This document shows, piece after piece, positions 1 through 64,000 of a stretch of DNA of 64,000 nt. Numbering within the stretch: position 1 is the first letter of the stretch; each line of letters opens with the position of its first letter. Position numbers and translations under genes: made by a program. The stretch comes from a virus. The notes beneath the pieces are model-generated. The model made no database searches. It saw nothing but the letters and a program-made list of their open reading frames with translations, and was not told the origin of the DNA. The stretch is taken from positions 1 to 64,000 of the IMG/VR virus record IMGVR_UViG_3300009129_001478. One strand, given 5' to 3'.

Positions 1-719
1 AAGCTCTGGTAGCGGTAGGTGTTGATACTCTCTGTGTAGATGTCGCCCATGGTCACCACACTCTAATGAGGGAAGCCCTTAAAAATTTGAGGGCAGAATA
101 CGATAACCATGTCCACATTATGGCAGGCAATGTCTGCACGCTGGAGGGAGTAAATGATCTCGCTGATTGGGGCGCTGATTCTGTACGCTGTAATATTGGT
201 GGGGGTTCCATTTGTTCTACTCGTGTGGTCACGGGTCATGGTCTCCCAGGGCTTCAGACGATCTTTGACTGCGCGCGAACTGACCGAGACGTTGCCATCA
301 TCGCAGATGGAGGTATCCGATCCTCCGGAGACATTGTAAAGGCTTTGGCTGCTGGTGCTGATTTTGTGTTGTGCGGGTCGTTGCTGGCTGGCACTACCGA
401 AACACCTGGCGAGATTGTTTATCGTCAAAATGGATATCCGGTAAAAGAATACCGAGGCATGGCATCAAAGGATGCCCAGCTTGATTGGCGCAACAAATCT
501 TCAACTCCTGAAGGCGTAGCCTCCTATATTCCCTACAAGGGAAGCGTCGTAGATATTCTTAAGGATCTGGAAGGTGGCATCAAGAGCGGCTTTTCGTACA
601 GCGGCTCGCGCAACTTGACAGAACTTAGAAACAAGGTAGAGTGGGCGAGGCAAACTTCCGCCGGTACTCAAGAAAGTAGCACTCATATCCTCAGCACCAA
701 CAATGCCCGGAGAAAATAA
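1..719 (+). CDS. guaB: IMP dehydrogenase / GMP reductase family, 5'-truncated by window edge
   Basis: DVAHGH upstream of the listed [12 protein letters not shown] catalytic loop, [19 protein letters not shown]; GuaB vs GuaC not resolved. Confidence 0.85.
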
Positions 720-1048
720 TGTTTTATCGCAAAGAACCTAAAGAACAGCAGCGCGACCTAGAGAAACCGCCCACAGAGTTTGAAACACAATACAGTCCTC
801 AACCGACATGTTTTGAGGTTCACGAAAAGTGGTGTGTCGGATGTGACAAAACTGACTGTCGGAACTGGATTGATTATGAGGAAGATTTGAACTGCGCCGT
901 TGTTTGTGCTCGCAAGCATGATGGCGGATTAAGCCTCAGAGAGGTGGCAGAGAGGATGGGTGTAAGCTTTCCTCGCGTTAGTCAGATTGAACATGCTGCT
1001 TTTAGGAAGCTTCGTGATTTAGGGGTTTTGGAAGATTTTGACCGATAA
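719..1048 (+). CDS. Sigma70 region-4-like HTH protein with Cys-rich N-terminus
   Basis: LSLREVAERMGVSFPRVSQIEHAAFRKLR. Confidence 0.8.
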   Translation: MFYRKEPKEQQRDLEKPPTEFETQYSPQPTCFEVHEKWCVGCDKTDCRNWIDYEEDLNCAVVCARKHDGGLSLREVAERMGVSFPRVSQIEHAAFRKLRDLGVLEDFDR

Positions 1049-1125
1049 TAGGGTTTTTAACATAACCCGGACCTATTTAAAGTTGATTGCCCTTGGTGGC
1101 AAAATATTCTAGGAGAATTATAATA

Positions 1126-1872
1126 ATGACTAAGAAGAATAACAACCTCATCAACGAAGGTGTTGTGCGACGCTGGGGCAAGCTTGCCAATATGGCACCA
1201 CTCACCGAGAATTTCCTTGACACTGTAGTGCAAGAAGAGGAAGTTGAAGTTGAGGACGAAGAGGTCGTAGCCGAACTTCCCATGGACGACGAAGTGGAAG
1301 TAGAGATGGACGCCGAGGTAGAAGTTGCCGAGGACCCAGTTCTCAACATGGAAGAAGACGACGTTGCCGCCCTAGCTTCTATGCTCATGGATACGCTCGC
1401 AGTCGCCACTAACTCTGATATCGTTGTGACCACCGATGCCGATGCCCCCGCCGAAGATCTCGGCGCTGAAGCTGACGCTCTTGATGACGAAGCCGATGCT
1501 CTCGGTTCTGAAGCAGACGCTGCTCGCGACATGGCTGATGCCGATCGCGACCTAGAAGACGCCGAAGACGACCTTGAAGCCGCAATGCGCAAGGACGCTT
1601 ACAACCGTGATGATGAAGCTCTTGAAGAGGCTGACAGACCTGCTCATGAGAATACCCGTGGTCAAGCCGATGCCGACGGGGGTCATCGTGCAACAAAAGA
1701 CAAAAACAAAAAGAAGGGCGAGTTTGGCAAAGGGCGTCTCAGGCGGGACCCTGACGGCCAAATCGCGAACCGCAAGGACGAGTCACTTGACGTTGACCTA
1801 GTTGACGACGAAGCTCTCACCGAGGCTGTACTTGAGCGCGTGATCACACGCCTACTCAATAAGAGCAAGTAA
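1126..1872 (+). CDS. Highly acidic protein, possible head scaffold/internal protein
   Basis: D/E-rich; LINE and LTE motifs; AGGAG SD before ATG 1126; CTATTTAA upstream. Confidence 0.5.
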   Translation: MTKKNNNLINEGVVRRWGKLANMAPLTENFLDTVVQEEEVEVEDEEVVAELPMDDEVEVEMDAEVEVAEDPVLNMEEDDVAALASMLMDTLAVATNSDIVVTTDADAPAEDLGAEADALDDEADALGSEADAARDMADADRDLEDAEDDLEAAMRKDAYNRDDEALEEADRPAHENTRGQADADGGHRATKDKNKKKGEFGKGRLRRDPDGQIANRKDESLDVDLVDDEALTEAVLERVITRLLNKSK

Positions 1873-1885
1873 GAGCCAGAAAGCG

Positions 1886-2026
1886 ATGCATCGTTTTTCT
1901 AAGAACGACCTTCTAGATTTGATCAAGGAGGTCGTTTCTTCTATTAAGGAAGACAGCAGACGTTGGCTTTTGGAATCTCCCGAACCCAGGGAGACCCTTA
2001 GCGAAAGCAAGGAACGTGAGTCCTAA
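1886..2026 (+). CDS. Small protein with LIKE-type leader (MHRFSKNDLLDLIKEVV...)
   Basis: 46-aa ORF below the track cutoff, fills the gap and shares the leader motif. Confidence 0.5.
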   Translation: MHRFSKNDLLDLIKEVVSSIKEDSRRWLLESPEPRETLSESKERES

Positions 2027-2345
2027 AGTAGTAGAGATCCTCATTCAAGACGGATTCATTACAGAAACTGACAACCTCATTGACGCAGAGAAGGCTTTCT
2101 TCGCTGCGAGGGTTGTTCAGTGGATTCGCGAATCGGTAGATAGTAATCCCCATTTTAATCTTGCAACCTATTTAACCATGCTATCGTACTACAAGCTAGG
2201 ACTAGCCGACTTAAAGTTTTCTGAGGATGGTGCTAGACTTCTGTACAGAATGAGAACGGGCGAGGAGGTAGATAGAGTTGCTAAAACAATTACTGAATCT
2301 TCTCCTGAATTTTTTAAGGATCCCCATCCCGAAGAAACCAACTGA
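2016..2345 (+). CDS. Hypothetical protein
   Basis: ORF in operon context. Confidence 0.55.
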   Translation: MSPKVVEILIQDGFITETDNLIDAEKAFFAARVVQWIRESVDSNPHFNLATYLTMLSYYKLGLADLKFSEDGARLLYRMRTGEEVDRVAKTITESSPEFFKDPHPEETN

Positions 2346-2997
2346 GCCACCACTGGCGGCATTGGAGGAACTGCTTACCCTTGATAATCTTCGGTCACTT
2401 TTAGAGGCAAAGGGTTACGTCTTTTTTGATGGTCACGGCAAAAAGTTAAACCTAAACCTGATAGGGGTGAGAAGAGATAACCAAGGCACTAATGAATTTG
2501 ACGATTTTCTTGTCGTGCTATTTCGTAATAGTGTTGGGGGGATAGACGTGATGACAAAGCACCAATATGAGATCACAACTGATCCTGGCAAGTATTGGCT
2601 AGAAAACCCCACTAACCCGAAGGGTACAGCGATTCTGGTGCCTGGTCAATACAGGGGCGCATGGAAGATCGGCAAGCACCAAAACCGCTACGAAGCACTA
2701 GTTCAGCGCAAGCCAGTGAAAGTTTGGCGCGACAATAACAAAGACGCCATTATAGATTATAATAATATAGAACTGTTATCAGATGAAGGGTACTTTGGAA
2801 TCAACATTCACAGGAGCAACCCATATTCGGAATCGTATCTGGTGAACAGGTGGAGCGCAGGCTGCCAAGTGTTCAAAAAGGTAGAAAACTTTAATGCCTT
2901 TATGTCCCTCTGTAAGGCGTCGGCTAAGCTCTACGGACCTAATTTTACTTATACGCTGATTACTGAGAAAGAATTGCGAAATCACCTGAATAGCTAA
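2278..2997 (+). CDS. YkuD/L,D-transpeptidase-like cell-wall enzyme (putative lysin)
   Basis: LNLIGVR, TTDPG, GINIHR...SAGCQV His/Cys motif. Confidence 0.6.
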   Translation: MLKQLLNLLLNFLRIPIPKKPTEPPLAALEELLTLDNLRSLLEAKGYVFFDGHGKKLNLNLIGVRRDNQGTNEFDDFLVVLFRNSVGGIDVMTKHQYEITTDPGKYWLENPTNPKGTAILVPGQYRGAWKIGKHQNRYEALVQRKPVKVWRDNNKDAIIDYNNIELLSDEGYFGINIHRSNPYSESYLVNRWSAGCQVFKKVENFNAFMSLCKASAKLYGPNFTYTLITEKELRNHLNS

Positions 2998-3036
2998 CTA
3001 TTTATAGGTAGTCATATTTTCAAGGAGAAAATAAAC

Positions 3037-3330
3037 ATGTCACAATATGAAATTACAAAAACACGGTTGGCACAAATTATCAAAGAAGAGTATGAAGCTC
3101 TGAGTGGAGCCAATGCTTTGACCCGCACAATCCATCGCTGGGCAGAAGAGGCAAAGGATATTCCTGTACACTTGACTGTTGCCCGCATGATTGAGAATGG
3201 TGATCTTGATTCAGCCATTGAGACACTTGAGGCTATGCGCGACGTAGCCGACGCTCCGGTGGAAGAGCAGCAGAAAGGGCCTGTGAACTCTATTCGCGAC
3301 ATGATCCGACAAGAAGTGAAGAATTTGTAA
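3037..3330 (+). CDS. Small protein with IIKEE leader
   Basis: EITKTRLAQIIKEE; AAGGAG SD; CTATTTAT upstream. Confidence 0.6.
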   Translation: MSQYEITKTRLAQIIKEEYEALSGANALTRTIHRWAEEAKDIPVHLTVARMIENGDLDSAIETLEAMRDVADAPVEEQQKGPVNSIRDMIRQEVKNL

Positions 3331-3333
3331 TAA

Positions 3334-3750
3334 ATGAATCCTAAGCTCTCGCCCGCACAAATAGAAATCTTGGTCGGTAGTTCTGCGGTCAATAATGAGT
3401 TCTCCAACAAAGTGAGGGAACTTTCTCGCAGGCTGCAACTGAACCAATTAGAATATAATATGTGGGATACCCTGACAGACCAGCAGCATGATATATTTTC
3501 TGGAGATTTATTTCTAGATGGAACGTGCGCTAGTAGTCCTAAAGATTATGTCCTGGGTGCGGTAGAGTCCTGCGGATGCCCCGACGTAGAGGAAGATCTA
3601 TATCATCACTCTCCTGCTTTGATGGGAGAAATAGAAAAACAACAACGACTCTCTGGCGGCGAAGACGTTCATCTTTCTGAGGCAGTGCAAAGACTAGATG
3701 AAACTGTTGGCTCTGTAATTGATGACGTACTAACAGAGCTTTTAACTTAA
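3334..3750 (+). CDS. Hypothetical protein
   Basis: ORF in operon context. Confidence 0.55.
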   Translation: MNPKLSPAQIEILVGSSAVNNEFSNKVRELSRRLQLNQLEYNMWDTLTDQQHDIFSGDLFLDGTCASSPKDYVLGAVESCGCPDVEEDLYHHSPALMGEIEKQQRLSGGEDVHLSEAVQRLDETVGSVIDDVLTELLT

Positions 3751-3766
3751 CAGAAAGCGAGGCAGG

Positions 3767-4555
3767 GTGAAATCCCTACTAAGATATCCGGGCGGCAAGT
3801 CCAGAGCTTTAAAGCACATTATACCTTATTTCCCAAAAAACCTGACAGAAATTGTCAGCCCTTTTTTCGGCGGCGGGTCAATAGAGATTCACTACGCATC
3901 TCAGGGTGTCCGAGTTCATGGCTATGATATATTTGAGCCTCTTGTAAATTTTTGGCAGCAGGTTTTGGAACACCCTCATGATATTGCAAACATGCTAGAG
4001 AATTACTTTTACCCCTGTACTAAAAAGATGTTTAAGGAATATCAAAAGCAGCATGCATCTACCGAGGGTGACGCCACTCTTTTGTTTTGGCGAGAGATGC
4101 GCGCTTGCATGTTCTATGCCCTCAATCGCTCTTCGTTTAGCGGGGCAACTATGAGCGGAGGATACTCAAAACAGGCAGCGGAGAAGAGGTTTACCCAAAG
4201 CAGCATTGATCGCCTTAGAAATTTTGTATGTCCTGCTCTAACTGTGGAGCAGGCAGACTTCGCTGACAGCCTTGGAAGACACAACGATGAAACTTTTATC
4301 TACGCTGACCCACCATATCTTTTGGAAAAGTCTACTCTATACGGTGAAAGGGGCTCAACTCACAAGGACTTTGATCACCAAAGGTTTGCGGAAGAAATAA
4401 AAAAGAAAAACAACTGGGTGATATCATATAATCCTCACCCTGAAATATTAGAACTATACAAAGATTATGAAATCGTATATCCTGAGTGGAGTTACGGTAT
4501 GTCTTCAGACAAAAAGTCTAAGGAAATACTAATCTTGAACGTGAAGGAGAATTAG
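3767..4555 (+). CDS. dam: Dam-like (D12 class) N6-adenine DNA methyltransferase
   Basis: LRYPGGKS, SPFFGGGS, YADPPY, ISYN. Confidence 0.9.
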   Translation: MKSLLRYPGGKSRALKHIIPYFPKNLTEIVSPFFGGGSIEIHYASQGVRVHGYDIFEPLVNFWQQVLEHPHDIANMLENYFYPCTKKMFKEYQKQHASTEGDATLLFWREMRACMFYALNRSSFSGATMSGGYSKQAAEKRFTQSSIDRLRNFVCPALTVEQADFADSLGRHNDETFIYADPPYLLEKSTLYGERGSTHKDFDHQRFAEEIKKKNNWVISYNPHPEILELYKDYEIVYPEWSYGMSSDKKSKEILILNVKEN

Positions 4556-4556
4556 A

Positions 4557-5087
4557 ATGCGTTATTTATTTATGATTAGTTTATTGTTGCCTGCGGTGGC
4601 GACAGCAGATGAGCAGCGAATTGGTTTTGTTGCGGGATCAACCTACGGAGTTGGGCTTGGTTACAGCAAGCAGTTTGATGACGGCAGGGGCTGGCAAGTC
4701 TCACTCCTTCCGATCATTGACGAGGATCTGGACTCAACAGTTTTTGTTGGCGGAACACTTTTTCACACATTGAACTCTACGAGTTGGGGCAGGGCTTATT
4801 GGTCTTTGGGGCTGGCAGCTTTTTATAATCGCCAGACAGAAGAGCAGTGGTCAGACCCAGAGTGCCGACCAGATGAAAGCTGTCCGGAACCAGTTTTGGA
4901 AGGTACCTCGCTCGATGAGGGAATGGTTGTTTCTTTTGGTCCCGGCGTCGGACTTGAGAGAAGGTGGAAGTCCTTTGCGGTATCGCTTGAGTTGCCTTTA
5001 GCGGTGCAGTTGATGGTTCACAATAAGAGCGTAGGGTTCGGTGGTATACGACCTATACCTAACTTCTCGTTGATGTATTTTTGGTGA
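4557..5087 (+). CDS. Secreted outer-membrane beta-barrel-like protein
   Basis: Signal peptide, alternating Gly/aromatic strands, C-terminal YFW. Confidence 0.55.
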   Translation: MRYLFMISLLLPAVATADEQRIGFVAGSTYGVGLGYSKQFDDGRGWQVSLLPIIDEDLDSTVFVGGTLFHTLNSTSWGRAYWSLGLAAFYNRQTEEQWSDPECRPDESCPEPVLEGTSLDEGMVVSFGPGVGLERRWKSFAVSLELPLAVQLMVHNKSVGFGGIRPIPNFSLMYFW

Positions 5088-5108
5088 CAAATAAAAGGGA
5101 GAAAATAA

Positions 5109-6695
<1,587 letters not shown>

Positions 6696-6737
6696 AAACA
6701 CAAGTCTAACGACTAATTAGAACAGCCGGTTTCAAAC

Positions 6738-6769
6738 AAAAAGACCAGTTCTAAAGCACTGGTCTTTTT
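6738..6769. terminator. Intrinsic terminator, possibly bidirectional
   Basis: AAAAAGACCAGT-loop-ACTGGTCTTTTT after groEL. Confidence 0.75.
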
Positions 6770-6792
6770 ATTATTTCAGGGAGGGGGACATA

Positions 6793-7263
6793 GTGAAAGT
6801 TGAGGTACGAGAAGAGACACTTCAAGCGTTGCTTGAAAAGGTGGACAGAATGGAGTGCAAAATTTCCAGTGCTAAGTCCCTGAACGGTGGTTTTGATCAG
6901 ATGATGAGAGAGATAGAGCACATCAAGGAAACTCAAATTAGTGTGCTGGAGGGCATCCGTGGCGTAAAGAAGAATCTTTATGAACCAGACTCAGGGCTTT
7001 TCAGCCGAGTTAAGGAACTGGAATCAGAATCTGCCCGACGCTGGGAATATATTGTTGAGACAAAGCCCATCATCGCCCAGCATCAAGAGCTTTTGGTTTG
7101 GAAAAGAGAAGCACAAAAGGATGTGGAAGAGGTGGAGAATTTACGATTAGAGGTTGCTAAACTGCAAGACTGGAAGGATGGAATGTCCAAGATGGTTTGG
7201 CTAATCGCAACGGCCGCTGGCGGCATGTGGGTCAAACACTTTATGGATATTTTGATGAAATAG
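6793..7263 (+). CDS. Coiled-coil protein with C-terminal membrane anchor
   Basis: Heptad pattern; hydrophobic C-terminus. Confidence 0.55.
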   Translation: MKVEVREETLQALLEKVDRMECKISSAKSLNGGFDQMMREIEHIKETQISVLEGIRGVKKNLYEPDSGLFSRVKELESESARRWEYIVETKPIIAQHQELLVWKREAQKDVEEVENLRLEVAKLQDWKDGMSKMVWLIATAAGGMWVKHFMDILMK

Positions 7264-7400
7264 GGTGTGGTCTGCTCTTTGTCTTCTCGTCGGCGTATCT
7301 TGTGGAATTTATTATCGCTTCCGGTGGAAAAAGTGCGAGAGGCGCAGGCGTAAACTGATTGAAGAGCAGTGGATGTGGCAAGATTGGGGCGAATAAAAAC

Positions 7401-7445
7401 TTGACGTATGCTCTATCTGTGCTAATATACTAGTGTAGGGAGAGC
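7401..7445 (+). promoter_or_regulatory. Sigma70-like early promoter with purine-rich SD leader
   Basis: TTGAC-N17-TAATAT with TG extension, then GTAGGGAGAG. Confidence 0.75.
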
Positions 7446-7450
7446 TAATA

Positions 7451-8089
7451 ATGTCCTATTGGCACCAGATGTATCGCCGTCCCAGTCACAGCCCTCGTCT
7501 TGAGGTTGACAACGGCATCGCGCGTTTTGAGTCCTTGATGTCCAAGAAGCTGTCTGAAAAAGACCGTCCGTTTGCGGAGTCTCTCAAGCGCCAGTTTGAG
7601 GATGGCGGCACATTGAGCGCCAAGCAGGTTGAGTGCCTTGAGCGCATGGAGCAACGCTACTCCCCGGCTTCTGTCCTGAAGCGTGAGCGTTGGGCTCAGT
7701 CCTACAAGGGTGGCCACCGAGAGACTGCCCTAATCGTCGCCAAATACTATCGCACGACTCAGTACTTCCGAGATCTTGCTAGCAAGATTCTTCTTGAGGA
7801 AGACTTCATCCCCACCGAGCGCCAGTTTGAGGCCATGACCAAAAACAAGTATGCCAAGAAGGCAATCGCCGCAGCGACTGAGCCACCTGCCTATCCTGCT
7901 GGTTCTCTTTGCCGGATCCGTGCCAACAGTAGCATGGGAATCCCAAAGGCGATCCAAGATCAGTTTGGGCTGGTTATGGAAAATCATCCGGAAGGTCTTT
8001 ACGCTTCTTCAACCCTGCTTGTAAATGGGCAGAAGGTGCGTCTAGAGGACCGTTGCCTCAAAGCAGCGAAAACAAAAAGAAGAAAGTAA
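7451..8089 (+). CDS. Putative early protein with C-terminal SH3-like barrel
   Basis: Follows early promoter; FAESLKRQ...LSAKQ; YPAGSLCRI. Confidence 0.6.
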   Translation: MSYWHQMYRRPSHSPRLEVDNGIARFESLMSKKLSEKDRPFAESLKRQFEDGGTLSAKQVECLERMEQRYSPASVLKRERWAQSYKGGHRETALIVAKYYRTTQYFRDLASKILLEEDFIPTERQFEAMTKNKYAKKAIAAATEPPAYPAGSLCRIRANSSMGIPKAIQDQFGLVMENHPEGLYASSTLLVNGQKVRLEDRCLKAAKTKRRK

Positions 8090-8139
8090 CTTAACAAAAC
8101 ATTATCTATGTTAGATAATCTTAGAAAGGAGGTTCGTTT

Positions 8140-8574
8140 ATGCGCGCCACAATTAGTTTTGATGTAGAAGTAAACCGCGTTGATGAGACCATGGTCGCTT
8201 TGGTCGGACAAGAGGTAAACACTCTTCATGCCGCCATGGAGTTGCTAGAGAATGTCGGCGCTGACAACCTGTTGTCCAATGTCTCCCAGGCTTTGGAGCA
8301 GATCACTGCTTGTGCCAACCAGCTTCAGCAGTATCAGCGAATGGTTATGAGTTTTGAACGCTCGCGCTATGAGACGATCTTGCCACAGACCGCTGACACA
8401 AATATGGAACTAACTCAAGCCATGGCACAGCCTACCGCTGCTGAGTTGAAAAGTTTTAGCGATCTCCAGACCGCCCTAGATACAGTTCAGGGCTTTGAAT
8501 CTTTTATGGATCCTCTTACTGACAGTTTAGAGAAGCCCGCAGAAGAAGACAGCGAAGACAATGAAGAAGGGTGA
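8140..8574 (+). CDS. Hypothetical protein
   Basis: AAGGAGG SD. Confidence 0.6.
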   Translation: MRATISFDVEVNRVDETMVALVGQEVNTLHAAMELLENVGADNLLSNVSQALEQITACANQLQQYQRMVMSFERSRYETILPQTADTNMELTQAMAQPTAAELKSFSDLQTALDTVQGFESFMDPLTDSLEKPAEEDSEDNEEG

Positions 8575-8782
8575 CTTAGTTTATTTGCCGGCTGATATTA
8601 TGCTTGTAGGGTCGTGGTATAACGGAGCCGCAGAAAGCTGGATTAAGTTGTTGGAACCCACTACGGGAATAATCATTGAACCTAATCTAGATAATGAAAA
8701 TATTTATCACAGAATTCACGCCAAAGGAAGTGAATGGTATGTGAGGACAATTGATACATTGGAGGTAATGTCCCGTGCTTAA
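8561..8782 (+). CDS. Small SH3/KOW-like protein
   Basis: MKKGDLVY...GIII. Confidence 0.5.
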   Translation: MKKGDLVYLPADIMLVGSWYNGAAESWIKLLEPTTGIIIEPNLDNENIYHRIHAKGSEWYVRTIDTLEVMSRA

Positions 8783-9086
8783 AGTCTCAGAAGTATATGA
8801 AAAGCAGATTCGTACCACCAGGGAGCGCCCTGACGGATCCGAATATCTCAATTTTGAAAAGGTTTACGAAACCCGAGAGTGCCTAGTGAACACAGAGTAT
8901 GTTGTTTCTATTCAGCCCCATGAGTTCACGTCAGATATTGACCTGGCGAGAGTGCAGGGAAGTTTTCCCGAGGGAACAAAGTTTAGTACCTTTGTACTTG
9001 ATGGCAACTCTTTTCGCACGTCGGAGATTATTGTGGTAGGGTCTTTTGAAAAGTTTTGTAGATTGCTTCAAGAAAACGACTCATGA
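8775..9086 (+). CDS. Hypothetical protein
   Basis: GGAGG SD, overlapping operon. Confidence 0.55.
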   Translation: MLKVSEVYEKQIRTTRERPDGSEYLNFEKVYETRECLVNTEYVVSIQPHEFTSDIDLARVQGSFPEGTKFSTFVLDGNSFRTSEIIVVGSFEKFCRLLQENDS

Positions 9087-9823
9087 CTATTCCTACCTGG
9101 CAAGAACTTGTGGATAACCACTGCTCATCGCGATGGCTTCCACCTGACGATCGTAACGGTCGCGACCTGAATCCTTTTTATGAGGAGATGGCTTCGCGAA
9201 GGTACAACTATGCCTCTTCTAAGGATGCTTCTGCTTGTCGGCTGGTGTTTTTAAAAGATGTTTTAGAAGATTCTGTCAATAAAACTCTGGTTCGCAGGGG
9301 GCGCTTTGTCTGGTGCCGCAACCTTCATTACGAGGGTCGCGACTGTGAGGATGGCTTGCGTTATGTTTCGTTTACTGTAGATAAGGGCAAGAAACGTTTT
9401 TGCATCGCAGAAAAAAATCTTTTATGCCTTCCGTCTAATTCGTATGTAAATAATAATCGCTTTTTGCAACAAAAAGAAAATACCTTTAAAGCATTCTCTA
9501 CGGTATTCGGGTATAGTAACACCATCGCTATGATGTGTAAAAGCAGTCCTGTTCATTCCAATCGCGAAAGTTTCCTACAGACGCTCCAAGAGGACAACCC
9601 CTATAAGCCGGGCACTTTGGTCAGCGCCAGGCAGGGATATTTTTATCCCGCAGCGATAACTCACCCTGAAGATTTGTTAAAGCCTCACCCATATGGGATC
9701 ATTATAGGTGCAGCCTTCAATAACAATGACTATTCCGGTAGAGAGTTTTATCGTGTAAGGTTTGGGGATACTACTTATGAAAGAGTCCATCCAATTGAAA
9801 TGGAGATTGTAAATGAAGTTTAG
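9083..9823 (+). CDS. Hypothetical protein with C-terminal SH3-like domain
   Basis: YKPGTLV...GIIIG...YRVRFG. Confidence 0.55.
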   Translation: MTIPTWQELVDNHCSSRWLPPDDRNGRDLNPFYEEMASRRYNYASSKDASACRLVFLKDVLEDSVNKTLVRRGRFVWCRNLHYEGRDCEDGLRYVSFTVDKGKKRFCIAEKNLLCLPSNSYVNNNRFLQQKENTFKAFSTVFGYSNTIAMMCKSSPVHSNRESFLQTLQEDNPYKPGTLVSARQGYFYPAAITHPEDLLKPHPYGIIIGAAFNNNDYSGREFYRVRFGDTTYERVHPIEMEIVNEV

Positions 9824-10070
9824 ATTATATACGAAAACCAACTGCCCCTATTGTCAAATGGCGGTCCAGCTTTTAGCAGAGCAGCAGAAAGAGTTTGAAT
9901 GCTATGCCCTTGATAACCAGCCAGAATTACTCAACGAGATTCAGTCCACCTATCGCTGGGAGACTGTGCCCGTCGTGGTGGAAATCACCGAGGGGCAGGA
10001 AAAGTTTATTGGTGGTTTTAATGATCTTAGGGAGTATTTAAATAAAGGTAAACAATTGCTGCGAGGTTAA
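9813..10070 (+). CDS. Glutaredoxin
   Basis: CPYC, TVP, FIGGF. Confidence 0.92.
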   Translation: MKFRLYTKTNCPYCQMAVQLLAEQQKEFECYALDNQPELLNEIQSTYRWETVPVVVEITEGQEKFIGGFNDLREYLNKGKQLLRG

Positions 10071-10073
10071 ATA

Positions 10074-10676
10074 ATGATTTGGAAGATGGGAATCTCCCCG
10101 CTTATCAAAGACGTGGAACTCCGAAAATATCCGGTAATTGTGCGCGTGAACAAATTTGATGAGAAGAGCGCGACCGAGTTTACTGCAAAAATGGCAGCAG
10201 CCCACAGCACCGGACAAAAAGTTATTCCTGTTATTATTGATTCCTATGGGGGACAAGTATATTCCCTCATGTCAATGATTGCAGTCATTAAGGCGTCGGA
10301 GTTACCGGTAGCAACCATCGTAGAGGGCAAGGCAATGTCGTGCGGTGCAGTTCTTTTATCCTGCGGTGAGCAGGGCTTACGTTTTGCCGATCCAGATGCT
10401 ACTGTAATGATTCATGACGTGAGCAGCGGCGGCTGGGGAAAGATAGAAGAATTAAAAGCAGACGTTGCTGAAGCCGAAAGGCTTGATGAGAAGATATTTA
10501 CTATGATGGCTCGTAACTGCGGAAAGAAAGACGACTACTTCAAGAAAAAGGTTTTTAATAAAAAACATGCTGACTGGTTTATGGATGCCCAGGAAGCAAA
10601 GAAACATGGACTTGTCAATCACCTTAGAGTACCTAAGCTCGCTGTAAAGGTAGATGTGGACATAGATTTTGAATAA
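10074..10676 (+). CDS. clpP: ClpP-family protease subunit
   Basis: IDSYGG, AMSCGA (Ser), MIHD (His), DWFMDAQEA (Asp). Confidence 0.88.
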   Translation: MIWKMGISPLIKDVELRKYPVIVRVNKFDEKSATEFTAKMAAAHSTGQKVIPVIIDSYGGQVYSLMSMIAVIKASELPVATIVEGKAMSCGAVLLSCGEQGLRFADPDATVMIHDVSSGGWGKIEELKADVAEAERLDEKIFTMMARNCGKKDDYFKKKVFNKKHADWFMDAQEAKKHGLVNHLRVPKLAVKVDVDIDFE

Positions 10677-11161
10677 TGTTGGAGTTTGTTCTAGTATCAA
10701 TGTTATCTTACGAGTTCCCCTCGTATTTCAATGCTGAACAGCAACTCAATGCAGCCGTCATCATTGATAAGTCTCTTCAAATAGAGAAAGATCCCTACTT
10801 TATGGTAGCCTTGGCGTGGACTGAATCCCGACTCAAGGCTAGCAAAGTTTCCCACACGGGCGACTACGGACTTTTTCAGATCAACTACAGGTTTTGGGCA
10901 AAAAAGTGGGGATACAAGTCTCGTCAAAAGTTTTTGGTGGACATGTCAAGTGCTGCTCATGGCACCGTGGCCGCAGCGGTGGTTCTAAAGGAGATGAGCA
11001 AGTATCGTGCCTGCCAGGGGCTCAATTTAGCTGCGTGTTATAACGGAGGTCCCGGTTGGCAAAAGTCCAAGAACAAAGAAAAGATAATGAAGTATGCGAC
11101 CCAAGTAAATCGCATAAGATCTATTTTCAAGCGCCGCTACCCCGGCTGGCTGGCAAGATGA
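10676..11161 (+). CDS. SLT lytic transglycosylase
   Basis: TES catalytic Glu, GLFQIN, ACYNGG. Confidence 0.85.
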   Translation: MLEFVLVSMLSYEFPSYFNAEQQLNAAVIIDKSLQIEKDPYFMVALAWTESRLKASKVSHTGDYGLFQINYRFWAKKWGYKSRQKFLVDMSSAAHGTVAAAVVLKEMSKYRACQGLNLAACYNGGPGWQKSKNKEKIMKYATQVNRIRSIFKRRYPGWLAR

Positions 11162-11493
11162 GTGATGATCATTATGGGATGAAAGTCGCGACTCTTGTCG
11201 CAGCCGCCGATCGGCTGACTGCTCAACTGGACTATCTTTGCGCTCTTACTCAGTGTCCGGATCCAGAGTGGAGCCTTCCCGATGCCGTCTCTTATGCGTA
11301 TGCTCTTGTATGCCTGGAGAGTCAGTTAGAGTTTTTAGTAGAAGATTTGGCTGATAATGATTTAAGCGAAGACGAGTTGTATGTTAGATTAAGTAAAGAA
11401 GAGGTATATAGCCTCAATCGCTATACAGAGAACTCTGAAGAGGCGCTGAGAAGATTGGAGGAACGATGCGGAATCTCACTAAGAAACAATTGA
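11158..11493 (+). CDS. Hypothetical protein
   Basis: ATGA overlap with upstream stop. Confidence 0.5.
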   Translation: MSDDHYGMKVATLVAAADRLTAQLDYLCALTQCPDPEWSLPDAVSYAYALVCLESQLEFLVEDLADNDLSEDELYVRLSKEEVYSLNRYTENSEEALRRLEERCGISLRNN

Positions 11494-11989
11494 TTTATAT
11501 GAGTTTTTATTACTTCTGGATTATATTCCTCATTGCCTGCATATTCCATGATTTATATTTTGAGTCGATAACAGGCTTTACATTTGGGTATGTATTTGCT
11601 TTGTTTTATTTCACAACGAGGGCACACGAAGCCACACGAGAATTGGAGGATTATAATGAGTAGTCGTTACGGTAACATTGAGGTCGGAGACGTTAGGCAC
11701 TCGCGCTTGTCGGGAGGGCTAACTTTTACAGTTTCTTGCGATGCCAGGGTGCTAGAACTCCTCAAGGAGATTGTGCATAATGATGAGGCCACCCCGGAAG
11801 CTTTGGCGGAAGAATGCCGTGATCTCTTGGAGAGAAAAATTATGATAGATTATACGCGCGGTGGTCATCGGAGAAGTTTATAAATGCTCAAAGAGGCGGT
11901 ATCTTGCACGCTTGTAGGCGCACTTAGTCTTACTATTCTTGCTCTTATCGGGCTAGGGATGATGAGAGATGCTTGTGAGGGTGTGGTCC

Positions 11990-12451
11990 ATGAATTATCT
12001 AAAAGATGATAATTGGGTTTCGCTGTCCGGTCGCCCGATAGGCAACATTGAAGAGCACATTCGCAAACGATTCGGAGACAATCGTTACACCTTTCACATC
12101 GGTTCGGACAGTAAAACATATGCTGACCACACTGTTGTCATAACGGCTATATGCTTCCGCGAGAATGGATCAGGCGCTCTTGTTGCATATCAGAAAAATA
12201 GAGTCTCAAACTTTGCGAACATAACACAAAAACTAATTCATGAGGTGGTCGTTTCCCTTGAGGGCGCGCAGTTGATCCAAGACTTAACTGGTGAGGCACC
12301 CACGGTTCATGCAGATGTGAACCCTGATAAAGAAGCCTTAAGTAATCGCGCATTGAGTGTTATAGTAGGTATGGTAAAGGGGATGGGCTTTTCTGTCAAG
12401 GTCAAGCCCGACGCCTGGGCCGCCGATATCGCAGATATGTTTACGAGGTAG
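11990..12451 (+). CDS. RNase H-like YkuK/DUF458 family protein
   Basis: HIGSDS, VHADVN, KPDAWAAD.AD. Confidence 0.75.
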   Translation: MNYLKDDNWVSLSGRPIGNIEEHIRKRFGDNRYTFHIGSDSKTYADHTVVITAICFRENGSGALVAYQKNRVSNFANITQKLIHEVVVSLEGAQLIQDLTGEAPTVHADVNPDKEALSNRALSVIVGMVKGMGFSVKVKPDAWAADIADMFTR

Positions 12452-12710
12452 CATTGAGGTTTACAATTGAGCATCGCTCGGCGCTTCTTGGGCTTATCCG
12501 AGATGGGCATGGTTTTGAGAGTGCTGTTAGTCTTTTGCTCTCCATGGGAGCACCGCAGCTTGGACACATGGAGTGGTCTTTATGGAAAAACTTCTATGAG
12601 CCCATTGTCCGCAATAATAAAATACTTGAACTAGAACTTATTAGAAATGGGCGTTCTCTTTCGTGGTTTGCGAGAGAACTCAACCAACGACGAAAGAGGG
12701 TGGCGCTCTC

Positions 12711-13094
12711 ATGAAAGGAAAAATAATGACTGCTGACGAAATTGCTAAGCATGTAGAAACATTTAAGACATTTTGTAAAAATAATAGATTACGCCTCAAG
12801 GAGGATGGCGACGGGTTGCCGGTAGCCCGTGCAATCGGAAAGTTTAGTGACGATCAGTTTTTTTGCAATTTTAAGAGTGGAACTATTGGGGTTTATGTTA
12901 CTCGCGATACTCAACGGCAATTTACATATTTGAACAAGAAGCTAATTAAGATGGGCTGTGTCCCTACGCAGCTAGGGGATTTTGAGGCATCATATGATCT
13001 GGAGTGGATGAATATTCCGCCCGTTGCTCGGCTTCTGAAGATTAAAAAAGGCGCAGCTAAGGTGTCGGATCCTCGCTGGCTTCGCACCAACTAA
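12711..13094 (+). CDS. Hypothetical protein
   Basis: ATGA overlap with upstream stop. Confidence 0.5.
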   Translation: MKGKIMTADEIAKHVETFKTFCKNNRLRLKEDGDGLPVARAIGKFSDDQFFCNFKSGTIGVYVTRDTQRQFTYLNKKLIKMGCVPTQLGDFEASYDLEWMNIPPVARLLKIKKGAAKVSDPRWLRTN

Positions 13095-13492
13095 AGGAAG
13101 AGAGCTATGAATGATAACAAGCCGTTACCTGATGAAGACTTCGATTGGGTTGCAAATCCTTCTGCTCCGTTTGATAGGGAATCCGCGGCTCAATTAGTTG
13201 CTCGCTTTATGATTGCACTAGCATATACTCACGAGCGCATAAAGATTCATGTGATGTTGCACCCAATTTTTTTCTTAGCGGGATTTGTTGTTGCTTATTT
13301 TTTGTTTTAGCCTGAAGGGAGAATCCCAATGAATTCAACGAACCAAAAGAAATTTTGAAGAAGAGATTCAGCGCATACTGGAGAAGTTTGACTTATCCGC
13401 CCGCCTTCGCCGCGAAATTTTTTCTCAAATTATAGAGCACGCAGGCAAACAAAATAAGAAGATTACTGAAACCAGCGAATAGTTATTATACT

Positions 13493-13977
13493 ATGGGGTA
13501 AAGCCGGCAAAACCACTTCAACTTTGCGTAGCCTTCTACAAGGGGGCAGGGGAGTGGCACAACAAAGTCGTCCGAACCACTACACAAAGTATTTACTCGC
13601 ACGCAGAACTGATCATGCCTGATGGAAAATCAATAAGCATCCAACCCTTTGATCAGCGCGGCATCCGGAAGATTTTGTTTGAAGAAGAAGAACGTTCTGA
13701 GGACTATGACATGATCTGTGTTCCTGTTACTCAAGAGCAGATCAACACTATAGAAGCGTTCTTCCACGACACCAAAGGCGACGGCTATGATTGGGCCGGC
13801 ATGATCCTCTCAAAATTCACACCGTTTCACATTAAGCGAACAGGACGCTGGTACTGTTCTGAGTGGATTGCCTACGCGTTGCGACTTGCCGGCGCAGTTG
13901 ATAACCTTTATCACTATAGCGATCTTACCCCGCAAAGACTGCATGAAGTACTTCGCAAATATGCCGACGAAAGTTGA
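13493..13977 (+). CDS. Permuted papain-like (NlpC/P60) peptidase with an apparent 5' frameshift
   Basis: In-frame VAFYKG...YSHAEL upstream of ATG 13615, then YDWAG, WYCSE, LTP; ATG 13493 is out of frame by one base. Confidence 0.65.
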
Positions 13978-14245
13978 AGAAGAGGCGCTGTTCGTCGCCG
14001 GCAAACTGGTCGTTGCAGCCAAAGATATTTACATGGCTGGCGAAGTGCCGGCAAAGTCTGTCACGTCTGATGAGCCGCTCGTTGTCACTGCCGGCACCGT
14101 AGGACTAATTATGGAGGCGGCACTTTATTCGGAGCCGCCAGGATTCAGCGGGGAGCTAACCCTTCAAGTTCAGTTTCTCAACGGGCACATCTGGTGGGTT
14201 TCCCCGCGCGAAGTGCTGCCGCATGTAGGAGAAGACAATGTATAA
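13961..14245 (+). CDS. SH3-like small protein
   Basis: AGKLVVA...GTVGLI...VQF...WV. Confidence 0.45.
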   Translation: MPTKVEEEALFVAGKLVVAAKDIYMAGEVPAKSVTSDEPLVVTAGTVGLIMEAALYSEPPGFSGELTLQVQFLNGHIWWVSPREVLPHVGEDNV

Positions 14246-14579
14246 ATATTACGCCACCGTTCTCAAAATTGTTGATGGCGATACGATTGATGTTCTGGTG
14301 GACCTGGGAATGGGCGTTCATCGCAAAGAACGTCTTCGTTTCTCGCGGATCAACGCCTGGGAAATCCGTGGCGAGCACAAAGCCAAGGGCAAGCTTGCCA
14401 AAGCAAGGGTCGCGGAGCTTATTCCGGTTGGTGAAAAAATACTAATTCAAACTGAAAAAGACAAACAAGGAAAGTACGGAAGATATTTGGCGGAGATATT
14501 TATCCTAGAAGGCTCACTGAGCAAAAATTTAAACGATTTACTGCTAAACGAAGGACACGCAGTCCTTTATAATAAATAA
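14238..14579 (+). CDS. Thermonuclease (SNase) family nuclease
   Basis: IVDGDTID, RLRF..INAWE, GKYGRYLA, LLNEGHA. Confidence 0.9.
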   Translation: MYKYYATVLKIVDGDTIDVLVDLGMGVHRKERLRFSRINAWEIRGEHKAKGKLAKARVAELIPVGEKILIQTEKDKQGKYGRYLAEIFILEGSLSKNLNDLLLNEGHAVLYNK

Positions 14580-14599
14580 ACAACACGAAAGGGTCTAAG

Positions 14600-14890
14600 A
14601 TGACCAAGATCAATTACCAAAGAATTTATGAAGATGCTTTATCTGATGGCATCAAGAACTCTCTGGAGTTGCCGGCAAGATTTTATGAGCTTCCGCATCA
14701 AACTCGGATGATGGTTGAGGAGTTGGTGGACTTCGGATATCAAATCGCGATTGATGATGCGCTGGACTCAGACGTCCTAGCGGAAACTTCAGACTTAGCT
14801 GGCGAAATGAGTAGCCAGCTTAGGGGCTTCCAAAATGTCCTTCAGGACTATCTTTCTAAAATAAATCCTGGCAATGGAAACTATTTATAG
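14600..14890 (+). CDS. Hypothetical protein
   Basis: ORF in operon context. Confidence 0.5.
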   Translation: MTKINYQRIYEDALSDGIKNSLELPARFYELPHQTRMMVEELVDFGYQIAIDDALDSDVLAETSDLAGEMSSQLRGFQNVLQDYLSKINPGNGNYL

Positions 14891-15200
14891 AGAAGGCGAC
14901 CTCATTAGGTTTGAGCGCTTTGAAAACAAGTGGACACTGTGTGGCAGTACGCGCAGCGAGCCACCAGTTTTGCGAGAGTTTCCTGTAAAAGAGTTTGAAA
15001 TTTACACAGCCAAAGGACTGGCAGAAAGTTTTAAAAGCTTTGAAGGAAAAGTCGGTTTAATCGTCAGTATACATAGAAATCGTCTTGATCAACCACTAGG
15101 TTATCGAGTAATGGTCGGTGATAATACTTGGTTTTGTAAATCAGTTATTGCGGACAAGTACTTTAGTTTAGTGGAGAGTAAAGGAGATGAGAGTAGGTGA
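14874..15200 (+). CDS. SH3-like small protein
   Basis: YREGDLIRF...GKVGLIV...YRV. Confidence 0.5.
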   Translation: METIYREGDLIRFERFENKWTLCGSTRSEPPVLREFPVKEFEIYTAKGLAESFKSFEGKVGLIVSIHRNRLDQPLGYRVMVGDNTWFCKSVIADKYFSLVESKGDESR

Positions 15201-15360
15201 CCTTGTGCGGTTTAGGGAGCACGACAATGATTATCCGACCAAGACAGGACTGTTGGTGCGTTATGATAAAGTGTTGAAGGTTGCAGAAATTATATGTGGT
15301 GATAGGCTTTATTATGCTCCAGGGCGTCTTGTTGAAGTAAGCCACAGGGGACAAAAATAG
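15187..15360 (+). CDS. SH3-like small protein (MRVGDLVRF...)
   Basis: 57-aa ORF below the track cutoff, AAGGAG SD. Confidence 0.55.
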   Translation: MRVGDLVRFREHDNDYPTKTGLLVRYDKVLKVAEIICGDRLYYAPGRLVEVSHRGQK

Positions 15361-15382
15361 GATTCAACTATTTACTAATGCG

Positions 15383-15568
15383 ATGCGAATTCATAAAATT
15401 GCAGTAGGTAATATAGTGCGCAGCAAATCCTTTAAAGAATGGGAAGGTAAAGTCATGGAGGTGACACCTGATGGAAGAGGGGCGTTGGTATCTTGGCGCG
15501 CACCAAACGGAGGACATATTCGCACTTGGTCTTATGTGGATTCACTTGTGCCTGTGAGAAGAAAATAG
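15383..15568 (+). CDS. SH3/KOW-like small protein
   Basis: IAVGNIVRS...GKVMEV...VSW. Confidence 0.5.
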   Translation: MRIHKIAVGNIVRSKSFKEWEGKVMEVTPDGRGALVSWRAPNGGHIRTWSYVDSLVPVRRK

Positions 15569-15843
15569 TGAGAACAACTGCATTAGATGTAATTATATTA
15601 ATAGGACTTCTTATAGCTACGGTAGTTTTCTTTGCTGGCTGCGGACATGCCCCGCTGAGCAAAACGGCAGACCCTCAGCAATGCTGCGAAAGACTCCACA
15701 AGCGTGATGTTACGCTTAAAGAGTTTGAGCGGCTTTGCATTGCTCTTGTTTTTTTAGAGGGCCGTTTCAAGAACGACCCAAAAGCGTCACAAAATGTTGC
15801 GAAAGGAATGAAGATTTGTAAATATGTATACAATGTGAGGTAG
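15568..15843 (+). CDS. Cys-rich lipoprotein, paralog of 20715-21131
   Basis: Lipobox FAGC; CCERL...EFERLC.ALVF. Confidence 0.55.
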   Translation: MRTTALDVIILIGLLIATVVFFAGCGHAPLSKTADPQQCCERLHKRDVTLKEFERLCIALVFLEGRFKNDPKASQNVAKGMKICKYVYNVR

Positions 15844-15847
15844 TCCT

Positions 15848-16150
15848 GTGGAACAGTTCGTAGCTTATCTTTATTTGTTTTCGCAAATTATTGTATTCTT
15901 TTTATATATCCCACATCTTCGCAGCGTTGTCAAATCTGAAACTGCTGACGCAATTAATGTACCTGCACAATTTTCTTTCTTTACGATCGGCGCAATTGCT
16001 GCTATTTATATGTTAGTGGTCAACGATGATTTGATGGCGTCTTTGATCATTTGCGGGCACATTTTCGTAGGCAACCTAACGATTGCTCTTGTGTCCCTCC
16101 GCAAGCAAAGGAGATTTCGTGAGCGAACAGAAAAAAACAAAGCCGCGTAA
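15848..16150 (+). CDS. PQ-loop/SemiSWEET-like 3-TM membrane protein
   Basis: YIPHLRSVVKSETADAIN; three hydrophobic segments. Confidence 0.5.
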   Translation: MEQFVAYLYLFSQIIVFFLYIPHLRSVVKSETADAINVPAQFSFFTIGAIAAIYMLVVNDDLMASLIICGHIFVGNLTIALVSLRKQRRFRERTEKNKAA

Positions 16151-16433
16151 AGACAGAATTCGGGCCAAGAAGAAAACCCATAAACTAACAGAAAAACATG
16201 TGGAGATGATCCGCTCTCAGAAAGGGAAGCAATCCGTAAGAGAGATTGCTAAATGGTTCTCTAAACAAACTCACCACATTTATAAAGTCTCGCCCTCAAT
16301 GGTTCATCACATTCTAACAGGCAAGCGACATGCTCCCAAACAAGACAATAAATCTATTTACGATTTGATTGAGGAAGAGATCTCGGAAGAAGAGCTAGAC
16401 AAGCTGGATCCTAAAAAGATAAATTATAAATAA
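16083..16433 (+). CDS. Basic HTH DNA-binding protein (start uncertain)
   Basis: KLTEKHVEMIR...SVREIAK...VSPSMVHHILTGK. Confidence 0.55.
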   Translation: MLLCPSASKGDFVSEQKKTKPRKDRIRAKKKTHKLTEKHVEMIRSQKGKQSVREIAKWFSKQTHHIYKVSPSMVHHILTGKRHAPKQDNKSIYDLIEEEISEEELDKLDPKKINYK

Positions 16434-16445
16434 TGCATTAAAAAC

Positions 16446-16494
16446 TTGACCCATACCTTATCCGTGGTAATATAGTGTTACAGAGGAGAGAGAT
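16446..16494 (+). promoter_or_regulatory. Sigma70-like early promoter
   Basis: TTGAC-N17-TAATAT with TG, GAGGAGAGAG SD. Confidence 0.75.
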
Positions 16495-17391
16495 ATGAGC
16501 CGTCAGAACCAATGTCATGCTTGCGGAGGCTGGGGTCATAACCGTCGGTCATGCCCGCGAATTAAAGACGCCCACGCCAAGGTTGAAGCCATGGCCAAAA
16601 AGTACGGGATTGTGCCCCCTGCCAAAGATGGCTATGTTTCCACATCGTGGATCGCCGACATCAACGCCGCTAGCCTGAAGGCCAACGGCAACGTCAACCA
16701 TCCAGAGGACACCATCTCCTACGGAGAGCGTTGGCACTGGGAAGAGCTTGAAGAACGCCAGCGGGCACAAGCCCGAAAGAACGGTCGTGGTCGCACCTGC
16801 GGCTTCTGCGGCATGGGCGGTCACAACTCTCGCACCTGCCCCGACAAGAAGCAGCACATCAAAGACTGCGATGCGATGCAGGGTCTTGCTCACCGAGTGG
16901 TTGCGGCTTGCCTTGAAAAGGCTGGCATCGTTCCGGGTGCTCTCATGCGGTACCGTGACTGGTGCATGACAAACAATAAGTATGTTCAGACGATGTGCCT
17001 GGTCACCGGGATTGATTGGAACGGCGTTGCCGAGCCTGAGTACGACTCCTCCCAAGGTTTGCCACGAGGTTTTGAGCAATGGTTCAAGCATGGTATGATT
17101 GTGGTTCGTCGTCCCAACGGCGAGACGGGCAAGCTTCGGATTCCTCGGGACGTCAAGCAGCAAAGCAGCTACGACTACCACGAGAAGGAAAGCGAAATTC
17201 ACGGGCTCGTTAGCCCGGTGCTCAACGGAGAGGTCAACAAAGACAACGGCTGGAAGGGCGACAACGTTACCCTCCTCAGTCCCGCCGCCGCCGGCATCTA
17301 CCGCTGGGGCCCCACCGGCTTGGCTGATAAAGATTTTGAGCCGGTGGTTGATGAACTGGTCAACCAAGTGTCCAAATACTCTCAACACTAG
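16495..17391 (+). CDS. Early protein with two CCHC zinc knuckles
   Basis: CHACGGWGHNRRSC and CGFCGMGGHNSRTC. Confidence 0.75.
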   Translation: MSRQNQCHACGGWGHNRRSCPRIKDAHAKVEAMAKKYGIVPPAKDGYVSTSWIADINAASLKANGNVNHPEDTISYGERWHWEELEERQRAQARKNGRGRTCGFCGMGGHNSRTCPDKKQHIKDCDAMQGLAHRVVAACLEKAGIVPGALMRYRDWCMTNNKYVQTMCLVTGIDWNGVAEPEYDSSQGLPRGFEQWFKHGMIVVRRPNGETGKLRIPRDVKQQSSYDYHEKESEIHGLVSPVLNGEVNKDNGWKGDNVTLLSPAAAGIYRWGPTGLADKDFEPVVDELVNQVSKYSQH

Positions 17392-17652
17392 GAGCAAGAT
17401 GATGACTCTCTTGAAAGATGTTTTAAGGTTTATTTTAAGCCCTCGTCCGCATCGCCACTGCCGGGCACTTGACGAAGCCCGCGCAGTTAACGCTAGCGCG
17501 AGTTTCCTGTAGAATAGAAGAATGGAAAAGAAAATAGCAGAATTAGAAACAGTCCTCGCCACTCTAGAGAAGGCAATGACTGTCATGTATCAACTGGTTA
17601 TGACTCATCAGCGCAAGATTGATGAGCTTGAGAAGCGCACAAGGGACCTGTC

Positions 17653-17913
17653 TTGAAAAAGATCATCCACGTCAACCAGCACGTCATCAAGCGCAATACA
17701 AAGCACGGAACCGACGAGCCAGTTTTGACGGTAAAAACATATAAAGAAAATAATTATGCCCACGAGGCTATACTAAAAACAAAAGACGGGGTAGAGTTTG
17801 CTAAAGTGATATACAGACCACACAAACCGCTGAGTTGCGGAGCAAGAGTTTGGATTGAACTAGACACAGACACCACTGATGTTGATTTGATTGTGAGAGA
17901 AGATGACGCTTGA
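17653..17913 (+). CDS. Conserved phage hypothetical protein
   Basis: IIHVNQHVIKRN...KPLSCGARVWIE. Confidence 0.65.
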   Translation: MKKIIHVNQHVIKRNTKHGTDEPVLTVKTYKENNYAHEAILKTKDGVEFAKVIYRPHKPLSCGARVWIELDTDTTDVDLIVREDDA

Positions 17914-18643
17914 GCTAAAACACGCAGACTGTTTAGAATACCTCAGAACGATTCCAAGTGATTCAGTGGATCTTGTGATAGTGGATCCTCCTTATTTTGA
18001 AATCGTAAAGGACCCATGGGACAATCAATGGGCTTCTGAAATGGCGTACCTTGCCTGGTGCCAGGAGTGGACTCAGGAATGTTTCCGCGTTATGAAGCCT
18101 GGGAGTTGCTTCTATGTGTGGGGGACGACGAAGGAAGATACGTTCCTGCGTTATAAGTTGGATGTCTTGAATAATATTCCCAACGCTCATTATCAAAACT
18201 GGATCATTTGGTCCTACGATTGGGGGGGCAGAACTAAAAAGAAATTCCCCCGCAAGCACGAGGATATTCTAATGTATTCCAAGGGTCCCGATTTTCCATT
18301 TCATGCTGATGAGGTGAGGGTGCCGTACAGAATGAAGCGAAATGTTCGGGCAGAAGCCGAAAACAATCCCCTCGGGAAGGTACCAACAGACGTATGGGAA
18401 AAGAATAACCACACTGCTAGCAAAGAGTATGCCGGGTGGCACTCTACCCAAAAACCGATCAGCTTGATTGAGAGAATGATTAAAGCCCATACACAGCCTG
18501 GAGATCTTGTGTTAGACTGTTTTAGTGGGGCGGGGTCAACCATGATTGCGTGCAAAAACACAGGAAGATCTTTTAAAGGGTGTGACTTTGATGCAGATTA
18601 TATTGAAAAGTCCATGGAAAGACTTCAAAAGTTGTCAGCCTGA
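17903..18643 (+). CDS. N4/N6 DNA methyltransferase (beta class)
   Basis: DPPY precedes HSTQKP and LDCFSGAGST. Confidence 0.92.
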   Translation: MTLELKHADCLEYLRTIPSDSVDLVIVDPPYFEIVKDPWDNQWASEMAYLAWCQEWTQECFRVMKPGSCFYVWGTTKEDTFLRYKLDVLNNIPNAHYQNWIIWSYDWGGRTKKKFPRKHEDILMYSKGPDFPFHADEVRVPYRMKRNVRAEAENNPLGKVPTDVWEKNNHTASKEYAGWHSTQKPISLIERMIKAHTQPGDLVLDCFSGAGSTMIACKNTGRSFKGCDFDADYIEKSMERLQKLSA

Positions 18644-18655
18644 GAAGCAATACCC

Positions 18656-18862
18656 ATGAACAATGTAAATCACCCAGTCCACTACAACAAGGGATCAATT
18701 GAGGCAATTGATATAATTGAAGATTGGGACTTAAACTTTAGCGTAGGAAATGTTATAAAGTATATGCTCCGAGCCCCACACAAGGGTGAAGAGCTTGAAG
18801 ATTTGGAAAAAGCAAAGTGGTACCTCGAGCGCCACATCAAAAACGTCAAGAAAGGAAAATAA
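18656..18862 (+). CDS. DUF3310 family protein
   Basis: VNHPVHYN, GNVIKY..R, EDLEKAKWYL. Confidence 0.85.
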   Translation: MNNVNHPVHYNKGSIEAIDIIEDWDLNFSVGNVIKYMLRAPHKGEELEDLEKAKWYLERHIKNVKKGK

Positions 18863-18863
18863 A

Positions 18864-19049
18864 ATGACGACCAATAATAATGTAGTAAATAAGTGGAATG
18901 AGTTGAAGACTCTAGTTGAGAACATTGAGGACGATGTTCAAAAGAATGCTACGGGCAATAAAGCTGCCGGTACGCGTGCTCGCAAAGGGTTGCGCACTCT
19001 CAAGACCACCGCCTCCGAGCTTGTGCGTCTCACTCTCGGAAAGGAATAG
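18864..19049 (+). CDS. Histone H1-like Hc1 family protein
   Basis: GNKAAGTRARKGLR. Confidence 0.75.
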   Translation: MTTNNNVVNKWNELKTLVENIEDDVQKNATGNKAAGTRARKGLRTLKTTASELVRLTLGKE

Positions 19050-19052
19050 GGT

Positions 19053-19361
19053 ATGGAACTCCATCTTCGGTGGGCAGAAAAGTTTGAAGTGGTGCGAGAG
19101 TACCCTACGTTTAGCTTGAGTACGGAAAGATTTCCGGAGCTAGAACTTGAAATCCAGAAAGTGCTGGATGCTCCTCATCCCGCTGCCCGGCAAGAGGCAC
19201 TGGACGATCTTGAATACAAGATGCACCACACGGAAGAGCGGGGGGAAACAATTATGGAAATTGTAGGTCCGCGGGATCACTTCGCGGACGCTAAGATATC
19301 CCCGACAACAGATGAAGAGGGGTTCTTGAAGATCGCCGACATGGTTGAGGAGGAGGAGTGA
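19053..19361 (+). CDS. Hypothetical protein
   Basis: ORF in operon context. Confidence 0.5.
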   Translation: MELHLRWAEKFEVVREYPTFSLSTERFPELELEIQKVLDAPHPAARQEALDDLEYKMHHTEERGETIMEIVGPRDHFADAKISPTTDEEGFLKIADMVEEEE

Positions 19362-19362
19362 G

Positions 19363-19881
19363 ATGGATTCTACGCAAAGCTATATAAAGATCCATGGGAT
19401 CTGCGCTGAAGCCGCTGGGGATTTCGCGTTTGATCATGATACCGACTGCGCCGATCTCTTCACCGAGTTGGTGCCCGACTTAGATAACTGGGGCGGCGTT
19501 GGCTGGATGGAGCTTTCTGAGTTTGATTACGAAGGGGACCGGCAAATTATCAACTTGATTGTAGAGACAAAGTGGGCTCCGCCCACCGAATGGCTGCGCA
19601 ATGCTAGCATCGGGAGCCACTATTTACAAAACAAGCTCATTACGATGACAACCATTCAGAAAGATGAAACCTGTGTCACCGGAGTTGCCGTCATGGATGG
19701 GGAGATCTTGCAAAACAAGCTCATCCATGAGATGGACTCAGAAGACGTCGGCAAATATTATAATGATGATGTGTCCGGTTACGATTTGGACGACTTAGAT
19801 AATCAAATTTGGGATTCAATCGCAAAGTTCGTGAAAGTCTGCGAACAATTTTACCTTGAAGGGGATAAAGAAAATGACTAA
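19363..19881 (+). CDS. Acidic hypothetical protein, possibly YubB/Api92-like
   Basis: NWG...ETKWAPP motif. Confidence 0.45.
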   Translation: MDSTQSYIKIHGICAEAAGDFAFDHDTDCADLFTELVPDLDNWGGVGWMELSEFDYEGDRQIINLIVETKWAPPTEWLRNASIGSHYLQNKLITMTTIQKDETCVTGVAVMDGEILQNKLIHEMDSEDVGKYYNDDVSGYDLDDLDNQIWDSIAKFVKVCEQFYLEGDKEND

Positions 19882-20326
19882 AACAGTAGAAGCAGGGTCC
19901 TCAGTCACCCTCCATTACACAGGCACGCTTGACGATGGCACTGAGTTTGATAGCTCGCGCACTCGTGAAGAGCCGATGACTGTTCCGATCGGCAATGGCC
20001 AGCTTATCGCCAGTTTTGAAAACGCTCTGGTCGGGATGACGGAGGGTGAAACTAAAACCTTCACAATCCCGTCCAATGAAGCTTATGGTCCGCACAACCC
20101 TGAGCAAATCACAACGCTGGAGCGCAACATCTTTCCGGAGGATTTTGAGTTCACACCAGGCATGACAGTGCCTCTTACGAACCAGCAGGGAGAAAACTTT
20201 ATGGTTGTTCTCACAGAGGTTCAAGAGACTGAAGTGACTGCTGACTTTAATCATCCTCTTGCCGGCAAAGACCTTACGTTTGAAGTAGAGGTGATCACGG
20301 TCAATGATGCGACGACTGACAGCTAA
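19874..20326 (+). CDS. FKBP-type peptidyl-prolyl isomerase (SlyD/SlpA-like)
   Basis: VTLHYTGTLDDGTEFDSS, EAYG, DFNHPLAGKDLTFEVEV. Confidence 0.93.
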   Translation: MTKTVEAGSSVTLHYTGTLDDGTEFDSSRTREEPMTVPIGNGQLIASFENALVGMTEGETKTFTIPSNEAYGPHNPEQITTLERNIFPEDFEFTPGMTVPLTNQQGENFMVVLTEVQETEVTADFNHPLAGKDLTFEVEVITVNDATTDS

Positions 20327-20430
20327 GATTCTATTTTTCTGTGCGCGGATCTTCCAGAGCAGAGGGATGCTGATTGGGCAATGGTTCCAAAACAAAGGCA
20401 TCCTTCTGCTTGCGGGAGTGAGGTCTAAGC

Positions 20431-20718
20431 GTGATTAGTTTGCTTTTAGCGGGGCTGATCGCAGCCCCTACGAGCTACGGAAAGCGCCCCCTGACGAACC
20501 GGCAGGTTCGGGCAAAAGCATACCAAATCGTGCAACATTTGAAGAGGCAAGATCCTCGTGTTTTACGTTCGGTAATGTACTATATGAAGTGGGTTCCCAA
20601 GCTTGAGTACAAGCGGGAAAACTGTAAGAAAAATAACAAAGATGCACTCAAAAAGATAAATGATTGGGAGATGGAAATGTTATTAGACATGTCAGGGATC
20701 CCGAGGAAGAAACGATGA
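20431..20718 (+). CDS. Hypothetical secreted protein
   Basis: Short hydrophobic N-terminus. Confidence 0.45.
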   Translation: MISLLLAGLIAAPTSYGKRPLTNRQVRAKAYQIVQHLKRQDPRVLRSVMYYMKWVPKLEYKRENCKKNNKDALKKINDWEMEMLLDMSGIPRKKR

Positions 20719-21131
20719 AAAAACTCAATACCATCACCATTGATATGATGATACTCGTTGGAGTTCTAGCAGTGTTGTCCTTGGTCTTTGGGCTAAGTGG
20801 CTGTGCTCACAATGCCCCGGCGATTGAAAACTGTTGCCAACGGTTAGATGTTCGCACCAAAGAGATGCAAGAGTTTAATCGCTTTTGTAAAGTTCTTGTT
20901 TTCGCTGTACACCGAACAGACAAAAACACAAAAACCTACGAAAGCATTCAGAATAAACTAGGTGTATGTAGATTTGTATTTGGTGTAGAAAATGATAACG
21001 AACTGTTGAGTTCGGGTCCCGACGACGCCTATTACAAGGTTCGCCAATACATCATCCCAAACCCCTCTGAGAATGGCTGGATGATGCCTCTTGACTGCGA
21101 TCCGGATCAACCTTCTTGTGAAGAGTTCTAG
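20715..21131 (+). CDS. Cys-rich lipoprotein, paralog of 15568-15843
   Basis: Lipobox LSGC; CCQRL...EFNRFC.VLVF. Confidence 0.55.
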   Translation: MKKLNTITIDMMILVGVLAVLSLVFGLSGCAHNAPAIENCCQRLDVRTKEMQEFNRFCKVLVFAVHRTDKNTKTYESIQNKLGVCRFVFGVENDNELLSSGPDDAYYKVRQYIIPNPSENGWMMPLDCDPDQPSCEEF

Positions 21132-21640
21132 ATAAAGGGCACCAAATGAAAACATTATTATTTGCATCCATCGCGATCATCGCTGGCATCCTTACTGCTA
21201 AACTAATCATGAACTTTGTAGAGTTTATTATACAAGCTACCAAGAACCAAGATCAGGACTAACCACCATGAACAAACACCTTGATAACCTGCGCCAAAAC
21301 TATAGCCAATTCAGAGAAGACCACTTTGCCCTGCACCTGGGATTGGTGGTGGCAATTGGCAGCTTTATGGGAGCCTGGCTGGGCAGCATGATCTTTCTTT
21401 AAGAGTCACCTTGAAGGCACACAATAATAATTATGAAAGATATAAGAGAGTCTCTCACAGTAATAACAATAGCATTGTGCATAGTAACAACTGCGTATGG
21501 TTGTCAGCTTTTTTAGGCAGTGTTTACAGTGGTGTGTACAAAACCTCCAAAAAACACTGCAAAAGTTGCACGATTCGTAAGTATTTGTTTTGACGGCTAA
21601 GTGCAGTTAGTTTATAAGTAAAATCCAGCAATATCAATTG

Positions 21641-21672
21641 TTTCAGCTATTGTCAGCGATTGCCAGCTATTG
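21641..21672. repeat. Imperfect 10-nt tandem repeat in a noncoding tract
   Basis: TTCAGCTATT/GTCAGCGATT/GCCAGCTATT. Confidence 0.5.
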
Positions 21673-21867
21673 GGGGAGATTGTCTGACTGCCCTTAGTAC
21701 ACCAAGAATTGAGTATTGTCAATTAGCAGGCAAAAGCCCACATCCTCCCATTATACCAGACTAATTATATTGCGTTAAGCCTATGCGACTAGGAGAGAAG
21801 TTAACTAAAGCACTGAAAAAGCAGGGAATAAAAAAACAAATAAAATGAAGAAAAGTGCTCTAAAAAG

Positions 21868-21920
21868 TTGACAGATACCCTATCCATGGTAATATATGAA
21901 TGTAAGGGAGAGAGATAATC
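21868..21920 (+). promoter_or_regulatory. Sigma70-like early promoter
   Basis: TTGACA...TGGTAATAT, A-rich UP-like tract, TGTAAGGGAGAGAG leader. Confidence 0.8.
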
Positions 21921-22961
21921 ATGGCTGTTGACTTCAAAACCTTCGTTTCCTTGGCACCTGCCGTCAGTGCTGCTAAGCTTCCGGTTCTGCTCCGTGGTCG
22001 CCACGGCATTGGCAAGAGCCAGGTTGTTTACCAGATTGCTGCTGAGCTTGGTCTTCCAGTGGTTGAGCGCCGTGCCAGCCAGATGACTGAGGGAGATCTT
22101 GTCGGTCTTCCCAGCATTGAAGGAAACCGTACCACGTTCAATCCTCCCGATTGGTTCAAGCAATCCTGCGAAGAGGCAGTGGTTCTCTTCCTTGATGAAG
22201 TTGATCGTGCTACCCTTGAAGTTCGTCAAGGTATCTTTGAGTTGACTGACAGCCGTAAGCTGAACGGTCATAACCTTCACCCCAACACTCTGGTTTTCGC
22301 TGCCATCAACGGCGGTGAGCACGGTGCTAGCTATCAGGTCAATGAAATGGATCCTGCTGAGCTTGATCGCTGGAGTGTTTGGGATGTTGAGCCGACTACT
22401 GAAGACTGGTTGGCTTGGGGCAAGAACAATGTTGACGGTCTTGTTTGGGATTTCATCAATCAGAATCGCGCTCACCTTGAGCACAACGCTGACATTGAGC
22501 CCAACAAGCGTTATCCCAGCCGTCGTAGCTGGAAGCGTCTGAACGATGTGCTCGTCCAGGCTGAGCAACTGGAGGCTGGTCCTGCCATGTTCAACCTTGC
22601 TCAAAGCTTCGTCGGCTTTGAAGCTGCTGTTGCCCTGAATGACTTCGCCAAGAACTACGAGCGGGTTGTTACTGTTGATCAACTCCTCAATGGCGAGCGA
22701 GTTGAAGCCCTGGCTGCCTTCTCCTTGAATGAGCACTGCGCTTTGATTGAGAAGGTTGAAGCTGAAGAGACCTGCAAGACCGAACTGAACGATGATCAGA
22801 TCGGAAACCTTGCCAACTACTTCACGACTCTGCCCAGCGAAGCTGCCATGAAGTTGTGGGGCGTGATCAGCCAAGGCGGTGTCCAAGATAACGTTGTAAA
22901 ATTCCACGGTGCCAATGATGGCGCGGTCGGTGCTCACTTGAGCAAGATCCTGGGAGCCTAA
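21921..22961 (+). CDS. MoxR-like AAA+ ATPase
   Basis: GRHGIGKS Walker A, LFLDEVDR Walker B, DPAELDRW, PSRRSW. Confidence 0.9.
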   Translation: MAVDFKTFVSLAPAVSAAKLPVLLRGRHGIGKSQVVYQIAAELGLPVVERRASQMTEGDLVGLPSIEGNRTTFNPPDWFKQSCEEAVVLFLDEVDRATLEVRQGIFELTDSRKLNGHNLHPNTLVFAAINGGEHGASYQVNEMDPAELDRWSVWDVEPTTEDWLAWGKNNVDGLVWDFINQNRAHLEHNADIEPNKRYPSRRSWKRLNDVLVQAEQLEAGPAMFNLAQSFVGFEAAVALNDFAKNYERVVTVDQLLNGERVEALAAFSLNEHCALIEKVEAEETCKTELNDDQIGNLANYFTTLPSEAAMKLWGVISQGGVQDNVVKFHGANDGAVGAHLSKILGA

Positions 22962-23004
22962 TCTCTCTCTTACCTTACACCTAGGTTCCCAAAGGTCGGC
23001 AAGC

Positions 23005-23032
23005 GCTCAGCAAAAGCTGGGCATTTGTTTTT
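23005..23032 (+). terminator. Intrinsic terminator
   Basis: GCTCAGC-AAAA-GCTGGGC then T-rich tail. Confidence 0.55.
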
Positions 23033-23058
23033 AAGGGCACAAAAAAGTAATAAAAAAG

Positions 23059-23110
23059 TTGACAACAACCGTATCCATGCTATTATACTATTGTAAGGGA
23101 GAGATAACAC
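23059..23110 (+). promoter_or_regulatory. Sigma70-like early promoter
   Basis: TTGACA...TGCTATTAT, TGTAAGGGAGAG leader. Confidence 0.8.
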
Positions 23111-24313
23111 ATGAGCTTTGATCTGAAACTCCATGCTTATCGGCTGCTAATGGACGAGCCGTTCTTTGCTGCTCTCAGCCGGAAGATTGAGAAGCGTGCT
23201 GATACCGGCATTCCTACCGCTGGTGTGCGCGTTGATCCTGAGACTGCTCAGTTTGAAATGATTTACAACCCTGATTTCTTTGCCAGCTTGCCCGAAGAGC
23301 ATGTTCGCGGAGTTCTCAAGCATGAGTTCTATCACCTGATCTTTGACCACGTTACCAGCCGCAAGCCAGAGGGAGTTCCTCACAAGGCTTGGAACATTGC
23401 TGCTGACCTGGCGATCAACAGCCACCTCCAAGGTGAACTGCCTGAGATGGCATGCATGCCTGGTGTCGGTCCTTTCGCTGATCTACCTCTTCATCAGACT
23501 GCTGAGTGGTACCTTGCCAATATGCCTCAGAGCGATGAGAGCGAGGGTGGCGGTGAAGGCAGCGGTGACGGCGGTGAGGGCGGCGATGGCCAGCCTAACG
23601 CTGACAGCCCTGGCAGCTTTGACGACCACTCCGGTTGGTCTGAGAGCGGTGACAGCCCTGCGCAAGAGGCTGCCAACCAGATGGCTAAGGAGCGACTCAA
23701 GCAAGCCATGAAGGAAGCTGCCAACGAGGCTAGCCAATCCAGCAAGGGCTGGGGCTCCATGTCTGCGGGAGTAAAAGAAGAAATCCTAAAACGCTTAGAG
23801 ACTAAGGTAGACTGGAAGAAGGTACTGCGGTACTTCATCAAGACTAGCCAACGTGCTGCCAGAAGGTCCAGCGTCAAGCGCATCAACAAGCGTTACGCTT
23901 ACATCCATCCCGGCAAGAAGACCCAGCGGCAGGCAAAGATTGCCATCGCCATTGACCAGTCTGGCAGCGTCAGCGATCAGATGCTGGAAGCCTTCTTCGG
24001 CGAGTTGAATAGCCTGGCTAAGCTGGCAGAGTTCACAGTCGTTCCCTTTGATACTGAGGTAGCTGAGGATAAGGTCTACGTTTGGAAGAAGGGTCAGAAC
24101 AAGAAGGCTGAGCGCGTGATGTACGGCGGCACTTGCTTTGACGCTCCCACCGAATACGTCAACAAGAATAGCTTTGATGGCGTCATTATTCTGACGGACA
24201 TGGAAGCTCCCAAGCCCAAGGCTTGCAAGGCTCAGCGCATGTGGCTTACCGATGCCCGCGGTGCCAGCCGTCCCTACTTCAAGACCAACGAGCGGGTCAT
24301 TGCAATAGACTAA
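23111..24313 (+). CDS. Metallopeptidase plus VWA domain protein (DUF2201-like), MoxR partner
   Basis: HEFYH, NIAADLAIN, IDQSGS MIDAS, GGT, ILTD. Confidence 0.88.
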   Translation: MSFDLKLHAYRLLMDEPFFAALSRKIEKRADTGIPTAGVRVDPETAQFEMIYNPDFFASLPEEHVRGVLKHEFYHLIFDHVTSRKPEGVPHKAWNIAADLAINSHLQGELPEMACMPGVGPFADLPLHQTAEWYLANMPQSDESEGGGEGSGDGGEGGDGQPNADSPGSFDDHSGWSESGDSPAQEAANQMAKERLKQAMKEAANEASQSSKGWGSMSAGVKEEILKRLETKVDWKKVLRYFIKTSQRAARRSSVKRINKRYAYIHPGKKTQRQAKIAIAIDQSGSVSDQMLEAFFGELNSLAKLAEFTVVPFDTEVAEDKVYVWKKGQNKKAERVMYGGTCFDAPTEYVNKNSFDGVIILTDMEAPKPKACKAQRMWLTDARGASRPYFKTNERVIAID

Positions 24314-24378
24314 ACTACCGAACAAATGCGGATGTTTCGCGACGTTCTGCTAAACTTTGCGGGAACAAATAAAAAGAA

Positions 24379-24549
24379 ATGAATAACTTAACAGAGAAGA
24401 TCATAGCATATGAAAGCGGAGAACTAGATGCTAACGAAACTACCCAGCTATTCCAAGAGCTAGTTGATAGCGGACTTGCCTGGAACCTGCAAGGTCATTA
24501 CGGCAGAACAGCTTATGCCCTAATTGAAGCTGGTCTTGTCAGCGCCTGA
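24379..24549 (+). CDS. Small conserved phage protein
   Basis: 56 aa: FQELVDSGLAWNLQGHYGRTA..LIEAG; below the track cutoff. Confidence 0.65.
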   Translation: MNNLTEKIIAYESGELDANETTQLFQELVDSGLAWNLQGHYGRTAYALIEAGLVSA

Positions 24550-24678
24550 CAGCCCTGCCTGCCATGCCTGCCCCTGATAGCCCCTAATCATGTCCCTAGG
24601 GGATAATACCCCCCGGCGGGGGGCCTAGTACAGAAACAACGCGTAGATAATTTTTCCAGATTATGACTTATATACAGT

Positions 24679-24975
24679 ATGACTTACAAGCCCTTACCAG
24701 CTACTGTTTGCCTAAAGGAATCAAATATACATGGCATGGGTCTTTATGCGAGAGAAGATATAAAAGAAGGACACGAGTTTGGAATAACCCACGTTTCGGA
24801 CCCAAATTTTGAAAATGGATATATAAGAACCCCTTTGGGCGGATTCTTCAATCATTCAGAAAACCCTAACTGTGAAGCTTATATTGACGGAAGATACATA
24901 AAACTAAAGTCTCTTAAAGATATAAAGAAAGACGAAGAACTGACAGCCTTCTATTGGCTTTACGAAATGAAATAG
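24679..24975 (+). CDS. SET-domain protein
   Basis: IHGMGLYA, FFNHSENPN, ELTAFY. Confidence 0.85.
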   Translation: MTYKPLPATVCLKESNIHGMGLYAREDIKEGHEFGITHVSDPNFENGYIRTPLGGFFNHSENPNCEAYIDGRYIKLKSLKDIKKDEELTAFYWLYEMK

Positions 24976-24976
24976 T

Positions 24977-25186
24977 ATGATCACAGTTGGCGACATTGTA
25001 TATAAGAGAAGGAAGGGTGGAACAATAATGTCAGCCCGTCCTGTTACTGATAGAGTCGGACTAGTTATTAAGGAAGTGAGAGAAAAGTTTGCAATACCTC
25101 AATTCTTTGTACAGTTTGACAATGAGGATCCTAAGTGGTATTATCAACATGACCTACACCGAATTATCGGAAACGAAAGGAAATAA
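24977..25186 (+). CDS. SH3-like small protein
   Basis: ITVGDIVY...VGLVI...VQF...WY..DL. Confidence 0.55.
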   Translation: MITVGDIVYKRRKGGTIMSARPVTDRVGLVIKEVREKFAIPQFFVQFDNEDPKWYYQHDLHRIIGNERK

Positions 25187-25435
25187 AATGATTTCAATCC
25201 TTAGCAACGTAGAGAAGGTAGATGAAGAAAACAAATACCTTTTTGAAGCAGCCAAGATCTTAGAATCTATTGGCAATGATCCCGGTGTCACTGCACAGGA
25301 ATTCATTATTGCCATGGCAGGATCAGACGTCAATCCAGAAGACTTTCCCAGGCTATCATTGTCGGCAGTCTCTATTGAGACGATGATGACGATTAACCCT
25401 TTTGATGTCCTTGAAGAGCCAACAATTCACTAAAA

Positions 25436-25666
25436 ATGGACCTAAGATCTCGTTATGAAGTCGGCGATCTTGTAAAGATAAGAGATGACTGCTCTATTCA
25501 ATACTTCGCCGGCAGGCTAGCAATTATAACGAGACAGATGGGAATGGATAGTATGGATGTTGTCGGCGGCTTTTATTATGAATTATGCTTAGCCGGCACA
25601 AGCAAGCATCATATTTTCAACCATTCGGAATTAGAATTGCTTTCAAAGGGAAAAAGAAATGCATGA
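25436..25666 (+). CDS. SH3-like small protein
   Basis: YEVGDLVKI...ELELLS. Confidence 0.55.
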   Translation: MDLRSRYEVGDLVKIRDDCSIQYFAGRLAIITRQMGMDSMDVVGGFYYELCLAGTSKHHIFNHSELELLSKGKRNA

Positions 25667-25791
25667 TAGCCCTAAGCAGCCCAAGCACCCCACCCCGCGC
25701 GCGAACAAAAGGAACTCTTCAGCACCACCTCGGGAATCCTTTTCAGAAGTAAACAGAAAGCTCTGCATATTGTATAATATACTAGAGAAGC

Positions 25792-25983
25792 TTGAGAACC
25801 GTGATAACATTTGAAGTGGGTGATTTTATCGTGGAGCATAATGGAACTCATTCAGAAGAATTTGGTGTAGTGATAGGCATTCATGAGGGTGAAGTGATTT
25901 CTGTGCGATTTCCCCACGGCACCTTCTATAGTTTTGCTAGCCATTGCCAGCCTTATCAGGAATGGCTAGATGAAAACTTTTGA
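25792..25983 (+). CDS. SH3-like small protein
   Basis: FEVGDFIV...GVVI...VRF. Confidence 0.5.
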   Translation: MRTVITFEVGDFIVEHNGTHSEEFGVVIGIHEGEVISVRFPHGTFYSFASHCQPYQEWLDENF

Positions 25984-26176
25984 ACTTGGCGACCTTGTAA
26001 AATTCAAAAAGGGGTCTTCACCTTTCCGAGAACTTGAGGGTTCTGCTAGTCTTGTCGTGGTTTCGCGGCTCTTGCCTGCTGATAAGAGATTCTTTTATGG
26101 TCGTGTCTGCTCTACCGGAGATGAACACCTTTGGAGTTGTGACCAGTTTTATTTGCTTTCAAAAGCTGGCATGTGA
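25970..26176 (+). CDS. SH3-like small protein
   Basis: FELGDLVKF. Confidence 0.5.
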   Translation: MKTFELGDLVKFKKGSSPFRELEGSASLVVVSRLLPADKRFFYGRVCSTGDEHLWSCDQFYLLSKAGM

Positions 26177-26448
26177 AAAAAATTTCTACAAAAAAAATTG
26201 CGGATTTTATGAAAACACCTACACTAGACTTGCATGGCATCAAACATCATGAGGTCTCAAATGTTGTTGCTCGTTTTATTGAAGATTGGCTGGGCAAAGA
26301 CTTGTTCATTGATATTATTACGGGGAATAGCGATCAAATGCTTTTTGAAACGGTTAAAGTGATTCAACAATACGGTTTAGAGTATATGACAGGGTTGCCT
26401 GCTCATCAAGGAAGGGTTAGGGTGGTAATGTATGACGAATTTCATTGA
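26173..26448 (+). CDS. Stand-alone Smr domain protein
   Basis: TLDLHG...IITGNS...G.V.V. Confidence 0.8.
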   Translation: MKKISTKKIADFMKTPTLDLHGIKHHEVSNVVARFIEDWLGKDLFIDIITGNSDQMLFETVKVIQQYGLEYMTGLPAHQGRVRVVMYDEFH

Positions 26449-26722
26449 AGTTTTATATTTTCTTCTCGGCTGGTTTGTCCTGGGGTCCGGACTAGTTTTT
26501 ATACTTGCTGCGGCTTTCTTCGGATATCCGGAGGAAATCAACAAGGAAGAATATGATGAATTGTCTAAGCGAGAATGAGGTAGAATATATTATAGGATAT
26601 ACCGGGATGGATATGCTTGTTCATCTTCCTATGTCTTCAACTCCTGTTGTTTATTTTTCACGAACAGGAAATAAACTCAACTTTGTAACAATTGTTTCTG
26701 ATTTTTTGAAAGGAGAAAACAA

Positions 26723-27070
26723 ATGATCTATAAGTCACTGTTTTTGCTTATATTTGCAAATATATTCAATCAAGCATACCAACTTGAATATATTACATGT
26801 CCAAAATATGTTCCGGGTACTAATCAACTTTTGCCGGAAGGGGTCGACCTTTCACCGGAATTGGAGTTGATGAATCGGGTTCGGTGCTATTGTGAAGTAG
26901 TAAAAGCTAAAGAGCGGGAGTGTCTTGCTCGTCATGTGCCGGCAAATGTGTGCAAATCGCGAACCAATGCTTGGGTTGAGGATAATCTGAAACTAAAAGA
27001 GGAGGCTTCTCCTTATAATAACTTTGCACCTCTTCCTAAACGAGATAGGATGATTAATGTTGAGCCGTAG
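26723..27070 (+). CDS. Secreted Cys-containing protein
   Basis: Signal-like N-terminus; AAGGAG SD. Confidence 0.5.
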   Translation: MIYKSLFLLIFANIFNQAYQLEYITCPKYVPGTNQLLPEGVDLSPELELMNRVRCYCEVVKAKERECLARHVPANVCKSRTNAWVEDNLKLKEEASPYNNFAPLPKRDRMINVEP

Positions 27071-27461
27071 AGGCATGACGCTTCTTATAGTATTGGTGAT
27101 GAGTGCATTTATCGGTATAAGTGCAATGTTATTATTTTCTACCGTTAATATGGAAATGATGATTGCCGGCAATACACGGCGTATAAATCAAGCAAAAATT
27201 TCCGCGACGAGTGGCTTGAACCACTTTATTGCTCTTGGTTTAACTTACGACACGCTTAGAGAGCAGGCTGGCGACCTGCAAACTTTACAGATCTTGCCCG
27301 AGACCCAACTTGGGGCTAAGACTTCCTACGAGGTAAAAGTTCATTTTTATCCCCGTCTAAATGAGAGGCGATATGTGGTGGAAAGTATAGGCTACTACAA
27401 GAAAGCAGACAAGGTTATTTCACTGCACCCGATTAAAGCCCTTTTCGAAGGCGAAGAATAA
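27057..27461 (+). CDS. PilX-like minor pilin with class III signal peptide
   Basis: RRG|MTLLIVLV hydrophobic helix, MIAGN.R, A.SGL, Y.VESIG. Confidence 0.65.
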   Translation: MLSRRGMTLLIVLVMSAFIGISAMLLFSTVNMEMMIAGNTRRINQAKISATSGLNHFIALGLTYDTLREQAGDLQTLQILPETQLGAKTSYEVKVHFYPRLNERRYVVESIGYYKKADKVISLHPIKALFEGEE

Positions 27462-27606
27462 AAAGAAAACTAGTTATAATACGCAGGAGCATAGATAATG
27501 ATCACAAAAGATGCACTTTGGAAACAAATTTGTCTAGGATTGAAAGATCATGCACGATCAGAAAAACTAACTGCGACCGTAATGAAACGTATTAGGAGAC
27601 TCAAAA

Positions 27607-27906
27607 ATGAAGATCAAAAGATCACAACTAGCAAAGCTGATCAGTGAAGTAATTCTCAAGTCTAGGCTTATAAAAGAAGAGCTTACGGATGAAGAAGCTC
27701 GCATCAGCGCCGCGCTTGAGGCTGATGCCGATTGGTTCAACACTTTAGACCGTGACTCGCGAGAAACAGAAGGAAAAATATATTCCGATGCCGATGCTCG
27801 CCTTGAAGAACTGGAGCACTTGATAAAGGATCTGATTTTTTTGAAAAAAACCAAAGAGCTAAAAGCGGTGCTTAAAAACTACCTTGGACAAATAGGAGGA
27901 TTTTAA
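27607..27906 (+). CDS. Leader-motif protein
   Basis: MKIKRSQLAKLISE...LIKEE. Confidence 0.6.
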   Translation: MKIKRSQLAKLISEVILKSRLIKEELTDEEARISAALEADADWFNTLDRDSRETEGKIYSDADARLEELEHLIKDLIFLKKTKELKAVLKNYLGQIGGF

Positions 27907-28320
27907 ATGAAGATCGCCAAGTCTCAACTACGACAAATTATTAAAGAAGCCATCAATGTGAAGCTCCAAGGGGCAGACATGGCTCATGATTACAAGAAGT
28001 GGGCAGTTCATGACCACGGTGCTGATGATTGGCGTGACGAGGCTGCCCTGGATGCATATGCGGCGCACATGAATCTAAGTCCCTGCTCTCTTCACGACTT
28101 GAAGGCTACTCTTGGAATGCTAGGTGAGGCTAAGATTGTTGAAGAAGGAAAGTGTCCAGAGGATGGCTGCGTTCAAAAGAGAGAAAAAGGATGGGTAGTC
28201 ATTTCTAATAAAACTGGCGAGTGTTGGGGACGAAGCAAGAAGAAGGGTGGCGAATGCACCTACTACGATTCCCGAGCAGATGCCGAAGGGGCTCTTGATG
28301 CCTACCATGCCGGAAGATAA
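27907..28320 (+). CDS. Leader-motif protein
   Basis: MKIAKSQLRQIIKE. Confidence 0.6.
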   Translation: MKIAKSQLRQIIKEAINVKLQGADMAHDYKKWAVHDHGADDWRDEAALDAYAAHMNLSPCSLHDLKATLGMLGEAKIVEEGKCPEDGCVQKREKGWVVISNKTGECWGRSKKKGGECTYYDSRADAEGALDAYHAGR

Positions 28321-28322
28321 TA

Positions 28323-28556
28323 ATGAAAGTTACCAAATCGCAGCTACGAAAAGCTATCAAAGAGACCTTAAATAAGATTATCAACGAGTCCGAAAAGGGT
28401 GACCCATACGCTTATCTTAAGAAATCCCCACAAAAGAAATATCGTCAGTCATTCATAGACATGATCAAAAAACTGGCAAAAGGTCCAATAAAAAATACGG
28501 AACCCTATACAGAGAAACCAACTGTTGGTAAATCTGGACCTGCGGGATCGCCCTAA
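28323..28556 (+). CDS. Leader-motif protein
   Basis: MKVTKSQLRKAIKE...IINE. Confidence 0.6.
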   Translation: MKVTKSQLRKAIKETLNKIINESEKGDPYAYLKKSPQKKYRQSFIDMIKKLAKGPIKNTEPYTEKPTVGKSGPAGSP

Positions 28557-28595
28557 ATAAATCGGAAACTATATAATAGAAGGAGATTCCAAACA

Positions 28596-28994
28596 GTGAA
28601 GATTACAAAATCAAAATTAACCAAGTTGATCAAAGAAGAGGTGGCTAAAATTCTTAGAGAAAATAGCTCGGAAAGTTTGGCCGCTGCTGTTTTGAACAAT
28701 AGCGGTGTAGCCCCTGAAAAAGTAGCCGGCATCAACACCAAGGCTGTCTTTATTGACCTGTTTGATAGATTAGAAGACCTTTCTGATGGAACCCTCAAGC
28801 AAGGCATCGTATTATCAAAAATGGAAAGAGTTGCGGAAGCAGAATCAAACCCTGAGATTAGGAAATGGTTTATAGATGCTGTGAGCGATGCTTTAGGACA
28901 GGTTATAAGATCCGGATACAATATAGGTCCCAGCCCTAGCGGTATGGATATCCACAGTGCGTGGGATATAATCGTTGATCAAAATAGGTGGTAA
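28596..28994 (+). CDS. Leader-motif protein
   Basis: MKITKSKLTKLIKEE...ILRE. Confidence 0.6.
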   Translation: MKITKSKLTKLIKEEVAKILRENSSESLAAAVLNNSGVAPEKVAGINTKAVFIDLFDRLEDLSDGTLKQGIVLSKMERVAEAESNPEIRKWFIDAVSDALGQVIRSGYNIGPSPSGMDIHSAWDIIVDQNRW

Positions 28995-28998
28995 CACC

Positions 28999-29781
28999 AT
29001 GCACAGCATAGTAAGAAATTGGATAAAATATATTAACGAGGGTATTACTGTCCATGTTGATGTTGATGTTCCTTTTTCTTTTGAGCCTCACACAAAATTG
29101 AACAAAGACTTCTGGAATCAGCCGGGAGATAAATTAGATCCTGAGATTCGGCAGAAGCTTTTAGAGATTGCCACAGACTTCATTGAGAGCGGTCAAGGCG
29201 CGGATGCTCCTTTGCAAGATATTACATTTACAGGGTCACTTGCGAACTTCAATTACTCACGCTTCTCAGATGTGGACCTTCATGTGCTTTTTGATTTTTC
29301 CGACATAAATGAGGACGAACAATTGGTCCGTGATTATTTCATGGCTACTAAATCTGTTTGGAACAATGCCCACGACATTACAATGTTGGGCTACGAAGTT
29401 GAGATCTATGGACAGGATTCCAGAGAGCCTCACGTTGCCTCCGGGCTTTATTCCATTTTGAATGATGAGTGGATTGTGAAACCTGATCGCGAGGACCCTC
29501 AGATTGACAATCGTGATATCCAACTAAAAGCAGCAGCGATTGAGGATCAGATTGATCGTGTGGTTGCTCTTTATGAAGAAGGCAAGTATAAAGAGGCTAT
29601 TTCCGCGGCTGACAGAGTGAAGGCAAAAATTAAAAGATTTCGTCAAACTGGTCTAGAGACAGTAGGCGAATATTCCGTAGAGAATTTAGCTTTCAAAACA
29701 CTTAGAAGAAACGGATATCTTGGCATCCTATCCGATACAAAAACCAACGCGTATGACAAAATGATGTCCGTAGAGGACTAG
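28999..29781 (+). CDS. Pol-beta superfamily nucleotidyltransferase
   Basis: FTGS...SDVDLHV...VEIY; GEYSVENLAFKTLRR. Confidence 0.75.
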   Translation: MHSIVRNWIKYINEGITVHVDVDVPFSFEPHTKLNKDFWNQPGDKLDPEIRQKLLEIATDFIESGQGADAPLQDITFTGSLANFNYSRFSDVDLHVLFDFSDINEDEQLVRDYFMATKSVWNNAHDITMLGYEVEIYGQDSREPHVASGLYSILNDEWIVKPDREDPQIDNRDIQLKAAAIEDQIDRVVALYEEGKYKEAISAADRVKAKIKRFRQTGLETVGEYSVENLAFKTLRRNGYLGILSDTKTNAYDKMMSVED

Positions 29782-29783
29782 TT

Positions 29784-30908
29784 GTGAAAAATCATTTTGA
29801 CTCATGGCGGAAGTTCGTTATCAAAGAGGGGTTATCTGATGTCTTGTGGCATCACACCCAACTTTATAGATTGGCTGATGCCCTAAAAGACAATCGTTTT
29901 CTTACGTCTGGAGCTTTTACCAAGCCTGATACCGAAGGAGAACACGGCAAAGGCAAGATGTATTATATATCCACAACAAGGACACCATCTATTTCTTATG
30001 GGGCTTTCAGTAGTCGCCATCCTTATGGTGCTGTTCTCCAGCTTGATGGTAGAAAATTAGGACAACGTTTCAAGGGTATGCCAATAGATTACTGGTCTTC
30101 AAAAGACTATGGATCCTCTAAAAAATCAGCTAAAATAGGGAAGACTTTTTATTCTCCGACTGATGACGATGTATATGAAGCAGAAGATCGCATCGTAACT
30201 GATAAACCTTTTATTGAGGACGCTGACAAATATATAACTGCTGTTCATATCGCCCTGCCTCTTTACGATACCCGCACTACAGACTGGAAAACTGGGGAAT
30301 TTGAACTCGTCAATAAGTCTCAGCTTAGGTTTGCTGATTATCACTATGGCAGAAAAGTGGTTGAAATGTTAGAAGACAAGGGTATACCCTTTTATATTCA
30401 TGTCAATCCCAAAACTTGGATGACACTTGGTGTCTCTAAAGATAAGGCACTAACAAGCTGGAAACAATTTGAACAGGCTCTCAACGAATCAGAAACAGAA
30501 CTTGAAAAAATCCCCAAAGACGGCTTTAAAGAAATAGCTGATGGTCCCGGTTATGGTACAGATGAATTGCGAATGTTTGCGTTGGCAGCAGAAGCAATCC
30601 TCAAAGGCGAAGAAAAAATGCCAGAGGAGTTGATCACTGGTGACAGCGAAGACGGCCATACAAGCGAACGAAACAGAAGAAGAAAAGCTAAACAATTCTT
30701 TCATCAACTTGCGAAGCATCCTACAGCCGCAGTAGAAGGTATAAAGAACGCTTTACATAACAGTAGTTCTAAACCTGCATCCCGAGATGCTTTGGAAAAC
30801 CTAGCTTCATTAATGAGGAGTGTCGGCAAAAAAGATATTTACAGTTTTGCTGACTATTTAATGAAGGTTTATAAAGAGAACCACCCTGAAGGGGAAACGT
30901 ATTACTAA
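29784..30908 (+). CDS. Putative ADP-ribosyltransferase-fold protein
   Basis: LWHHT, YISTTR, LQLDGRKL, YEAEDR spacing resembles the ART core; inference. Confidence 0.45.
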   Translation: MKNHFDSWRKFVIKEGLSDVLWHHTQLYRLADALKDNRFLTSGAFTKPDTEGEHGKGKMYYISTTRTPSISYGAFSSRHPYGAVLQLDGRKLGQRFKGMPIDYWSSKDYGSSKKSAKIGKTFYSPTDDDVYEAEDRIVTDKPFIEDADKYITAVHIALPLYDTRTTDWKTGEFELVNKSQLRFADYHYGRKVVEMLEDKGIPFYIHVNPKTWMTLGVSKDKALTSWKQFEQALNESETELEKIPKDGFKEIADGPGYGTDELRMFALAAEAILKGEEKMPEELITGDSEDGHTSERNRRRKAKQFFHQLAKHPTAAVEGIKNALHNSSSKPASRDALENLASLMRSVGKKDIYSFADYLMKVYKENHPEGETYY

Positions 30909-31297
30909 TGAAACTTACAAAAAACACGATTAGGGAACTCATCAAAGAAGAGTTATCCATAATCAAAGAAGCAGAGATTACGATACCCGATGAACAAGGA
31001 TTAGAAAAAGAGTATTCCAACATCCGCAAAGCGTTCCAGGCTGTCAGTAAACGAAATTCAAAACTTGACGGTGAATTATTAGGAAAACAATTACAAGCCG
31101 CTATTATTGAATATAAACAAGAAATAAGAGATATTAGGGAAGTTGTTTCACAGTTAGATAATTGGAGAAGACTTTTAAAAAATACTCAAGATCTATTCTT
31201 TTATGTAACCAGGGGTGGTATGGGACAAGACTCAAGCCTCAAAGAGCCAAAATTCAGAGAAATGTCTGATGAGCCTCTAGATCCCTATGGAGAATAA
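30908..31297 (+). CDS. Leader-motif coiled-coil protein
   Basis: MKLTKNTIRELIKEELSIIKE. Confidence 0.6.
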   Translation: MKLTKNTIRELIKEELSIIKEAEITIPDEQGLEKEYSNIRKAFQAVSKRNSKLDGELLGKQLQAAIIEYKQEIRDIREVVSQLDNWRRLLKNTQDLFFYVTRGGMGQDSSLKEPKFREMSDEPLDPYGE

Positions 31298-31345
31298 ATC
31301 CAACAATCTCGCAAGACGGTTTTTTATTATAAGGAAACAAATAAA

Positions 31346-31762
31346 ATGAAACTTACAAAAACACAACTACGAAACCTTATCAAAGAAGAAATAAAAAATA
31401 TCAACGAAGGGTCCATGATGCGACCCCGTGCAAGAGATATGTTTGGTAAGACAGTTTATTGGCGCGATCTTATTGAAATCAAAAAGGTTACCAAAACAGG
31501 TAGAGAAAAAATTGATTTTGAAAGGATTATCAATTCTGGAGTAATTGATAAACCAAGCGAGGATTATCCCGATGGTGGACTTCCCGGTTATAGGGAAACT
31601 CGTGAGCCTTTGCTCCGCTCTGATCAACCCATTATTGTCACAATGGAAGACGGCGATAAACAGCGCTTCAAATCCAACGGACAAGAAATCACTCTATTGG
31701 ATCTGCTGGGTGATGATGAAGTCGCAGATTTGATGGCTTCGGGTGATATAGAACAACTATAA
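31346..31762 (+). CDS. Leader-motif protein
   Basis: MKLTKTQLRNLIKEEIKNINE. Confidence 0.6.
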   Translation: MKLTKTQLRNLIKEEIKNINEGSMMRPRARDMFGKTVYWRDLIEIKKVTKTGREKIDFERIINSGVIDKPSEDYPDGGLPGYRETREPLLRSDQPIIVTMEDGDKQRFKSNGQEITLLDLLGDDEVADLMASGDIEQL

Positions 31763-31813
31763 GCATCTCAAATAGGCTCTGAATAAAACTACTTATTACG
31801 GAGTCTATATTAT

Positions 31814-32998
31814 ATGAGTACTTTCAAAGAGCATAAAACAATAGCCGACCGCGCAGCGGGGGATAGAACCCGTCACCGTCAAAAAATTGAAAAGGCTATA
31901 AAAGAAAGTATCAAAGATGTTGTAGCCGAAGAAAGTATCATCGGACAAAGCGGAAAAAAGAAGATTAGAATTCCCGTAAAAGGGATTAAAGAACACCGCT
32001 TTGTTTATGGAAACAACGAAAAAAACAAACGTGTTGGTTCTGCTGAAGGTATTGATGTCAAAGAGGGTCAAAGAATTGGCAGCAAGCGACGCCAACGAGG
32101 CCCAGGTGACGAAAAAGCAGGGAATAAGCCCGGCAAAGAATCTTATGAAATAGAAATGTCATTAGAGGAACTGGCTGAATATTTATTCTCCGACCTCAAT
32201 TTGCCTGATTTAGAAAAGAAGCGTTTCAAATTTATCACCGAAGAAAAAATGAAACGGAAGGGCAAGAGACCATATGGGATCCGCCCACGTTTGTCAAAAA
32301 AAGAAACGATCATACAAAAAATCAGAAGAAAAAAGGCTGCGATCAAGGCAGGGACCCATGATCCAGAGGATGATGAGCGGTTTACATTTCATGAAAGTGA
32401 TTTACGCTACAAACATATTGCACCCGTTCAAAAAGAAAATACTACAGCGGTTATCTTTTTTGTAATGGATGTTTCGGGATCCATGACAACCACTAAAAAA
32501 TTCTTAGCAAGAAGCTTCTTCTTCTTATTGTATCAGTTCCTCAATCATCGTTATTCTGCCGTAGATGTGGTTTTTGTTTCACACACCGCTGAAGCAAAAG
32601 AAGTTAACGAAGAACAATTTTTCACACAAGTTCCCAGCGGAGGAACACTTGTTTCTACCGGGCTAAGAAAAGTACAAAAAATTATTGACAAAAGGTATCA
32701 TCCAAATAATTGGAATATTTATACGTTCTATTGTGGTGATGGGGATAATTGGGGAGTTGATAATAAAGAGGCAATTCAGGCGTTCAGAGAACTCAAAGAG
32801 ATAAACCAAATGATGTGTTATACCGAAATAGGTGAAATAAGAGCCTTTAGTAGAAATTTGTTTTATGAACTAGAAACCGAAAAAAGGCTTTGGGATTGGG
32901 TAGATCTCGTAGTTGATAATTCTTTTAAAAAAATTAGACTTACGAATCATAATGACATTTGGTCGTCTTTCAAAAAACTGTTTGGAGCGAAAAACTAA
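31814..32998 (+). CDS. yeaH: YeaH/YhbH (DUF444) VWA-like protein
   Basis: DRTRH, DLRY, MDVSGSM, GGT.VS, WNIY...GDGDNW. Confidence 0.9.
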   Translation: MSTFKEHKTIADRAAGDRTRHRQKIEKAIKESIKDVVAEESIIGQSGKKKIRIPVKGIKEHRFVYGNNEKNKRVGSAEGIDVKEGQRIGSKRRQRGPGDEKAGNKPGKESYEIEMSLEELAEYLFSDLNLPDLEKKRFKFITEEKMKRKGKRPYGIRPRLSKKETIIQKIRRKKAAIKAGTHDPEDDERFTFHESDLRYKHIAPVQKENTTAVIFFVMDVSGSMTTTKKFLARSFFFLLYQFLNHRYSAVDVVFVSHTAEAKEVNEEQFFTQVPSGGTLVSTGLRKVQKIIDKRYHPNNWNIYTFYCGDGDNWGVDNKEAIQAFRELKEINQMMCYTEIGEIRAFSRNLFYELETEKRLWDWVDLVVDNSFKKIRLTNHNDIWSSFKKLFGAKN

Positions 32999-34314
32999 TG
33001 GCTGATTGGTCGGTGGAAGAATTACAAGATTGGGATAACAAGATTTGTAAGTTGGGCAAAGAGCTTCAGCTTGATTGGTATCCTATATCTTATGAAATTT
33101 GTGATTATAAAGAAATGATAGGACATATGGCTTATTCCGGACTACCCACTCATTACAGACACTGGTCGTATGGGAAATCATTTGATAGGATCCAAACAGA
33201 ATATAATTTGGGAATGTCGGGTCTTCCATACGAGATGATTATTAATTCCAACCCCAGTATTGCGTATTTGATGACTGAGAATCCAATGTCAACTCACATA
33301 CTTACAATGGCACACTGTGTTGGACATAGTGATTTTTTCAAGAACAATCGTATGTTCTCCGAAACAAGAGCCGACACGGCAATTGATCGTTTTAAAGCCG
33401 CCGGCAAACGCGTTAAAAAATACATGGAGAACCCATCTATTGGCATAGATAAAGTTGAGAAGATTTTAGATTCATGCCATGCGATCAGATATCAAGTCCC
33501 AAGAACACCAGGCGTTCAACGAAGAGATCATCGTAAACTAAAGGAATATTATAGGGATCTAATAATAAATGATAAAACGGGACGATGGGACGGATTTGAT
33601 TTGAATAAAATTCCTCTAGAACCTGATCAGAATCTTCTTGAATTCATAGCGGAACATAATCGTTTTCTAGAGCTTTGGGAGAAAGACTTGATAAATATTG
33701 TTTCGGCTGAATCATCTTATTTTGTCCCGCAGGCATTGACCAAAATTATGAATGAGGGCTGGGCAGTTCTTATCCACGAAAAAATAGTTAAAAGTTTGGA
33801 TATGCCAGATGATTACCACTTGGCTTTTATTCGTTTACATAATCAAGTAATTCGCCCCCATTTAGGACGAGTAAACCCCTACCACTTAGGTTATAAAATA
33901 TTTCGTCACATTGAGGAGAAATATGGGTTTGATGAATGTTTGCGCGCAAGGGAAACTCACAATGATGAAACTTTTATAAAATCTTATTTTGATCTTGAAA
34001 TGTGTAAAGATTTGAATTTATTTACCTATTCTATGGATCAGAGAGAGGGAGCAACAAAAATTAGAGATGTATCCGGGGAAGATAGTTGGAGAACTATTCG
34101 CGACGAGCTAATTAAGAATGTAGGACTTAATGCTGTTCCGGTTATCGTCGTAAAGGAATTGTTAAAGGATGGTACACTAATACTTGAACACGAACACGAC
34201 GGGAGAGATCTGGAGTTGTCAGAAGCTAATAAAGTTTTTGGACATATCAATGAACTCTGGTCCGGTAATATAAAGTTTACTACAATTATTGAAGACGAAA
34301 CTTGGGAGTTTTGA
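32998..34314 (+). CDS. spoVR: SpoVR/YcgB family protein
   Basis: GLPTHYRHWSYGK, YEMIINSNP, GHSDFFKNN, TKIMNEGWA, NPYHLG. Confidence 0.93.
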   Translation: MADWSVEELQDWDNKICKLGKELQLDWYPISYEICDYKEMIGHMAYSGLPTHYRHWSYGKSFDRIQTEYNLGMSGLPYEMIINSNPSIAYLMTENPMSTHILTMAHCVGHSDFFKNNRMFSETRADTAIDRFKAAGKRVKKYMENPSIGIDKVEKILDSCHAIRYQVPRTPGVQRRDHRKLKEYYRDLIINDKTGRWDGFDLNKIPLEPDQNLLEFIAEHNRFLELWEKDLINIVSAESSYFVPQALTKIMNEGWAVLIHEKIVKSLDMPDDYHLAFIRLHNQVIRPHLGRVNPYHLGYKIFRHIEEKYGFDECLRARETHNDETFIKSYFDLEMCKDLNLFTYSMDQREGATKIRDVSGEDSWRTIRDELIKNVGLNAVPVIVVKELLKDGTLILEHEHDGRDLELSEANKVFGHINELWSGNIKFTTIIEDETWEF

Positions 34315-34320
34315 TCCACC

Positions 34321-36264
34321 ATGGCAAAAGAAAATAAATCTGGAAAGTTTTTGAAGCTGGTTGAAAAACACCGGGAGAAAAAATCAGTTGATAAATTTCA
34401 AGGCACTTTAGAGGAATACCTCAAGCTAATTGAAGCAGACCCATCTATACCCATATTATCACACAAAAGGCTATATGATGTTCTTTCTGGAAATGGTATT
34501 ACTAGAATGTCTAAATCTGATTCACGCTGCAATAAATTATTCAGTGGCGAGGAAATTAGGACTTATGATTATTTCCAATCAAAATTCTTTGGAATGGAAA
34601 GATCGTTAGCTAAAATTATGAGATTTTTACGGTCAGCTTCCCTGAAGGGAGAAGAGAGCCGCCAGGTATTATTACTTCTAGGTCCTGTTGGTGCCGGCAA
34701 ATCTGCCCTAATGGAGCACATAAAATCAGCCCTGGAACAATGTGATCCTATGTATCATATTGAAGGTTGTCCAATCCATGAAGAACCTCTTCATTTGATT
34801 CCCCGCTCCTTGAGGGAAGAATTTCAAAGTATTTATAATATAAAAATAGAAGGTGATTTATGTCCAGTATGCCGGCATCGCCTAAAAGAAAAATTCAATA
34901 ATGACTATACAACAATGCCAATAGCCCAGTCTTCGTTTTCAGTTCGTGGGCGGCGAGGTGTAGGCGTTGTCCCACCGATGGATGCCAATAGTCAGGATGT
35001 TACAATTTTAGTTGGTAGTGAGGACATTTCTAAGTTAGATTTATATTCTGAAGATGATCCGCGAGTTTTATCTCTAAATGGTGCCTTCAATGTTGGTAAT
35101 CGTGGTATTGTAGAGTTTGTTGAGGTTTTCAAAAATGAGATTGAATTTCTTCACACTATGATCACAGCAACACAAGAAAAGGCTGTACCATCACCAGGCA
35201 AAGGTCCTATGATTTATTTTGATGGCGTTATCCTGGCTCACTGTAATGAGGCTGAGTGGAACAAATTCAAGTCGGAAAATACGAATGAAGCCATTCTTGA
35301 TCGTATTGTTCGTGTAAATGTACCCTATTGTTTGGAGGTTTCTGAAGAGCAAAAGATTTATGAAAAAATGCTAGGACTGTCTGACTTTGATGGTCATATC
35401 GCCCCTCATACACTTGAGATTGCTAGTATGTTTGCCGTTCTAAGTCGTCTGCATCCATCTAATAAGGTTGACCCACTGACAAAGATGAAGCTTTATGACG
35501 GCGAAGAGGTAATTGAAAAAGGACATGTCAAAAAAATAGATATTAAAGATCTTAGAGATGAAACCAGAGATGAAGGGATGACAGGAATTTCTACAAGATT
35601 CATTATGAAAGCTATTGATTCGTCTCTATCAGATAGTGATAAAAATATGGTAACTCCTATCTCTATCCGAGATGCACTCATTAAGCAAGTCAAGGATCAG
35701 ATTGTAGTAGAGGATGACAGAAACCGTTATCTTGATTTTTTAGGTAAGACTTTACATGATGAATATTTGAATATTCTAGAGAAGGAAATAACCAAAGCTT
35801 TTGTATCTGCCTATGATGAACAAGCAGAAGCTCTTTTCAACAATTATTTAGATCATGCAGAGGCATATGTGAATATGACCACGGTCAAAGATGTTGTAAC
35901 AAATGAAGAAATTTCTCCCGACGAACCATTCATGGTTTCTATTGAGGAACAAATCGCAATTGTTGGCACAGCCAAAGAAAACTTCAGAGTTGATATTACT
36001 GCCTTCATGTTTTCAAAGCTCCGCCGCGGAGAAAAAGTAGACTGGAAGAGTTATGCTCCTCTAAAAGAAGCCATTGAGAGTAAATTAACATCCTCAGTAA
36101 AAGAAATATCTCGCATTGTTACCAAATCTAAGAGTCGCGATAAAAAACAACAAGGAAAATATAACGAAATGGTTAAAACTCTGATGGATGAATATGGATA
36201 TAATGAAGATTCAGCCGAAGAAGTAATCAAGTTTGCTGCAAATAATCTGTGGAGAGATAGCTAA
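34321..36264 (+). CDS. prkA: PrkA/YeaG AAA-type serine protein kinase
   Basis: FFGME, LLGPVGAGKS, CPIHEEPL, NRGIVEFVE, EGMTGISTRF. Confidence 0.95.
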   Translation: MAKENKSGKFLKLVEKHREKKSVDKFQGTLEEYLKLIEADPSIPILSHKRLYDVLSGNGITRMSKSDSRCNKLFSGEEIRTYDYFQSKFFGMERSLAKIMRFLRSASLKGEESRQVLLLLGPVGAGKSALMEHIKSALEQCDPMYHIEGCPIHEEPLHLIPRSLREEFQSIYNIKIEGDLCPVCRHRLKEKFNNDYTTMPIAQSSFSVRGRRGVGVVPPMDANSQDVTILVGSEDISKLDLYSEDDPRVLSLNGAFNVGNRGIVEFVEVFKNEIEFLHTMITATQEKAVPSPGKGPMIYFDGVILAHCNEAEWNKFKSENTNEAILDRIVRVNVPYCLEVSEEQKIYEKMLGLSDFDGHIAPHTLEIASMFAVLSRLHPSNKVDPLTKMKLYDGEEVIEKGHVKKIDIKDLRDETRDEGMTGISTRFIMKAIDSSLSDSDKNMVTPISIRDALIKQVKDQIVVEDDRNRYLDFLGKTLHDEYLNILEKEITKAFVSAYDEQAEALFNNYLDHAEAYVNMTTVKDVVTNEEISPDEPFMVSIEEQIAIVGTAKENFRVDITAFMFSKLRRGEKVDWKSYAPLKEAIESKLTSSVKEISRIVTKSKSRDKKQQGKYNEMVKTLMDEYGYNEDSAEEVIKFAANNLWRDS

Positions 36265-36273
36265 GGCAACAAG

Positions 36274-37251
36274 ATGTCTAATTTTGCAGACAAGATTAAA
36301 ACTCTCAGAGATTTTGTCGGGAATACTCCATTAATCAAAATTATAGTAGATGTTGCCGGCAAAAATGTAGTAATTTATGCCAAATATGAAGCTTGGAGCT
36401 TCTCTGGAAGCATAAAAGACCGCATGGCCTTACAAATATTGCAAAGTGCAGAGAATTTATCACAATTTCACGAAGGTGATACCATAATAGAGGCTACGAG
36501 TGGCAATACTGGGATTGCTTTTGCTGCGATGGGAGCTTATTTGGGGAGTGAGGTTCATATTTACATGCCAAATTGGCTTTCTGAAGAGAGAAAATCTCTT
36601 TTAAGATTTTACGGGGCAAAATTGCACGAAATAAGCGAAAAAGATGGTGGATTTCTTAAATGTATAGAGCTAGCATCCAAAAAAAGTGAAAAAAAGGGCT
36701 TTTTCGGACCAAAACAGTTTACTAATGCATGGAATGTGTTTTCGCACATGAATTCAACAGCACCTGAACTCCATAAATGCCTTAGCGAACAAAACTTGCC
36801 TAAACTCGGCGCTTTTGTTGCAGGAGTCGGCACTGGGGGTACTATTATGGGTTTTCATCACTATTTCAACGACAGGGATGGTGATTTTACTGCTTTTCCG
36901 GTGTTTCCAGAGAATAATATTGACAGGGGACATAGAATTGAGGGTATAGGGGACAGTTTTATTCCCAAGATTTTAAATTTAGATGAATTGGGTAAAATTA
37001 TAAGAGTAAAAGACTCGGATGCTATAAATGTTGCAAGACAAATGAATAAACTAGGACTATCAGTAGGTATTTCATCAGGTGCTAATGTATTTGCAGCCGC
37101 GCTGAAAGCTTCAGAACTTCAAAATAACCTGACCGTCGCGACGGTTCTATGTGATGATAATAAGAAATACCTTTCTACTGATTTGTGTTCTGATAGTGTT
37201 GAGGAACTCTCAAGCGAAATAAAAATCAAAGATTTTATAAGGATTACTTGA
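36274..37251 (+). CDS. cysK: Cysteine synthase (PLP-dependent)
   Basis: VGNTPL, SGSIKDR, EATSGNTG, GVGTGGT, GISSGA. Confidence 0.88.
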   Translation: MSNFADKIKTLRDFVGNTPLIKIIVDVAGKNVVIYAKYEAWSFSGSIKDRMALQILQSAENLSQFHEGDTIIEATSGNTGIAFAAMGAYLGSEVHIYMPNWLSEERKSLLRFYGAKLHEISEKDGGFLKCIELASKKSEKKGFFGPKQFTNAWNVFSHMNSTAPELHKCLSEQNLPKLGAFVAGVGTGGTIMGFHHYFNDRDGDFTAFPVFPENNIDRGHRIEGIGDSFIPKILNLDELGKIIRVKDSDAINVARQMNKLGLSVGISSGANVFAAALKASELQNNLTVATVLCDDNKKYLSTDLCSDSVEELSSEIKIKDFIRIT

Positions 37252-37275
37252 CTTTCTCGGGAATGATGATAATAT
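37248..37275 (+). promoter_or_regulatory. Sigma70-like promoter
   Basis: TTGAC-N17-TAATAT with TG. Confidence 0.6.
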
Positions 37276-37297
37276 GTATTAGTAAGAGGGTCTGATA

Positions 37298-37681
37298 TTG
37301 TCCAGCACAAGTGAAGATATCTTACAGAAACTTAAAGGAGTCTTAGAAGATGCTCTCGGAGACCCCAGGGATTTCCAGTTGGGCGAATATCCCAAAGAGG
37401 GGCTCCCTGTTGGTACAATCTCGCGATCAAATATTCACAACAGGCTGTGTGTTATTGTAGATGCCTTTTATGGTGACTTGGATGAAGACAATCAAAAAAT
37501 TATTATCTATACGGTGTTATTGTTTCCCGAGAGAATCGCCTTTGGTAAAAATAGTTCCCAACTGTCTGAAAATCAATACTACTTATCAAACGAGTATGAA
37601 TATGATATTATAGGATATCTTATGATCCCTCCAGTAAACTTAGAAAATTTTTCTCATATATTGGGATCAAGTTTGTTATGA
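37298..37681 (+). CDS. Hypothetical protein
   Basis: Follows promoter and AGAGGG SD. Confidence 0.5.
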   Translation: MSSTSEDILQKLKGVLEDALGDPRDFQLGEYPKEGLPVGTISRSNIHNRLCVIVDAFYGDLDEDNQKIIIYTVLLFPERIAFGKNSSQLSENQYYLSNEYEYDIIGYLMIPPVNLENFSHILGSSLL

Positions 37682-38445
37682 AATTAGAACCAAAAGCTCT
37701 TTTGTTTGATATGGATGGTACTCTAACTGTCCCGCGTCAGCGAATAAGTAATGAAGTTTTAGAAGCTCTCTCCAACACCTCCGTTGGACTCAAGAGACAT
37801 TTAGTTACCGGCTCCGAGATGGATAAAATTGATGAGCAAATTCCTAGTGATATTTTGTTAAAATTGTTTGATAGAGTATACGCATGCAATGGAACGCGCG
37901 TATATAATTGTTCACTAGATATGGATGATGAAACAAAAGCTATTGAGCCAGAACTGATTCATAAAGTTTCTCTAGTTGATCATTATTCGCCGGCTGATCT
38001 AAATCATATTGTAAATGTTTTACTGAAGATTGTTACGGATACACACACGAAGGTTAAGACTGGCACCTTTATTGAATGGCGTGAAAGCCAAATAAATTTC
38101 TCTGTGGTTGGCAGAAACTGCTCACAACTTCAGCGTGAAGATTATGTCAAATGGGACAAAAAAAGCGGAGAAAGAAAAAAGATTGTCAATCAGCTTCGCG
38201 AAGAATTTAAGGGCTGGGGTCTGGCCTTCCAACTTGGTGGTCAAATTTCTATTGATATTACACGAGAAGGTTGGGATAAAAGCTATGCATTTGAAAACAT
38301 GATTGAGACACCCGATCAGTGCGTATTTTTTGGCGACAAGATTTGCAAAGATGGTAATGATTTAGATATTGCTATGAAATCAGCAGCCTATCACGATATT
38401 CAAGGACCTGCCGAACTAATTTTGGCTCTACAGGAGTATAGATGA
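37678..38445 (+). CDS. HAD-IIB (eukaryote-type) phosphomannomutase
   Basis: FDMDGTLT.PR, GTFIEWR, NFSVVGR, GGQISIDI, GWDK, FFGDK...GND. Confidence 0.85.
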   Translation: MKLEPKALLFDMDGTLTVPRQRISNEVLEALSNTSVGLKRHLVTGSEMDKIDEQIPSDILLKLFDRVYACNGTRVYNCSLDMDDETKAIEPELIHKVSLVDHYSPADLNHIVNVLLKIVTDTHTKVKTGTFIEWRESQINFSVVGRNCSQLQREDYVKWDKKSGERKKIVNQLREEFKGWGLAFQLGGQISIDITREGWDKSYAFENMIETPDQCVFFGDKICKDGNDLDIAMKSAAYHDIQGPAELILALQEYR

Positions 38446-38861
38446 GTGATCCCATCAATTACGCTACTGGTTGGTATTCTATTAGCCCTGCTTTTGCCTG
38501 GTGGAGGTCTAATGTTCATCGCGTGGATCCGCTCAAAGCGCGCCGAAAAGCAGCGAGAGTTGTTGAAGAAATTAAACAAAAAGAGAAAGCTAACTCTGCA
38601 AAAATTGCAGAGGGAACAATTGATATATATGCGTAGTAAACAAAACAAGCATTCAAGAAGGGATAAAAAATGAATTGCTTTCAAATTGAAGTCCGCGGCG
38701 TAACCTTTACCATTTGGGCCCCCACTCTGCGTGAAGCTGTGGAGACCTTTATGATTGATATGGATTTTTTTGAAGTCCCCAAGGATATGGTGACCTGTGC
38801 TCCTATTCCTTCGTCTAATATGTTCCCACCAGAAGTTACTGGTTTTTAATTCATTTTTTTC

Positions 38862-38910
38862 TTGACTTCCCAGCAGACCATGATATTATGGTGTTGTAAG
38901 GGAGAGAAAT
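38862..38910 (+). promoter_or_regulatory. Sigma70-like early promoter
   Basis: TTGAC-N17-TATTAT, TGTAAGGGAGAG leader. Confidence 0.75.
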
Positions 38911-39390
38911 ATGAAGCTTCAAGCTGCCATCAAAAAGATCAAGAACCGAGCCAAAGTGGTTGGACTAGATGTTGATATCCAAGAGCATAAACGCTCGCAC
39001 GATTCACTCTTCTCCATTCGCTTTGAGAACTCTAACCAAGTTATCAGCTTTTATAACCAGCGTAACGGCGCGGACGATGTTAATCTCATCAAAGTTACAC
39101 GAGACGGCGACTATAGTGACCCGCAGTCGGATTACTTTGCCGGGTCCTTTGTAGATAACATTACGCAGGCTCTGAATTGGGTTGCTCCTCTGCCGGCAAA
39201 ATATCCTGTCGGCTCGCTGGTTCGTTTCAAGGGCAATAAGCGAAATGACCGTGCCAGGCTCGCCGGCAAAATTGGACTTGTTATAGAAGCTCAATCGGGC
39301 GGAACCTACAAAATCAATGTAATAGAAAATAGGTCATCGCCGCGTTACGATCCTTACTACTCTGAACGAGACCTAGAAAAAGTTTCATAA
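38911..39390 (+). CDS. Putative early protein with C-terminal SH3-like domain
   Basis: SDPQSDYFAG; YPVGSLVRF...GKIGLV. Confidence 0.6.
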   Translation: MKLQAAIKKIKNRAKVVGLDVDIQEHKRSHDSLFSIRFENSNQVISFYNQRNGADDVNLIKVTRDGDYSDPQSDYFAGSFVDNITQALNWVAPLPAKYPVGSLVRFKGNKRNDRARLAGKIGLVIEAQSGGTYKINVIENRSSPRYDPYYSERDLEKVS

Positions 39391-39395
39391 ATAAC

Positions 39396-39442
39396 TTGAC
39401 CTATCTCGTGTCCGTGTTATTATAGGTTATAAGGGGCTAGCA
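39396..39442 (+). promoter_or_regulatory. Sigma70-like early promoter
   Basis: TTGAC-N17-TATTAT with TG. Confidence 0.7.
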
Positions 39443-39760
39443 ATGGCTGAATCAAATCCCGAAGTTGAATTCCACCTTGAAGGTTTTCTAAAGGATTGCC
39501 AGCAAATGTTGGAAGAGCACTACTCTGAGAAGTATGCCAACCTTAAAGTCCCTGAAGTGGATTTCAAAGAGGGTGGAAAGTATTACAAAGTCTTCAAAAA
39601 TGAAGGTCTCCGAGGAAGTGCTTATGTTTGGTTCTTCGTCGGCAAAGAGGACGGCTTGATTTGGAAGGCTGCCTCTTGGAAAGCTCCCGCTAAGAACTTC
39701 CCTCGTGGAAATATTCTGACAGACAACGCCAAAGATGTAATTGGCATTTACGGATTATAA
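39443..39760 (+). CDS. Conserved phage protein
   Basis: GKYYKV...G.I.KAASWKAPAK..RGNI. Confidence 0.7.
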   Translation: MAESNPEVEFHLEGFLKDCQQMLEEHYSEKYANLKVPEVDFKEGGKYYKVFKNEGLRGSAYVWFFVGKEDGLIWKAASWKAPAKNFPRGNILTDNAKDVIGIYGL

Positions 39761-39873
39761 ATGACTGACAAAGAAAAACAAGACAGAGATGATCTAGTTG
39801 ACCGAGTAATGGCTATTGCTCGTGATCTAAAACTTCAAGCTGATAAAGAAATTGCAGAGGCAGAGGAGGAAAA

Positions 39874-40086
39874 ATGAGAAACATTTTTATTGCAATTATT
39901 TTAGTGGCGGGCGTAGGTTGCTCGCATAGTCAAAATGCTTCCGTTCGCATCCAAAAGGGCGATACCCTCAGTGAACTCGCGGTAAAACATAAGATCAATA
40001 GGAAAAAGCTTAGGAAGCTTAACCCTCAGATCAAAAACCCCAATGTTATTATCGCCGGGAAAAACCTTAGACTCCGCGCGAAGTAG
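39874..40086 (+). CDS. LysM-domain lipoprotein
   Basis: Lipobox GVGC; IQKGDTLSELA...LNPQIKNPNVI.AG. Confidence 0.85.
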   Translation: MRNIFIAIILVAGVGCSHSQNASVRIQKGDTLSELAVKHKINRKKLRKLNPQIKNPNVIIAGKNLRLRAK

Positions 40087-40535
40087 GAAAAAGAAAATGA
40101 CCAATCCAAAGCCAGGCAAGACTGGGTGGTTGACCTTGCAGGAATTTGACCACGAAACTTTTATCCAGTGGTTTATTTCAGAATCACAAGCCGGCAGAAT
40201 GTCACCAGAGCGTCTAAATGAAGCAAGTTGGGGAGTAAGTCCCCAGTTTCTGATCAACGCCTCTTTTGATGCTGAGGCTGCGGAACAGGCAACGTGGATG
40301 AAGCCTCTATTGTTCTTGGTTGGTGTTGCTACGGGAATGATTGGTGGAGCACTTTTGAGTTTAGAAACACCTATTTATTGGCTAAGTTTTTAGAATTATG
40401 AATTCATTTTTACACACTCTTTTCGGACTTTCGTTTGTTGGCGGATCTATGTATTTGCTTTATACAGCGATTATAAGGGAAAGAAAAAGGAGAATCACAA
40501 TGAAACAGGAGATTGCCAAAACCCGACGACGATAA

Positions 40536-40700
40536 GTGTCAAGGGTCAACCTAGGCCGATCTGGCAGGCGGCAAGAATAGCCAGCGTCCCTACCTACAGT
40601 ACCCACATACCTTGGAAGAGTTGCGTGTGGAAGACGGTTTGTAGGGTTAGATATACTACAAATAGGAATCCCGTAATCGTTCGGGTGAAAACTCTTCAAA
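40536..40700 (+). ncRNA. Candidate structured RNA of unknown class
   Basis: About 165-nt gap with several nested stems and a possible pseudoknot, directly before tRNA-Lys. Confidence 0.35.
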
Positions 40701-40704
40701 TTAT

Positions 40705-40777
40705 AGGGACATAGCTCAGTTGGTAGAGCAACAGACTTTTAATCTGATGGTCGTGGGTTCAATCCCCACTGTCCCCA
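40705..40777 (+). tRNA. tRNA-Lys(UUU)
   Basis: TAGCTCAGTTGGTAGAGC D-arm, CTTTTAA loop, GGTTCAATCC; A1-C72 mismatch; CCA not encoded. Confidence 0.9.
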
Positions 40778-40785
40778 CAACAGGA

Positions 40786-41400
40786 ATGACAATGATTAAA
40801 GTACTCGGAAAGTTGCCAAGAGAATTAGCCGTCGCCGTCAGCGGCGGTCCAGATTCCATGGCTATTCTAGACTTCTTAAGTAATAATCATGATGTGACCG
40901 CTGTCTATTTTGACCACGGCACAGACTTCGGGCGGAAATGTAAAAGATTTGTAAAGAACTTTTGCGATAGTAAAGAAATTCCCGTTATTATCGGCATAAA
41001 TTATAACGGTCGCGACCGCCAGAAATCACAAGAAGAACACTGGCGAGATGAGCGCTATAAATTCTTTCACAGCTTTGACATGCCAGTTGTTTCTGGTCAC
41101 AATTTAGACGATGTGATAGAGTGGTATTTGTTCTCTTCAATTAACGGACATGGGAAAGTTATCCCCTACAACAATAAAAACGTTATTAGACCGTTTATCT
41201 CTACTTCTAAACGAACGCTGGAAAGCTGGTGTAACAAAAAGGAAATACCATTCTTAGTAGATCCTGCCAACATTGATAGAAAATTTATGAGAAGTATTAT
41301 CAGACATGATATTATACCACATGCCCGATTAATAAACCCAGGAATGGAAAAAACATTCCGTAAGCTTGTAGAGAAGGAATATGAGAATGTGTGTTCATGA
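40786..41400 (+). CDS. tilS: tRNA(Ile)-lysidine synthetase, catalytic domain only
   Basis: AVSGGPDS PP-loop, R.ERY.F, GHNLDD, IRP, DPAN, RS.IRH.IIP. Confidence 0.88.
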   Translation: MTMIKVLGKLPRELAVAVSGGPDSMAILDFLSNNHDVTAVYFDHGTDFGRKCKRFVKNFCDSKEIPVIIGINYNGRDRQKSQEEHWRDERYKFFHSFDMPVVSGHNLDDVIEWYLFSSINGHGKVIPYNNKNVIRPFISTSKRTLESWCNKKEIPFLVDPANIDRKFMRSIIRHDIIPHARLINPGMEKTFRKLVEKEYENVCS

Positions 41401-41998
41401 GAGAATTTTTGAAAATAAGAATCTGAAAGAATATATCAACCGCTCGCTTCATAACAATTGGCGAGGCACATATTTTGAAGATTATCCTAGAATGGACCCC
41501 AAACAAAAAGGGCACTTTGGTGAAGAATATGTTGAAGGGTTTATGGAACTGGAATTAGGTGCAGAAGTTGTTGCTCCAACCAACCCTGGGCATGATCGGA
41601 TTATTGACGGCTACAAAACGGAGATCAAATTCTCTTTAGCCAATTCAGTTCGGACCAAGGATGGTGATAAACTGATTCAGCCTGATACTTTTACTTTCAA
41701 TCATATTGCTGCTGAAAAAGATTGGGATCGGTTTATTTTCTTTGGAATCAACCCATATCACGATCAAGGTAACCAAATCCTTTCAGAAAAAAACAGGATG
41801 GAAAAACCCCCACTTATCCGAGCATACTGGATGGAAAAGAATGATTTCTTAAACTATATCATTCAAGCTGACCGTAAGCCGTTCCGAAAACAACAAGGCG
41901 GAGAGAAATCCAACAACGATGATTATATCGTCCCAGGGTTGGAAAATTTCTACAAATTGATTGATCTGCCGTTTATCAAAGAGATTAATTCATGGTAG
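41381..41998 (+). CDS. Putative PD-(D/E)XK restriction endonuclease
   Basis: KGHFGE...HDRIIDG..EIKFS; adjacent to a methyltransferase. Confidence 0.6.
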   Translation: MRMCVHERIFENKNLKEYINRSLHNNWRGTYFEDYPRMDPKQKGHFGEEYVEGFMELELGAEVVAPTNPGHDRIIDGYKTEIKFSLANSVRTKDGDKLIQPDTFTFNHIAAEKDWDRFIFFGINPYHDQGNQILSEKNRMEKPPLIRAYWMEKNDFLNYIIQADRKPFRKQQGGEKSNNDDYIVPGLENFYKLIDLPFIKEINSW

Positions 41999-42019
41999 AA
42001 TACTACTCATGGAGCAACT

Positions 42020-42913
42020 ATGATTTATCATATTGATGTTGTTGATGGTCTCCGGAAATTAGAGTCTGAGAGTGCTGACTGTATTATTGTTGACCCGCCG
42101 TATAACATCGGCAAAGATTACGGCAATAACAAAACAGAACTAGAGACTTCAGAATATGTTTCCTGGGCTAAACAATGGCTGGCAGAATGCGAACGAGTTC
42201 TGAAGCCCGAGGGAACGCTGTATATTTATGGCTTCTCAGAAATCCTCGCACACCTGTCAGTGAATATCAATATGAATAAGCGTTGGCTAATCTGGCATTA
42301 TACAAATAAGACAGTTCCCAGCTTAAACTTTTGGCAAAGAACTCACGAATCTATTTTGTGTTGCTGGAAAGAGCAGAAAACCTTCTTCAGGGATCAAGTA
42401 AGAATTCCATATACTGAAACGTTTCTCAAAAATGCAGCGGGCAAAAAAAGGAAAAATACAAAAGGACGCTTTGGCAACAAAGAAAGCACCTATACAGCCC
42501 ACGAAAAGGGAGCACTTCCAAGAGATGTTATTTGCTCTCCATCTTTGGCTGGTGGTGCTGGTTTGAAAGAAAGATTCTTTTATTCTCCTTCCCGCGAAAA
42601 GCTGTATACCTCTAAGCAGAAAAAAGCTCTCGTTGTGGATGATACGATTTCACATCCCACTCAGAAGCCGACGAAGGTAACAGAAATTCTTTTGGATGCC
42701 TGCATTGAAGAAGGAAGTTCAGCAACGGTTGTTGTGCCATTTGCTGGCACTGGCAGCGAATGTTATGTTTGTGAGCAGCGTGGTTATGAGTGGACAGCAT
42801 TTGAAATCAATGAAGAATTTGTAGATATGGGAAATCTGTTGGTGAAAGATGGGTTTCCAAACAACAAAGAAGAGGAACTGATAGAATACGATTATTGTGG
42901 GCCTGTATCATAA
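42020..42913 (+). CDS. N4/N6 DNA methyltransferase (beta class)
   Basis: DPPYN, HPTQKP, PFAGTGS. Confidence 0.9.
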   Translation: MIYHIDVVDGLRKLESESADCIIVDPPYNIGKDYGNNKTELETSEYVSWAKQWLAECERVLKPEGTLYIYGFSEILAHLSVNINMNKRWLIWHYTNKTVPSLNFWQRTHESILCCWKEQKTFFRDQVRIPYTETFLKNAAGKKRKNTKGRFGNKESTYTAHEKGALPRDVICSPSLAGGAGLKERFFYSPSREKLYTSKQKKALVVDDTISHPTQKPTKVTEILLDACIEEGSSATVVVPFAGTGSECYVCEQRGYEWTAFEINEEFVDMGNLLVKDGFPNNKEEELIEYDYCGPVS

Positions 42914-42975
42914 TTGGTTAATGAAACCGCCTCATAAGCGGTTATATCGGGGTTCAAGTCCCTGCGGGCCTACCA
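42899..42975 (+). tRNA. tRNA with CAU anticodon, probably tRNA-Ile2 (TilS substrate)
   Basis: ACCGC-CTCATAA-GCGGT; C4-G69 and C5-G68 pairs, A73; encoded CCA. Confidence 0.85.
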
Positions 42976-42977
42976 AA

Positions 42978-43054
42978 GGACCAGTAGCTCAGTTGGATAG
43001 AGCAACAGCCTTCTAAGCTGTCGGTCGCAGGTTCAAATCCTGCCTGGTTCGCCA
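42978..43054 (+). tRNA. tRNA-Arg(UCU)
   Basis: Cloverleaf with CTTCTAA loop; CCA. Confidence 0.93.
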
Positions 43055-43056
43055 TT

Positions 43057-43132
<76 letters not shown>

Positions 43133-43133
43133 A

Positions 43134-43166
43134 GCCTCATCTTCGGGTGGGGCTTTTTTATTTTTT
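43134..43166 (+). terminator. Intrinsic terminator
   Basis: GCCTCATC-TTCG-GGTGGGGC plus T tract. Confidence 0.8.
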
Positions 43167-43201
43167 ACGATCCCTTAAAACTATGTATAATAGAACACGA
43201 A

Positions 43202-43277
43202 GGGGAGTTAGCTCATCTGGTAGAGCGCCTGCTTTGCACGCAGGGGGTGATCGGTTCGACTCCGATACTCTCCACCA
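43202..43277 (+). tRNA. tRNA-Ala(UGC)
   Basis: CCTGC-TTTGCAC-GCAGG; G3-U70; CCA. Confidence 0.95.
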
Positions 43278-43330
43278 TAGAGTGCGATTCTAGCACACGA
43301 CCTGAGCATGTCACAAAACTGCTTATATTT

Positions 43331-43418
43331 GGAAGGATGACCGAGAGGCCGATGGTGCAGCATTGGAAATGCTGTGTGGGGTAACCCACCGAGGGTTCGA
43401 ATCCCTCTCCTTCCTCCA
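43331..43418 (+). tRNA. tRNA-Ser(GGA)
   Basis: CAGCA-TTGGAAA-TGCTG; long variable arm; CCA. Confidence 0.92.
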
Positions 43419-43426
43419 TAATATTA

Positions 43427-43453
43427 AAGCTCCCGATCGGGGGCTTTTTTGTT
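43427..43453 (+). terminator. Intrinsic terminator
   Basis: AAGCTCCC-loop-GGGGGCTTTTTT. Confidence 0.75.
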
Positions 43454-43693
43454 GAATAAGATCGTGGCTTTGCCGTCTATAGGATATCCGAGACTAAAAC
43501 AAAAAGTTCGGATTTTAGTGGGACAAAAAAATAATGAATAAAGATGTTATTTTGAGCGTCCAATTAGACGATCGCAATACTATATAACGCGATCGGTTGA
43601 TTATAGTTTTCCCAACAGTTACTATAAATCATAAATACACCTTCTAGTGTTGGGTTCTTTATATATTTTATTTTCCCGAGGAGGAAAATTATT

Positions 43694-44341
43694 ATGGCCA
43701 TGATTGGTAATACAATTGTTGCAAGAGGTGAACACCTCTCTGATAAATCGGTCGCTGACGCGATCGTAGTTTCTGACGCGTCAAGTCAGGCTAGCACTCT
43801 TGGTGCTCAGTTGACTGCTTTGCGCGCTTCGGATGCTTCCGAAGCTTCTGCTCGTGCTGCTGCTGATACTGCTGTTAGCGCTGCATTCGCTGCTGCTGAC
43901 ACTGCCTTGGTTGGTGGTGCATCTGCAAGTCACAACACATTGAAGAAGATCGAAGATCTTCTTGATGCTGAGATTGCTGCTCGTGGTGCTGCTGATACTG
44001 CTGACGCTGCTGCTTGGGCTGCTGCTGACGTTGTAGTTAGCAATGCATTCGCTGCTGCTGACACTGCCTTGGTTGGTGGTGCATCTGCAACTCACAACAC
44101 ATTGAAGAAGATCGAAGATCTTCTTGATGCTGAGATTGCTGCTCGTGGTGCTGCTGATACTGCTGTTAGCGCTGCATTCGCTGCTGCTGACACCGCTCTA
44201 GGTGCTCGCATTGATAATCTTAAGTCAGGTGCTGCCAGTGAGAAATTCGCTCAGATCACCCTTCAGGACGCCGCTGTGTCTACTGATTCATATAGCCTCA
44301 CTGTTAGTAATGGTGAGATGGTCTTCGCGAAGATCGCATAA
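43694..44341 (+). CDS. Ala-rich coiled-coil fibre-like structural protein
   Basis: GAGGAGG SD, strong GCT codon bias, ARxAADT repeats, NTLKKIED. Confidence 0.65.
   Translation: MAMIGNTIVARGEHLSDKSVADAIVVSDASSQASTLGAQLTALRASDASEASARAAADTAVSAAFAAADTALVGGASASHNTLKKIEDLLDAEIAARGAADTADAAAWAAADVVVSNAFAAADTALVGGASATHNTLKKIEDLLDAEIAARGAADTAVSAAFAAADTALGARIDNLKSGAASEKFAQITLQDAAVSTDSYSLTVSNGEMVFAKIA
43883..44165 (+). repeat. Near-perfect ~121-nt direct repeat, period 162 nt
   Basis: 43883-44003 vs 44045-44165, one substitution seen. Confidence 0.9.
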
Positions 44342-44380
44342 TATAAACTAACGTTTGTATTAGGTTGAAATAGTTTTTTG

Positions 44381-44413
44381 AAAAGGGTGGCTTTTGCTGC
44401 CCTTTTCTTTTAT
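44381..44413 (+). terminator. Intrinsic terminator
   Basis: AAAAGGGTGGC-TTTT-GCTGCCCTTTT. Confidence 0.75.
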
Positions 44414-44448
44414 TTAAAATGGGTGCCCTTAAAGTTGCGAGGTAAAAA

Positions 44449-45078
44449 ATGAGCAATAAAGTGAAACTAAAAATGAAAAGGGTAAAACTTGAATATGATT
44501 TCAAGAAAGCAGAGTTAGAAGAAGCCAGGGATCTAAGAGAAGATAATGTAGAAAAATTCAACAAAGACTTTGAGGCGGAAATGGCTTATATTAACAGAGA
44601 CGGACCAGAGATAAAAATATCAGAGGAAGAGAAAGAAAAAAAAGAAGACAATTCCAGAGATCTAAGTGAAGAGGGAATGAAAGCTTTGAAGAATATTTAT
44701 AGGCAAATTGCCAACATGACTCATCCAGATAAGACTGGTGATGATTCACTTGTAAATAAGTTCCATAAAGCTGCTGAATATTATAAAACAAAGAATCTTT
44801 CCGAGATAGTGTATCTGGCAACAGAGTTAGGTATTGAGCTTCCTGATGATTTATTAGAAGATGAATTGCTTTATGTTGAACTTGAAAAAGAAATAAAAGA
44901 CCTATCAGAAAAGGTTTCCCAAATTAAGAAATCTATTAGCTGGGCATGGGCCAATGCTAAAACAGAAGAGGAAAAGGAAGTACTTAAAAAAATCATATAT
45001 AACTTTTGGGGAATTTCCACAGAAGAGGTTTCTAATTATAGAGATAATCTCACAAAGGAGAATGTAGATAATGAGTGA
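44449..45078 (+). CDS. J-domain-like (HPD) coiled-coil protein
   Basis: LKNIYRQIANMTHPDK...F..A..Y. Confidence 0.7.
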   Translation: MSNKVKLKMKRVKLEYDFKKAELEEARDLREDNVEKFNKDFEAEMAYINRDGPEIKISEEEKEKKEDNSRDLSEEGMKALKNIYRQIANMTHPDKTGDDSLVNKFHKAAEYYKTKNLSEIVYLATELGIELPDDLLEDELLYVELEKEIKDLSEKVSQIKKSISWAWANAKTEEEKEVLKKIIYNFWGISTEEVSNYRDNLTKENVDNE

Positions 45079-45358
45079 TTCCGCAAAGAGAGAAATAACC
45101 TTCCTAGTTCCAGAAAGTGAAGTATTGGTAAGTTATCGTTATTTATTGTTGATGACACTGGGCAGGTTTGAAAAGTTGCACAATGAAGATTCAGTTCCAA
45201 TGCAACAGGACTTATTGGATGGGAATTTGAAAGCGGCTTTGGAAAAAATAGAAAACTATCAAGCCCAAGCAGCGGATCTAATTGAAAATCTGGATCATGT
45301 ATTGGAGCTACTCAAGGCAGAACTACCAAAAAAAGGGGCCAAAAAAACAAAAAAGTAA
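45071..45358 (+). CDS. Hypothetical protein
   Basis: AAGGAG SD. Confidence 0.5.
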   Translation: MSDSAKREITFLVPESEVLVSYRYLLLMTLGRFEKLHNEDSVPMQQDLLDGNLKAALEKIENYQAQAADLIENLDHVLELLKAELPKKGAKKTKK

Positions 45359-45505
45359 AAATGTCGGTGAAGGAATCCCTAGAGAAGACTGGTAAACTTT
45401 CATTTGGAAAGATGGGAAAATACGGCGGCAGATTTGATCTTAAAACTCAGAAACTTACACCCCATAACATAAAACCAATGAAAATTGATATAAAAGACTG
45501 ATTAT

Positions 45506-46729
45506 TTATTCGCCAATACAAAGGTCGTTGAAAATCTGTTTAATTTGTTGGAAAACAGTAGCAGAATTAACGGATGGTGAATAAAGTCTATTTTGTTCCC
45601 CTCTTACTAAATGAATGAACATGTTGTGGTGCTCTGGGAGAGCAAAAACAAATATTTCAAATCCTCCATCCACAGCTATTTGATTAACCTCGGCAACGGG
45701 GGTACCCGTCACAGTCTGCGCAATTTCATCAGTCATTATAATGATAACTTTCTGGCTTCCTGGGTTCCATGAATAAATATAATCTCCATTCATTATCCAT
45801 TTAGCTACATCAACAGAGGGTTCAATACCGCCACCCGGAAGAAGTTGAATACCTTCCAAATATTCTAAAAATTCATCAGCCGGAACAAAATCAGTGATCA
45901 GCATAGAATATCTTGTAAGGATAGGAGTACCGCCGCCAGTATTTTGACTCCCGATAACCGACAGTCCAAATCTAAAGTTGCTGGTGATCGGGTCATCTAA
46001 GAGTGGGGAAATCCCCTCTATCATAGATTGTATTTCATCATCAAATGAGCCGGAAATATCAATAACAAAAACAATATCTACACCACGATTGTCAAAACCT
46101 TCATCAACTTCGCCATCGCAGTCATTATCTTTATTATCGCAGATTTCATCCACAGGGAGAACCTCTCCATCACAAGGACCGTCAAAACCCCCGTCTTGAC
46201 AATAACGAACTCCCGCTCGGCATTCCCCGACAGCCATTGTTCCATGAGGACCATCATAACAGACAATGGCTGTTGAGTTCGCCACTCCCTCATCTATAGA
46301 TCCGTCACAATTATTATCTAAGCCGTCACATAATTCCTCAGAGGGTCCGATATGTCCTTCACAACGAGTGCTCCCGTTATCACACACCATCACCCCAGGG
46401 ACACATAACCCTACTCCATAGTTAGCCCCCTCAATAAATCCGCATAACTGATTTTCTTCGGGATAGGTTTCATCAATATACAAATCGCAGTCATTATCCA
46501 GACCATCACAGATTTCCTCTACGGGACCTTGGGCTCCAACACAATCAGACCAGCCGGCACTTGAACAAGTTTGTGTGCCATATTTACACTCACCCACGGG
46601 CATGCGTGTACTTTCAGGGTCCCACGAACATTCCCTTACATCCCCAGGGGGGCACGGAACTCTGATTAGTTCTTGTTCTTCACAGGCTGTAAAAAATAAA
46701 GGCAGTAACAAGAAAACAAAACGTCTCAT
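45506..46729 (-). CDS. Lipoprotein with MopE-like Cys/Asp repeats and a VWA domain
   Basis: FTAC lipobox; three E.CD..DN.CD repeats; DIVFVIDISGS MIDAS; IMTDE. Confidence 0.85.
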   Translation of the reverse strand: MRRFVFLLLPLFFTACEEQELIRVPCPPGDVRECSWDPESTRMPVGECKYGTQTCSSAGWSDCVGAQGPVEEICDGLDNDCDLYIDETYPEENQLCGFIEGANYGVGLCVPGVMVCDNGSTRCEGHIGPSEELCDGLDNNCDGSIDEGVANSTAIVCYDGPHGTMAVGECRAGVRYCQDGGFDGPCDGEVLPVDEICDNKDNDCDGEVDEGFDNRGVDIVFVIDISGSFDDEIQSMIEGISPLLDDPITSNFRFGLSVIGSQNTGGGTPILTRYSMLITDFVPADEFLEYLEGIQLLPGGGIEPSVDVAKWIMNGDYIYSWNPGSQKVIIIMTDEIAQTVTGTPVAEVNQIAVDGGFEIFVFALPEHHNMFIHLVRGEQNRLYSPSVNSATVFQQIKQIFNDLCIGE

Positions 46730-47196
46730 TACATGGTCGCCTCTATACATTGTTCATATGATGAATACATCATCATAGTCAAAGCACTACTATTGGAAAC
46801 TCTAAACCTTACGCTTTTTAATGGTAATTGTCCTTTAGTATAATTTGCGATTAATACAATTGGGGGAGTATTTTTATCCTGGGAAGGTATATTAAATGCT
46901 AATAAAATAGATTCGCCCGGACCACTTTGGATTATGCCGGAAATGTATCCCTCTTCAATTACTTCTGGAATTCCTATTTGTACTGGAGATGTGTCACCTG
47001 GGTAAGTTGTAATTTTATTACTTATATGGATGACCCATTTACAATTCTTATTTTTTCCAGGGGTATAATATGTGGACTTAGTTGGGACAATGGTTGGATA
47101 TTGTCGGTTAGCCTGTACTTGATAGTAGAGTGCTGTGGCTGAAGAGAGTGCCAGTAATCCTAATAGTGTAACTCGTTTTTTGAGGAAATCTAACAT
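46729..47196 (-). CDS. Membrane-anchored/secreted protein
   Basis: N-terminal hydrophobic helix; GGAGAG SD. Confidence 0.55.
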   Translation of the reverse strand: MLDFLKKRVTLLGLLALSSATALYYQVQANRQYPTIVPTKSTYYTPGKNKNCKWVIHISNKITTYPGDTSPVQIGIPEVIEEGYISGIIQSGPGESILLAFNIPSQDKNTPPIVLIANYTKGQLPLKSVRFRVSNSSALTMMMYSSYEQCIEATM

Positions 47197-47207
47197 AAAA
47201 CCTCTCC

Positions 47208-47468
47208 TTATGGGAGGGGGTCTATATTAACTACCTCTCCCGTGGGAGATAAAGTAATAAAAGGCATTTTCTTTATCTCTTTATTAAGTATCTGGTTGTT
47301 TGAGCTTTTTGTCTTCTTTTCTATCCAGACAAGAATTTGAGTTTTTTCCTTGACTTTGCCAACATAAGACCATTTGCCCTCAATCTTTTGCCAAACGCTA
47401 GGAAAATCAAGATTTAGATTTTGTCCAGAAAGCAGTAAAAGCCCCGACAACATAATGTTGTTGATCAT
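47208..47468 (-). CDS. Small secreted protein
   Basis: Signal-like N-terminus; co-oriented with the downstream pair. Confidence 0.5.
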   Translation of the reverse strand: MINNIMLSGLLLLSGQNLNLDFPSVWQKIEGKWSYVGKVKEKTQILVWIEKKTKSSNNQILNKEIKKMPFITLSPTGEVVNIDPLP

Positions 47469-47549
47469 TTTCTAATCCATTCCTTTGGTGAAATCATTCC
47501 ACAGATTTACTGTGGATAAATAGTATCCTTTCAATCTAGTTACTATACT

Positions 47550-48440
47550 ATGAAGAAAAAAACACCTTTTTACGTCAAGTTTCTTATAATTTTGTTGTTT
47601 TGTTTATCAAGTTGTGTTAGTGGTTGTACCACAGTTAATATTAAAGACGGAGAAAAATCCGAGATTTTACCACGCCGAGCGTTTGTACAAATTCAACAAT
47701 CAGTAGAATTAGAAGGGTGTGGATTAGACCCCGAAACAAAAAAAAGCAAGTGTCAAAAGGCTGTGATGCGTTATGTATCTTCCGGAGCATTTGTTTTCCA
47801 TAGTGAAGTAACCGAAGGTGTTTCTTATGTTTTGACAGCAGGTCATTCGTGCGAATCTACTATTCCAAAAAGACAAAATATTGATGGATTCATTGTGAAA
47901 AACCTCGGATCTAAATTCAAAGTTGTAGGACTCAACGGTCATCAATATTCCGCCGAGGTTGTCAACATAAACCGGCGATTTGATTTATGTGTTCTGAAGG
48001 TGTCCGATGTTTATAATACCCCTCCAATATTGAAAATAGCTGATAAAGAACCCCGAAAGGGTGAAACAGTAACTAATATGGCTGCTCCGCATGGGTTGTA
48101 CTGGCCCGGCACTGTGTTAATATTTAAAGGAGTTTTTTCTGGATACCATACGCGAGGATATTCCATATATACTATCCCGACAAAACCCGGATCCAGCGGA
48201 TCTCCAATAATCAATAACAGAAACCAATTAGTTGGAGTGATCTTTGCCGGCTATCCCGTAATAGAGCATGTTGGATTATCTTCTCCTCTGGTAGCGATCA
48301 AAATTTTCCTGAAGAAGTCTATAGCCTTGGGAGAGATGGCTTTGTGGGAAAAATCAAACATTCCCAAAGCAAATACTCAGATTGACAGGTTGTGGATAAA
48401 AGAAATGAAGTCAAAACTTGATCAAGCTTTCGGGCAATGA
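47550..48440 (+). CDS. Trypsin-like (S1) serine protease, exported
   Basis: VLTAGHSC, DL, PGSSGSP, LVGV; signal/lipobox. Confidence 0.88.
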   Translation: MKKKTPFYVKFLIILLFCLSSCVSGCTTVNIKDGEKSEILPRRAFVQIQQSVELEGCGLDPETKKSKCQKAVMRYVSSGAFVFHSEVTEGVSYVLTAGHSCESTIPKRQNIDGFIVKNLGSKFKVVGLNGHQYSAEVVNINRRFDLCVLKVSDVYNTPPILKIADKEPRKGETVTNMAAPHGLYWPGTVLIFKGVFSGYHTRGYSIYTIPTKPGSSGSPIINNRNQLVGVIFAGYPVIEHVGLSSPLVAIKIFLKKSIALGEMALWEKSNIPKANTQIDRLWIKEMKSKLDQAFGQ

Positions 48441-48473
48441 ATATATAAGGAAAATCCACAGTAGGAAAATCTT

Positions 48474-48923
48474 ATGAGCAATTTATCAAATTCTACAGCC
48501 AAGCCAACGATCAATTCTACGGCGTATAAATATAGCCCAGTTACTCACGCTCGTATTAAATTAAGTGGAAACACCACCACAGCCCCCATAAATTTAACAA
48601 CGGGGGGTGTTCTTATTCATACTTGTGCAGATTATTGTGTAGATGAGGTATATTTGTGGGTTTCTAATTATGATTCAACAAATCGTTTGTTGACGGTTGA
48701 GGTTGGGGGAGATGGCTCCTTTTCTGATGCATCAAAAACATTTGAAATCTCAATCACCAAAGAAGAGGGACTTATTCAAATTTACCCTGGTGTTCCTCAT
48801 GAGAACCTTACCATTTATGCTAAGGCTGCTGCCAACAATGCATTAAACATTTTTGGATATGTGCATCGGCATTATAGAATTAGCCTTTCGGATGCTGGAC
48901 TCGGCTTTGACGGCTCTGAATAG
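48474..48923 (+). CDS. Putative beta-sandwich virion protein
   Basis: Beta-rich composition; inference. Confidence 0.45.
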   Translation: MSNLSNSTAKPTINSTAYKYSPVTHARIKLSGNTTTAPINLTTGGVLIHTCADYCVDEVYLWVSNYDSTNRLLTVEVGGDGSFSDASKTFEISITKEEGLIQIYPGVPHENLTIYAKAAANNALNIFGYVHRHYRISLSDAGLGFDGSE

Positions 48924-48938
48924 ATAGAGGATTATATT

Positions 48939-49223
48939 ATGGGAAAAAGGCGCTCATTAGGTCATGTTAATAGTAGAATAGGTGACATAAGGTTCAAACA
49001 AATACAAATAGCCCTTCAACAGCTACAAATAGCCAGTGTAGGGTATTTGGGCGAATTCAATATAGATGGAGATACATTGGTCACCAACGATAGAAGCATT
49101 CATGTATCTGGTTCGGGAAACTATTTATACATTACAGGTACTGATGAATCAGGCGCTCCACAGACCTATTATTTTGATGTGGTCAATGGCGAGTTAAACT
49201 TTTTACAGTCAGGTTCTTCGTAA
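48939..49223 (+). CDS. Putative structural protein
   Basis: Beta-rich with SGS motifs. Confidence 0.4.
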   Translation: MGKRRSLGHVNSRIGDIRFKQIQIALQQLQIASVGYLGEFNIDGDTLVTNDRSIHVSGSGNYLYITGTDESGAPQTYYFDVVNGELNFLQSGSS

Positions 49224-49310
49224 GTTCTTTGGACTCTAATGACTTAGAGGAAATTTACTAACTATTTATAATACATATTTGTTATATTTTACCTTAAGGA
49301 GGAAACAATT

Positions 49311-49499
49311 ATGGCAAGCCCAGGATTAAGAAAACGTCGTCGTCTCGCTGCACTCGCTGCCGAAGGAAAGGCTCCTGCACCCGCAGCAGCACCCGAAGCT
49401 GAAGCACCTGCTGAAGAGGCTCCCGAAGCAAAAAAGAGCGCCCCGAAAAAGGCAGCGAAAAAAGCAGCGAAGAAGTCCAGTGCTAAAAAAGCTGACTAA
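49311..49499 (+). CDS. Lys/Ala-rich histone-like protein
   Basis: AKKAAKK repeats; AAGGAGG SD; CTATTTAT upstream. Confidence 0.65.
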   Translation: MASPGLRKRRRLAALAAEGKAPAPAAAPEAEAPAEEAPEAKKSAPKKAAKKAAKKSSAKKAD

Positions 49500-49719
49500 G
49501 GCTCTTCTTTTAAATGAAGATCTAAGAATAGATCCTGCGGCGTCTGTACAGGCGTTGTATGATATTATTACGAGTGTGAGAGTTACAAATAAAAGAGACA
49601 CGAATCGTCTCTCGGTAGCCAAAGAGCACCTTCGCTCTATTAAACGCCATGTAAGATCTCTAAACGAGCGTGTAAGTTCTTTAGAAGAACAATTGAAACT
49701 TCTGAACGAGGAGAAGTAA
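49480..49719 (+). CDS. Small coiled-coil protein with LLNE motif
   Basis: MLKKLTKALLLNED...LLNEE. Confidence 0.5.
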   Translation: MLKKLTKALLLNEDLRIDPAASVQALYDIITSVRVTNKRDTNRLSVAKEHLRSIKRHVRSLNERVSSLEEQLKLLNEEK

Positions 49720-49720
49720 A

Positions 49721-52700
49721 ATGGGTGGTGTCGCTGGTCACATGGACCATCTCTATGACAACAGAAGTCTAACATTTGGTAAGATGAAGGAGATTATAAA
49801 AGCCGCGGCGGATGCCGAGCTTACTGCCGAAGAAAAGGTAGACGGACAAAATCTCTTTCTTTCTTATTCTATTCCTGATGCTAAAGCCAAAGGAGCCAGA
49901 AATAAAGGAAATTTAATGGCCGGAGGTTTAGACGCCGTTGGATTAGCCACAAAATTTGCCGGTAGAGGTGGATTAGAAAAAGCTTTTACAGGAGGCTTTG
50001 ATGCTTTTGAAAGAGCGGTTGAGGCTCTTTCGGATGAAGAAAAGCTAAAAGTTTTCGGACCAGATACAAATATTTGGTATAACGCAGAAATTATGGATCC
50101 TGGCACCGAGGGGGATAAAAATGACCCCGGATCAGTTAATGTGATTAAATATGATAACAAAACTTTGAAGATCCACGGTGTTGGTCATTTCCGTTTTGAC
50201 AGAGAGACAGGGGAAAGGTTGCCCATCCCTGATGGTTCATTAGAAACTATTGATAATTCTTTAGACAGAATGCAAAATCAGTTGTCTGGTCATCCTTTTT
50301 CTATTGCTCGTAAGGCAATTATCCAATTACAAAAATTAGAAGATGAAGAGGCTTTAATTAAGACAATCTCCCGAATCAATAAAGAAATATCCGACCACCA
50401 ATTGAATGATGAGTCCACGATGATAGATTATATGTTTTCTCGTTTATCAAATGGTATGGATACCGACTTGCCTAATAATTTAAAAGATGAAATTGTCAAG
50501 TATCTTTTAAAGCTTCCCGGCAATATTGGACTGAGGGCTCTCAAAAAAGGATTATCGCCACATGATCTACAAGATTTGAATAATATTATCAATTCTAGAA
50601 AATCATTGTTATTACAAGCTATTGAGCCCCTGGAAATAACTATACATGATTTTGCAGTTGAATTACTAAAAGGTTTGGATAGTGTTTTCATAGCTGACAG
50701 AGATGCCGAGGTTATCCGTCTTAGAGATGAGCTAGCCACAGCAGTTCGCGAATTGACAGCGAGAGGTCCCGAAGATCCCGCGGCAATGGAAGTGATGCAA
50801 AGACATTTGAATAAAATCAAAGACTTTTCACAAATTACTACTCCTGTTGAGGCTGTGGTTTTTGATTATGATGGTCATACATATAAATTTTCTGGTAATT
50901 TTGCGCCGCTGAATCAAATTCTTGGAATGTTTAAGTTTGGTGGAAGAACCCCTGCTCCTGTACAGAAAGAAAGTGTATCTTATAACAGAACCATTCTAAA
51001 AGAAGATGAAGGAAATATTAAGAGAGAAAAAGCAAAACAATTTGTTCTCTCGCTTCCTAAATTTGTACCAACTGAGGCTTGGGGTGATCCTGCTTCTATG
51101 GAAAGAAAACAAATTCAAAAGATATTTGATACTGTCGGTGGGGGTGCCACAATACAAGAAAAGCTTGCATTCCTAAACGATAGTATTGAAAATCCTCGCG
51201 GTGGTATTCGTTCACCACGAAGAATTATTAGCACTCTTATCTTATTAGAATCTTTATCAGCAGTCATTAGAAGCTTCAATTCTGCCTCTGCTGGCTTTGT
51301 TTTTGAGGGATTCTTATCAGCACTATTTCGTGGAAGACAAGAAGCTGAAGTGAGTGAAAAAGGAAATCTACCTATTCAAGATCTTATTGCCTTTTCAGAA
51401 CTTGAGGATGCAAAACCAGTCCCTATTAGTCTCAAATTATTAAACCAAACAACCAAGATTGAAGGAAGTTATACTAATCTTGTTGATTCTCTAGAAGAGT
51501 TTGGACAAATGGTATATATCGTTGCTAGAAAAGATGGTGATAAAATTGCTTTAGAAAAATTCACTTTTACAAGAGATAATTTTATAAATGCAATTATTGC
51601 ATCTGCTACTGGAGGCACCACAAAGGAATCTGACTTATTTACTTTGCCTCCTACGGTTGCGCGCACAACTGAAAATTCCATCAAAAGGCTTAATAAGTTA
51701 AAAGGTGATGCCAACTGGGCAGAAAAATATAAACTCTTACAAATGACAAAGGGCTATAGGAATAGAAAAAAGGTCCCTCCTGTACCAGATGAAACTGTTA
51801 CAATTTCCGATGAACTGCCGGATGGAACTGATATAAAACCTCAACAGCTAGCGGCTCATAGAGTCTACACTGTGGAAGAAAATAAGAGACTTCTCTCGGA
51901 GGGATTATTATTAGAGCGCTCCGGTGGTACCCAGTGGTCTATTAGCCCCCAACAACTTAAGGCTATTTCTAGAAACTTGGATTACGAGACTCTAGGAACA
52001 CTACCAATCTCCACAGAAAGAGTGGTTGACATTGCCGAACAATATATGGAATTCTTATCTGATAATTTACAAAGAGTTTTTGATGCAACCTCTAAGTTGT
52101 CTGAAAATATAAGTGACTATTTCACCTATCAAGATAGAAGTCAGGCTATTGGTGCCGGACAAAAAGCAATTGAAGAATCTAAAATTGTTGCTGACGAGAT
52201 GACTCAGCAGATTTCTCAGGATACGAGCGTCCCAGGACAACGCAATGAATCTGTTCAACATCTCGTTGAGGAAAAAGGTAAAAGAATTGCATTGTTTCCC
52301 GGCAAGTTCAAGCCACCTCATAAAGGTCACTACGAGTTCGTAAATCAAGTGGCTAAAAGATCTGATGTAGATAATGTAATAGTTTTGATTAGCCCTGTGG
52401 ATAAAGCAGAGGTCTCTGCCGAGGAATCTTTAGAGATATGGTCTAGGTTTCTATCTTCCCCTGACGCATCACCTAATATAAGCGTAGATATCGCAGATTA
52501 TAGAAGTCCTGTAACTACGGTATATGAATTTTTAGCTGATCCTGTAAAGTCAAGACCAAAAGACACTATCCTACTAATCAAGAGCAGTAAGGACGAGGGT
52601 GATGCCCGTTTTCAGAATGCTAAAGCATATGCCGAAAGACATAACCCAGGAGTTTCCGTAGAAGAAATAGAAGAAGACCCGATCACATCCTCTACCGGTG

Positions 52701-53023
52701 TAGTATTCAGCGCTGAAGATTTGCGTGAGTTTATTACCGCAAATAAAAAAGAAGAATTCCTTAGTTATATGCCCGACAGTATTGACGGTGAAGAAATTTG
52801 GAGAATATTCAAGCCAATGGATCAGGTTGATTCTGAGATTGATAATGCAATAGAGGAAATGTCTAGCATGGCTGGTGGCAGCATAGGTGGCTCTGCCTCT
52901 GCGCCGGCCGCTGGCGCGCCACTTGGTTCGCCAGGTTATGCGCCGGCTTCTTTTCCGAAGAAAAGACGCAAAAAAAGCACGAAACCTAAAGTAAATCGTC
53001 CCAAACGTCAAAGACGAAGATAA
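49721..53023 (+). CDS. Multi-domain protein: ligase-like KxDG domain, PD-(D/E)XK-like domain, HxGH cytidylyltransferase-like domain
   Basis: GHMDH...EEKVDGQN; GFVFEGFLSAL...IQD...ISLK; FPGKFKPPHKGH. Confidence 0.65.
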   Translation: MGGVAGHMDHLYDNRSLTFGKMKEIIKAAADAELTAEEKVDGQNLFLSYSIPDAKAKGARNKGNLMAGGLDAVGLATKFAGRGGLEKAFTGGFDAFERAVEALSDEEKLKVFGPDTNIWYNAEIMDPGTEGDKNDPGSVNVIKYDNKTLKIHGVGHFRFDRETGERLPIPDGSLETIDNSLDRMQNQLSGHPFSIARKAIIQLQKLEDEEALIKTISRINKEISDHQLNDESTMIDYMFSRLSNGMDTDLPNNLKDEIVKYLLKLPGNIGLRALKKGLSPHDLQDLNNIINSRKSLLLQAIEPLEITIHDFAVELLKGLDSVFIADRDAEVIRLRDELATAVRELTARGPEDPAAMEVMQRHLNKIKDFSQITTPVEAVVFDYDGHTYKFSGNFAPLNQILGMFKFGGRTPAPVQKESVSYNRTILKEDEGNIKREKAKQFVLSLPKFVPTEAWGDPASMERKQIQKIFDTVGGGATIQEKLAFLNDSIENPRGGIRSPRRIISTLILLESLSAVIRSFNSASAGFVFEGFLSALFRGRQEAEVSEKGNLPIQDLIAFSELEDAKPVPISLKLLNQTTKIEGSYTNLVDSLEEFGQMVYIVARKDGDKIALEKFTFTRDNFINAIIASATGGTTKESDLFTLPPTVARTTENSIKRLNKLKGDANWAEKYKLLQMTKGYRNRKKVPPVPDETVTISDELPDGTDIKPQQLAAHRVYTVEENKRLLSEGLLLERSGGTQWSISPQQLKAISRNLDYETLGTLPISTERVVDIAEQYMEFLSDNLQRVFDATSKLSENISDYFTYQDRSQAIGAGQKAIEESKIVADEMTQQISQDTSVPGQRNESVQHLVEEKGKRIALFPGKFKPPHKGHYEFVNQVAKRSDVDNVIVLISPVDKAEVSAEESLEIWSRFLSSPDASPNISVDIADYRSPVTTVYEFLADPVKSRPKDTILLIKSSKDEGDARFQNAKAYAERHNPGVSVEEIEEDPITSSTGVVFSAEDLREFITANKKEEFLSYMPDSIDGEEIWRIFKPMDQVDSEIDNAIEEMSSMAGGSIGGSASAPAAGAPLGSPGYAPASFPKKRRKKSTKPKVNRPKRQRRR

Positions 53024-53043
53024 TTATAGAGGATTTTTTAATT

Positions 53044-53838
53044 ATGATCAACAGAAAAACCTTAGTAGCCGAACAGTTGATTCGCGAATATGTGCGCGAA
53101 AAACTAAAAGAACGTCTTGGTAACATCCATAGGCAAGAGGCTCACTTGAGGGCTGCCATCAGAACTTTAATTGTAGAAGCTGAGACAGGAACAGAAGAGC
53201 CCAGCACATACACAGGTATTAACGTTTTGGCAGATTTGTTGAGAAATATTATCCCCACAGTTCAAGATGATTACATGATGCTCACAACATCTAAGGAACA
53301 GAGAGATTCTTTTCGTAACCACTTGATCCATGCTGTCAAAGATTCCTTGAGACCTATTGAAATAACTACTGATGCTGAAGATCTGGAAGTATCTGAAAAT
53401 ATAGAGTATAAAATTGACAAAACTTTGTTGACTGAGAAAGTTGTGGTAGATATTGACGACGGTGAAGAAGAACTAGAGTCTCTAGAGGGCGAATTCATTG
53501 ATATTGAAGAAGAAGAGGAGGATGAGTTCGTTCAAATAGAAGATCAGAACGAGACAGGTAGAAACTTTGCCGCCGATTCTTTTAAGAGAGTTGAAAAACA
53601 GATCGTAGATGCCTATGACATGCTGGCAGACAACCAAGATAGAGACCTGTTTTACGATTATCTCATTACAAACTTACTTCTCTATTTTGATAAGTTTGAA
53701 AACGATCTGGCGAACACACTCCCAGATGTAACCACTCCCGAATATGAAGCGGAAAAAGAAAAAGAAGATTTAGATCAAATTGAAGATCTTGCTGCCGAAG
53801 AGGCAGAGGAAGAATTTGAACTAGATTTAGAAATTTAA
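53044..53838 (+). CDS. Acidic protein with LIRE/LIVE motifs
   Basis: EQLIREYVRE...LRAAIRTLIVE; acidic tracts. Confidence 0.6.
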   Translation: MINRKTLVAEQLIREYVREKLKERLGNIHRQEAHLRAAIRTLIVEAETGTEEPSTYTGINVLADLLRNIIPTVQDDYMMLTTSKEQRDSFRNHLIHAVKDSLRPIEITTDAEDLEVSENIEYKIDKTLLTEKVVVDIDDGEEELESLEGEFIDIEEEEEDEFVQIEDQNETGRNFAADSFKRVEKQIVDAYDMLADNQDRDLFYDYLITNLLLYFDKFENDLANTLPDVTTPEYEAEKEKEDLDQIEDLAAEEAEEEFELDLEI

Positions 53839-53926
53839 CTTAACACTTTCTTTTAAACTATTATACTGCTATTGTCAGCTTTGAAAACCCTGCTAGCATT
53901 AATAGCATTTTCTGAAGGTAAATAAG

Positions 53927-53955
53927 TTGACAAGTACTGCGTCATATTGTATAGT
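53927..53955 (+). promoter_or_regulatory. Sigma70 promoter for tmRNA
   Basis: TTGACA-N17-TATAGT. Confidence 0.75.
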
Positions 53956-53964
53956 CTTATATAC

Positions 53965-54291
53965 GGGGGTAACAGGTATCGATTGATGGGAAAGTAAAAA
54001 CGGTGCAAGGGTGAGGGAAGCGGGGCTCACTAAAAACGCTTATCTAATAATCGCAGCTTAAAAACGATTATACAAAAAACATCAGCAGCTTAAAAACCTG
54101 ACTATGTTTGAGGCGGTGGCAGCCAATAAACAGAAAGCTACGCTATGTTTCTAAGTGCTTTTGATTGTTTTGGCCGGAATAAAACGATCTAGTCAAGTGG
54201 TCTGTCCGACGAAAAAAACAGCTCTAACCTTGTGAATGACCTTTTTATGGAACTAGACAAGACGGGAGTTCGAATCTCCCTACCTCCACCA
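53965..54291 (+). ncRNA. ssrA: tmRNA
   Basis: GGGGGTA/TACCTCC-ACCA acceptor with G3-U70, T-arm GGGAGTTCGAATCTCCC, PK1 (GTGAG/CTCAC, AAGCG/CGCTT), H5-like hairpin. Confidence 0.92.
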
Positions 54292-54316
54292 GCCGCCTTC
54301 GGGCGGCTTTTTCTTT
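54292..54316 (+). terminator. Intrinsic terminator
   Basis: GCCGCC-TTCG-GGCGGC-TTTTTCTTT. Confidence 0.88.
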
Positions 54317-54358
54317 GTTGAATCAACTAGATATTAAAGTAGACAAGGAGGTCATAAA

Positions 54359-55660
54359 TTGACCAAAACAGTGTTATTAGATACAAATGTTTTATTAACT
54401 GAAGTTCAGTCTATTTTATCGTTCGGAAAAAACAACATCGCCATTCCGACAATTGTTTTAGATGAAATAGATAAGCATAAGCACAGACAAGATACACCGG
54501 GACTAAATGCCCGCATTACCAACAGATTCCTAGATGAACTAAGAGAAAAGGGTAGTCTCCTGAGTGGAGTATCTCTGGGACGAAGTAAAGGAAAGATATT
54601 TGCCGCGCAGTTTGATAAAGAATATATCCCTGATGGTATGAATCCAGACGATTCGGATAATAAGATAATTGCCACCGCCCTCAAGCTCATATCAGAAAAA
54701 CAAGAAGTTACAGTAATTTCTAGGGATATCAACATGCGGGTCAAATGTGATTCATTTGGGATTCCATGTCAAGATTACCATCCTGAAAAAGTAATCAGTT
54801 CGGTCAAAAACCTTTACGACGGTGCCTCAGTTATTGAAGTAGACGAAGATCTTATAAACGATTTTTATGCCGGCAAATCTACTTATATGCCGAAAGAATT
54901 GGGGCTTTTCCCTAATCAATTTGTTTTACTAAAAAGCCAGAGTAGTTCTAAATCTGCTGTTTGTGGATATAAAAACCCAAACACGCCCTTGGCAAAAATA
55001 AACAAATACAAAAACATATGGGGATTATCGGCAAAAAATAAAGAACAAGATTTCGCCATGAATCTTTTATTCAATCAAGACATACAAATAGTGTCAATGA
55101 CCGGTCCTGCCGGAACGGGAAAGACATTACTGGCAGCGGCTTGTGGATTAGAACAGGTTGTCAATAAATCTAAAACATCCGGAGGGTACGACAAGCTCAT
55201 TATTACCCGACCAGTACAACCCATGGGAAGAGACATTGGGTTTCTGCCCGGTACTCTAGAAGAAAAGATGTCCCCATGGATCGCTCCTTTGCGCGATAAT
55301 TTAGAGCACCTTTACGGCGACCGTATGGCACTTGATATGCAGATAGAACAAGGAATTATTGAGATAGAAGCAATGACTTTTATCCGAGGCAGATCTATAG
55401 CAAATGCATTCATAATAGTAGATGAAGCGCAGAATTTAACAGCCCATGAGTTAAAGACTATAATTACACGAGTGGGACATGGGACAAAACTCATTTTGAC
55501 TGGAGATGTTCAACAGATAGACAATTCTTATGTTGATGCTGTCTCAAATGGGCTTACTCATGCTGTGGAAAAATTCAAAAACTATGAAATCTCCGGACAT
55601 GTTACTCTATACAAAGGCGAACGCTCCAAATTGGCAACATTAGCAGCGAAGATATTATGA
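54359..55660 (+). CDS. phoH: PIN plus PhoH ATPase (PhoH2/YlaK-like)
   Basis: LDTNVLL PIN; GPAGTGKT, IGFLPG, FIRGRS, DEAQN. Confidence 0.92.
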   Translation: MTKTVLLDTNVLLTEVQSILSFGKNNIAIPTIVLDEIDKHKHRQDTPGLNARITNRFLDELREKGSLLSGVSLGRSKGKIFAAQFDKEYIPDGMNPDDSDNKIIATALKLISEKQEVTVISRDINMRVKCDSFGIPCQDYHPEKVISSVKNLYDGASVIEVDEDLINDFYAGKSTYMPKELGLFPNQFVLLKSQSSSKSAVCGYKNPNTPLAKINKYKNIWGLSAKNKEQDFAMNLLFNQDIQIVSMTGPAGTGKTLLAAACGLEQVVNKSKTSGGYDKLIITRPVQPMGRDIGFLPGTLEEKMSPWIAPLRDNLEHLYGDRMALDMQIEQGIIEIEAMTFIRGRSIANAFIIVDEAQNLTAHELKTIITRVGHGTKLILTGDVQQIDNSYVDAVSNGLTHAVEKFKNYEISGHVTLYKGERSKLATLAAKIL

Positions 55661-56304
55661 GAGATTACATTCTAGAGAGTACAAAAAACACAACTCGTCA
55701 TTTCAAGTTTGGCGGCATTACTGTTAATCAGGCTGATGGTGTTGATTTTTCTCCTGTCTTCCGGGCAATTGAGGATAAATTTCCTTCTCATTATTTTATG
55801 GGACTCAAAGGTGTTGAAATAGCCCACCGTGAGGAATTTGATGATCGTAAAATCTCAGCACTTTATAGCGATAACTGGCTTTATATTAGTGATAGACAAG
55901 ACGGAGCGACAGATTTTCTAGATGATCTAGTTCACGAATTGGCTCATCATGTTGAGACGGTATATCAAGATGAGACTTATGGTGACGGGAAAATAACCGA
56001 AGAATTCCTTAAAAAGAGGAAAATGTTGGAACAAGAGCTGAAGTCGGAAGGATATTGGACCAATGAATATTCATTCAATAAAATACAGTATGATAAAGAT
56101 CTAGATGAATTTTTATACGATCGTGTGGGTAAAAATATGTTAAACATGTCTACGGCTGGCATATTCATTAGACCTTATGCTTCAATATCCCTCAGAGAGT
56201 ATTTTGCAACGGGTTTTGAAGCTTTTTACATGGGAAAGAAAAATTCCCTTTCCAAAATCAGCCCAGTGTTGTATAATAAGATAGAGAACCTACATAATCT
56301 CTAA
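55657..56304 (+). CDS. Zincin-like metallopeptidase
   Basis: HELAH...REYFA. Confidence 0.65.
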   Translation: MRDYILESTKNTTRHFKFGGITVNQADGVDFSPVFRAIEDKFPSHYFMGLKGVEIAHREEFDDRKISALYSDNWLYISDRQDGATDFLDDLVHELAHHVETVYQDETYGDGKITEEFLKKRKMLEQELKSEGYWTNEYSFNKIQYDKDLDEFLYDRVGKNMLNMSTAGIFIRPYASISLREYFATGFEAFYMGKKNSLSKISPVLYNKIENLHNL

Positions 56305-56318
56305 GAAAGAGAGTTAAA

Positions 56319-57158
56319 ATGGCCGGCAAACACATTTCCTACTCGGAGTGGAAGAATTGGCATATTTGCCCCCACTATCATAAGCTCACTTATATTGACA
56401 AGGTTGCTCAATTTGAGGGCAATATTTACACAGCTTTCGGAAAGGCTCTTCATACCGTTTGTGAATTTACTTTGACTTCCCCCGAAAAATACAGGGAAGC
56501 GGGTGCGATTGATGCGTTAGTTAAAGAGCAATTTATTGCGGAACTCAACGCTCTGCCCGAGAGTGAGCAGCAGGTAGCCAAGCGTGATTTTAACCTCAAA
56601 GAGTGGCTTGTAAGTGGACTGGAAATCGTTCCCGACCTTTATCGCTGCCTGACCGAGAAGTTCGGCAAGTTGGGCGAGGACTGGGAAGTATTATCCGCAG
56701 AGGAACAACTCTATGAGCCCATCACAGAATTTACCGAAGCAGAAAAAAACTTTAAAGGTTTTATTGACTTGGTGGTTTTTTCCAAGAAAGATGAAAAGAT
56801 TCATTTGATTGATTGGAAAACTTGTTCATGGGGATGGAAGCCCAGGAAGAAGAGTGATACCATCCTTGCTTATCAGTTGGTATTTTATAAGCATTTTTAC
56901 GCTCGTAAATATGAAGTGAATCCGAAAGAAATAGATTGTCATTTTGTTTTACTTAAACGAACAGCCAAGCCCGGCAAGAAAGCGGAATTCGTGCGGGTAA
57001 CAGCAGCGAAAAAAAGAACAACAGACGCACTTAACGCCTTGACAAAAGCACTGCATAATATCAATAAGGAAAATTATATCAAAAATCGCAATGCCTGTAC
57101 AGATTGTAAGGATCGTTTCGGAACGTGCGAATTCTATATGACAGAGTATTGTAGTTAG
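56319..57158 (+). CDS. PD-(D/E)XK RecB/Cas4-like exonuclease
   Basis: ISYS...CP, FG.ALH, GFIDLV, IDWKT, QL.FY, C-terminal Cys cluster. Confidence 0.88.
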   Translation: MAGKHISYSEWKNWHICPHYHKLTYIDKVAQFEGNIYTAFGKALHTVCEFTLTSPEKYREAGAIDALVKEQFIAELNALPESEQQVAKRDFNLKEWLVSGLEIVPDLYRCLTEKFGKLGEDWEVLSAEEQLYEPITEFTEAEKNFKGFIDLVVFSKKDEKIHLIDWKTCSWGWKPRKKSDTILAYQLVFYKHFYARKYEVNPKEIDCHFVLLKRTAKPGKKAEFVRVTAAKKRTTDALNALTKALHNINKENYIKNRNACTDCKDRFGTCEFYMTEYCS

Positions 57159-57165
57159 GAAAAAT

Positions 57166-58416
57166 ATGTCCGATAAAATAAAGGTTATGACAATCAGCGA
57201 TCACCCACTTCTGCCATCGGGTGTGGGTACTCAAACAAAATATATGATTGAGGCGCTTATAAAATCTGGTAAATTTGAAGTTTTTTCATTAGGGGGTGCC
57301 ATGAAGCATCCCAGTTATAATTTAATGAGACATCAAGAAAATTGGGATATTTTACCTGTAGATGGATATGGTGAAAAAAACCAAGTTTTAGGGTTAATCA
57401 ACCAAATACGACCAGATATGTTATGGTTTATGACAGATCCACGCTATTATGAGTGGTTATGGGATTTTGAAGAAGACATTCGCCACAATATTCCCATGGT
57501 TTACTATCATGTTTGGGACAATTATCCGTTCCCGATGTTCAATAAGCGATATTATGATTCAAATGATGTGGTTGCTACCATCTCAAAAGTAACAAGCGAT
57601 ATTGTTCAAAATGTTTCACCGGACGTTGAGGAGATTTATATTCCTCATGCAGTCCCGATGAAGATATTCAAAACACCAACAAAATCAAAAGTAAATCAAG
57701 TATTCCAGAATAACCCTAAGTTGAAGGATAAATTCATCTTTTTCTGGAACAATAGAAATGCGAGAAGAAAACAAAGCGGGACTCTGATATTATGGTTCAG
57801 CGAATTTCTGAAACAAGAACATGTAGATGAGAAAAACACATGTCTTATTATGCATACAAAAACAGATGACCCGCATGGACAGCCTTTGGAATATTTAGCA
57901 GAAAGTAACAATCTTGTTTCCGGTGAGATTATTTTCTCAAAACAGTCTTTACCGACAGAAGATCTGGCAATGTTATATGGAATTGCCGACTGCACTATCA
58001 ATATCTCAGATGCCGAAGGCTTTGGTTTGGCAACTTTGGAATCTCTTTCAAGCGAAACTCCAATTATTGTAACGATGACTGGTGGACTTCAAGAGCAGGT
58101 GACTGACGGCGAGAATTGGTTTGGAATAGGCATTGAGCCAGCCTCCAAAGCTCTCATCGGCTCTCAGCAGGTTCCCTACATTTTTGAAGACCGGATTTCA
58201 AAGGAATCTTTCATTGATGCGCTCAATCAAATTTATGCCATGACTCCCAAAGAAAGAGCAGATCTAGGGAAAAAAGGTAGAGAACATGTCATGAAAAACT
58301 ACAATTTTGAAGATTATGGAACAACCTGGGTTAAAGTACTCCAAGAAGTCCACGAAAAGTACGGATCGTGGGAAACTCGTAAGAATTATAAGCCATGGAG
58401 AATGACGGAAATATGA
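57166..58416 (+). CDS. Glycosyltransferase (GT4-like)
   Basis: SGVG, NRNARRK, EGFGLATLE. Confidence 0.88.
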   Translation: MSDKIKVMTISDHPLLPSGVGTQTKYMIEALIKSGKFEVFSLGGAMKHPSYNLMRHQENWDILPVDGYGEKNQVLGLINQIRPDMLWFMTDPRYYEWLWDFEEDIRHNIPMVYYHVWDNYPFPMFNKRYYDSNDVVATISKVTSDIVQNVSPDVEEIYIPHAVPMKIFKTPTKSKVNQVFQNNPKLKDKFIFFWNNRNARRKQSGTLILWFSEFLKQEHVDEKNTCLIMHTKTDDPHGQPLEYLAESNNLVSGEIIFSKQSLPTEDLAMLYGIADCTINISDAEGFGLATLESLSSETPIIVTMTGGLQEQVTDGENWFGIGIEPASKALIGSQQVPYIFEDRISKESFIDALNQIYAMTPKERADLGKKGREHVMKNYNFEDYGTTWVKVLQEVHEKYGSWETRKNYKPWRMTEI

Positions 58417-59687
58417 CGAAACAAAAGAAAATCTTAATCATAGGCTCTTTCTGCAATATCAGCGGATATAGTGACCATGCACGACTCATAGCAGATGCTT
58501 TCATTCAGCACCCTGGCAACCACACATTACATCTCATAGATCTCCAGTGGGCTGAGGCTACGAGAACTCCTGAATACTCCGAGAAGTATTTGCCTTATAT
58601 TCAACATACTCAAGAATACCTAAAGTTCCTGAAGTCTACAAACACTTCAATGGCTGCCGGCTTTGACTGCTGTTTTCAGGTGCGCCCTCCTAACGAGTGG
58701 CACAGAGTTACCAACTATGATATAGGGGTGACAGCCGCTTTAGAAACTGTGGCTGCCCCTGAAGAGTGGATTCCTAATTGCAACATGATGCAGCAGATTC
58801 TTGTGGTTTCACAGCATTCTAAGAAAAACCTTTTGAATGCCGTTCACAGCCAGAGTAAGGAAAAAATTAGGACGCCTATTGAGGTCGTTCCTTTCTATAA
58901 TAACCTTCCTCTGGAAAGAGAAAAATTTTCCGGCTACGAGGGGCTCTCAACTAATAAAAATTTCTTGTGCGTGTCTCAATTTGCTCCTCGGAAAAATCTG
59001 TTTAGAATGATGCACCTGTTCCTTGATGAATTCGGTGATGATGAAGATGTAGGGCTTGTCCTTAAAACATATATGAGAAACAATAGTCACATAGATTATT
59101 ACAACATCTCTGCGATGTTGAAAAAATTTGTGAATGATATAAAACCAAACAAGAAGTGTAAAATACATCTTATACACGGCAGTCTTACTCAAAATGAAAT
59201 GGCATCACTATATGATGCCGAAGTCATAGATGCTTATATTTCACTGACCCATGGCGAAGGATTCGGAATACCTATTTTCAATGCTGTTTGTTCAGACATT
59301 CCAGTAGTTGCTCCTTCTTGGTCTGGTCATATGGATTATCTCAAAGCTCCTGTAATCAATCCAACTAGTGGCAAGGCGAAAACGAAAAACCTCTTTCTCA
59401 AAACAGGTTATGACTTGGGAGAGGTGAGAGAAGAACATCTGATGCCCGACCTTATCACCCAGGGAGCAAAATGGTGTTATCCTAATGAAAAACAATTCCG
59501 TAAAAATATTAGAACTGCTATAACATCAACTTCTTTATGCAAAAAAGAGGCTAAGATTTTAGGGGAACACATTAGAAAAGAATATACACAAGAAAAAATT
59601 AACCAGATGTATTATGATGTAATAGATGCTATTGGAGAAATAGATGCTGCGGGAGAAACCGACAACGCACAAATATTTGAATTGTAA
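58413..59687 (+). CDS. Glycosyltransferase (GT4-like)
   Basis: SGY..HAR, RKN, HGEGFGIP. Confidence 0.85.
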   Translation: MTKQKKILIIGSFCNISGYSDHARLIADAFIQHPGNHTLHLIDLQWAEATRTPEYSEKYLPYIQHTQEYLKFLKSTNTSMAAGFDCCFQVRPPNEWHRVTNYDIGVTAALETVAAPEEWIPNCNMMQQILVVSQHSKKNLLNAVHSQSKEKIRTPIEVVPFYNNLPLEREKFSGYEGLSTNKNFLCVSQFAPRKNLFRMMHLFLDEFGDDEDVGLVLKTYMRNNSHIDYYNISAMLKKFVNDIKPNKKCKIHLIHGSLTQNEMASLYDAEVIDAYISLTHGEGFGIPIFNAVCSDIPVVAPSWSGHMDYLKAPVINPTSGKAKTKNLFLKTGYDLGEVREEHLMPDLITQGAKWCYPNEKQFRKNIRTAITSTSLCKKEAKILGEHIRKEYTQEKINQMYYDVIDAIGEIDAAGETDNAQIFEL

Positions 59688-60870
59688 CATATTCTCCCAA
59701 CATGCAGACCTGGCTGCTGAAGATATTTTAAAATCAAATAAGCTGTGTCTAGAATTTGAACAGGATGAATTATCTATTGTTCACTCACAAATGGACAGGT
59801 ACCCTCGCGCCGCAGATTATCTTCATATTTTAGAAACACGCGCTATCACTAACTATCCCTTCTCCTGTAAGAAGATGAGATATACCGCAACCTTTCACAA
59901 TATTCAATATATTGATCCTCAAAAGCCTGGACTTCTTTTGCCAATAAAAGATTCCATAGATCTTTTGGAATTTACTTTATCTAACCTTAAAAAAATGAAG
60001 GTGACCGAAGTAGCCAATATCACGATTATTGATGATAGGTCTGAGGAAGCAGAAAAAATTCAACAACTAGCAAATCAACATGGGGCAATTTATATCCGAG
60101 TTGACTACCCTTCAGAAATATTTAACTTCTCTATGTTGAATAATATTGCCGCTTTTTTATATCACAAATTAGGACATGAGGATATTATCCTTTGGAATGC
60201 TGATTTATGGGCTCCCGATAAAACAACCGTGCCGAAGCTTTTGAACGCACACAAAAAGAGCAAGCGTGATGGAGTAAAACTCACAGGAACAAAACTCCTT
60301 TATCCAGAGTCTGGATTTTGTCCTCTCATAAATGAACAGCGGACTGTGAGGGAATTAGCACAAGATTTTACAATGCCTGAGGAGAATTTGAAAAACATGG
60401 GACTCTTTGGAAAGACTCAATATGGTGGAGGATCTTATGTTGTTACAATACCGTTCCTAAAAAACCTCAGTCATCTGTTTATGTCTCCGGTACATTATGG
60501 GAGATTTTTAGAGAGAACTAATTCTGCTGTTAACATAAACCGGCAGACTAGGTTTGTAACAGGGGCATTTCAAATTATAGACCTTGAATCCTTTATAAAG
60601 TTGGGAGGGCTTTGCCCGACCCTATCGTGTAGCCATCAAGACGCGGACTTTTGTTTGAGATTAGTACATGGCGGCGACAAAGTTCAATATATAGGAAAAG
60701 ACCTCCACCTATATCACGGAGAGTCTTTGGTGATTTCCTCAAAATTAGAGGAAGGTGCCGAATCTCTCAAACATGCCCACAGCGATACACGAGATAAACT
60801 AATTTCAGACGAAGTGATGTATTCTCTGTTGTGGAATTATTACTTTTTCACTGGACAGATTGCATCATAA
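59644..60870 (+). CDS. Glycosyltransferase (GT2-like)
   Basis: IIDDRS, FNFSMLNN, WNAD, VTGA, QDADFCLR. Confidence 0.8.
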   Translation: MLREKPTTHKYLNCNIFSQHADLAAEDILKSNKLCLEFEQDELSIVHSQMDRYPRAADYLHILETRAITNYPFSCKKMRYTATFHNIQYIDPQKPGLLLPIKDSIDLLEFTLSNLKKMKVTEVANITIIDDRSEEAEKIQQLANQHGAIYIRVDYPSEIFNFSMLNNIAAFLYHKLGHEDIILWNADLWAPDKTTVPKLLNAHKKSKRDGVKLTGTKLLYPESGFCPLINEQRTVRELAQDFTMPEENLKNMGLFGKTQYGGGSYVVTIPFLKNLSHLFMSPVHYGRFLERTNSAVNINRQTRFVTGAFQIIDLESFIKLGGLCPTLSCSHQDADFCLRLVHGGDKVQYIGKDLHLYHGESLVISSKLEEGAESLKHAHSDTRDKLISDEVMYSLLWNYYFFTGQIAS

Positions 60871-60871
60871 C

Positions 60872-61753
60872 ATGAAAAAGATTTTATTGGGACAAAATCA
60901 CCTGCACACATTGGGAGGTAGTGAAACTTTTATTTATACAATGGCTCGCGAACTGGTGCGCCTTGGACATGATGTAGATATTCTCACACTTCAAGAGGGG
61001 ATAATGTCTCAACTAATCAACCGAGAGTTGGGGTGTTCTATTAACTCAATATCCAACTCATACGATATTGCGTTCATAAATCACACTACGGTCGTAAATG
61101 GAGTTTTGAATCTGTTCCCAGGTAGTAACATTATTCAAACATGCCACGGAATATTCCCAGAACTTGAACAGCCGGTACCGGGCGTCCGTCATGTTGCTAT
61201 TTCAAAAGAGGTCCAAAACTACCTGTCCTCCAAGGGTCTTAATTCCACCTTAATTCATAATGGCATTGACTGTGATTTATTTTGCCCAAACGGCAAATTT
61301 TCAAAAGACCTTAACAAAATATTTAGCCTGTCTCAATCAGACCAGTTCAATCAAATGCTGACAGAGATCGGTAATGAATTAGGTATAACGGTGGAGTATA
61401 ATAATAAATTCACCTCACCGCGAGTTGATATACAAAATGTCATAAAAACAGCAGACTTGGTAGTAAGCCTAGGTCGCGGCGCTTATGAGGGAATGGCGTG
61501 CGGAAAGCCCGTTCTAATTGCGGACCAAAGACCATATCAGCCAGGCTTCATGGATGGGATGGTAACCTCTCAGAACATTGACGACTTTCTAGAAAATAAC
61601 TGCTCAGGAAGAAAAACTCAAAAGCCGGTCACTAAAGAAAATCTTTTATCAGAGATAGAAAAATATGATTTCACACAGGGACCAAGAAATAGGCAATACG
61701 CCTTAGAGAATCTTAATATTCAAAAACAAGTACAGGAATATTTGAAACTATGA
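60872..61753 (+). CDS. Glycosyltransferase (GT-B/GT4-like)
   Basis: GGSE, GHDV, IHNGID, ADLV, GR.AYEGMACGKPV. Confidence 0.82.
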   Translation: MKKILLGQNHLHTLGGSETFIYTMARELVRLGHDVDILTLQEGIMSQLINRELGCSINSISNSYDIAFINHTTVVNGVLNLFPGSNIIQTCHGIFPELEQPVPGVRHVAISKEVQNYLSSKGLNSTLIHNGIDCDLFCPNGKFSKDLNKIFSLSQSDQFNQMLTEIGNELGITVEYNNKFTSPRVDIQNVIKTADLVVSLGRGAYEGMACGKPVLIADQRPYQPGFMDGMVTSQNIDDFLENNCSGRKTQKPVTKENLLSEIEKYDFTQGPRNRQYALENLNIQKQVQEYLKL

Positions 61754-62463
61754 AATTAGTAGGGTTGACTCGTGTCCGTAATGAATCAGAAATTATGGAA
61801 GAAACTTTAGATCATATGTCAGAATTTTGTTCAGAAGTTTTTGTATATGATGATTGTTCGGAGGACAATACGGTAGAGATTTGTAAAAACCATCCAGTTG
61901 TGACTTCGGTGGTTGAGGGGCAACAGTGGGATTCTTTCCGTGCCCGAGCAGAATTTGAAAATAGACATGCCGTATATTCCGAGGCAGCTAAACACTTATC
62001 CAGCGATGACTGGTTTGTATATATGGATGCCGACGAGAGAATTGAGTTTGATTGGTCAAAACTTACTAATGATTTAGATGCAGTTAGAATGAGGCTCTTT
62101 GACTTTTATATTACACAAGAAGACGTCCAACAAAAATACACTGAAAGAAAATGGATAGGACCAGAATACCGTCAAATTCTATTTGCTTTCAGGTTTGGTG
62201 CCACGACAGGATATCACGGTCTAGATCAAAGAGAATGTTCTTTAAAATCATTCAGAATTTTGGATGAAGGATCGGTCAAACATTATGGAAAATCTATTTC
62301 TGTAGATCAGTGGGAAGAAACCTGCGATTATTATGCAAATCATTTCCCCATGTACGCCGCTAAATGGCTAGCACGCAAAGGAAAAGCGGTTCATACTAAA
62401 TCAGATTTTGGAAGAGATTTAATTTTATGGGAAGAAAGATTTAAAAAAGGCTTGCTTCTGTAA
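61750..62463 (+). CDS. Glycosyltransferase (GT2-like)
   Basis: VRNE, YDDCSEDNT, MDADE, KHYG. Confidence 0.82.
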   Translation: MKLVGLTRVRNESEIMEETLDHMSEFCSEVFVYDDCSEDNTVEICKNHPVVTSVVEGQQWDSFRARAEFENRHAVYSEAAKHLSSDDWFVYMDADERIEFDWSKLTNDLDAVRMRLFDFYITQEDVQQKYTERKWIGPEYRQILFAFRFGATTGYHGLDQRECSLKSFRILDEGSVKHYGKSISVDQWEETCDYYANHFPMYAAKWLARKGKAVHTKSDFGRDLILWEERFKKGLLL

Positions 62464-62491
62464 TATACTTATGGTACACTAGGAGAATAAA

Positions 62492-62683
62492 ATGAAATTA
62501 TCACCTCAAGCAATCGGCGCACTTTTGATGACTTTGCAAAAGTGTTTATCAGAACAAACAGACATAACAGAACTATTGTCCGGCTGGGATTTAGAACTTC
62601 GTGATGATCTGATATATGTTTTGAACGCCCCAACCGTTTCAGTAGAACCAGTACCAGAAGTCAATAAATTTGAAGTAGAATAA
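62492..62683 (+). CDS. Small conserved phage protein
   Basis: AGGAG SD; MKLS.QA.GA. Confidence 0.55.
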   Translation: MKLSPQAIGALLMTLQKCLSEQTDITELLSGWDLELRDDLIYVLNAPTVSVEPVPEVNKFEVE

Positions 62684-62952
62684 TGCCACTTTATCATTAT
62701 TTGTGTAATAGTTGCAATAAGCAATTTGAAATACGTCACAAATATCGTGAAGCTGGCATAATTTGTACTCATTGTGATTCTGAGGAAATAAAGAAACACC
62801 TAGGTAACACAATCTCCGTTGTGAAACAGACCAAGCACAGTAAAACTAAAAAAGTCGGCACAGAAGTTCACGAAGCAATACAAGACGGAAAAGAAGATTT
62901 GGCTAAGGCAAAAAAAGAATTAGCCGGGAAAGCGAGAAAGACCCATGGATGA
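62683..62952 (+). CDS. FmdB-family zinc-ribbon protein
   Basis: MPLYHYLC..C...FE...C..C. Confidence 0.85.
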   Translation: MPLYHYLCNSCNKQFEIRHKYREAGIICTHCDSEEIKKHLGNTISVVKQTKHSKTKKVGTEVHEAIQDGKEDLAKAKKELAGKARKTHG

Positions 62953-63241
62953 AATAATCGTTTGGCTAGTGTTGGGAATTTCTGCGCTGAGTAATATTTT
63001 CCTTCTATGGTATTGCAGAAATCTTATAAAATTTGTAAAATTAACTACGGAGGATGTAACAAATCTTCAGGATTCAATTGATTCCTATAAAGAACATCTG
63101 ACCCAGGTATATGGGCTTGAGACATTTTATGGTGATCAGACTCTTCAAGGGCTCTTACAGCACACCAAAGATCTGAGCGGTGCCGTAGATGATTTTGTTG
63201 ATATAAACACAAAAATGCTTTACGGAGAAGAAGATGGCTAG
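62945..63241 (+). CDS. Membrane-anchored protein
   Basis: N-terminal TM; FYGDQTL..L..H. Confidence 0.55.
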   Translation: MDEIIVWLVLGISALSNIFLLWYCRNLIKFVKLTTEDVTNLQDSIDSYKEHLTQVYGLETFYGDQTLQGLLQHTKDLSGAVDDFVDINTKMLYGEEDG

Positions 63242-63923
63242 ACGATCTAAGAAGAAGAATCATTATTTTACAAAAGTCACAGAACAGGCCATTATTGATT
63301 ATTGTGCCACAGACAGCCTATCCGAGCGCACAGACTTATATGTTCAACATATTCAACCGGCTTTTGATGAACTTGTAACAAAGATTGTTTATACTTATAA
63401 ATTTACCTCTCTAGAAAACATTGATTATTTGAAAGAGGACTGCAAGGTCTGGTTAACAACTATTTTAGGAAAATTTGACCCGACCCAGGGCACAAAAGCT
63501 TTTTCTTATTTTTCCGTCGTCACTAAAAATTGGTTCACTCACAAAGCTAAACAACAGACCAAAAAGAATCGTCGCGAGATTGAATATGATTCTATGATCC
63601 GCGAAATAGAAGCTGTTTCTACTACTGATAGCGAGGATCTTTTTGATGAACAAGAGGAGAGAGAATTTTGGGAGTTCTTACTTGTGGAAGTAAAAAGCTG
63701 GAAAAACCCGAATCTTAAGCCCAATGAAGAAAAAGTATTGAATGCTATACTAACCCTGATGACCAACGTGGATCAAATAGAAATCTTTAATAAAAAGGCA
63801 ATATATCTCTACATGAGAGAAATTACAGGACTAAACACAAAACAAATAGTTAGTTGCCTCAACAAGATGAGAGAGAAGTTCAGAATTTTCAAGAGCAAGT
63901 GGAACGAAGGAGAAATTAAGTGA
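63234..63923 (+). CDS. Phage sigma factor, gp55-like late sigma candidate
   Basis: HYFT, KFDP..G.KAFSYFS.V.KN region-2-like motif, C-terminal HTH. Confidence 0.7.
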   Translation: MARRSKKKNHYFTKVTEQAIIDYCATDSLSERTDLYVQHIQPAFDELVTKIVYTYKFTSLENIDYLKEDCKVWLTTILGKFDPTQGTKAFSYFSVVTKNWFTHKAKQQTKKNRREIEYDSMIREIEAVSTTDSEDLFDEQEEREFWEFLLVEVKSWKNPNLKPNEEKVLNAILTLMTNVDQIEIFNKKAIYLYMREITGLNTKQIVSCLNKMREKFRIFKSKWNEGEIK

Positions 63924-63938
63924 CTCCCTATTTATTGT

Positions 63939-64000
63939 ATGAAAAAGAACCTAGAATCATTAATAGAGCAAGCTCTAGATAATATAAACAAGGATCGTCA
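63939..64000 (+). CDS. Partial CDS running off the window
   Basis: ATG 3 nt after CTATTTAT; open to the end. Confidence 0.5.
   Translation, partial: MKKNLESLIEQALDNINKDR

Follow-up and report, generated by a model that had tools for sequence, protein, structure and literature searches.

The window under study, a 64,000-nucleotide stretch, belongs to a 97.6-kb contig (48% complete) of an uncultured T4-related phage. A cluster of eight ORFs lies in it among non-structural genes, adjoining yeaH/spoVR/prkA (Table 1). As originally predicted, six of these co-directional ORFs (27607, 27907, 28323, 28596, 30908 and 31346, named here by their first position) begin with MK[ILV]xKxxLxx[LI]IxE, which we call the class-1 leader. 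A strict regular expression applied to all six frames of the contig returned only these six N-termini and position 1892. A Shine-Dalgarno-like purine run precedes five of the six ORFs, with a ribosome-binding site AAGGAG upstream of 28596 and none clear upstream of 28323.

Table 1. Coordinates of the leader ORFs and of the claimed promoter in the window.
Feature	Position	Strand	Evidence or context
Class-1 leader-like ORF, 45 aa, LIKE core only, membership doubtful	1886..2020	+	<8 bits with leader HMM
Class-1 leader variant with 5-residue N-terminal extension, 97 aa	3037..3330	+	HMM 23.0 bits, matching from model position 3
CTAGTTAT, claimed late promoter	27470..27477	+	intergenic, conserved in G001, overlaps TATAAT-like hexamer
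Class-1 ORF, 99 aa, orphan acidic body	27607..27906	+	leader HMM 26.6 bits at start codon
Class-1 ORF, 137 aa, mosaic body	27907..28320	+	leader HMM 36.4 bits
Class-1 ORF, 77 aa, sole basic body of cluster (pI 9.8)	28323..28556	+	leader HMM 34.5 bits
Class-1 ORF, 132 aa, GTG start	28596..28994	+	leader HMM 11.8 bits, matching from model position 2
Class-2 (variant) leader and predicted Pol-beta-type nucleotidyltransferase, 260 aa	28999..29781	+	orthologue alignment, AF2 fold
Class-2 leader and predicted ADP-ribosyltransferase-fold enzyme, 374 aa, GTG start	29784..30908	+	orthologue alignment, AF2 fold
Class-1 ORF, 129 aa	30908..31297	+	leader HMM 22.9 bits
Class-1 ORF, 138 aa	31346..31762	+	leader HMM 37.1 bits

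A profile HMM of the leader matched start codons only. It gave seven matches in the contig, each on the + strand and scoring 11.8-37.1 bits, and 15 in G001, a 178.6-kb, 98% complete relative with 75.8% nucleotide identity across 89% of the contig. Because shuffled genomes scored 7.5 bits at most, this N-terminal restriction is not due to chance. Two further ORFs had been proposed to carry similar leaders. ORF 3037, whose body matches L050 5298, does carry a variant, while ORF 1886, which is conserved in G001 at 22457, shares only the LIKE core, which leaves its membership doubtful. The proposal that CTAGTTAT is a late promoter for the cluster was not sustained, as its four + strand copies lie in unrelated and mostly coding contexts and do not form a recurrent promoter motif; a consensus promoter scan gave nothing above shuffles.

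Modular bodies behind a shared leader

The class-1 consensus is MK[ILV]TKxQLxx[IL]IKEE, and its carriers are small orphan proteins (median 109 aa). Only 2 of 96 class-1 bodies have a Pfam match of any kind, and seven of the eight bodies in the cluster are acidic (pI 4.6-6.5). The bodies are unrelated to one another, as had been claimed from the window: BLASTP found no pairwise match among those in the window, and a set of 124 bodies fell into 104 clusters, 91 of which are singletons. Information content in the leader alignment declines to background beyond residue 16-22. Homology to the relatives G001 and G002 ends at 27611 and 30955, both of which are leader boundaries, the second lying just past leader codon 16 of ORF 30908 with different bodies beyond it. 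Between conserved flanks there are six class-1 cassettes here and four in G002. Single genes display the same patchwork. The body of ORF 27907 matches G001 175167 over residues 1-57 (61%) and a leader ORF of phage L057 in its C-terminal part, ORF 28323 has an orthologue in G001 174477 (body identity 71%), and ORF 31346 has metagenome orthologues at 55-88% identity and no counterpart at the corresponding position of G001. ORF 27607 matched nothing in Pfam or PHROG. The locus is cassette-like and variable, as the T4 internal protein (IP) genes are.

The relatives lose homology precisely at the edges of the leaders, so leader DNA probably serves as a recombination substrate. The conservation could be a nucleic-acid signal in its own right, such as an element of translation initiation or a site where gene cassettes are exchanged by recombination, and in T4 the two copies of the capsid-targeting sequence (CTS; NC_000866) are indeed identical at all 30 nucleotides. 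Here, however, 47% of the codon pairs for identical leader residues use different codons, which argues that selection acts on the leader protein, and leader copies that lack an initial Met are present within longer proteins. For both reasons recombination is more likely a by-product than a selected function, and we regard a nucleic-acid signal as very improbable.

The class-2 leader and its two enzymes

The second leader type that had been proposed for ORFs 28999 and 29784 is real, since orthologues of both carry MKxLLxEWRKFLKE[GE] at the aligned position. This class-2 assignment rests on the orthologue alignments, because a narrow class-2 HMM gives no score to the N-termini of 28999 and 29784 themselves. 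Class-2 carriers are larger (median 248 aa), and those with a recognizable domain are mostly enzymes.

The family of ORF 28999 exceeds 1,700 proteins, and almost every member has an N-terminus of the WRKFLKE[GE] type. In the GS...DxD motif of 28999, G79, S80 and D93 never vary and D91 hardly does. The AF2 model (pLDDT 79.8, below 50 at residues 6-25) matches CD-NTases (CdnE) and aminoglycoside nucleotidyltransferases (ANT) with E values of 6e-4 and weaker, and the Pfam NTP_transf_2 score is only 14 bits. The GS...DxD motif on a modeled NTase fold places 28999 in the Pol-beta-type nucleotidyltransferase superfamily as a predicted member.

Most orthologues of 29784 begin with MKLxxExWRKFLKEG. 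Residues ~9-216 of its AF2 model (pLDDT 76.9) match Tpt1/KptA and DarT with Z scores of 8-9.6, and all of the top 25 structure matches are members of the ADP-ribosyltransferase (ART) superfamily (Foldseek probability 0.97-0.99, E only about 3e-3). Within the family an EAEDR block is invariant and a YYxSTxR block nearly so. Pfam gave no match to 29784, and a distant homologue of the ART body was found without a leader. The model thus supports an ADP-ribosyltransferase fold for this protein. The cargo types seen on leaders are the ART fold, NTase, GNAT, ART-PolyVal, S-AdoMet lyase, HD and a NUDIX-bearing protein of 1868 aa, one leader-bearing protein of this length being encoded by G001. Such a repertoire fits proteins that are injected with the DNA.

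The [LI]xE motif and the T4-type head module

Both leader classes terminate in [LI]xE, the cleavage motif of T4 gp21. The motif is found at residues 12-15 of every leader ORF (10/10), against a background of one per 85 residues, and again at residues 19-22 in seven of the ten. The second copy had been noted earlier for several ORFs, and we find it (residues 19-24) in 27607 (motifs at residues 12 and 22), 28323, 28596 (ILRE, residues 19-22), 30908 and 31346. When codon 14 was left free in the search pattern, it encoded Glu 66 times, Lys once and Asp never, with a D/(D+E) ratio of 0.45 in the bodies. In T4, Asp at the Glu position of the cleavage motif blocks processing (PMC9026906). Since Asp is also missing at leader position 15, its lack at position 14 may in part reflect helix preference. 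The residue after the first [LI]xE site is mostly Glu; after a gp21 site in T4 it is usually small. In all leader-bearing genomes whose gp23 gene was read, the capsid protein keeps L[KR]E 23-36 residues before the conserved FPIVRRVF block.

G001 encodes a T4-type head module with the gp20 portal, the gp23 capsid protein and an S77 protease of the gp21 family, which is 35% identical to T4 gp21 and retains the His and Ser equivalents. Our own contig, being incomplete, lacks the head module and gave no S77 match, and we therefore infer the head module of its phage from this relative. An S77 protease together with a T4-type portal and capsid protein is present in G001 plus 13 other leader-bearing genomes. 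S77 was found in 13 of 19 leader-bearing contigs of at least 60 kb, including all three that are at least 90% complete, and gp23 in 13 of 14. S77-like proteases occurred in every comparison phage tried, so that the co-occurrence of leader and S77 is without a negative control. G001 carries about 10 class-2 leader genes beside its 15 class-1 genes, and in G001, G005 and G009 the gene immediately upstream of the protease is a class-1 leader ORF. In addition, one of the first three genes downstream of the protease encodes a conserved 124-148-aa protein in 11 genomes, and the class-1 profile aligns with its N-terminus at an hhalign probability of 93.5% (E 2e-7), compared with 0.5% and 0.15% in two control alignments.

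The analogy to T4 capsid targeting in the original prediction was upheld by every test that could be run on sequence: the gp21-family protease, gp20 and gp23 in a relative, the [LI]xE motif, leader genes flanking the protease, the profile match to a head protein and the variable locus. We consider it probable that the leaders are an enlarged, two-class version of the T4 CTS and that the cluster forms a cargo island, variable in content, in a distant T4-type myophage. Under this proposal each cluster gene would encode a protein headed by a short amphipathic helix. The helix would serve as a capsid-targeting propeptide and would dock the protein into the scaffolding core while the prohead assembles. 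Next, the gp21-family (S77) protease would cleave behind the Glu of [LI]xE, either at residue 14, at a second site near residues 21-24 or at both, and the mature protein, freed within the head, would be packaged and exit with the DNA at infection. Weighing against the proposal are the acidity of most cluster bodies, a number of tagged genes in G001 far above that of T4 and the Glu that mostly follows the first site. There would be two addresses, class 1 on small orphan proteins and class 2 on larger proteins, mostly enzymes where a domain is recognizable, and the putative ART-fold protein 29784 would be the counterpart of T4 Alt. More tentatively, the class-1 tag may have been copied from the N-terminus of a conserved prohead-core protein to load fast-evolving orphans while a second tag loads enzymes, which would give distant T4-type phages a two-address cargo system readable from sequence.

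The resemblance of the class-1 leader to the N-terminus of the head-module protein would also suit a role in which the small tagged proteins are loaded via the leader as expendable core or scaffold filler, cut and expelled before DNA packaging like T4 gp67/gp68, and are not host effectors. Their bodies are small, mostly acidic and rarely of known domain type, several hold further internal [LI]xE sites, and T4 core proteins provide a precedent in being cut to fragments that leave the head (PMC9026906). Turnover among close relatives and diversity on the scale described above would, however, be unexpected of a structural filler, and some of the class-2 cargo consists of intact enzymes whose catalytic motifs are conserved. 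We therefore think a filler role unlikely. A retained helix that is unrelated to the capsid, such as a partner-binding handle, an oligomerization helix or a stability/degradation tag, seems to us quite unlikely, as it leaves unexplained the invariant [LI]xE with Glu never replaced by Asp, the leader genes abutting the protease, the profile match to the head-module protein and the confinement of leaders to genomes that have T4-type head genes. In its favor, charged amphipathic helices are put to many uses, AF2 models residues 2-13 of both enzymes as helical (pLDDT below 50 for this helix in 29784), the cluster sits among non-structural genes and leader cleavage is so far deduced from sequence.

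Targeting by a CTS-like leader, the reading we prefer, would have consequences beyond this locus. The T4 CTS is known from a handful of proteins of one model phage. In public data the leader profile matched 11,223 protein clusters, and related uncultured phages carry the class-1 tag on unrelated proteins by the thousand; no class-1 leader was found in the cultured phages of the collection, and no paper containing the motif strings was found in the literature. If the leaders act like the CTS, an N-terminal motif would reveal from sequence which proteins of many uncultured phages are carried within virions and are the first to act in the host. This virion-borne, injected class includes T4 IPI*, an inhibitor of a restriction endonuclease, and T4 Alt. 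The leaders would thus offer a direct route to new anti-defense proteins and host-takeover enzymes, as well as natural tags by which capsids could be loaded with foreign proteins. If the two-address reading is true, the more than 11,000 class-1-tagged clusters would be a catalogue of DNA-co-injected proteins, many of them probably undiscovered anti-defense inhibitors.

Comparison with known capsid-loading systems

Like the T4 CTS (PMC9026906, PMC3012670), the leaders are short and N-terminal, sit on otherwise unrelated proteins, start with MK and end in [LI]xE, and they occur at variable loci in a lineage with a gp21-family protease, gp20 and gp23. One cargo also has a predicted ART fold, as Alt has in T4 (PMC9026906). 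T4 ipII and ipIII (NC_000866) both begin with MKTYQEFIAE, then Ala, and the leaders share only the initial MK and the final [LI]xE with this sequence, with no detectable sequence homology. The leader HMM gave 0.9 bits with gp67, negative scores with gp22 and no match to ipII or ipIII in a search of T4 ipII, ipIII, gp67, gp68, gp21, gp22, gp23 and gp24, peptides this short affording low power. The leaders are longer (14-24 residues versus 10 for the CTS) and mark more genes (~25 in G001 versus about 4 in T4). Unlike the CTS, they form two classes partitioned by cargo size, appear by profile match on a conserved head-module protein as well and are known from sequence alone. T4 internal proteins are basic, whereas the cargo here is mostly acidic.

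In phiKZ-like giant phages (phiKZ gp175 and SPN3US gp245 substrates) a diverged gp21 homologue cleaves many proteins of the head interior after Glu, and the propeptides hold several redundant cleavage sites (PMC9026906, PMC10052503). Processing after Glu by a gp21 homologue is likewise predicted here, with [LI]xE in place of the S/A/G-x-E motif of those phages. To our knowledge no single portable leader consensus has been described for phiKZ-like phages, whereas one consensus recurs on thousands of proteins here. In the Dar system of phage P1, anti-defense proteins enter the head as it assembles and are delivered along with the DNA (PMC9024508, PMC12810830). Our tagged proteins would share this head loading and delivery, and their carriers are T4-type phages, which P1 is not. 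Dar loading depends on an ordered protein hierarchy and is not known to use a common clip-off tag. Lastly, polyvalent proteins of phages and conjugative elements (Pfam ART-PolyVal context) have an overlapping enzyme repertoire, with ART, NUDIX, acetyltransferase and nuclease-type domains believed to accompany the DNA into the host; there the domains are fused in one giant chain, whereas here they are mostly encoded by separate genes, each with its own leader.

Class-1 leaders in the contig

The leader feature at 27607-31762 is real. All six of the predicted ORFs begin with MK[ILV]xKxxLxx[LI]IxE (class 1), and a strict regular expression applied to the six frames of the contig matched these six N-termini and site 1892 only. 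A Shine-Dalgarno-like purine run lies ahead of five of the six, none being clear 5' of 28323, and the gaps of -1 to 51 nt between the genes of the cluster are operon-like. A profile HMM made from 80 leaders gave seven matches of 11.8-37.1 bits in the contig and a further 15 in a relative, each of which aligns with a start codon of the coding strand; five shuffled genomes peaked at 7.5 bits with the same HMM. Two additional sites had been put forward as carrying similar leaders. Site 3037 does carry one (23 bits), but as a variant with a five-residue extension, and site 1886, which scored below 8 bits, is not counted as a family member.

The original observation that the bodies following the leader are unrelated was borne out, as the leader ORFs of the window showed no body-to-body matches in BLASTP. 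None of the bodies matched Pfam with E of 0.01 or lower, and PHROG gave just two weak matches, both of unknown function. An [LI]xE is present at residues 12-15 of every leader ORF, compared with a background of one per 85 residues, and the second [LI]xE that had been noted is found at residues 19-22 in most of them. Among codon pairs encoding an identical leader residue 47% differ, and therefore selection acts on the peptide. The suggestion that CTAGTTAT is a late promoter had to be dropped, as its four occurrences lie in unrelated contexts and give no recurrent signal. TATAAATA showed no coding-strand enrichment, and a consensus promoter scan did no better than shuffles.

The source record (97,631 bp, estimated to be 48% complete, the window being its first 64 kb) has its genes on the + strand nearly throughout, with six tRNAs, a GroEL-type chaperonin, a PhoH/PIN protein and glycosyltransferases, and its baseplate and tail genes lie past 64 kb. 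Upstream of the leader island is a conserved ORF of 134 aa with a short basic start and then a hydrophobic segment, reminiscent of a pilin/pseudopilin-like leader. Next comes an ORF of 49 aa that has a good ribosome-binding site (AGGAG) and overlaps the first leader ORF start in another frame, in a region conserved in the relative G001. Directly 3' of the cluster is a tight gene row that is a bacterial stress/sporulation kinase module on a phage.

Positions of leader ORFs and other features (window coordinates unless another source is named)
Feature	Position	Remark
Class-1 leader ORFs	27607, 27907, 28323, 28596, 30908, 31346	28596 starts with GTG
260-aa protein	28999-29781	class 2
374-aa protein	29784-30908	class 2
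Two-enzyme cassette	29069-30955	NTase and ART fold
Segments unaligned to relatives	27612-28316, 28541-29068, 30956-31772
134-aa ORF	27057-27461	upstream flank
49-aa ORF	27498-27647
GroEL-type chaperonin	5109-6695	Cpn60_TCP1, 225 bits
yeaH (DUF444), spoVR, prkA, PALP-family (cysK-like) row	31814-37251
Ribosomal protein S21 gene, G001	70238-70528 (L011:10238-10528)	- strand; Pfam, 33.6 bits
Tandem gp23-type genes, G006	~139.3-143 kb (L202/L212)
Tandem gp23-type genes, G011	~176.5-180.1 kb (L204/L213)
immuto motif-bearing ORFs	L137:2730-4030, L137:10340-10567	three ORFs
S-CRM01 leader-like ORFs	L220:941-2579	5' of NTase homologue

Class-2 leaders and the two enzymes

The motif W(I/R)K(Y/F)..EG had been proposed as a second leader type on both enzymes of the cluster. 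The class itself is real, and the two copies in the window are diverged members of it. Orthologues of the 374-aa protein begin MKLxxExWRKFLKEG, and the same type of N-terminus is found in the family of the 260-aa protein, which has over 1,700 members. Because a narrow class-2 HMM gave no score on the N-termini of either window enzyme, their assignment rests on the orthologue alignments. An exact class-2 pattern scan of IMG/VR returned 60 stretches, some on contigs that also bear class 1. The median ORF length is 248 aa for class 2 versus 109 aa for class 1. Pfam domains in class-2 cargo include HD, S-AdoMet lyase, GNAT, ART-PolyVal, AAT, a tRNA-ligase phosphodiesterase domain and a transglutaminase-like domain, and only 2 of 96 class-1 ORFs have any. 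The two leader classes are not significantly related (hhalign E 0.13). We also considered class 2 as a mimic of the capsid protein N-terminal LLxKWxK..LLEG and rejected it, as the likeness is by eye and the class-2 HMM gives the capsid protein no score.

In an AF2 model of the 374-aa protein (mean pLDDT 76.9), predicted residues ~9-216 match tRNA 2'-phosphotransferases and DarT with Z of 8-9.6, and the best 25 structural rows all belong to the ADP-ribosyltransferase superfamily. The predicted structure of the 260-aa protein (mean pLDDT 79.8) matches CD-NTases and aminoglycoside nucleotidyltransferases, and the GS...DxD motif is retained. In both models the leader forms a helix (residues 2-13) that is predicted with low confidence and lies apart from the fold. 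The two-enzyme cassette is 89% identical to G001 and 85% to a second relative, G002, compared with ~76% elsewhere in the genome, which suggests recent exchange or stronger constraint.

Spread of the leaders and the head module of relatives

At least 120 matches to the class-1 pattern were found in IMG/VR, and in a set of 1.84 billion the leader profile matched 11,223 representative proteins with E no higher than 0.001; 124 leader bodies fell into 104 BLASTP clusters. With the leader region as query, a word-indexed protein search returned orthologues only and gave no information on distribution. The best 150 profile matches have two to three leader copies each, with one copy at residues 1-3 in 141 of them. 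Of the 152 internal copies, 112 begin with Met and have K one position and E three or four positions ahead of it, as a translated ribosome-binding site would read. Most multi-leader proteins therefore probably come from tandem leader genes that are fused in frame or were called as one, and probably do not argue against a leader placed at the N-terminus. Roughly one in four internal copies begins with another residue and appears to be genuinely internal. Two public representatives, P0027 and P0029 (459-473 aa), have three or four class-1 copies, several lacking an initial Met, and look like genuine multi-cargo chains.

G001, found through its homologue of the 374-aa protein, is 178,630 bp long and 98% complete, and aligns to 89% of the contig at 75.8% identity. 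It encodes a T4-type head module of gp20 portal, S77 (gp21-family) prohead protease, ribosomal protein S21, scaffold-like protein (359 aa) and gp23 capsid protein; the protease (G001 70969-71571) shares 35% identity with T4 gp21 and keeps the equivalents of its His and Ser. The S21 gene lies between protease and scaffold, and Microcystis phage Mel-JY01 has an S21 gene at the matching position. Leader genes in G001 comprise 15 of class 1 and ~10 of class 2, including a tandem class-2 array at 89-93 kb with one GNAT member and one weak match to ART-PolyVal, and one leader gene encodes a protein of 1868 aa that contains a NUDIX domain. Homology of the window to G001 and G002 stops at 27611 and at 30955, the latter just past leader codon 16, and between the same flanks G002 has four class-1 cassettes versus six in the window. 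In two giant leader-bearing phages, G006 and G011 (242 and 293 kb), the gp23-type capsid gene is present as two full-length copies in tandem, whose N-terminal regions are almost identical.

By capsid protein the closest cultured phages are Mel-JY01, Flavobacterium phage immuto and Rhodothermus phage RM378. The degenerate leader pattern had no match in immuto or Mel-JY01, which bear different leader-like N-termini of their own. In immuto FxLxxFLxENKL...LKE is common to three ORFs, one of which adjoins the prohead protease, and from such sequences lineage-specific leader variants appear to exist. Searching 50,697 phage records by tblastn with two leader queries, we found one uncultured record as the sole match. 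In the literature searched we did not find the motif strings of the leader, a description of such leaders outside T4 and phiKZ-like phages, or a paper that ties cyanophages or distant relatives of T4 to capsid targeting.

Capsid targeting as a probable function of the leaders

We consider it reasonably likely that the leaders are an enlarged, two-class form of the T4 capsid-targeting sequence (CTS), which best explains the sequence data. A leader-bearing protein would dock into the core, the leader would be cleaved after Glu, and the cargo would reside in the head until ejection. Counted against this reading are the mostly acidic cargo, the large number of tagged genes, the finding of head genes in relatives only, and the absence of the leader from the cultured phages searched. 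Among 19 leader-bearing contigs with a length of 60 kb or more, 13 encode S77, and none of the three with a completeness of 90% or above lacks it; gp23 is encoded in 13 of 14 leader-bearing contigs. The S77 association lacks a negative control and does not discriminate, since the comparison phages Molly, LR745206, Cr30 and S-CRM01 all give S77-like matches.

Regarding the cleavage residue, we left codon 14 unconstrained in the pattern, which yielded 44 new loci. Position 14 was E in 66 cases, K in one and D in none, with a D/(D+E) of 0.45 in the bodies. In T4, Asp at this cleavage position stops processing but not targeting (PMC9026906). Helix preference may contribute to the absence of Asp at position 14, because position 15 is likewise without Asp. 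A class-1 leader ORF lies directly 5' of the protease gene in three genomes (G001, G005 and G009). One to three genes 3' of the protease, 11 genomes encode a conserved 124-148-aa protein that starts KxSxLKxLIKEC, and hhalign relates the leader alignment to this family (probability 93.5%, E 2e-7, 21 columns) compared with 0.5% and 0.15% for two control alignments. The family has no detectable relation to T4 gp67 or gp68.

In all leader-bearing genomes in which the gp23 gene was read, the capsid protein keeps L[KR]E 23-36 residues ahead of FPIVRRVF; in T4 gp23 the cut follows LTE and precedes the block homologous to FPIVRRVF. T4 ipII and ipIII (NC_000866) both begin MKTYQEFIAE, followed by Ala. 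Two ORFs 5' of the NTase homologue in Synechococcus phage S-CRM01 start MKKLDQFLTE and MKLFNQFFKE, which closely resemble the 10-residue CTS of T4.

Follow-up and report, generated by a model that had tools for sequence, protein, structure and literature searches.

A full-length tmRNA with a tag frame reduced to two alanine codons in an uncultured marine phage

tmRNA performs two jobs, namely, the freeing of the ribosome and the marking of the unfinished protein for destruction, and laboratory mutants have established that these jobs are separable. The locus described herein raises the question of what becomes of the two jobs when a phage keeps the RNA whole and its tag frame closes after two codons. 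The window, i.e., the whole analysed stretch of 64,000 nucleotides, was taken from the start of an IMG/VR virus record of 97.6 kb with a CheckV completeness of approximately 48%, and its source is an uncultured marine large phage.

Identity of the gene and reading of its tag frame

The locus was identified as a one-piece tmRNA gene (ssrA) based on its match to Rfam RF00023, which spans the model end to end (positions 1-374) with a score of 67.5 bits against the gathering cut-off of 47 (Table 1). The Rfam alignment, which an earlier note on this DNA had suggested as a check, thus bore out the proposal of a phage tmRNA. The second short-tag gene found in this study, L048, scored 72.2 bits, and relatives having the canonical tag scored 81-94 bits. 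ARAGORN, the other program suggested in that note, returned no call for the window gene at default settings and, at lowered thresholds, a single wrong call with "Tag not identified". The RNA did not fall into the DS6A-type TLD-only/mini-tmRNA class, having a length of 327 nt, a resume codon, a stop codon, helix 5, and four pseudoknots. Since every structural feature was found, the gene was filed as a tmRNA that is a variant only in the length of its tag frame. In other words, it is a full-length phage tmRNA whose tag frame is reduced to two alanine codons.

The predicted promoter matched the consensus at 11 of 12 positions, was the top-scoring site of the region, and ends nine bases 5' of the mature RNA. 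Its -35 hexamer was also present in L048 and in L007, a relative with the canonical tag, as was the predicted terminator hairpin behind the gene. Flanked by these two elements, the tmRNA gene would constitute a self-contained transcription unit. No smpB gene was found in the 97.6-kb record (approximately 48% complete), and a DNA search of the phage collection gave no similar record.

Table 1. Features of the tmRNA locus and of other genes in the window (positions are those of the window).
Feature	Position	Strand	Description
GroEL-type chaperonin	5109-6695		2.4e-66
ClpP-family protease	10074-10676		Pfam 1.2e-29; next to an SLT lysozyme domain and an RNase H-like protein; no obvious head genes adjacent
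Six tRNA genes	40705-43418		Lys UUU, Met/Ile CAU, Arg UCU, Thr UGU, Ala UGC, Ser GGA (ARAGORN)
tRNA-Ala(UGC)	43202-43277		Reads the tmRNA resume codon
Sigma-70-type promoter, predicted	53927-53955	+	-35 TTGACA, 17-nt spacer, -10 TATAGT
One-piece tmRNA (ssrA)	53965-54291	+	Mature RNA of about 327 nt, 3' CCA; Rfam RF00023
Acceptor stem, 5' strand	53965-53971	+	Pairs with 54281-54287; alanine-identity G3.U
Pseudoknot 1	54011-54041	+	Two 5-bp stems, 98.8% and 100% of cells paired
Frame-setting bases T-A-A-T-C	54048-54052	+	Equivalents of E. coli U85-A86-G87-U88-C89
Two-codon tag frame and stop, GCA GCT TAA	54053-54061	+	GCA 54053-54055, GCT 54056-54058, TAA 54059-54061
7-nt insertion versus canonical relatives	54056-54062	+	From alignments; copies the tag end and makes the early stop
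Former tag region, now untranslated	54063-54093	+	Ancestral last two Ala codons and stop at 54085-54093
Helix 5	54077-54109	+	11 bp, two bulges; MFE fold and family covariation
Pseudoknot 2	54112-54141	+	Both-side changes in 1 of 3 pairs of stem 1 and 4 of 5 of stem 2
Pseudoknot 3	54157-54188	+	Compensatory change in 5 of 7 long-stem pairs; one covarying pair in the short stem
Pseudoknot 4	54192-54224	+	Compensatory change in 4 of 5 pairs; second stem invariant
T-arm, acceptor 3' strand, ACCA end	54264-54291	+	Top posterior probability in Rfam
Intrinsic terminator, predicted	54291-54318	+	7-bp stem with 6 G-C pairs, then T-run; begins at the last CCA base
PIN-PhoH (PhoH2-type) gene	54359-55660	+	Pfam PhoH 2.2e-52, PIN_4 9.5e-25; next gene downstream of the tmRNA

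The GCA at 54053 was aligned to the consensus resume codon of the Rfam model with high posterior probability and is homologous to the resume codon called by ARAGORN in the relatives. The critical A, whose E. coli counterpart A86 sets the frame from four bases 5' of the resume codon (PMC2481249), occupies the same position in the window tmRNA. The canonical-tag relatives L003, L030, L020, and L021 have exactly the same frame-setting bases, the T-A-A was invariant in the family alignment, and all five bases 5' of the resume codon were invariant or nearly so among the 33 aligned family members. The likeness of the upstream context to the E. coli resume site, claimed in the earlier note, was confirmed by the T-A-A-T-C match, and the reading of GCA GCT TAA after a conserved context also stood, the two codons before TAA being read directly from the sequence. 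Its order of pseudoknot 1 and resume GCA was likewise correct, but the pseudoknot, for which the end had been given as 54040, actually ends at 54041.

A tag of ordinary length comprises 10 codons in E. coli and 11 in this family, and has non-polar residues at its end and the stop in the helix 5 loop; the window frame is shorter, and its stop lies upstream of helix 5. Long ORFs of the window end most often with TAA (23 of 47 on the + strand), and reading of the early TAA as a sense codon was rejected on this ground. No suppressor tRNA was found by ARAGORN among the six tRNA genes of the window.

The 7-nt insertion that makes the early stop duplicates the end of the old tag, from its last Ala codon through the stop to one base beyond. 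It lies between GCA and AAC, and the same triplets flank the identical 7 nt at 54088-54094. A 13-nt string spanning these triplets occurs exactly twice in the window (54053-54065 and 54085-54097) against 0.01 expected by chance, and two matches were obtained in none of 100 shuffles. The copies start 32 nt apart, so that the second is out of frame, and this second copy lies in the helix 5 hairpin, all of which had been correctly described from the letters alone. The former tag region was homologous to the A-N-D-D...A-A frame of the relatives, from which it is distinguished by a 3-nt loss, a 1-nt gain, and many substitutions. The family alignments also substantiated two further proposals, namely, that the second copy is what is left, in helix 5, of the ancestral tag end, and that AAC GAT between the copies is a trace of the ancestral tag, as it descends from the A-N-D-D start of the family.

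Canonical-tag relatives and origin of the short-tag allele

Two sets of relatives were collected from IMG/VR. A protein search with PIN-PhoH yielded 43 viral contigs of up to approximately 179 kb, and about 35 of these 43 loci were found to have an alignable, syntenic tmRNA just upstream. A search with the invariant pseudoknot 1 of the family yielded 46 contigs, all of which encode an 11-codon tag that starts from the homologous GCA and ends with Ala-Ala; the commonest tag was ANDDFQLAQAA, and thirteen variants were found. The short frame is thus derived and unusual within the family, and a two-codon tag as the general mode of the family was not supported. Canonical alleles such as L003 and L007 share with the window gene the synteny, promoter, terminator, pseudoknot 1, and frame-setting bases, with an overall identity of 83-85%. 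They differ in that their tag has 11 codons and terminates within the helix 5 loop; the window allele has the 7-nt insert, a drifted tag region, and a longer helix 5.

ARAGORN called 24 of the 35 relatives, with tags starting at the homologous GCA. Eight of the 35, all having canonical tags (L036, L026, L029, L031, L045, L014, L015, and L011), were missed, as were both short-tag genes; L014, the only one of the eight tested with Rfam, scored 81 bits. Since this program is used in large phage surveys, the variety of phage tmRNAs is probably under-counted.

Both the window and about 35 related viral contigs carry PIN-PhoH directly 3' of the tmRNA (in L003-L045, at about 3001-4300), a linkage that is partly a product of fetching the loci through PIN-PhoH. 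An RNase/ATPase beside a rescue RNA could form a module that cuts the mRNA and recycles the ribosome. Upstream of the tmRNA, proteins of 1100 aa (49721-53023) and 264 aa (53044-53838) are encoded, whose syntenic counterparts in L048 have 1071 aa and 258 aa, and for which Pfam gave no match at E <= 0.001. Two adjacent GT4-type glycosyltransferase genes (57166-59687) follow a PD-(D/E)XK nuclease gene (56319-57158). In the host search, the closest PhoH proteins in cultured phages were at most 37% identical, the tRNA-like 3' end of the tmRNA matched genomes of many phyla, and full-length matches in bacteria were weak even at best, with an unclassified MAG at 42.7 bits and a Bdellovibrionales MAG at 27.9 bits. 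The family is a sizeable uncultured marine group with a conserved tmRNA-PIN-PhoH order and no close cultured relative.

A gapped pattern composed of the 3' arm of pseudoknot 1, 4-14 bases, and the early-stop string was run over metagenome contigs, where it retrieved one true family member, L048, together with five chance matches in unrelated coding sequence; the same pattern had no match in viral contigs. The exact window variant had no match in either viral or metagenome contigs, and no full-length sequence of the kind postulated as ancestral to the short allele (tag start A-N-D-Y) was found. L048 is a 6-kb contig from a separate assembly, that of sample Ga0209348, and has the same gene order as the window and GCA GCT TAA at the same place, and its flanking genes show approximately 70% DNA identity to those of the window. 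The absence of the early TAA from homologs, which the earlier note had named as a refutation of its reading, was thus observed in all homologs but this one, which shares the early stop, and it follows that the allele persists.

The existence of L048 also bears on whether the duplicated 13-mer is a mis-assembly or sequencing artefact, a suspicion that arises when one metagenomic contig alone contains a short direct repeat. Given that this independent contig carries the same early stop in a diverged context, the assembly duplication contemplated in the earlier note was ruled out as a source of the stop; in addition, a mere duplication would not account for the many substitutions and two further indels that separate the window allele from its canonical relatives. 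An artefact is accordingly scarcely credible.

The comparison of the two short alleles further addressed whether resumption one base off the GCA might yield a longer tag of 12-13 residues ending with Ala-Ala. Such a frame is indeed open in the window from 54052 to a stop at 54091, as the earlier note had observed for the -1 frame, and E. coli tmRNA is known to be misframed at a low level (PMC2481249). L048, however, does not keep that frame and has another open one: counted from the resume codon, the old tag end lies 32 nt away in the window versus 28 nt away in L048. The old frame thus needs a -1 shift in the former and a +1 shift in the latter, and no common frame exists downstream. No single rule gives both shifts, and the longer tag was rejected. 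The identity of the frame-setting bases to those of the canonical relatives, the lack of conserved residues in the shifted-frame peptides beyond their end, and our own estimate that about 12 open codons are not unusual in AT-rich sequence all argued in the same direction, making this reading very improbable.

In the PhoH tree, the window PhoH fell into a well-supported clade with L003, L004, and L005, all of which have canonical tags, and this clade is different from that of L048, whose PhoH was almost identical to that of the canonical-tag L007. Outside the tag region, each short-tag RNA had its nearest relatives among the canonical members of its clade; it is in the tag region alone that the window and L048 are nearest to each other, with derived bases common to both. 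As the divergence of the tag region from the consensus (34%) was not unusual against the 20-29% of canonical families, the nearest-neighbour distance was used instead. Canonical members showed 0-7 differences, mostly 0-3, from their nearest neighbour in this region, whereas in the two short alleles 15 of 56 columns differed from each other and from every other member.

The simplest account of these sequence relationships would be that the short frame arose once and that related phages then exchanged the tag cassette, although two independent origins by the same templated insertion are conceivable. Three canonical tag types (...QLAQAA or ...QLALAA; ...NMEMAA; ANNNAELALAA) formed a mosaic over the PhoH tree, and their mixing suggests that cassette exchange is common in the family. 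Identical tag cassettes were also observed in RNAs whose bodies differ by 4-12%. These patterns suggest that the tag region may recombine frequently between co-occurring phages of the family. Although rare, the short-tag allele has persisted and is present in two different phage backgrounds, and is thus at least tolerated.

Structural constraint on the RNA

A four-pseudoknot structure comprising the acceptor stem, P2, pseudoknots 1-4, helix 5, and the T-arm was drawn up manually and mapped onto the 33-sequence alignment. Standard pairs accounted for 95.9% of the cells, and 30 pairs displayed compensatory change; none of 500 shuffles reached the observed values, and slid controls were only 31-46% paired. 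The window RNA forms 74 of the 76 family pairs, the two exceptions lying in lower helix 5, where a shifted register pairs instead. Outside the tag region it differed from the family consensus in 9% of columns, and all six pairs touched by these differences were still standard. G-U was found at acceptor position 3 in all 33 sequences, and the cells of the T-arm were 100% paired with three covarying pairs. The stems of pseudoknot 1 were almost invariant, and therefore offered no covariation to count.

Helix 5 has three covarying pairs in the family. It is longer in the window than in canonical alleles, and its lower stem is lengthened in L048 too, with a C-G in the window versus a T-A in L048 constituting a compensatory change between the two short alleles. 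A small hairpin (54047-54071 in the window; columns 90-91 with 103-104 of alignment A1) encloses the frame-setting bases and the resume codon, and the whole two-codon frame lies in its loop. This hairpin covaries in the family (C-G in 27 sequences and U-A in 6) and is 1-2 bp longer in both short-tag alleles. In E. coli, the stabilisation of a comparable pairing was blamed for the loss of activity in the A86C mutant (PMC2481249), and by this precedent the longer hairpin could reduce the activity of the window tmRNA. The MFE z-scores of the local hairpins, -1.7 and -1.5, are not significant alone.

The tRNA-like domain with G3.U, the frame-setting bases, pseudoknots 1-4, and helix 5 are thus all intact. 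Codons would no longer be read in the former tag stretch, which survives as a hairpin, and the remaining RNA appears to be still needed; this is the pattern expected if the early stop is real and old.

These results were weighed against a gene in decay, in which the loss of the tag frame would be the first step of pseudogenisation and the RNA would no longer be useful to the phage. The rarity of the allele (2 of about 50), Rfam scores below those of the canonical relatives, and the failure of ARAGORN on the window gene would be in line with decay. It is nevertheless hard to reconcile with the low divergence outside the former tag region, where every changed pair still pairs, and with the intact promoter, terminator, G3.U, CCA end, and four pseudoknots. 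The compensatory change in helix 5 and the survival of the allele for long enough to accumulate the 15 differing columns likewise argue against it, and we consider decay improbable.

Proposed consequence of the short frame and comparison with known systems

Taken together, the observations favor a derived, rare, and persistent allele that probably still rescues ribosomes and adds only Ala-Ala-Ala to the rescued protein. The ancestral gene would have had the 11-codon A-N-D-D...A-A tag with its stop in the helix 5 loop, as kept in approximately 50 related marine phages, and the 7-nt insertion would then have copied the tag end to just after the resume codon, bringing TAA into the position of the third codon. 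The RNA would be charged with alanine by the host AlaRS, enter the empty A site of a stalled ribosome with SmpB, presumably that of the host, and accept the nascent chain. Translation would resume at GCA 54053 and proceed to GCT, and TAA 54059 would be reached after two elongation steps, as the tRNA-like domain leaves the E site. The ribosome would thereby be freed, and the released protein would end with Ala-Ala-Ala. The viability of engineered H. pylori SsrA with stops after the resume codon indicates that one translocation suffices for rescue (PMC2584231).

Most of the tag would be lost in this way, including everything that an adaptor or a second protease would read, and only the Ala-Ala-COO- end would be left; degradation of the rescued proteins would thus probably be weaker or ClpX-limited. 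Residues of the E. coli tag that are reportedly read by adaptors and other proteases are absent from the short tag. Ala-Ala-COO- is the main ClpX determinant, with about five tag residues contacting ClpX in the recognition complex (PMC7652416), and the alanine tails made by RqcH are ClpXP degrons (PMC8012679). By analogy, some recognition of the Ala-Ala-Ala tail by ClpXP is plausible. The tail proposed in the earlier note, adaptor-independent and altering the fate of rescued proteins, would accord with these published findings. In E. coli, the last two tmRNA codons and their positioning affect the recruitment of RNase R (PMC4176180); the short frame keeps these two codons but at another position. 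The fate of the rescued proteins may accordingly be faster clearance, sparing, or no difference that matters to the phage, among which the sequence cannot decide.

Faster clearance would be expected if the two-codon frame had been selected as a minimal degron, tri-Ala serving as an efficient, adaptor-independent ClpXP signal for quick and cheap removal of the rescued fragments. The precedent of the RqcH tails, the exact retention of the last Ala codon pair and stop by the insertion, the presence of the short allele in two phage lineages that are each most closely related to canonical-tag phages, and the ClpP-family protease encoded by the same phage are all compatible with such selection. On the other hand, all 46 other members keep the long tag, with near-identical cassettes across backgrounds, which argues that selection normally favors the long tag; moreover, about five tag residues are contacted by ClpX on recognition, and two occurrences are too few to infer positive selection. 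A selected degron is thus unlikely, albeit less so than decay of the gene. Neutral tolerance of a truncated tag fits the data equally well as a functional tri-Ala degron, and, with only two carriers in a family of about 50, the allele may also be drifting as a mildly deleterious one. The ClpP-family protease, the GroEL-type chaperonin, and the tmRNA together suggest a proteostasis kit of the phage.

Another feature of the short frame is its possible independence of all tRNAs but tRNA-Ala, in that the RNA itself would carry Ala, both codons specify Ala, and the phage encodes tRNA-Ala(UGC). If this independence were real, which we regard as doubtful and somewhat less probable even than decay, ribosomes would still be recycled under starvation or a host anticodon-nuclease defence that exhausts the tRNAs for Asn, Asp, Phe, Gln, or Leu, i.e., those needed for the normal tag of the family, and the cleaved mRNAs from which these ribosomes are freed would be generated by the PIN-PhoH RNase encoded downstream.

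Returning to the favored reading of rescue with a cut tag, the window allele would represent a natural phage case in which the RNA is kept whole and the tag is cut to the shortest frame still ending with Ala-Ala. Short-tag alleles can evidently last in nature, in more than one phage background, and their occurrence beside 11-codon alleles in closely related phages permits a direct comparison of the benefits of tagging and rescue to the phage.

Compared with E. coli-type SsrA, the window tmRNA has the same tRNA-like domain with G3.U, CCA, long P2, pseudoknots 1-4, and helix 5, as well as the U-A four to five nt before the GCA resume codon. It differs in the length of its tag (2 codons versus 10), in being phage-borne, and in having no SmpB gene in the record. 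Published tmRNA alignments place the stop codons inside the helix 5 loop (PMC1168896), whereas the functional stop of the window tmRNA would lie 32 nt upstream of this loop. Phage-borne ssrA genes are also present in Bxz1-like mycobacteriophages, Bacillus phage G, and huge phages, where they are thought to supplement or redirect host trans-translation (PMC4131195, PMC7162821); the tmRNAs of the huge phages were assigned with ARAGORN (PMC7162821), and no report of a two-codon tag was found in either of these two papers.

The TLD-only tmRNA of mycobacteriophage DS6A is similarly a phage tmRNA derivative that does not add the normal tag, but it consists of little beyond the tRNA-like domain and was proposed to inhibit tmRNA by titrating SmpB (PMC4131195). 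Unlike it, the window RNA is of full length with a resume and a stop codon, and on its sequence should be able to complete the rescue cycle. Tailing by RqcH/RqcP in bacterial RQC likewise places an all-alanine C-terminal tail, read by ClpXP, on an incomplete protein (PMC8012679, PMC7652416); this tailing is template-free and takes place on split 50S subunits, so that the mechanisms are unrelated and the likeness is a functional analogy only. The SsrA-STOP of H. pylori resembles the window tmRNA in that a minimal tag is followed by normal termination, and the mutants carrying it are impaired in stress tolerance and competence (PMC2584231). That SsrA-STOP is a laboratory construct in a bacterium with the tag Ala-Val, whereas the window allele is natural, phage-borne, and ends with Ala-Ala.
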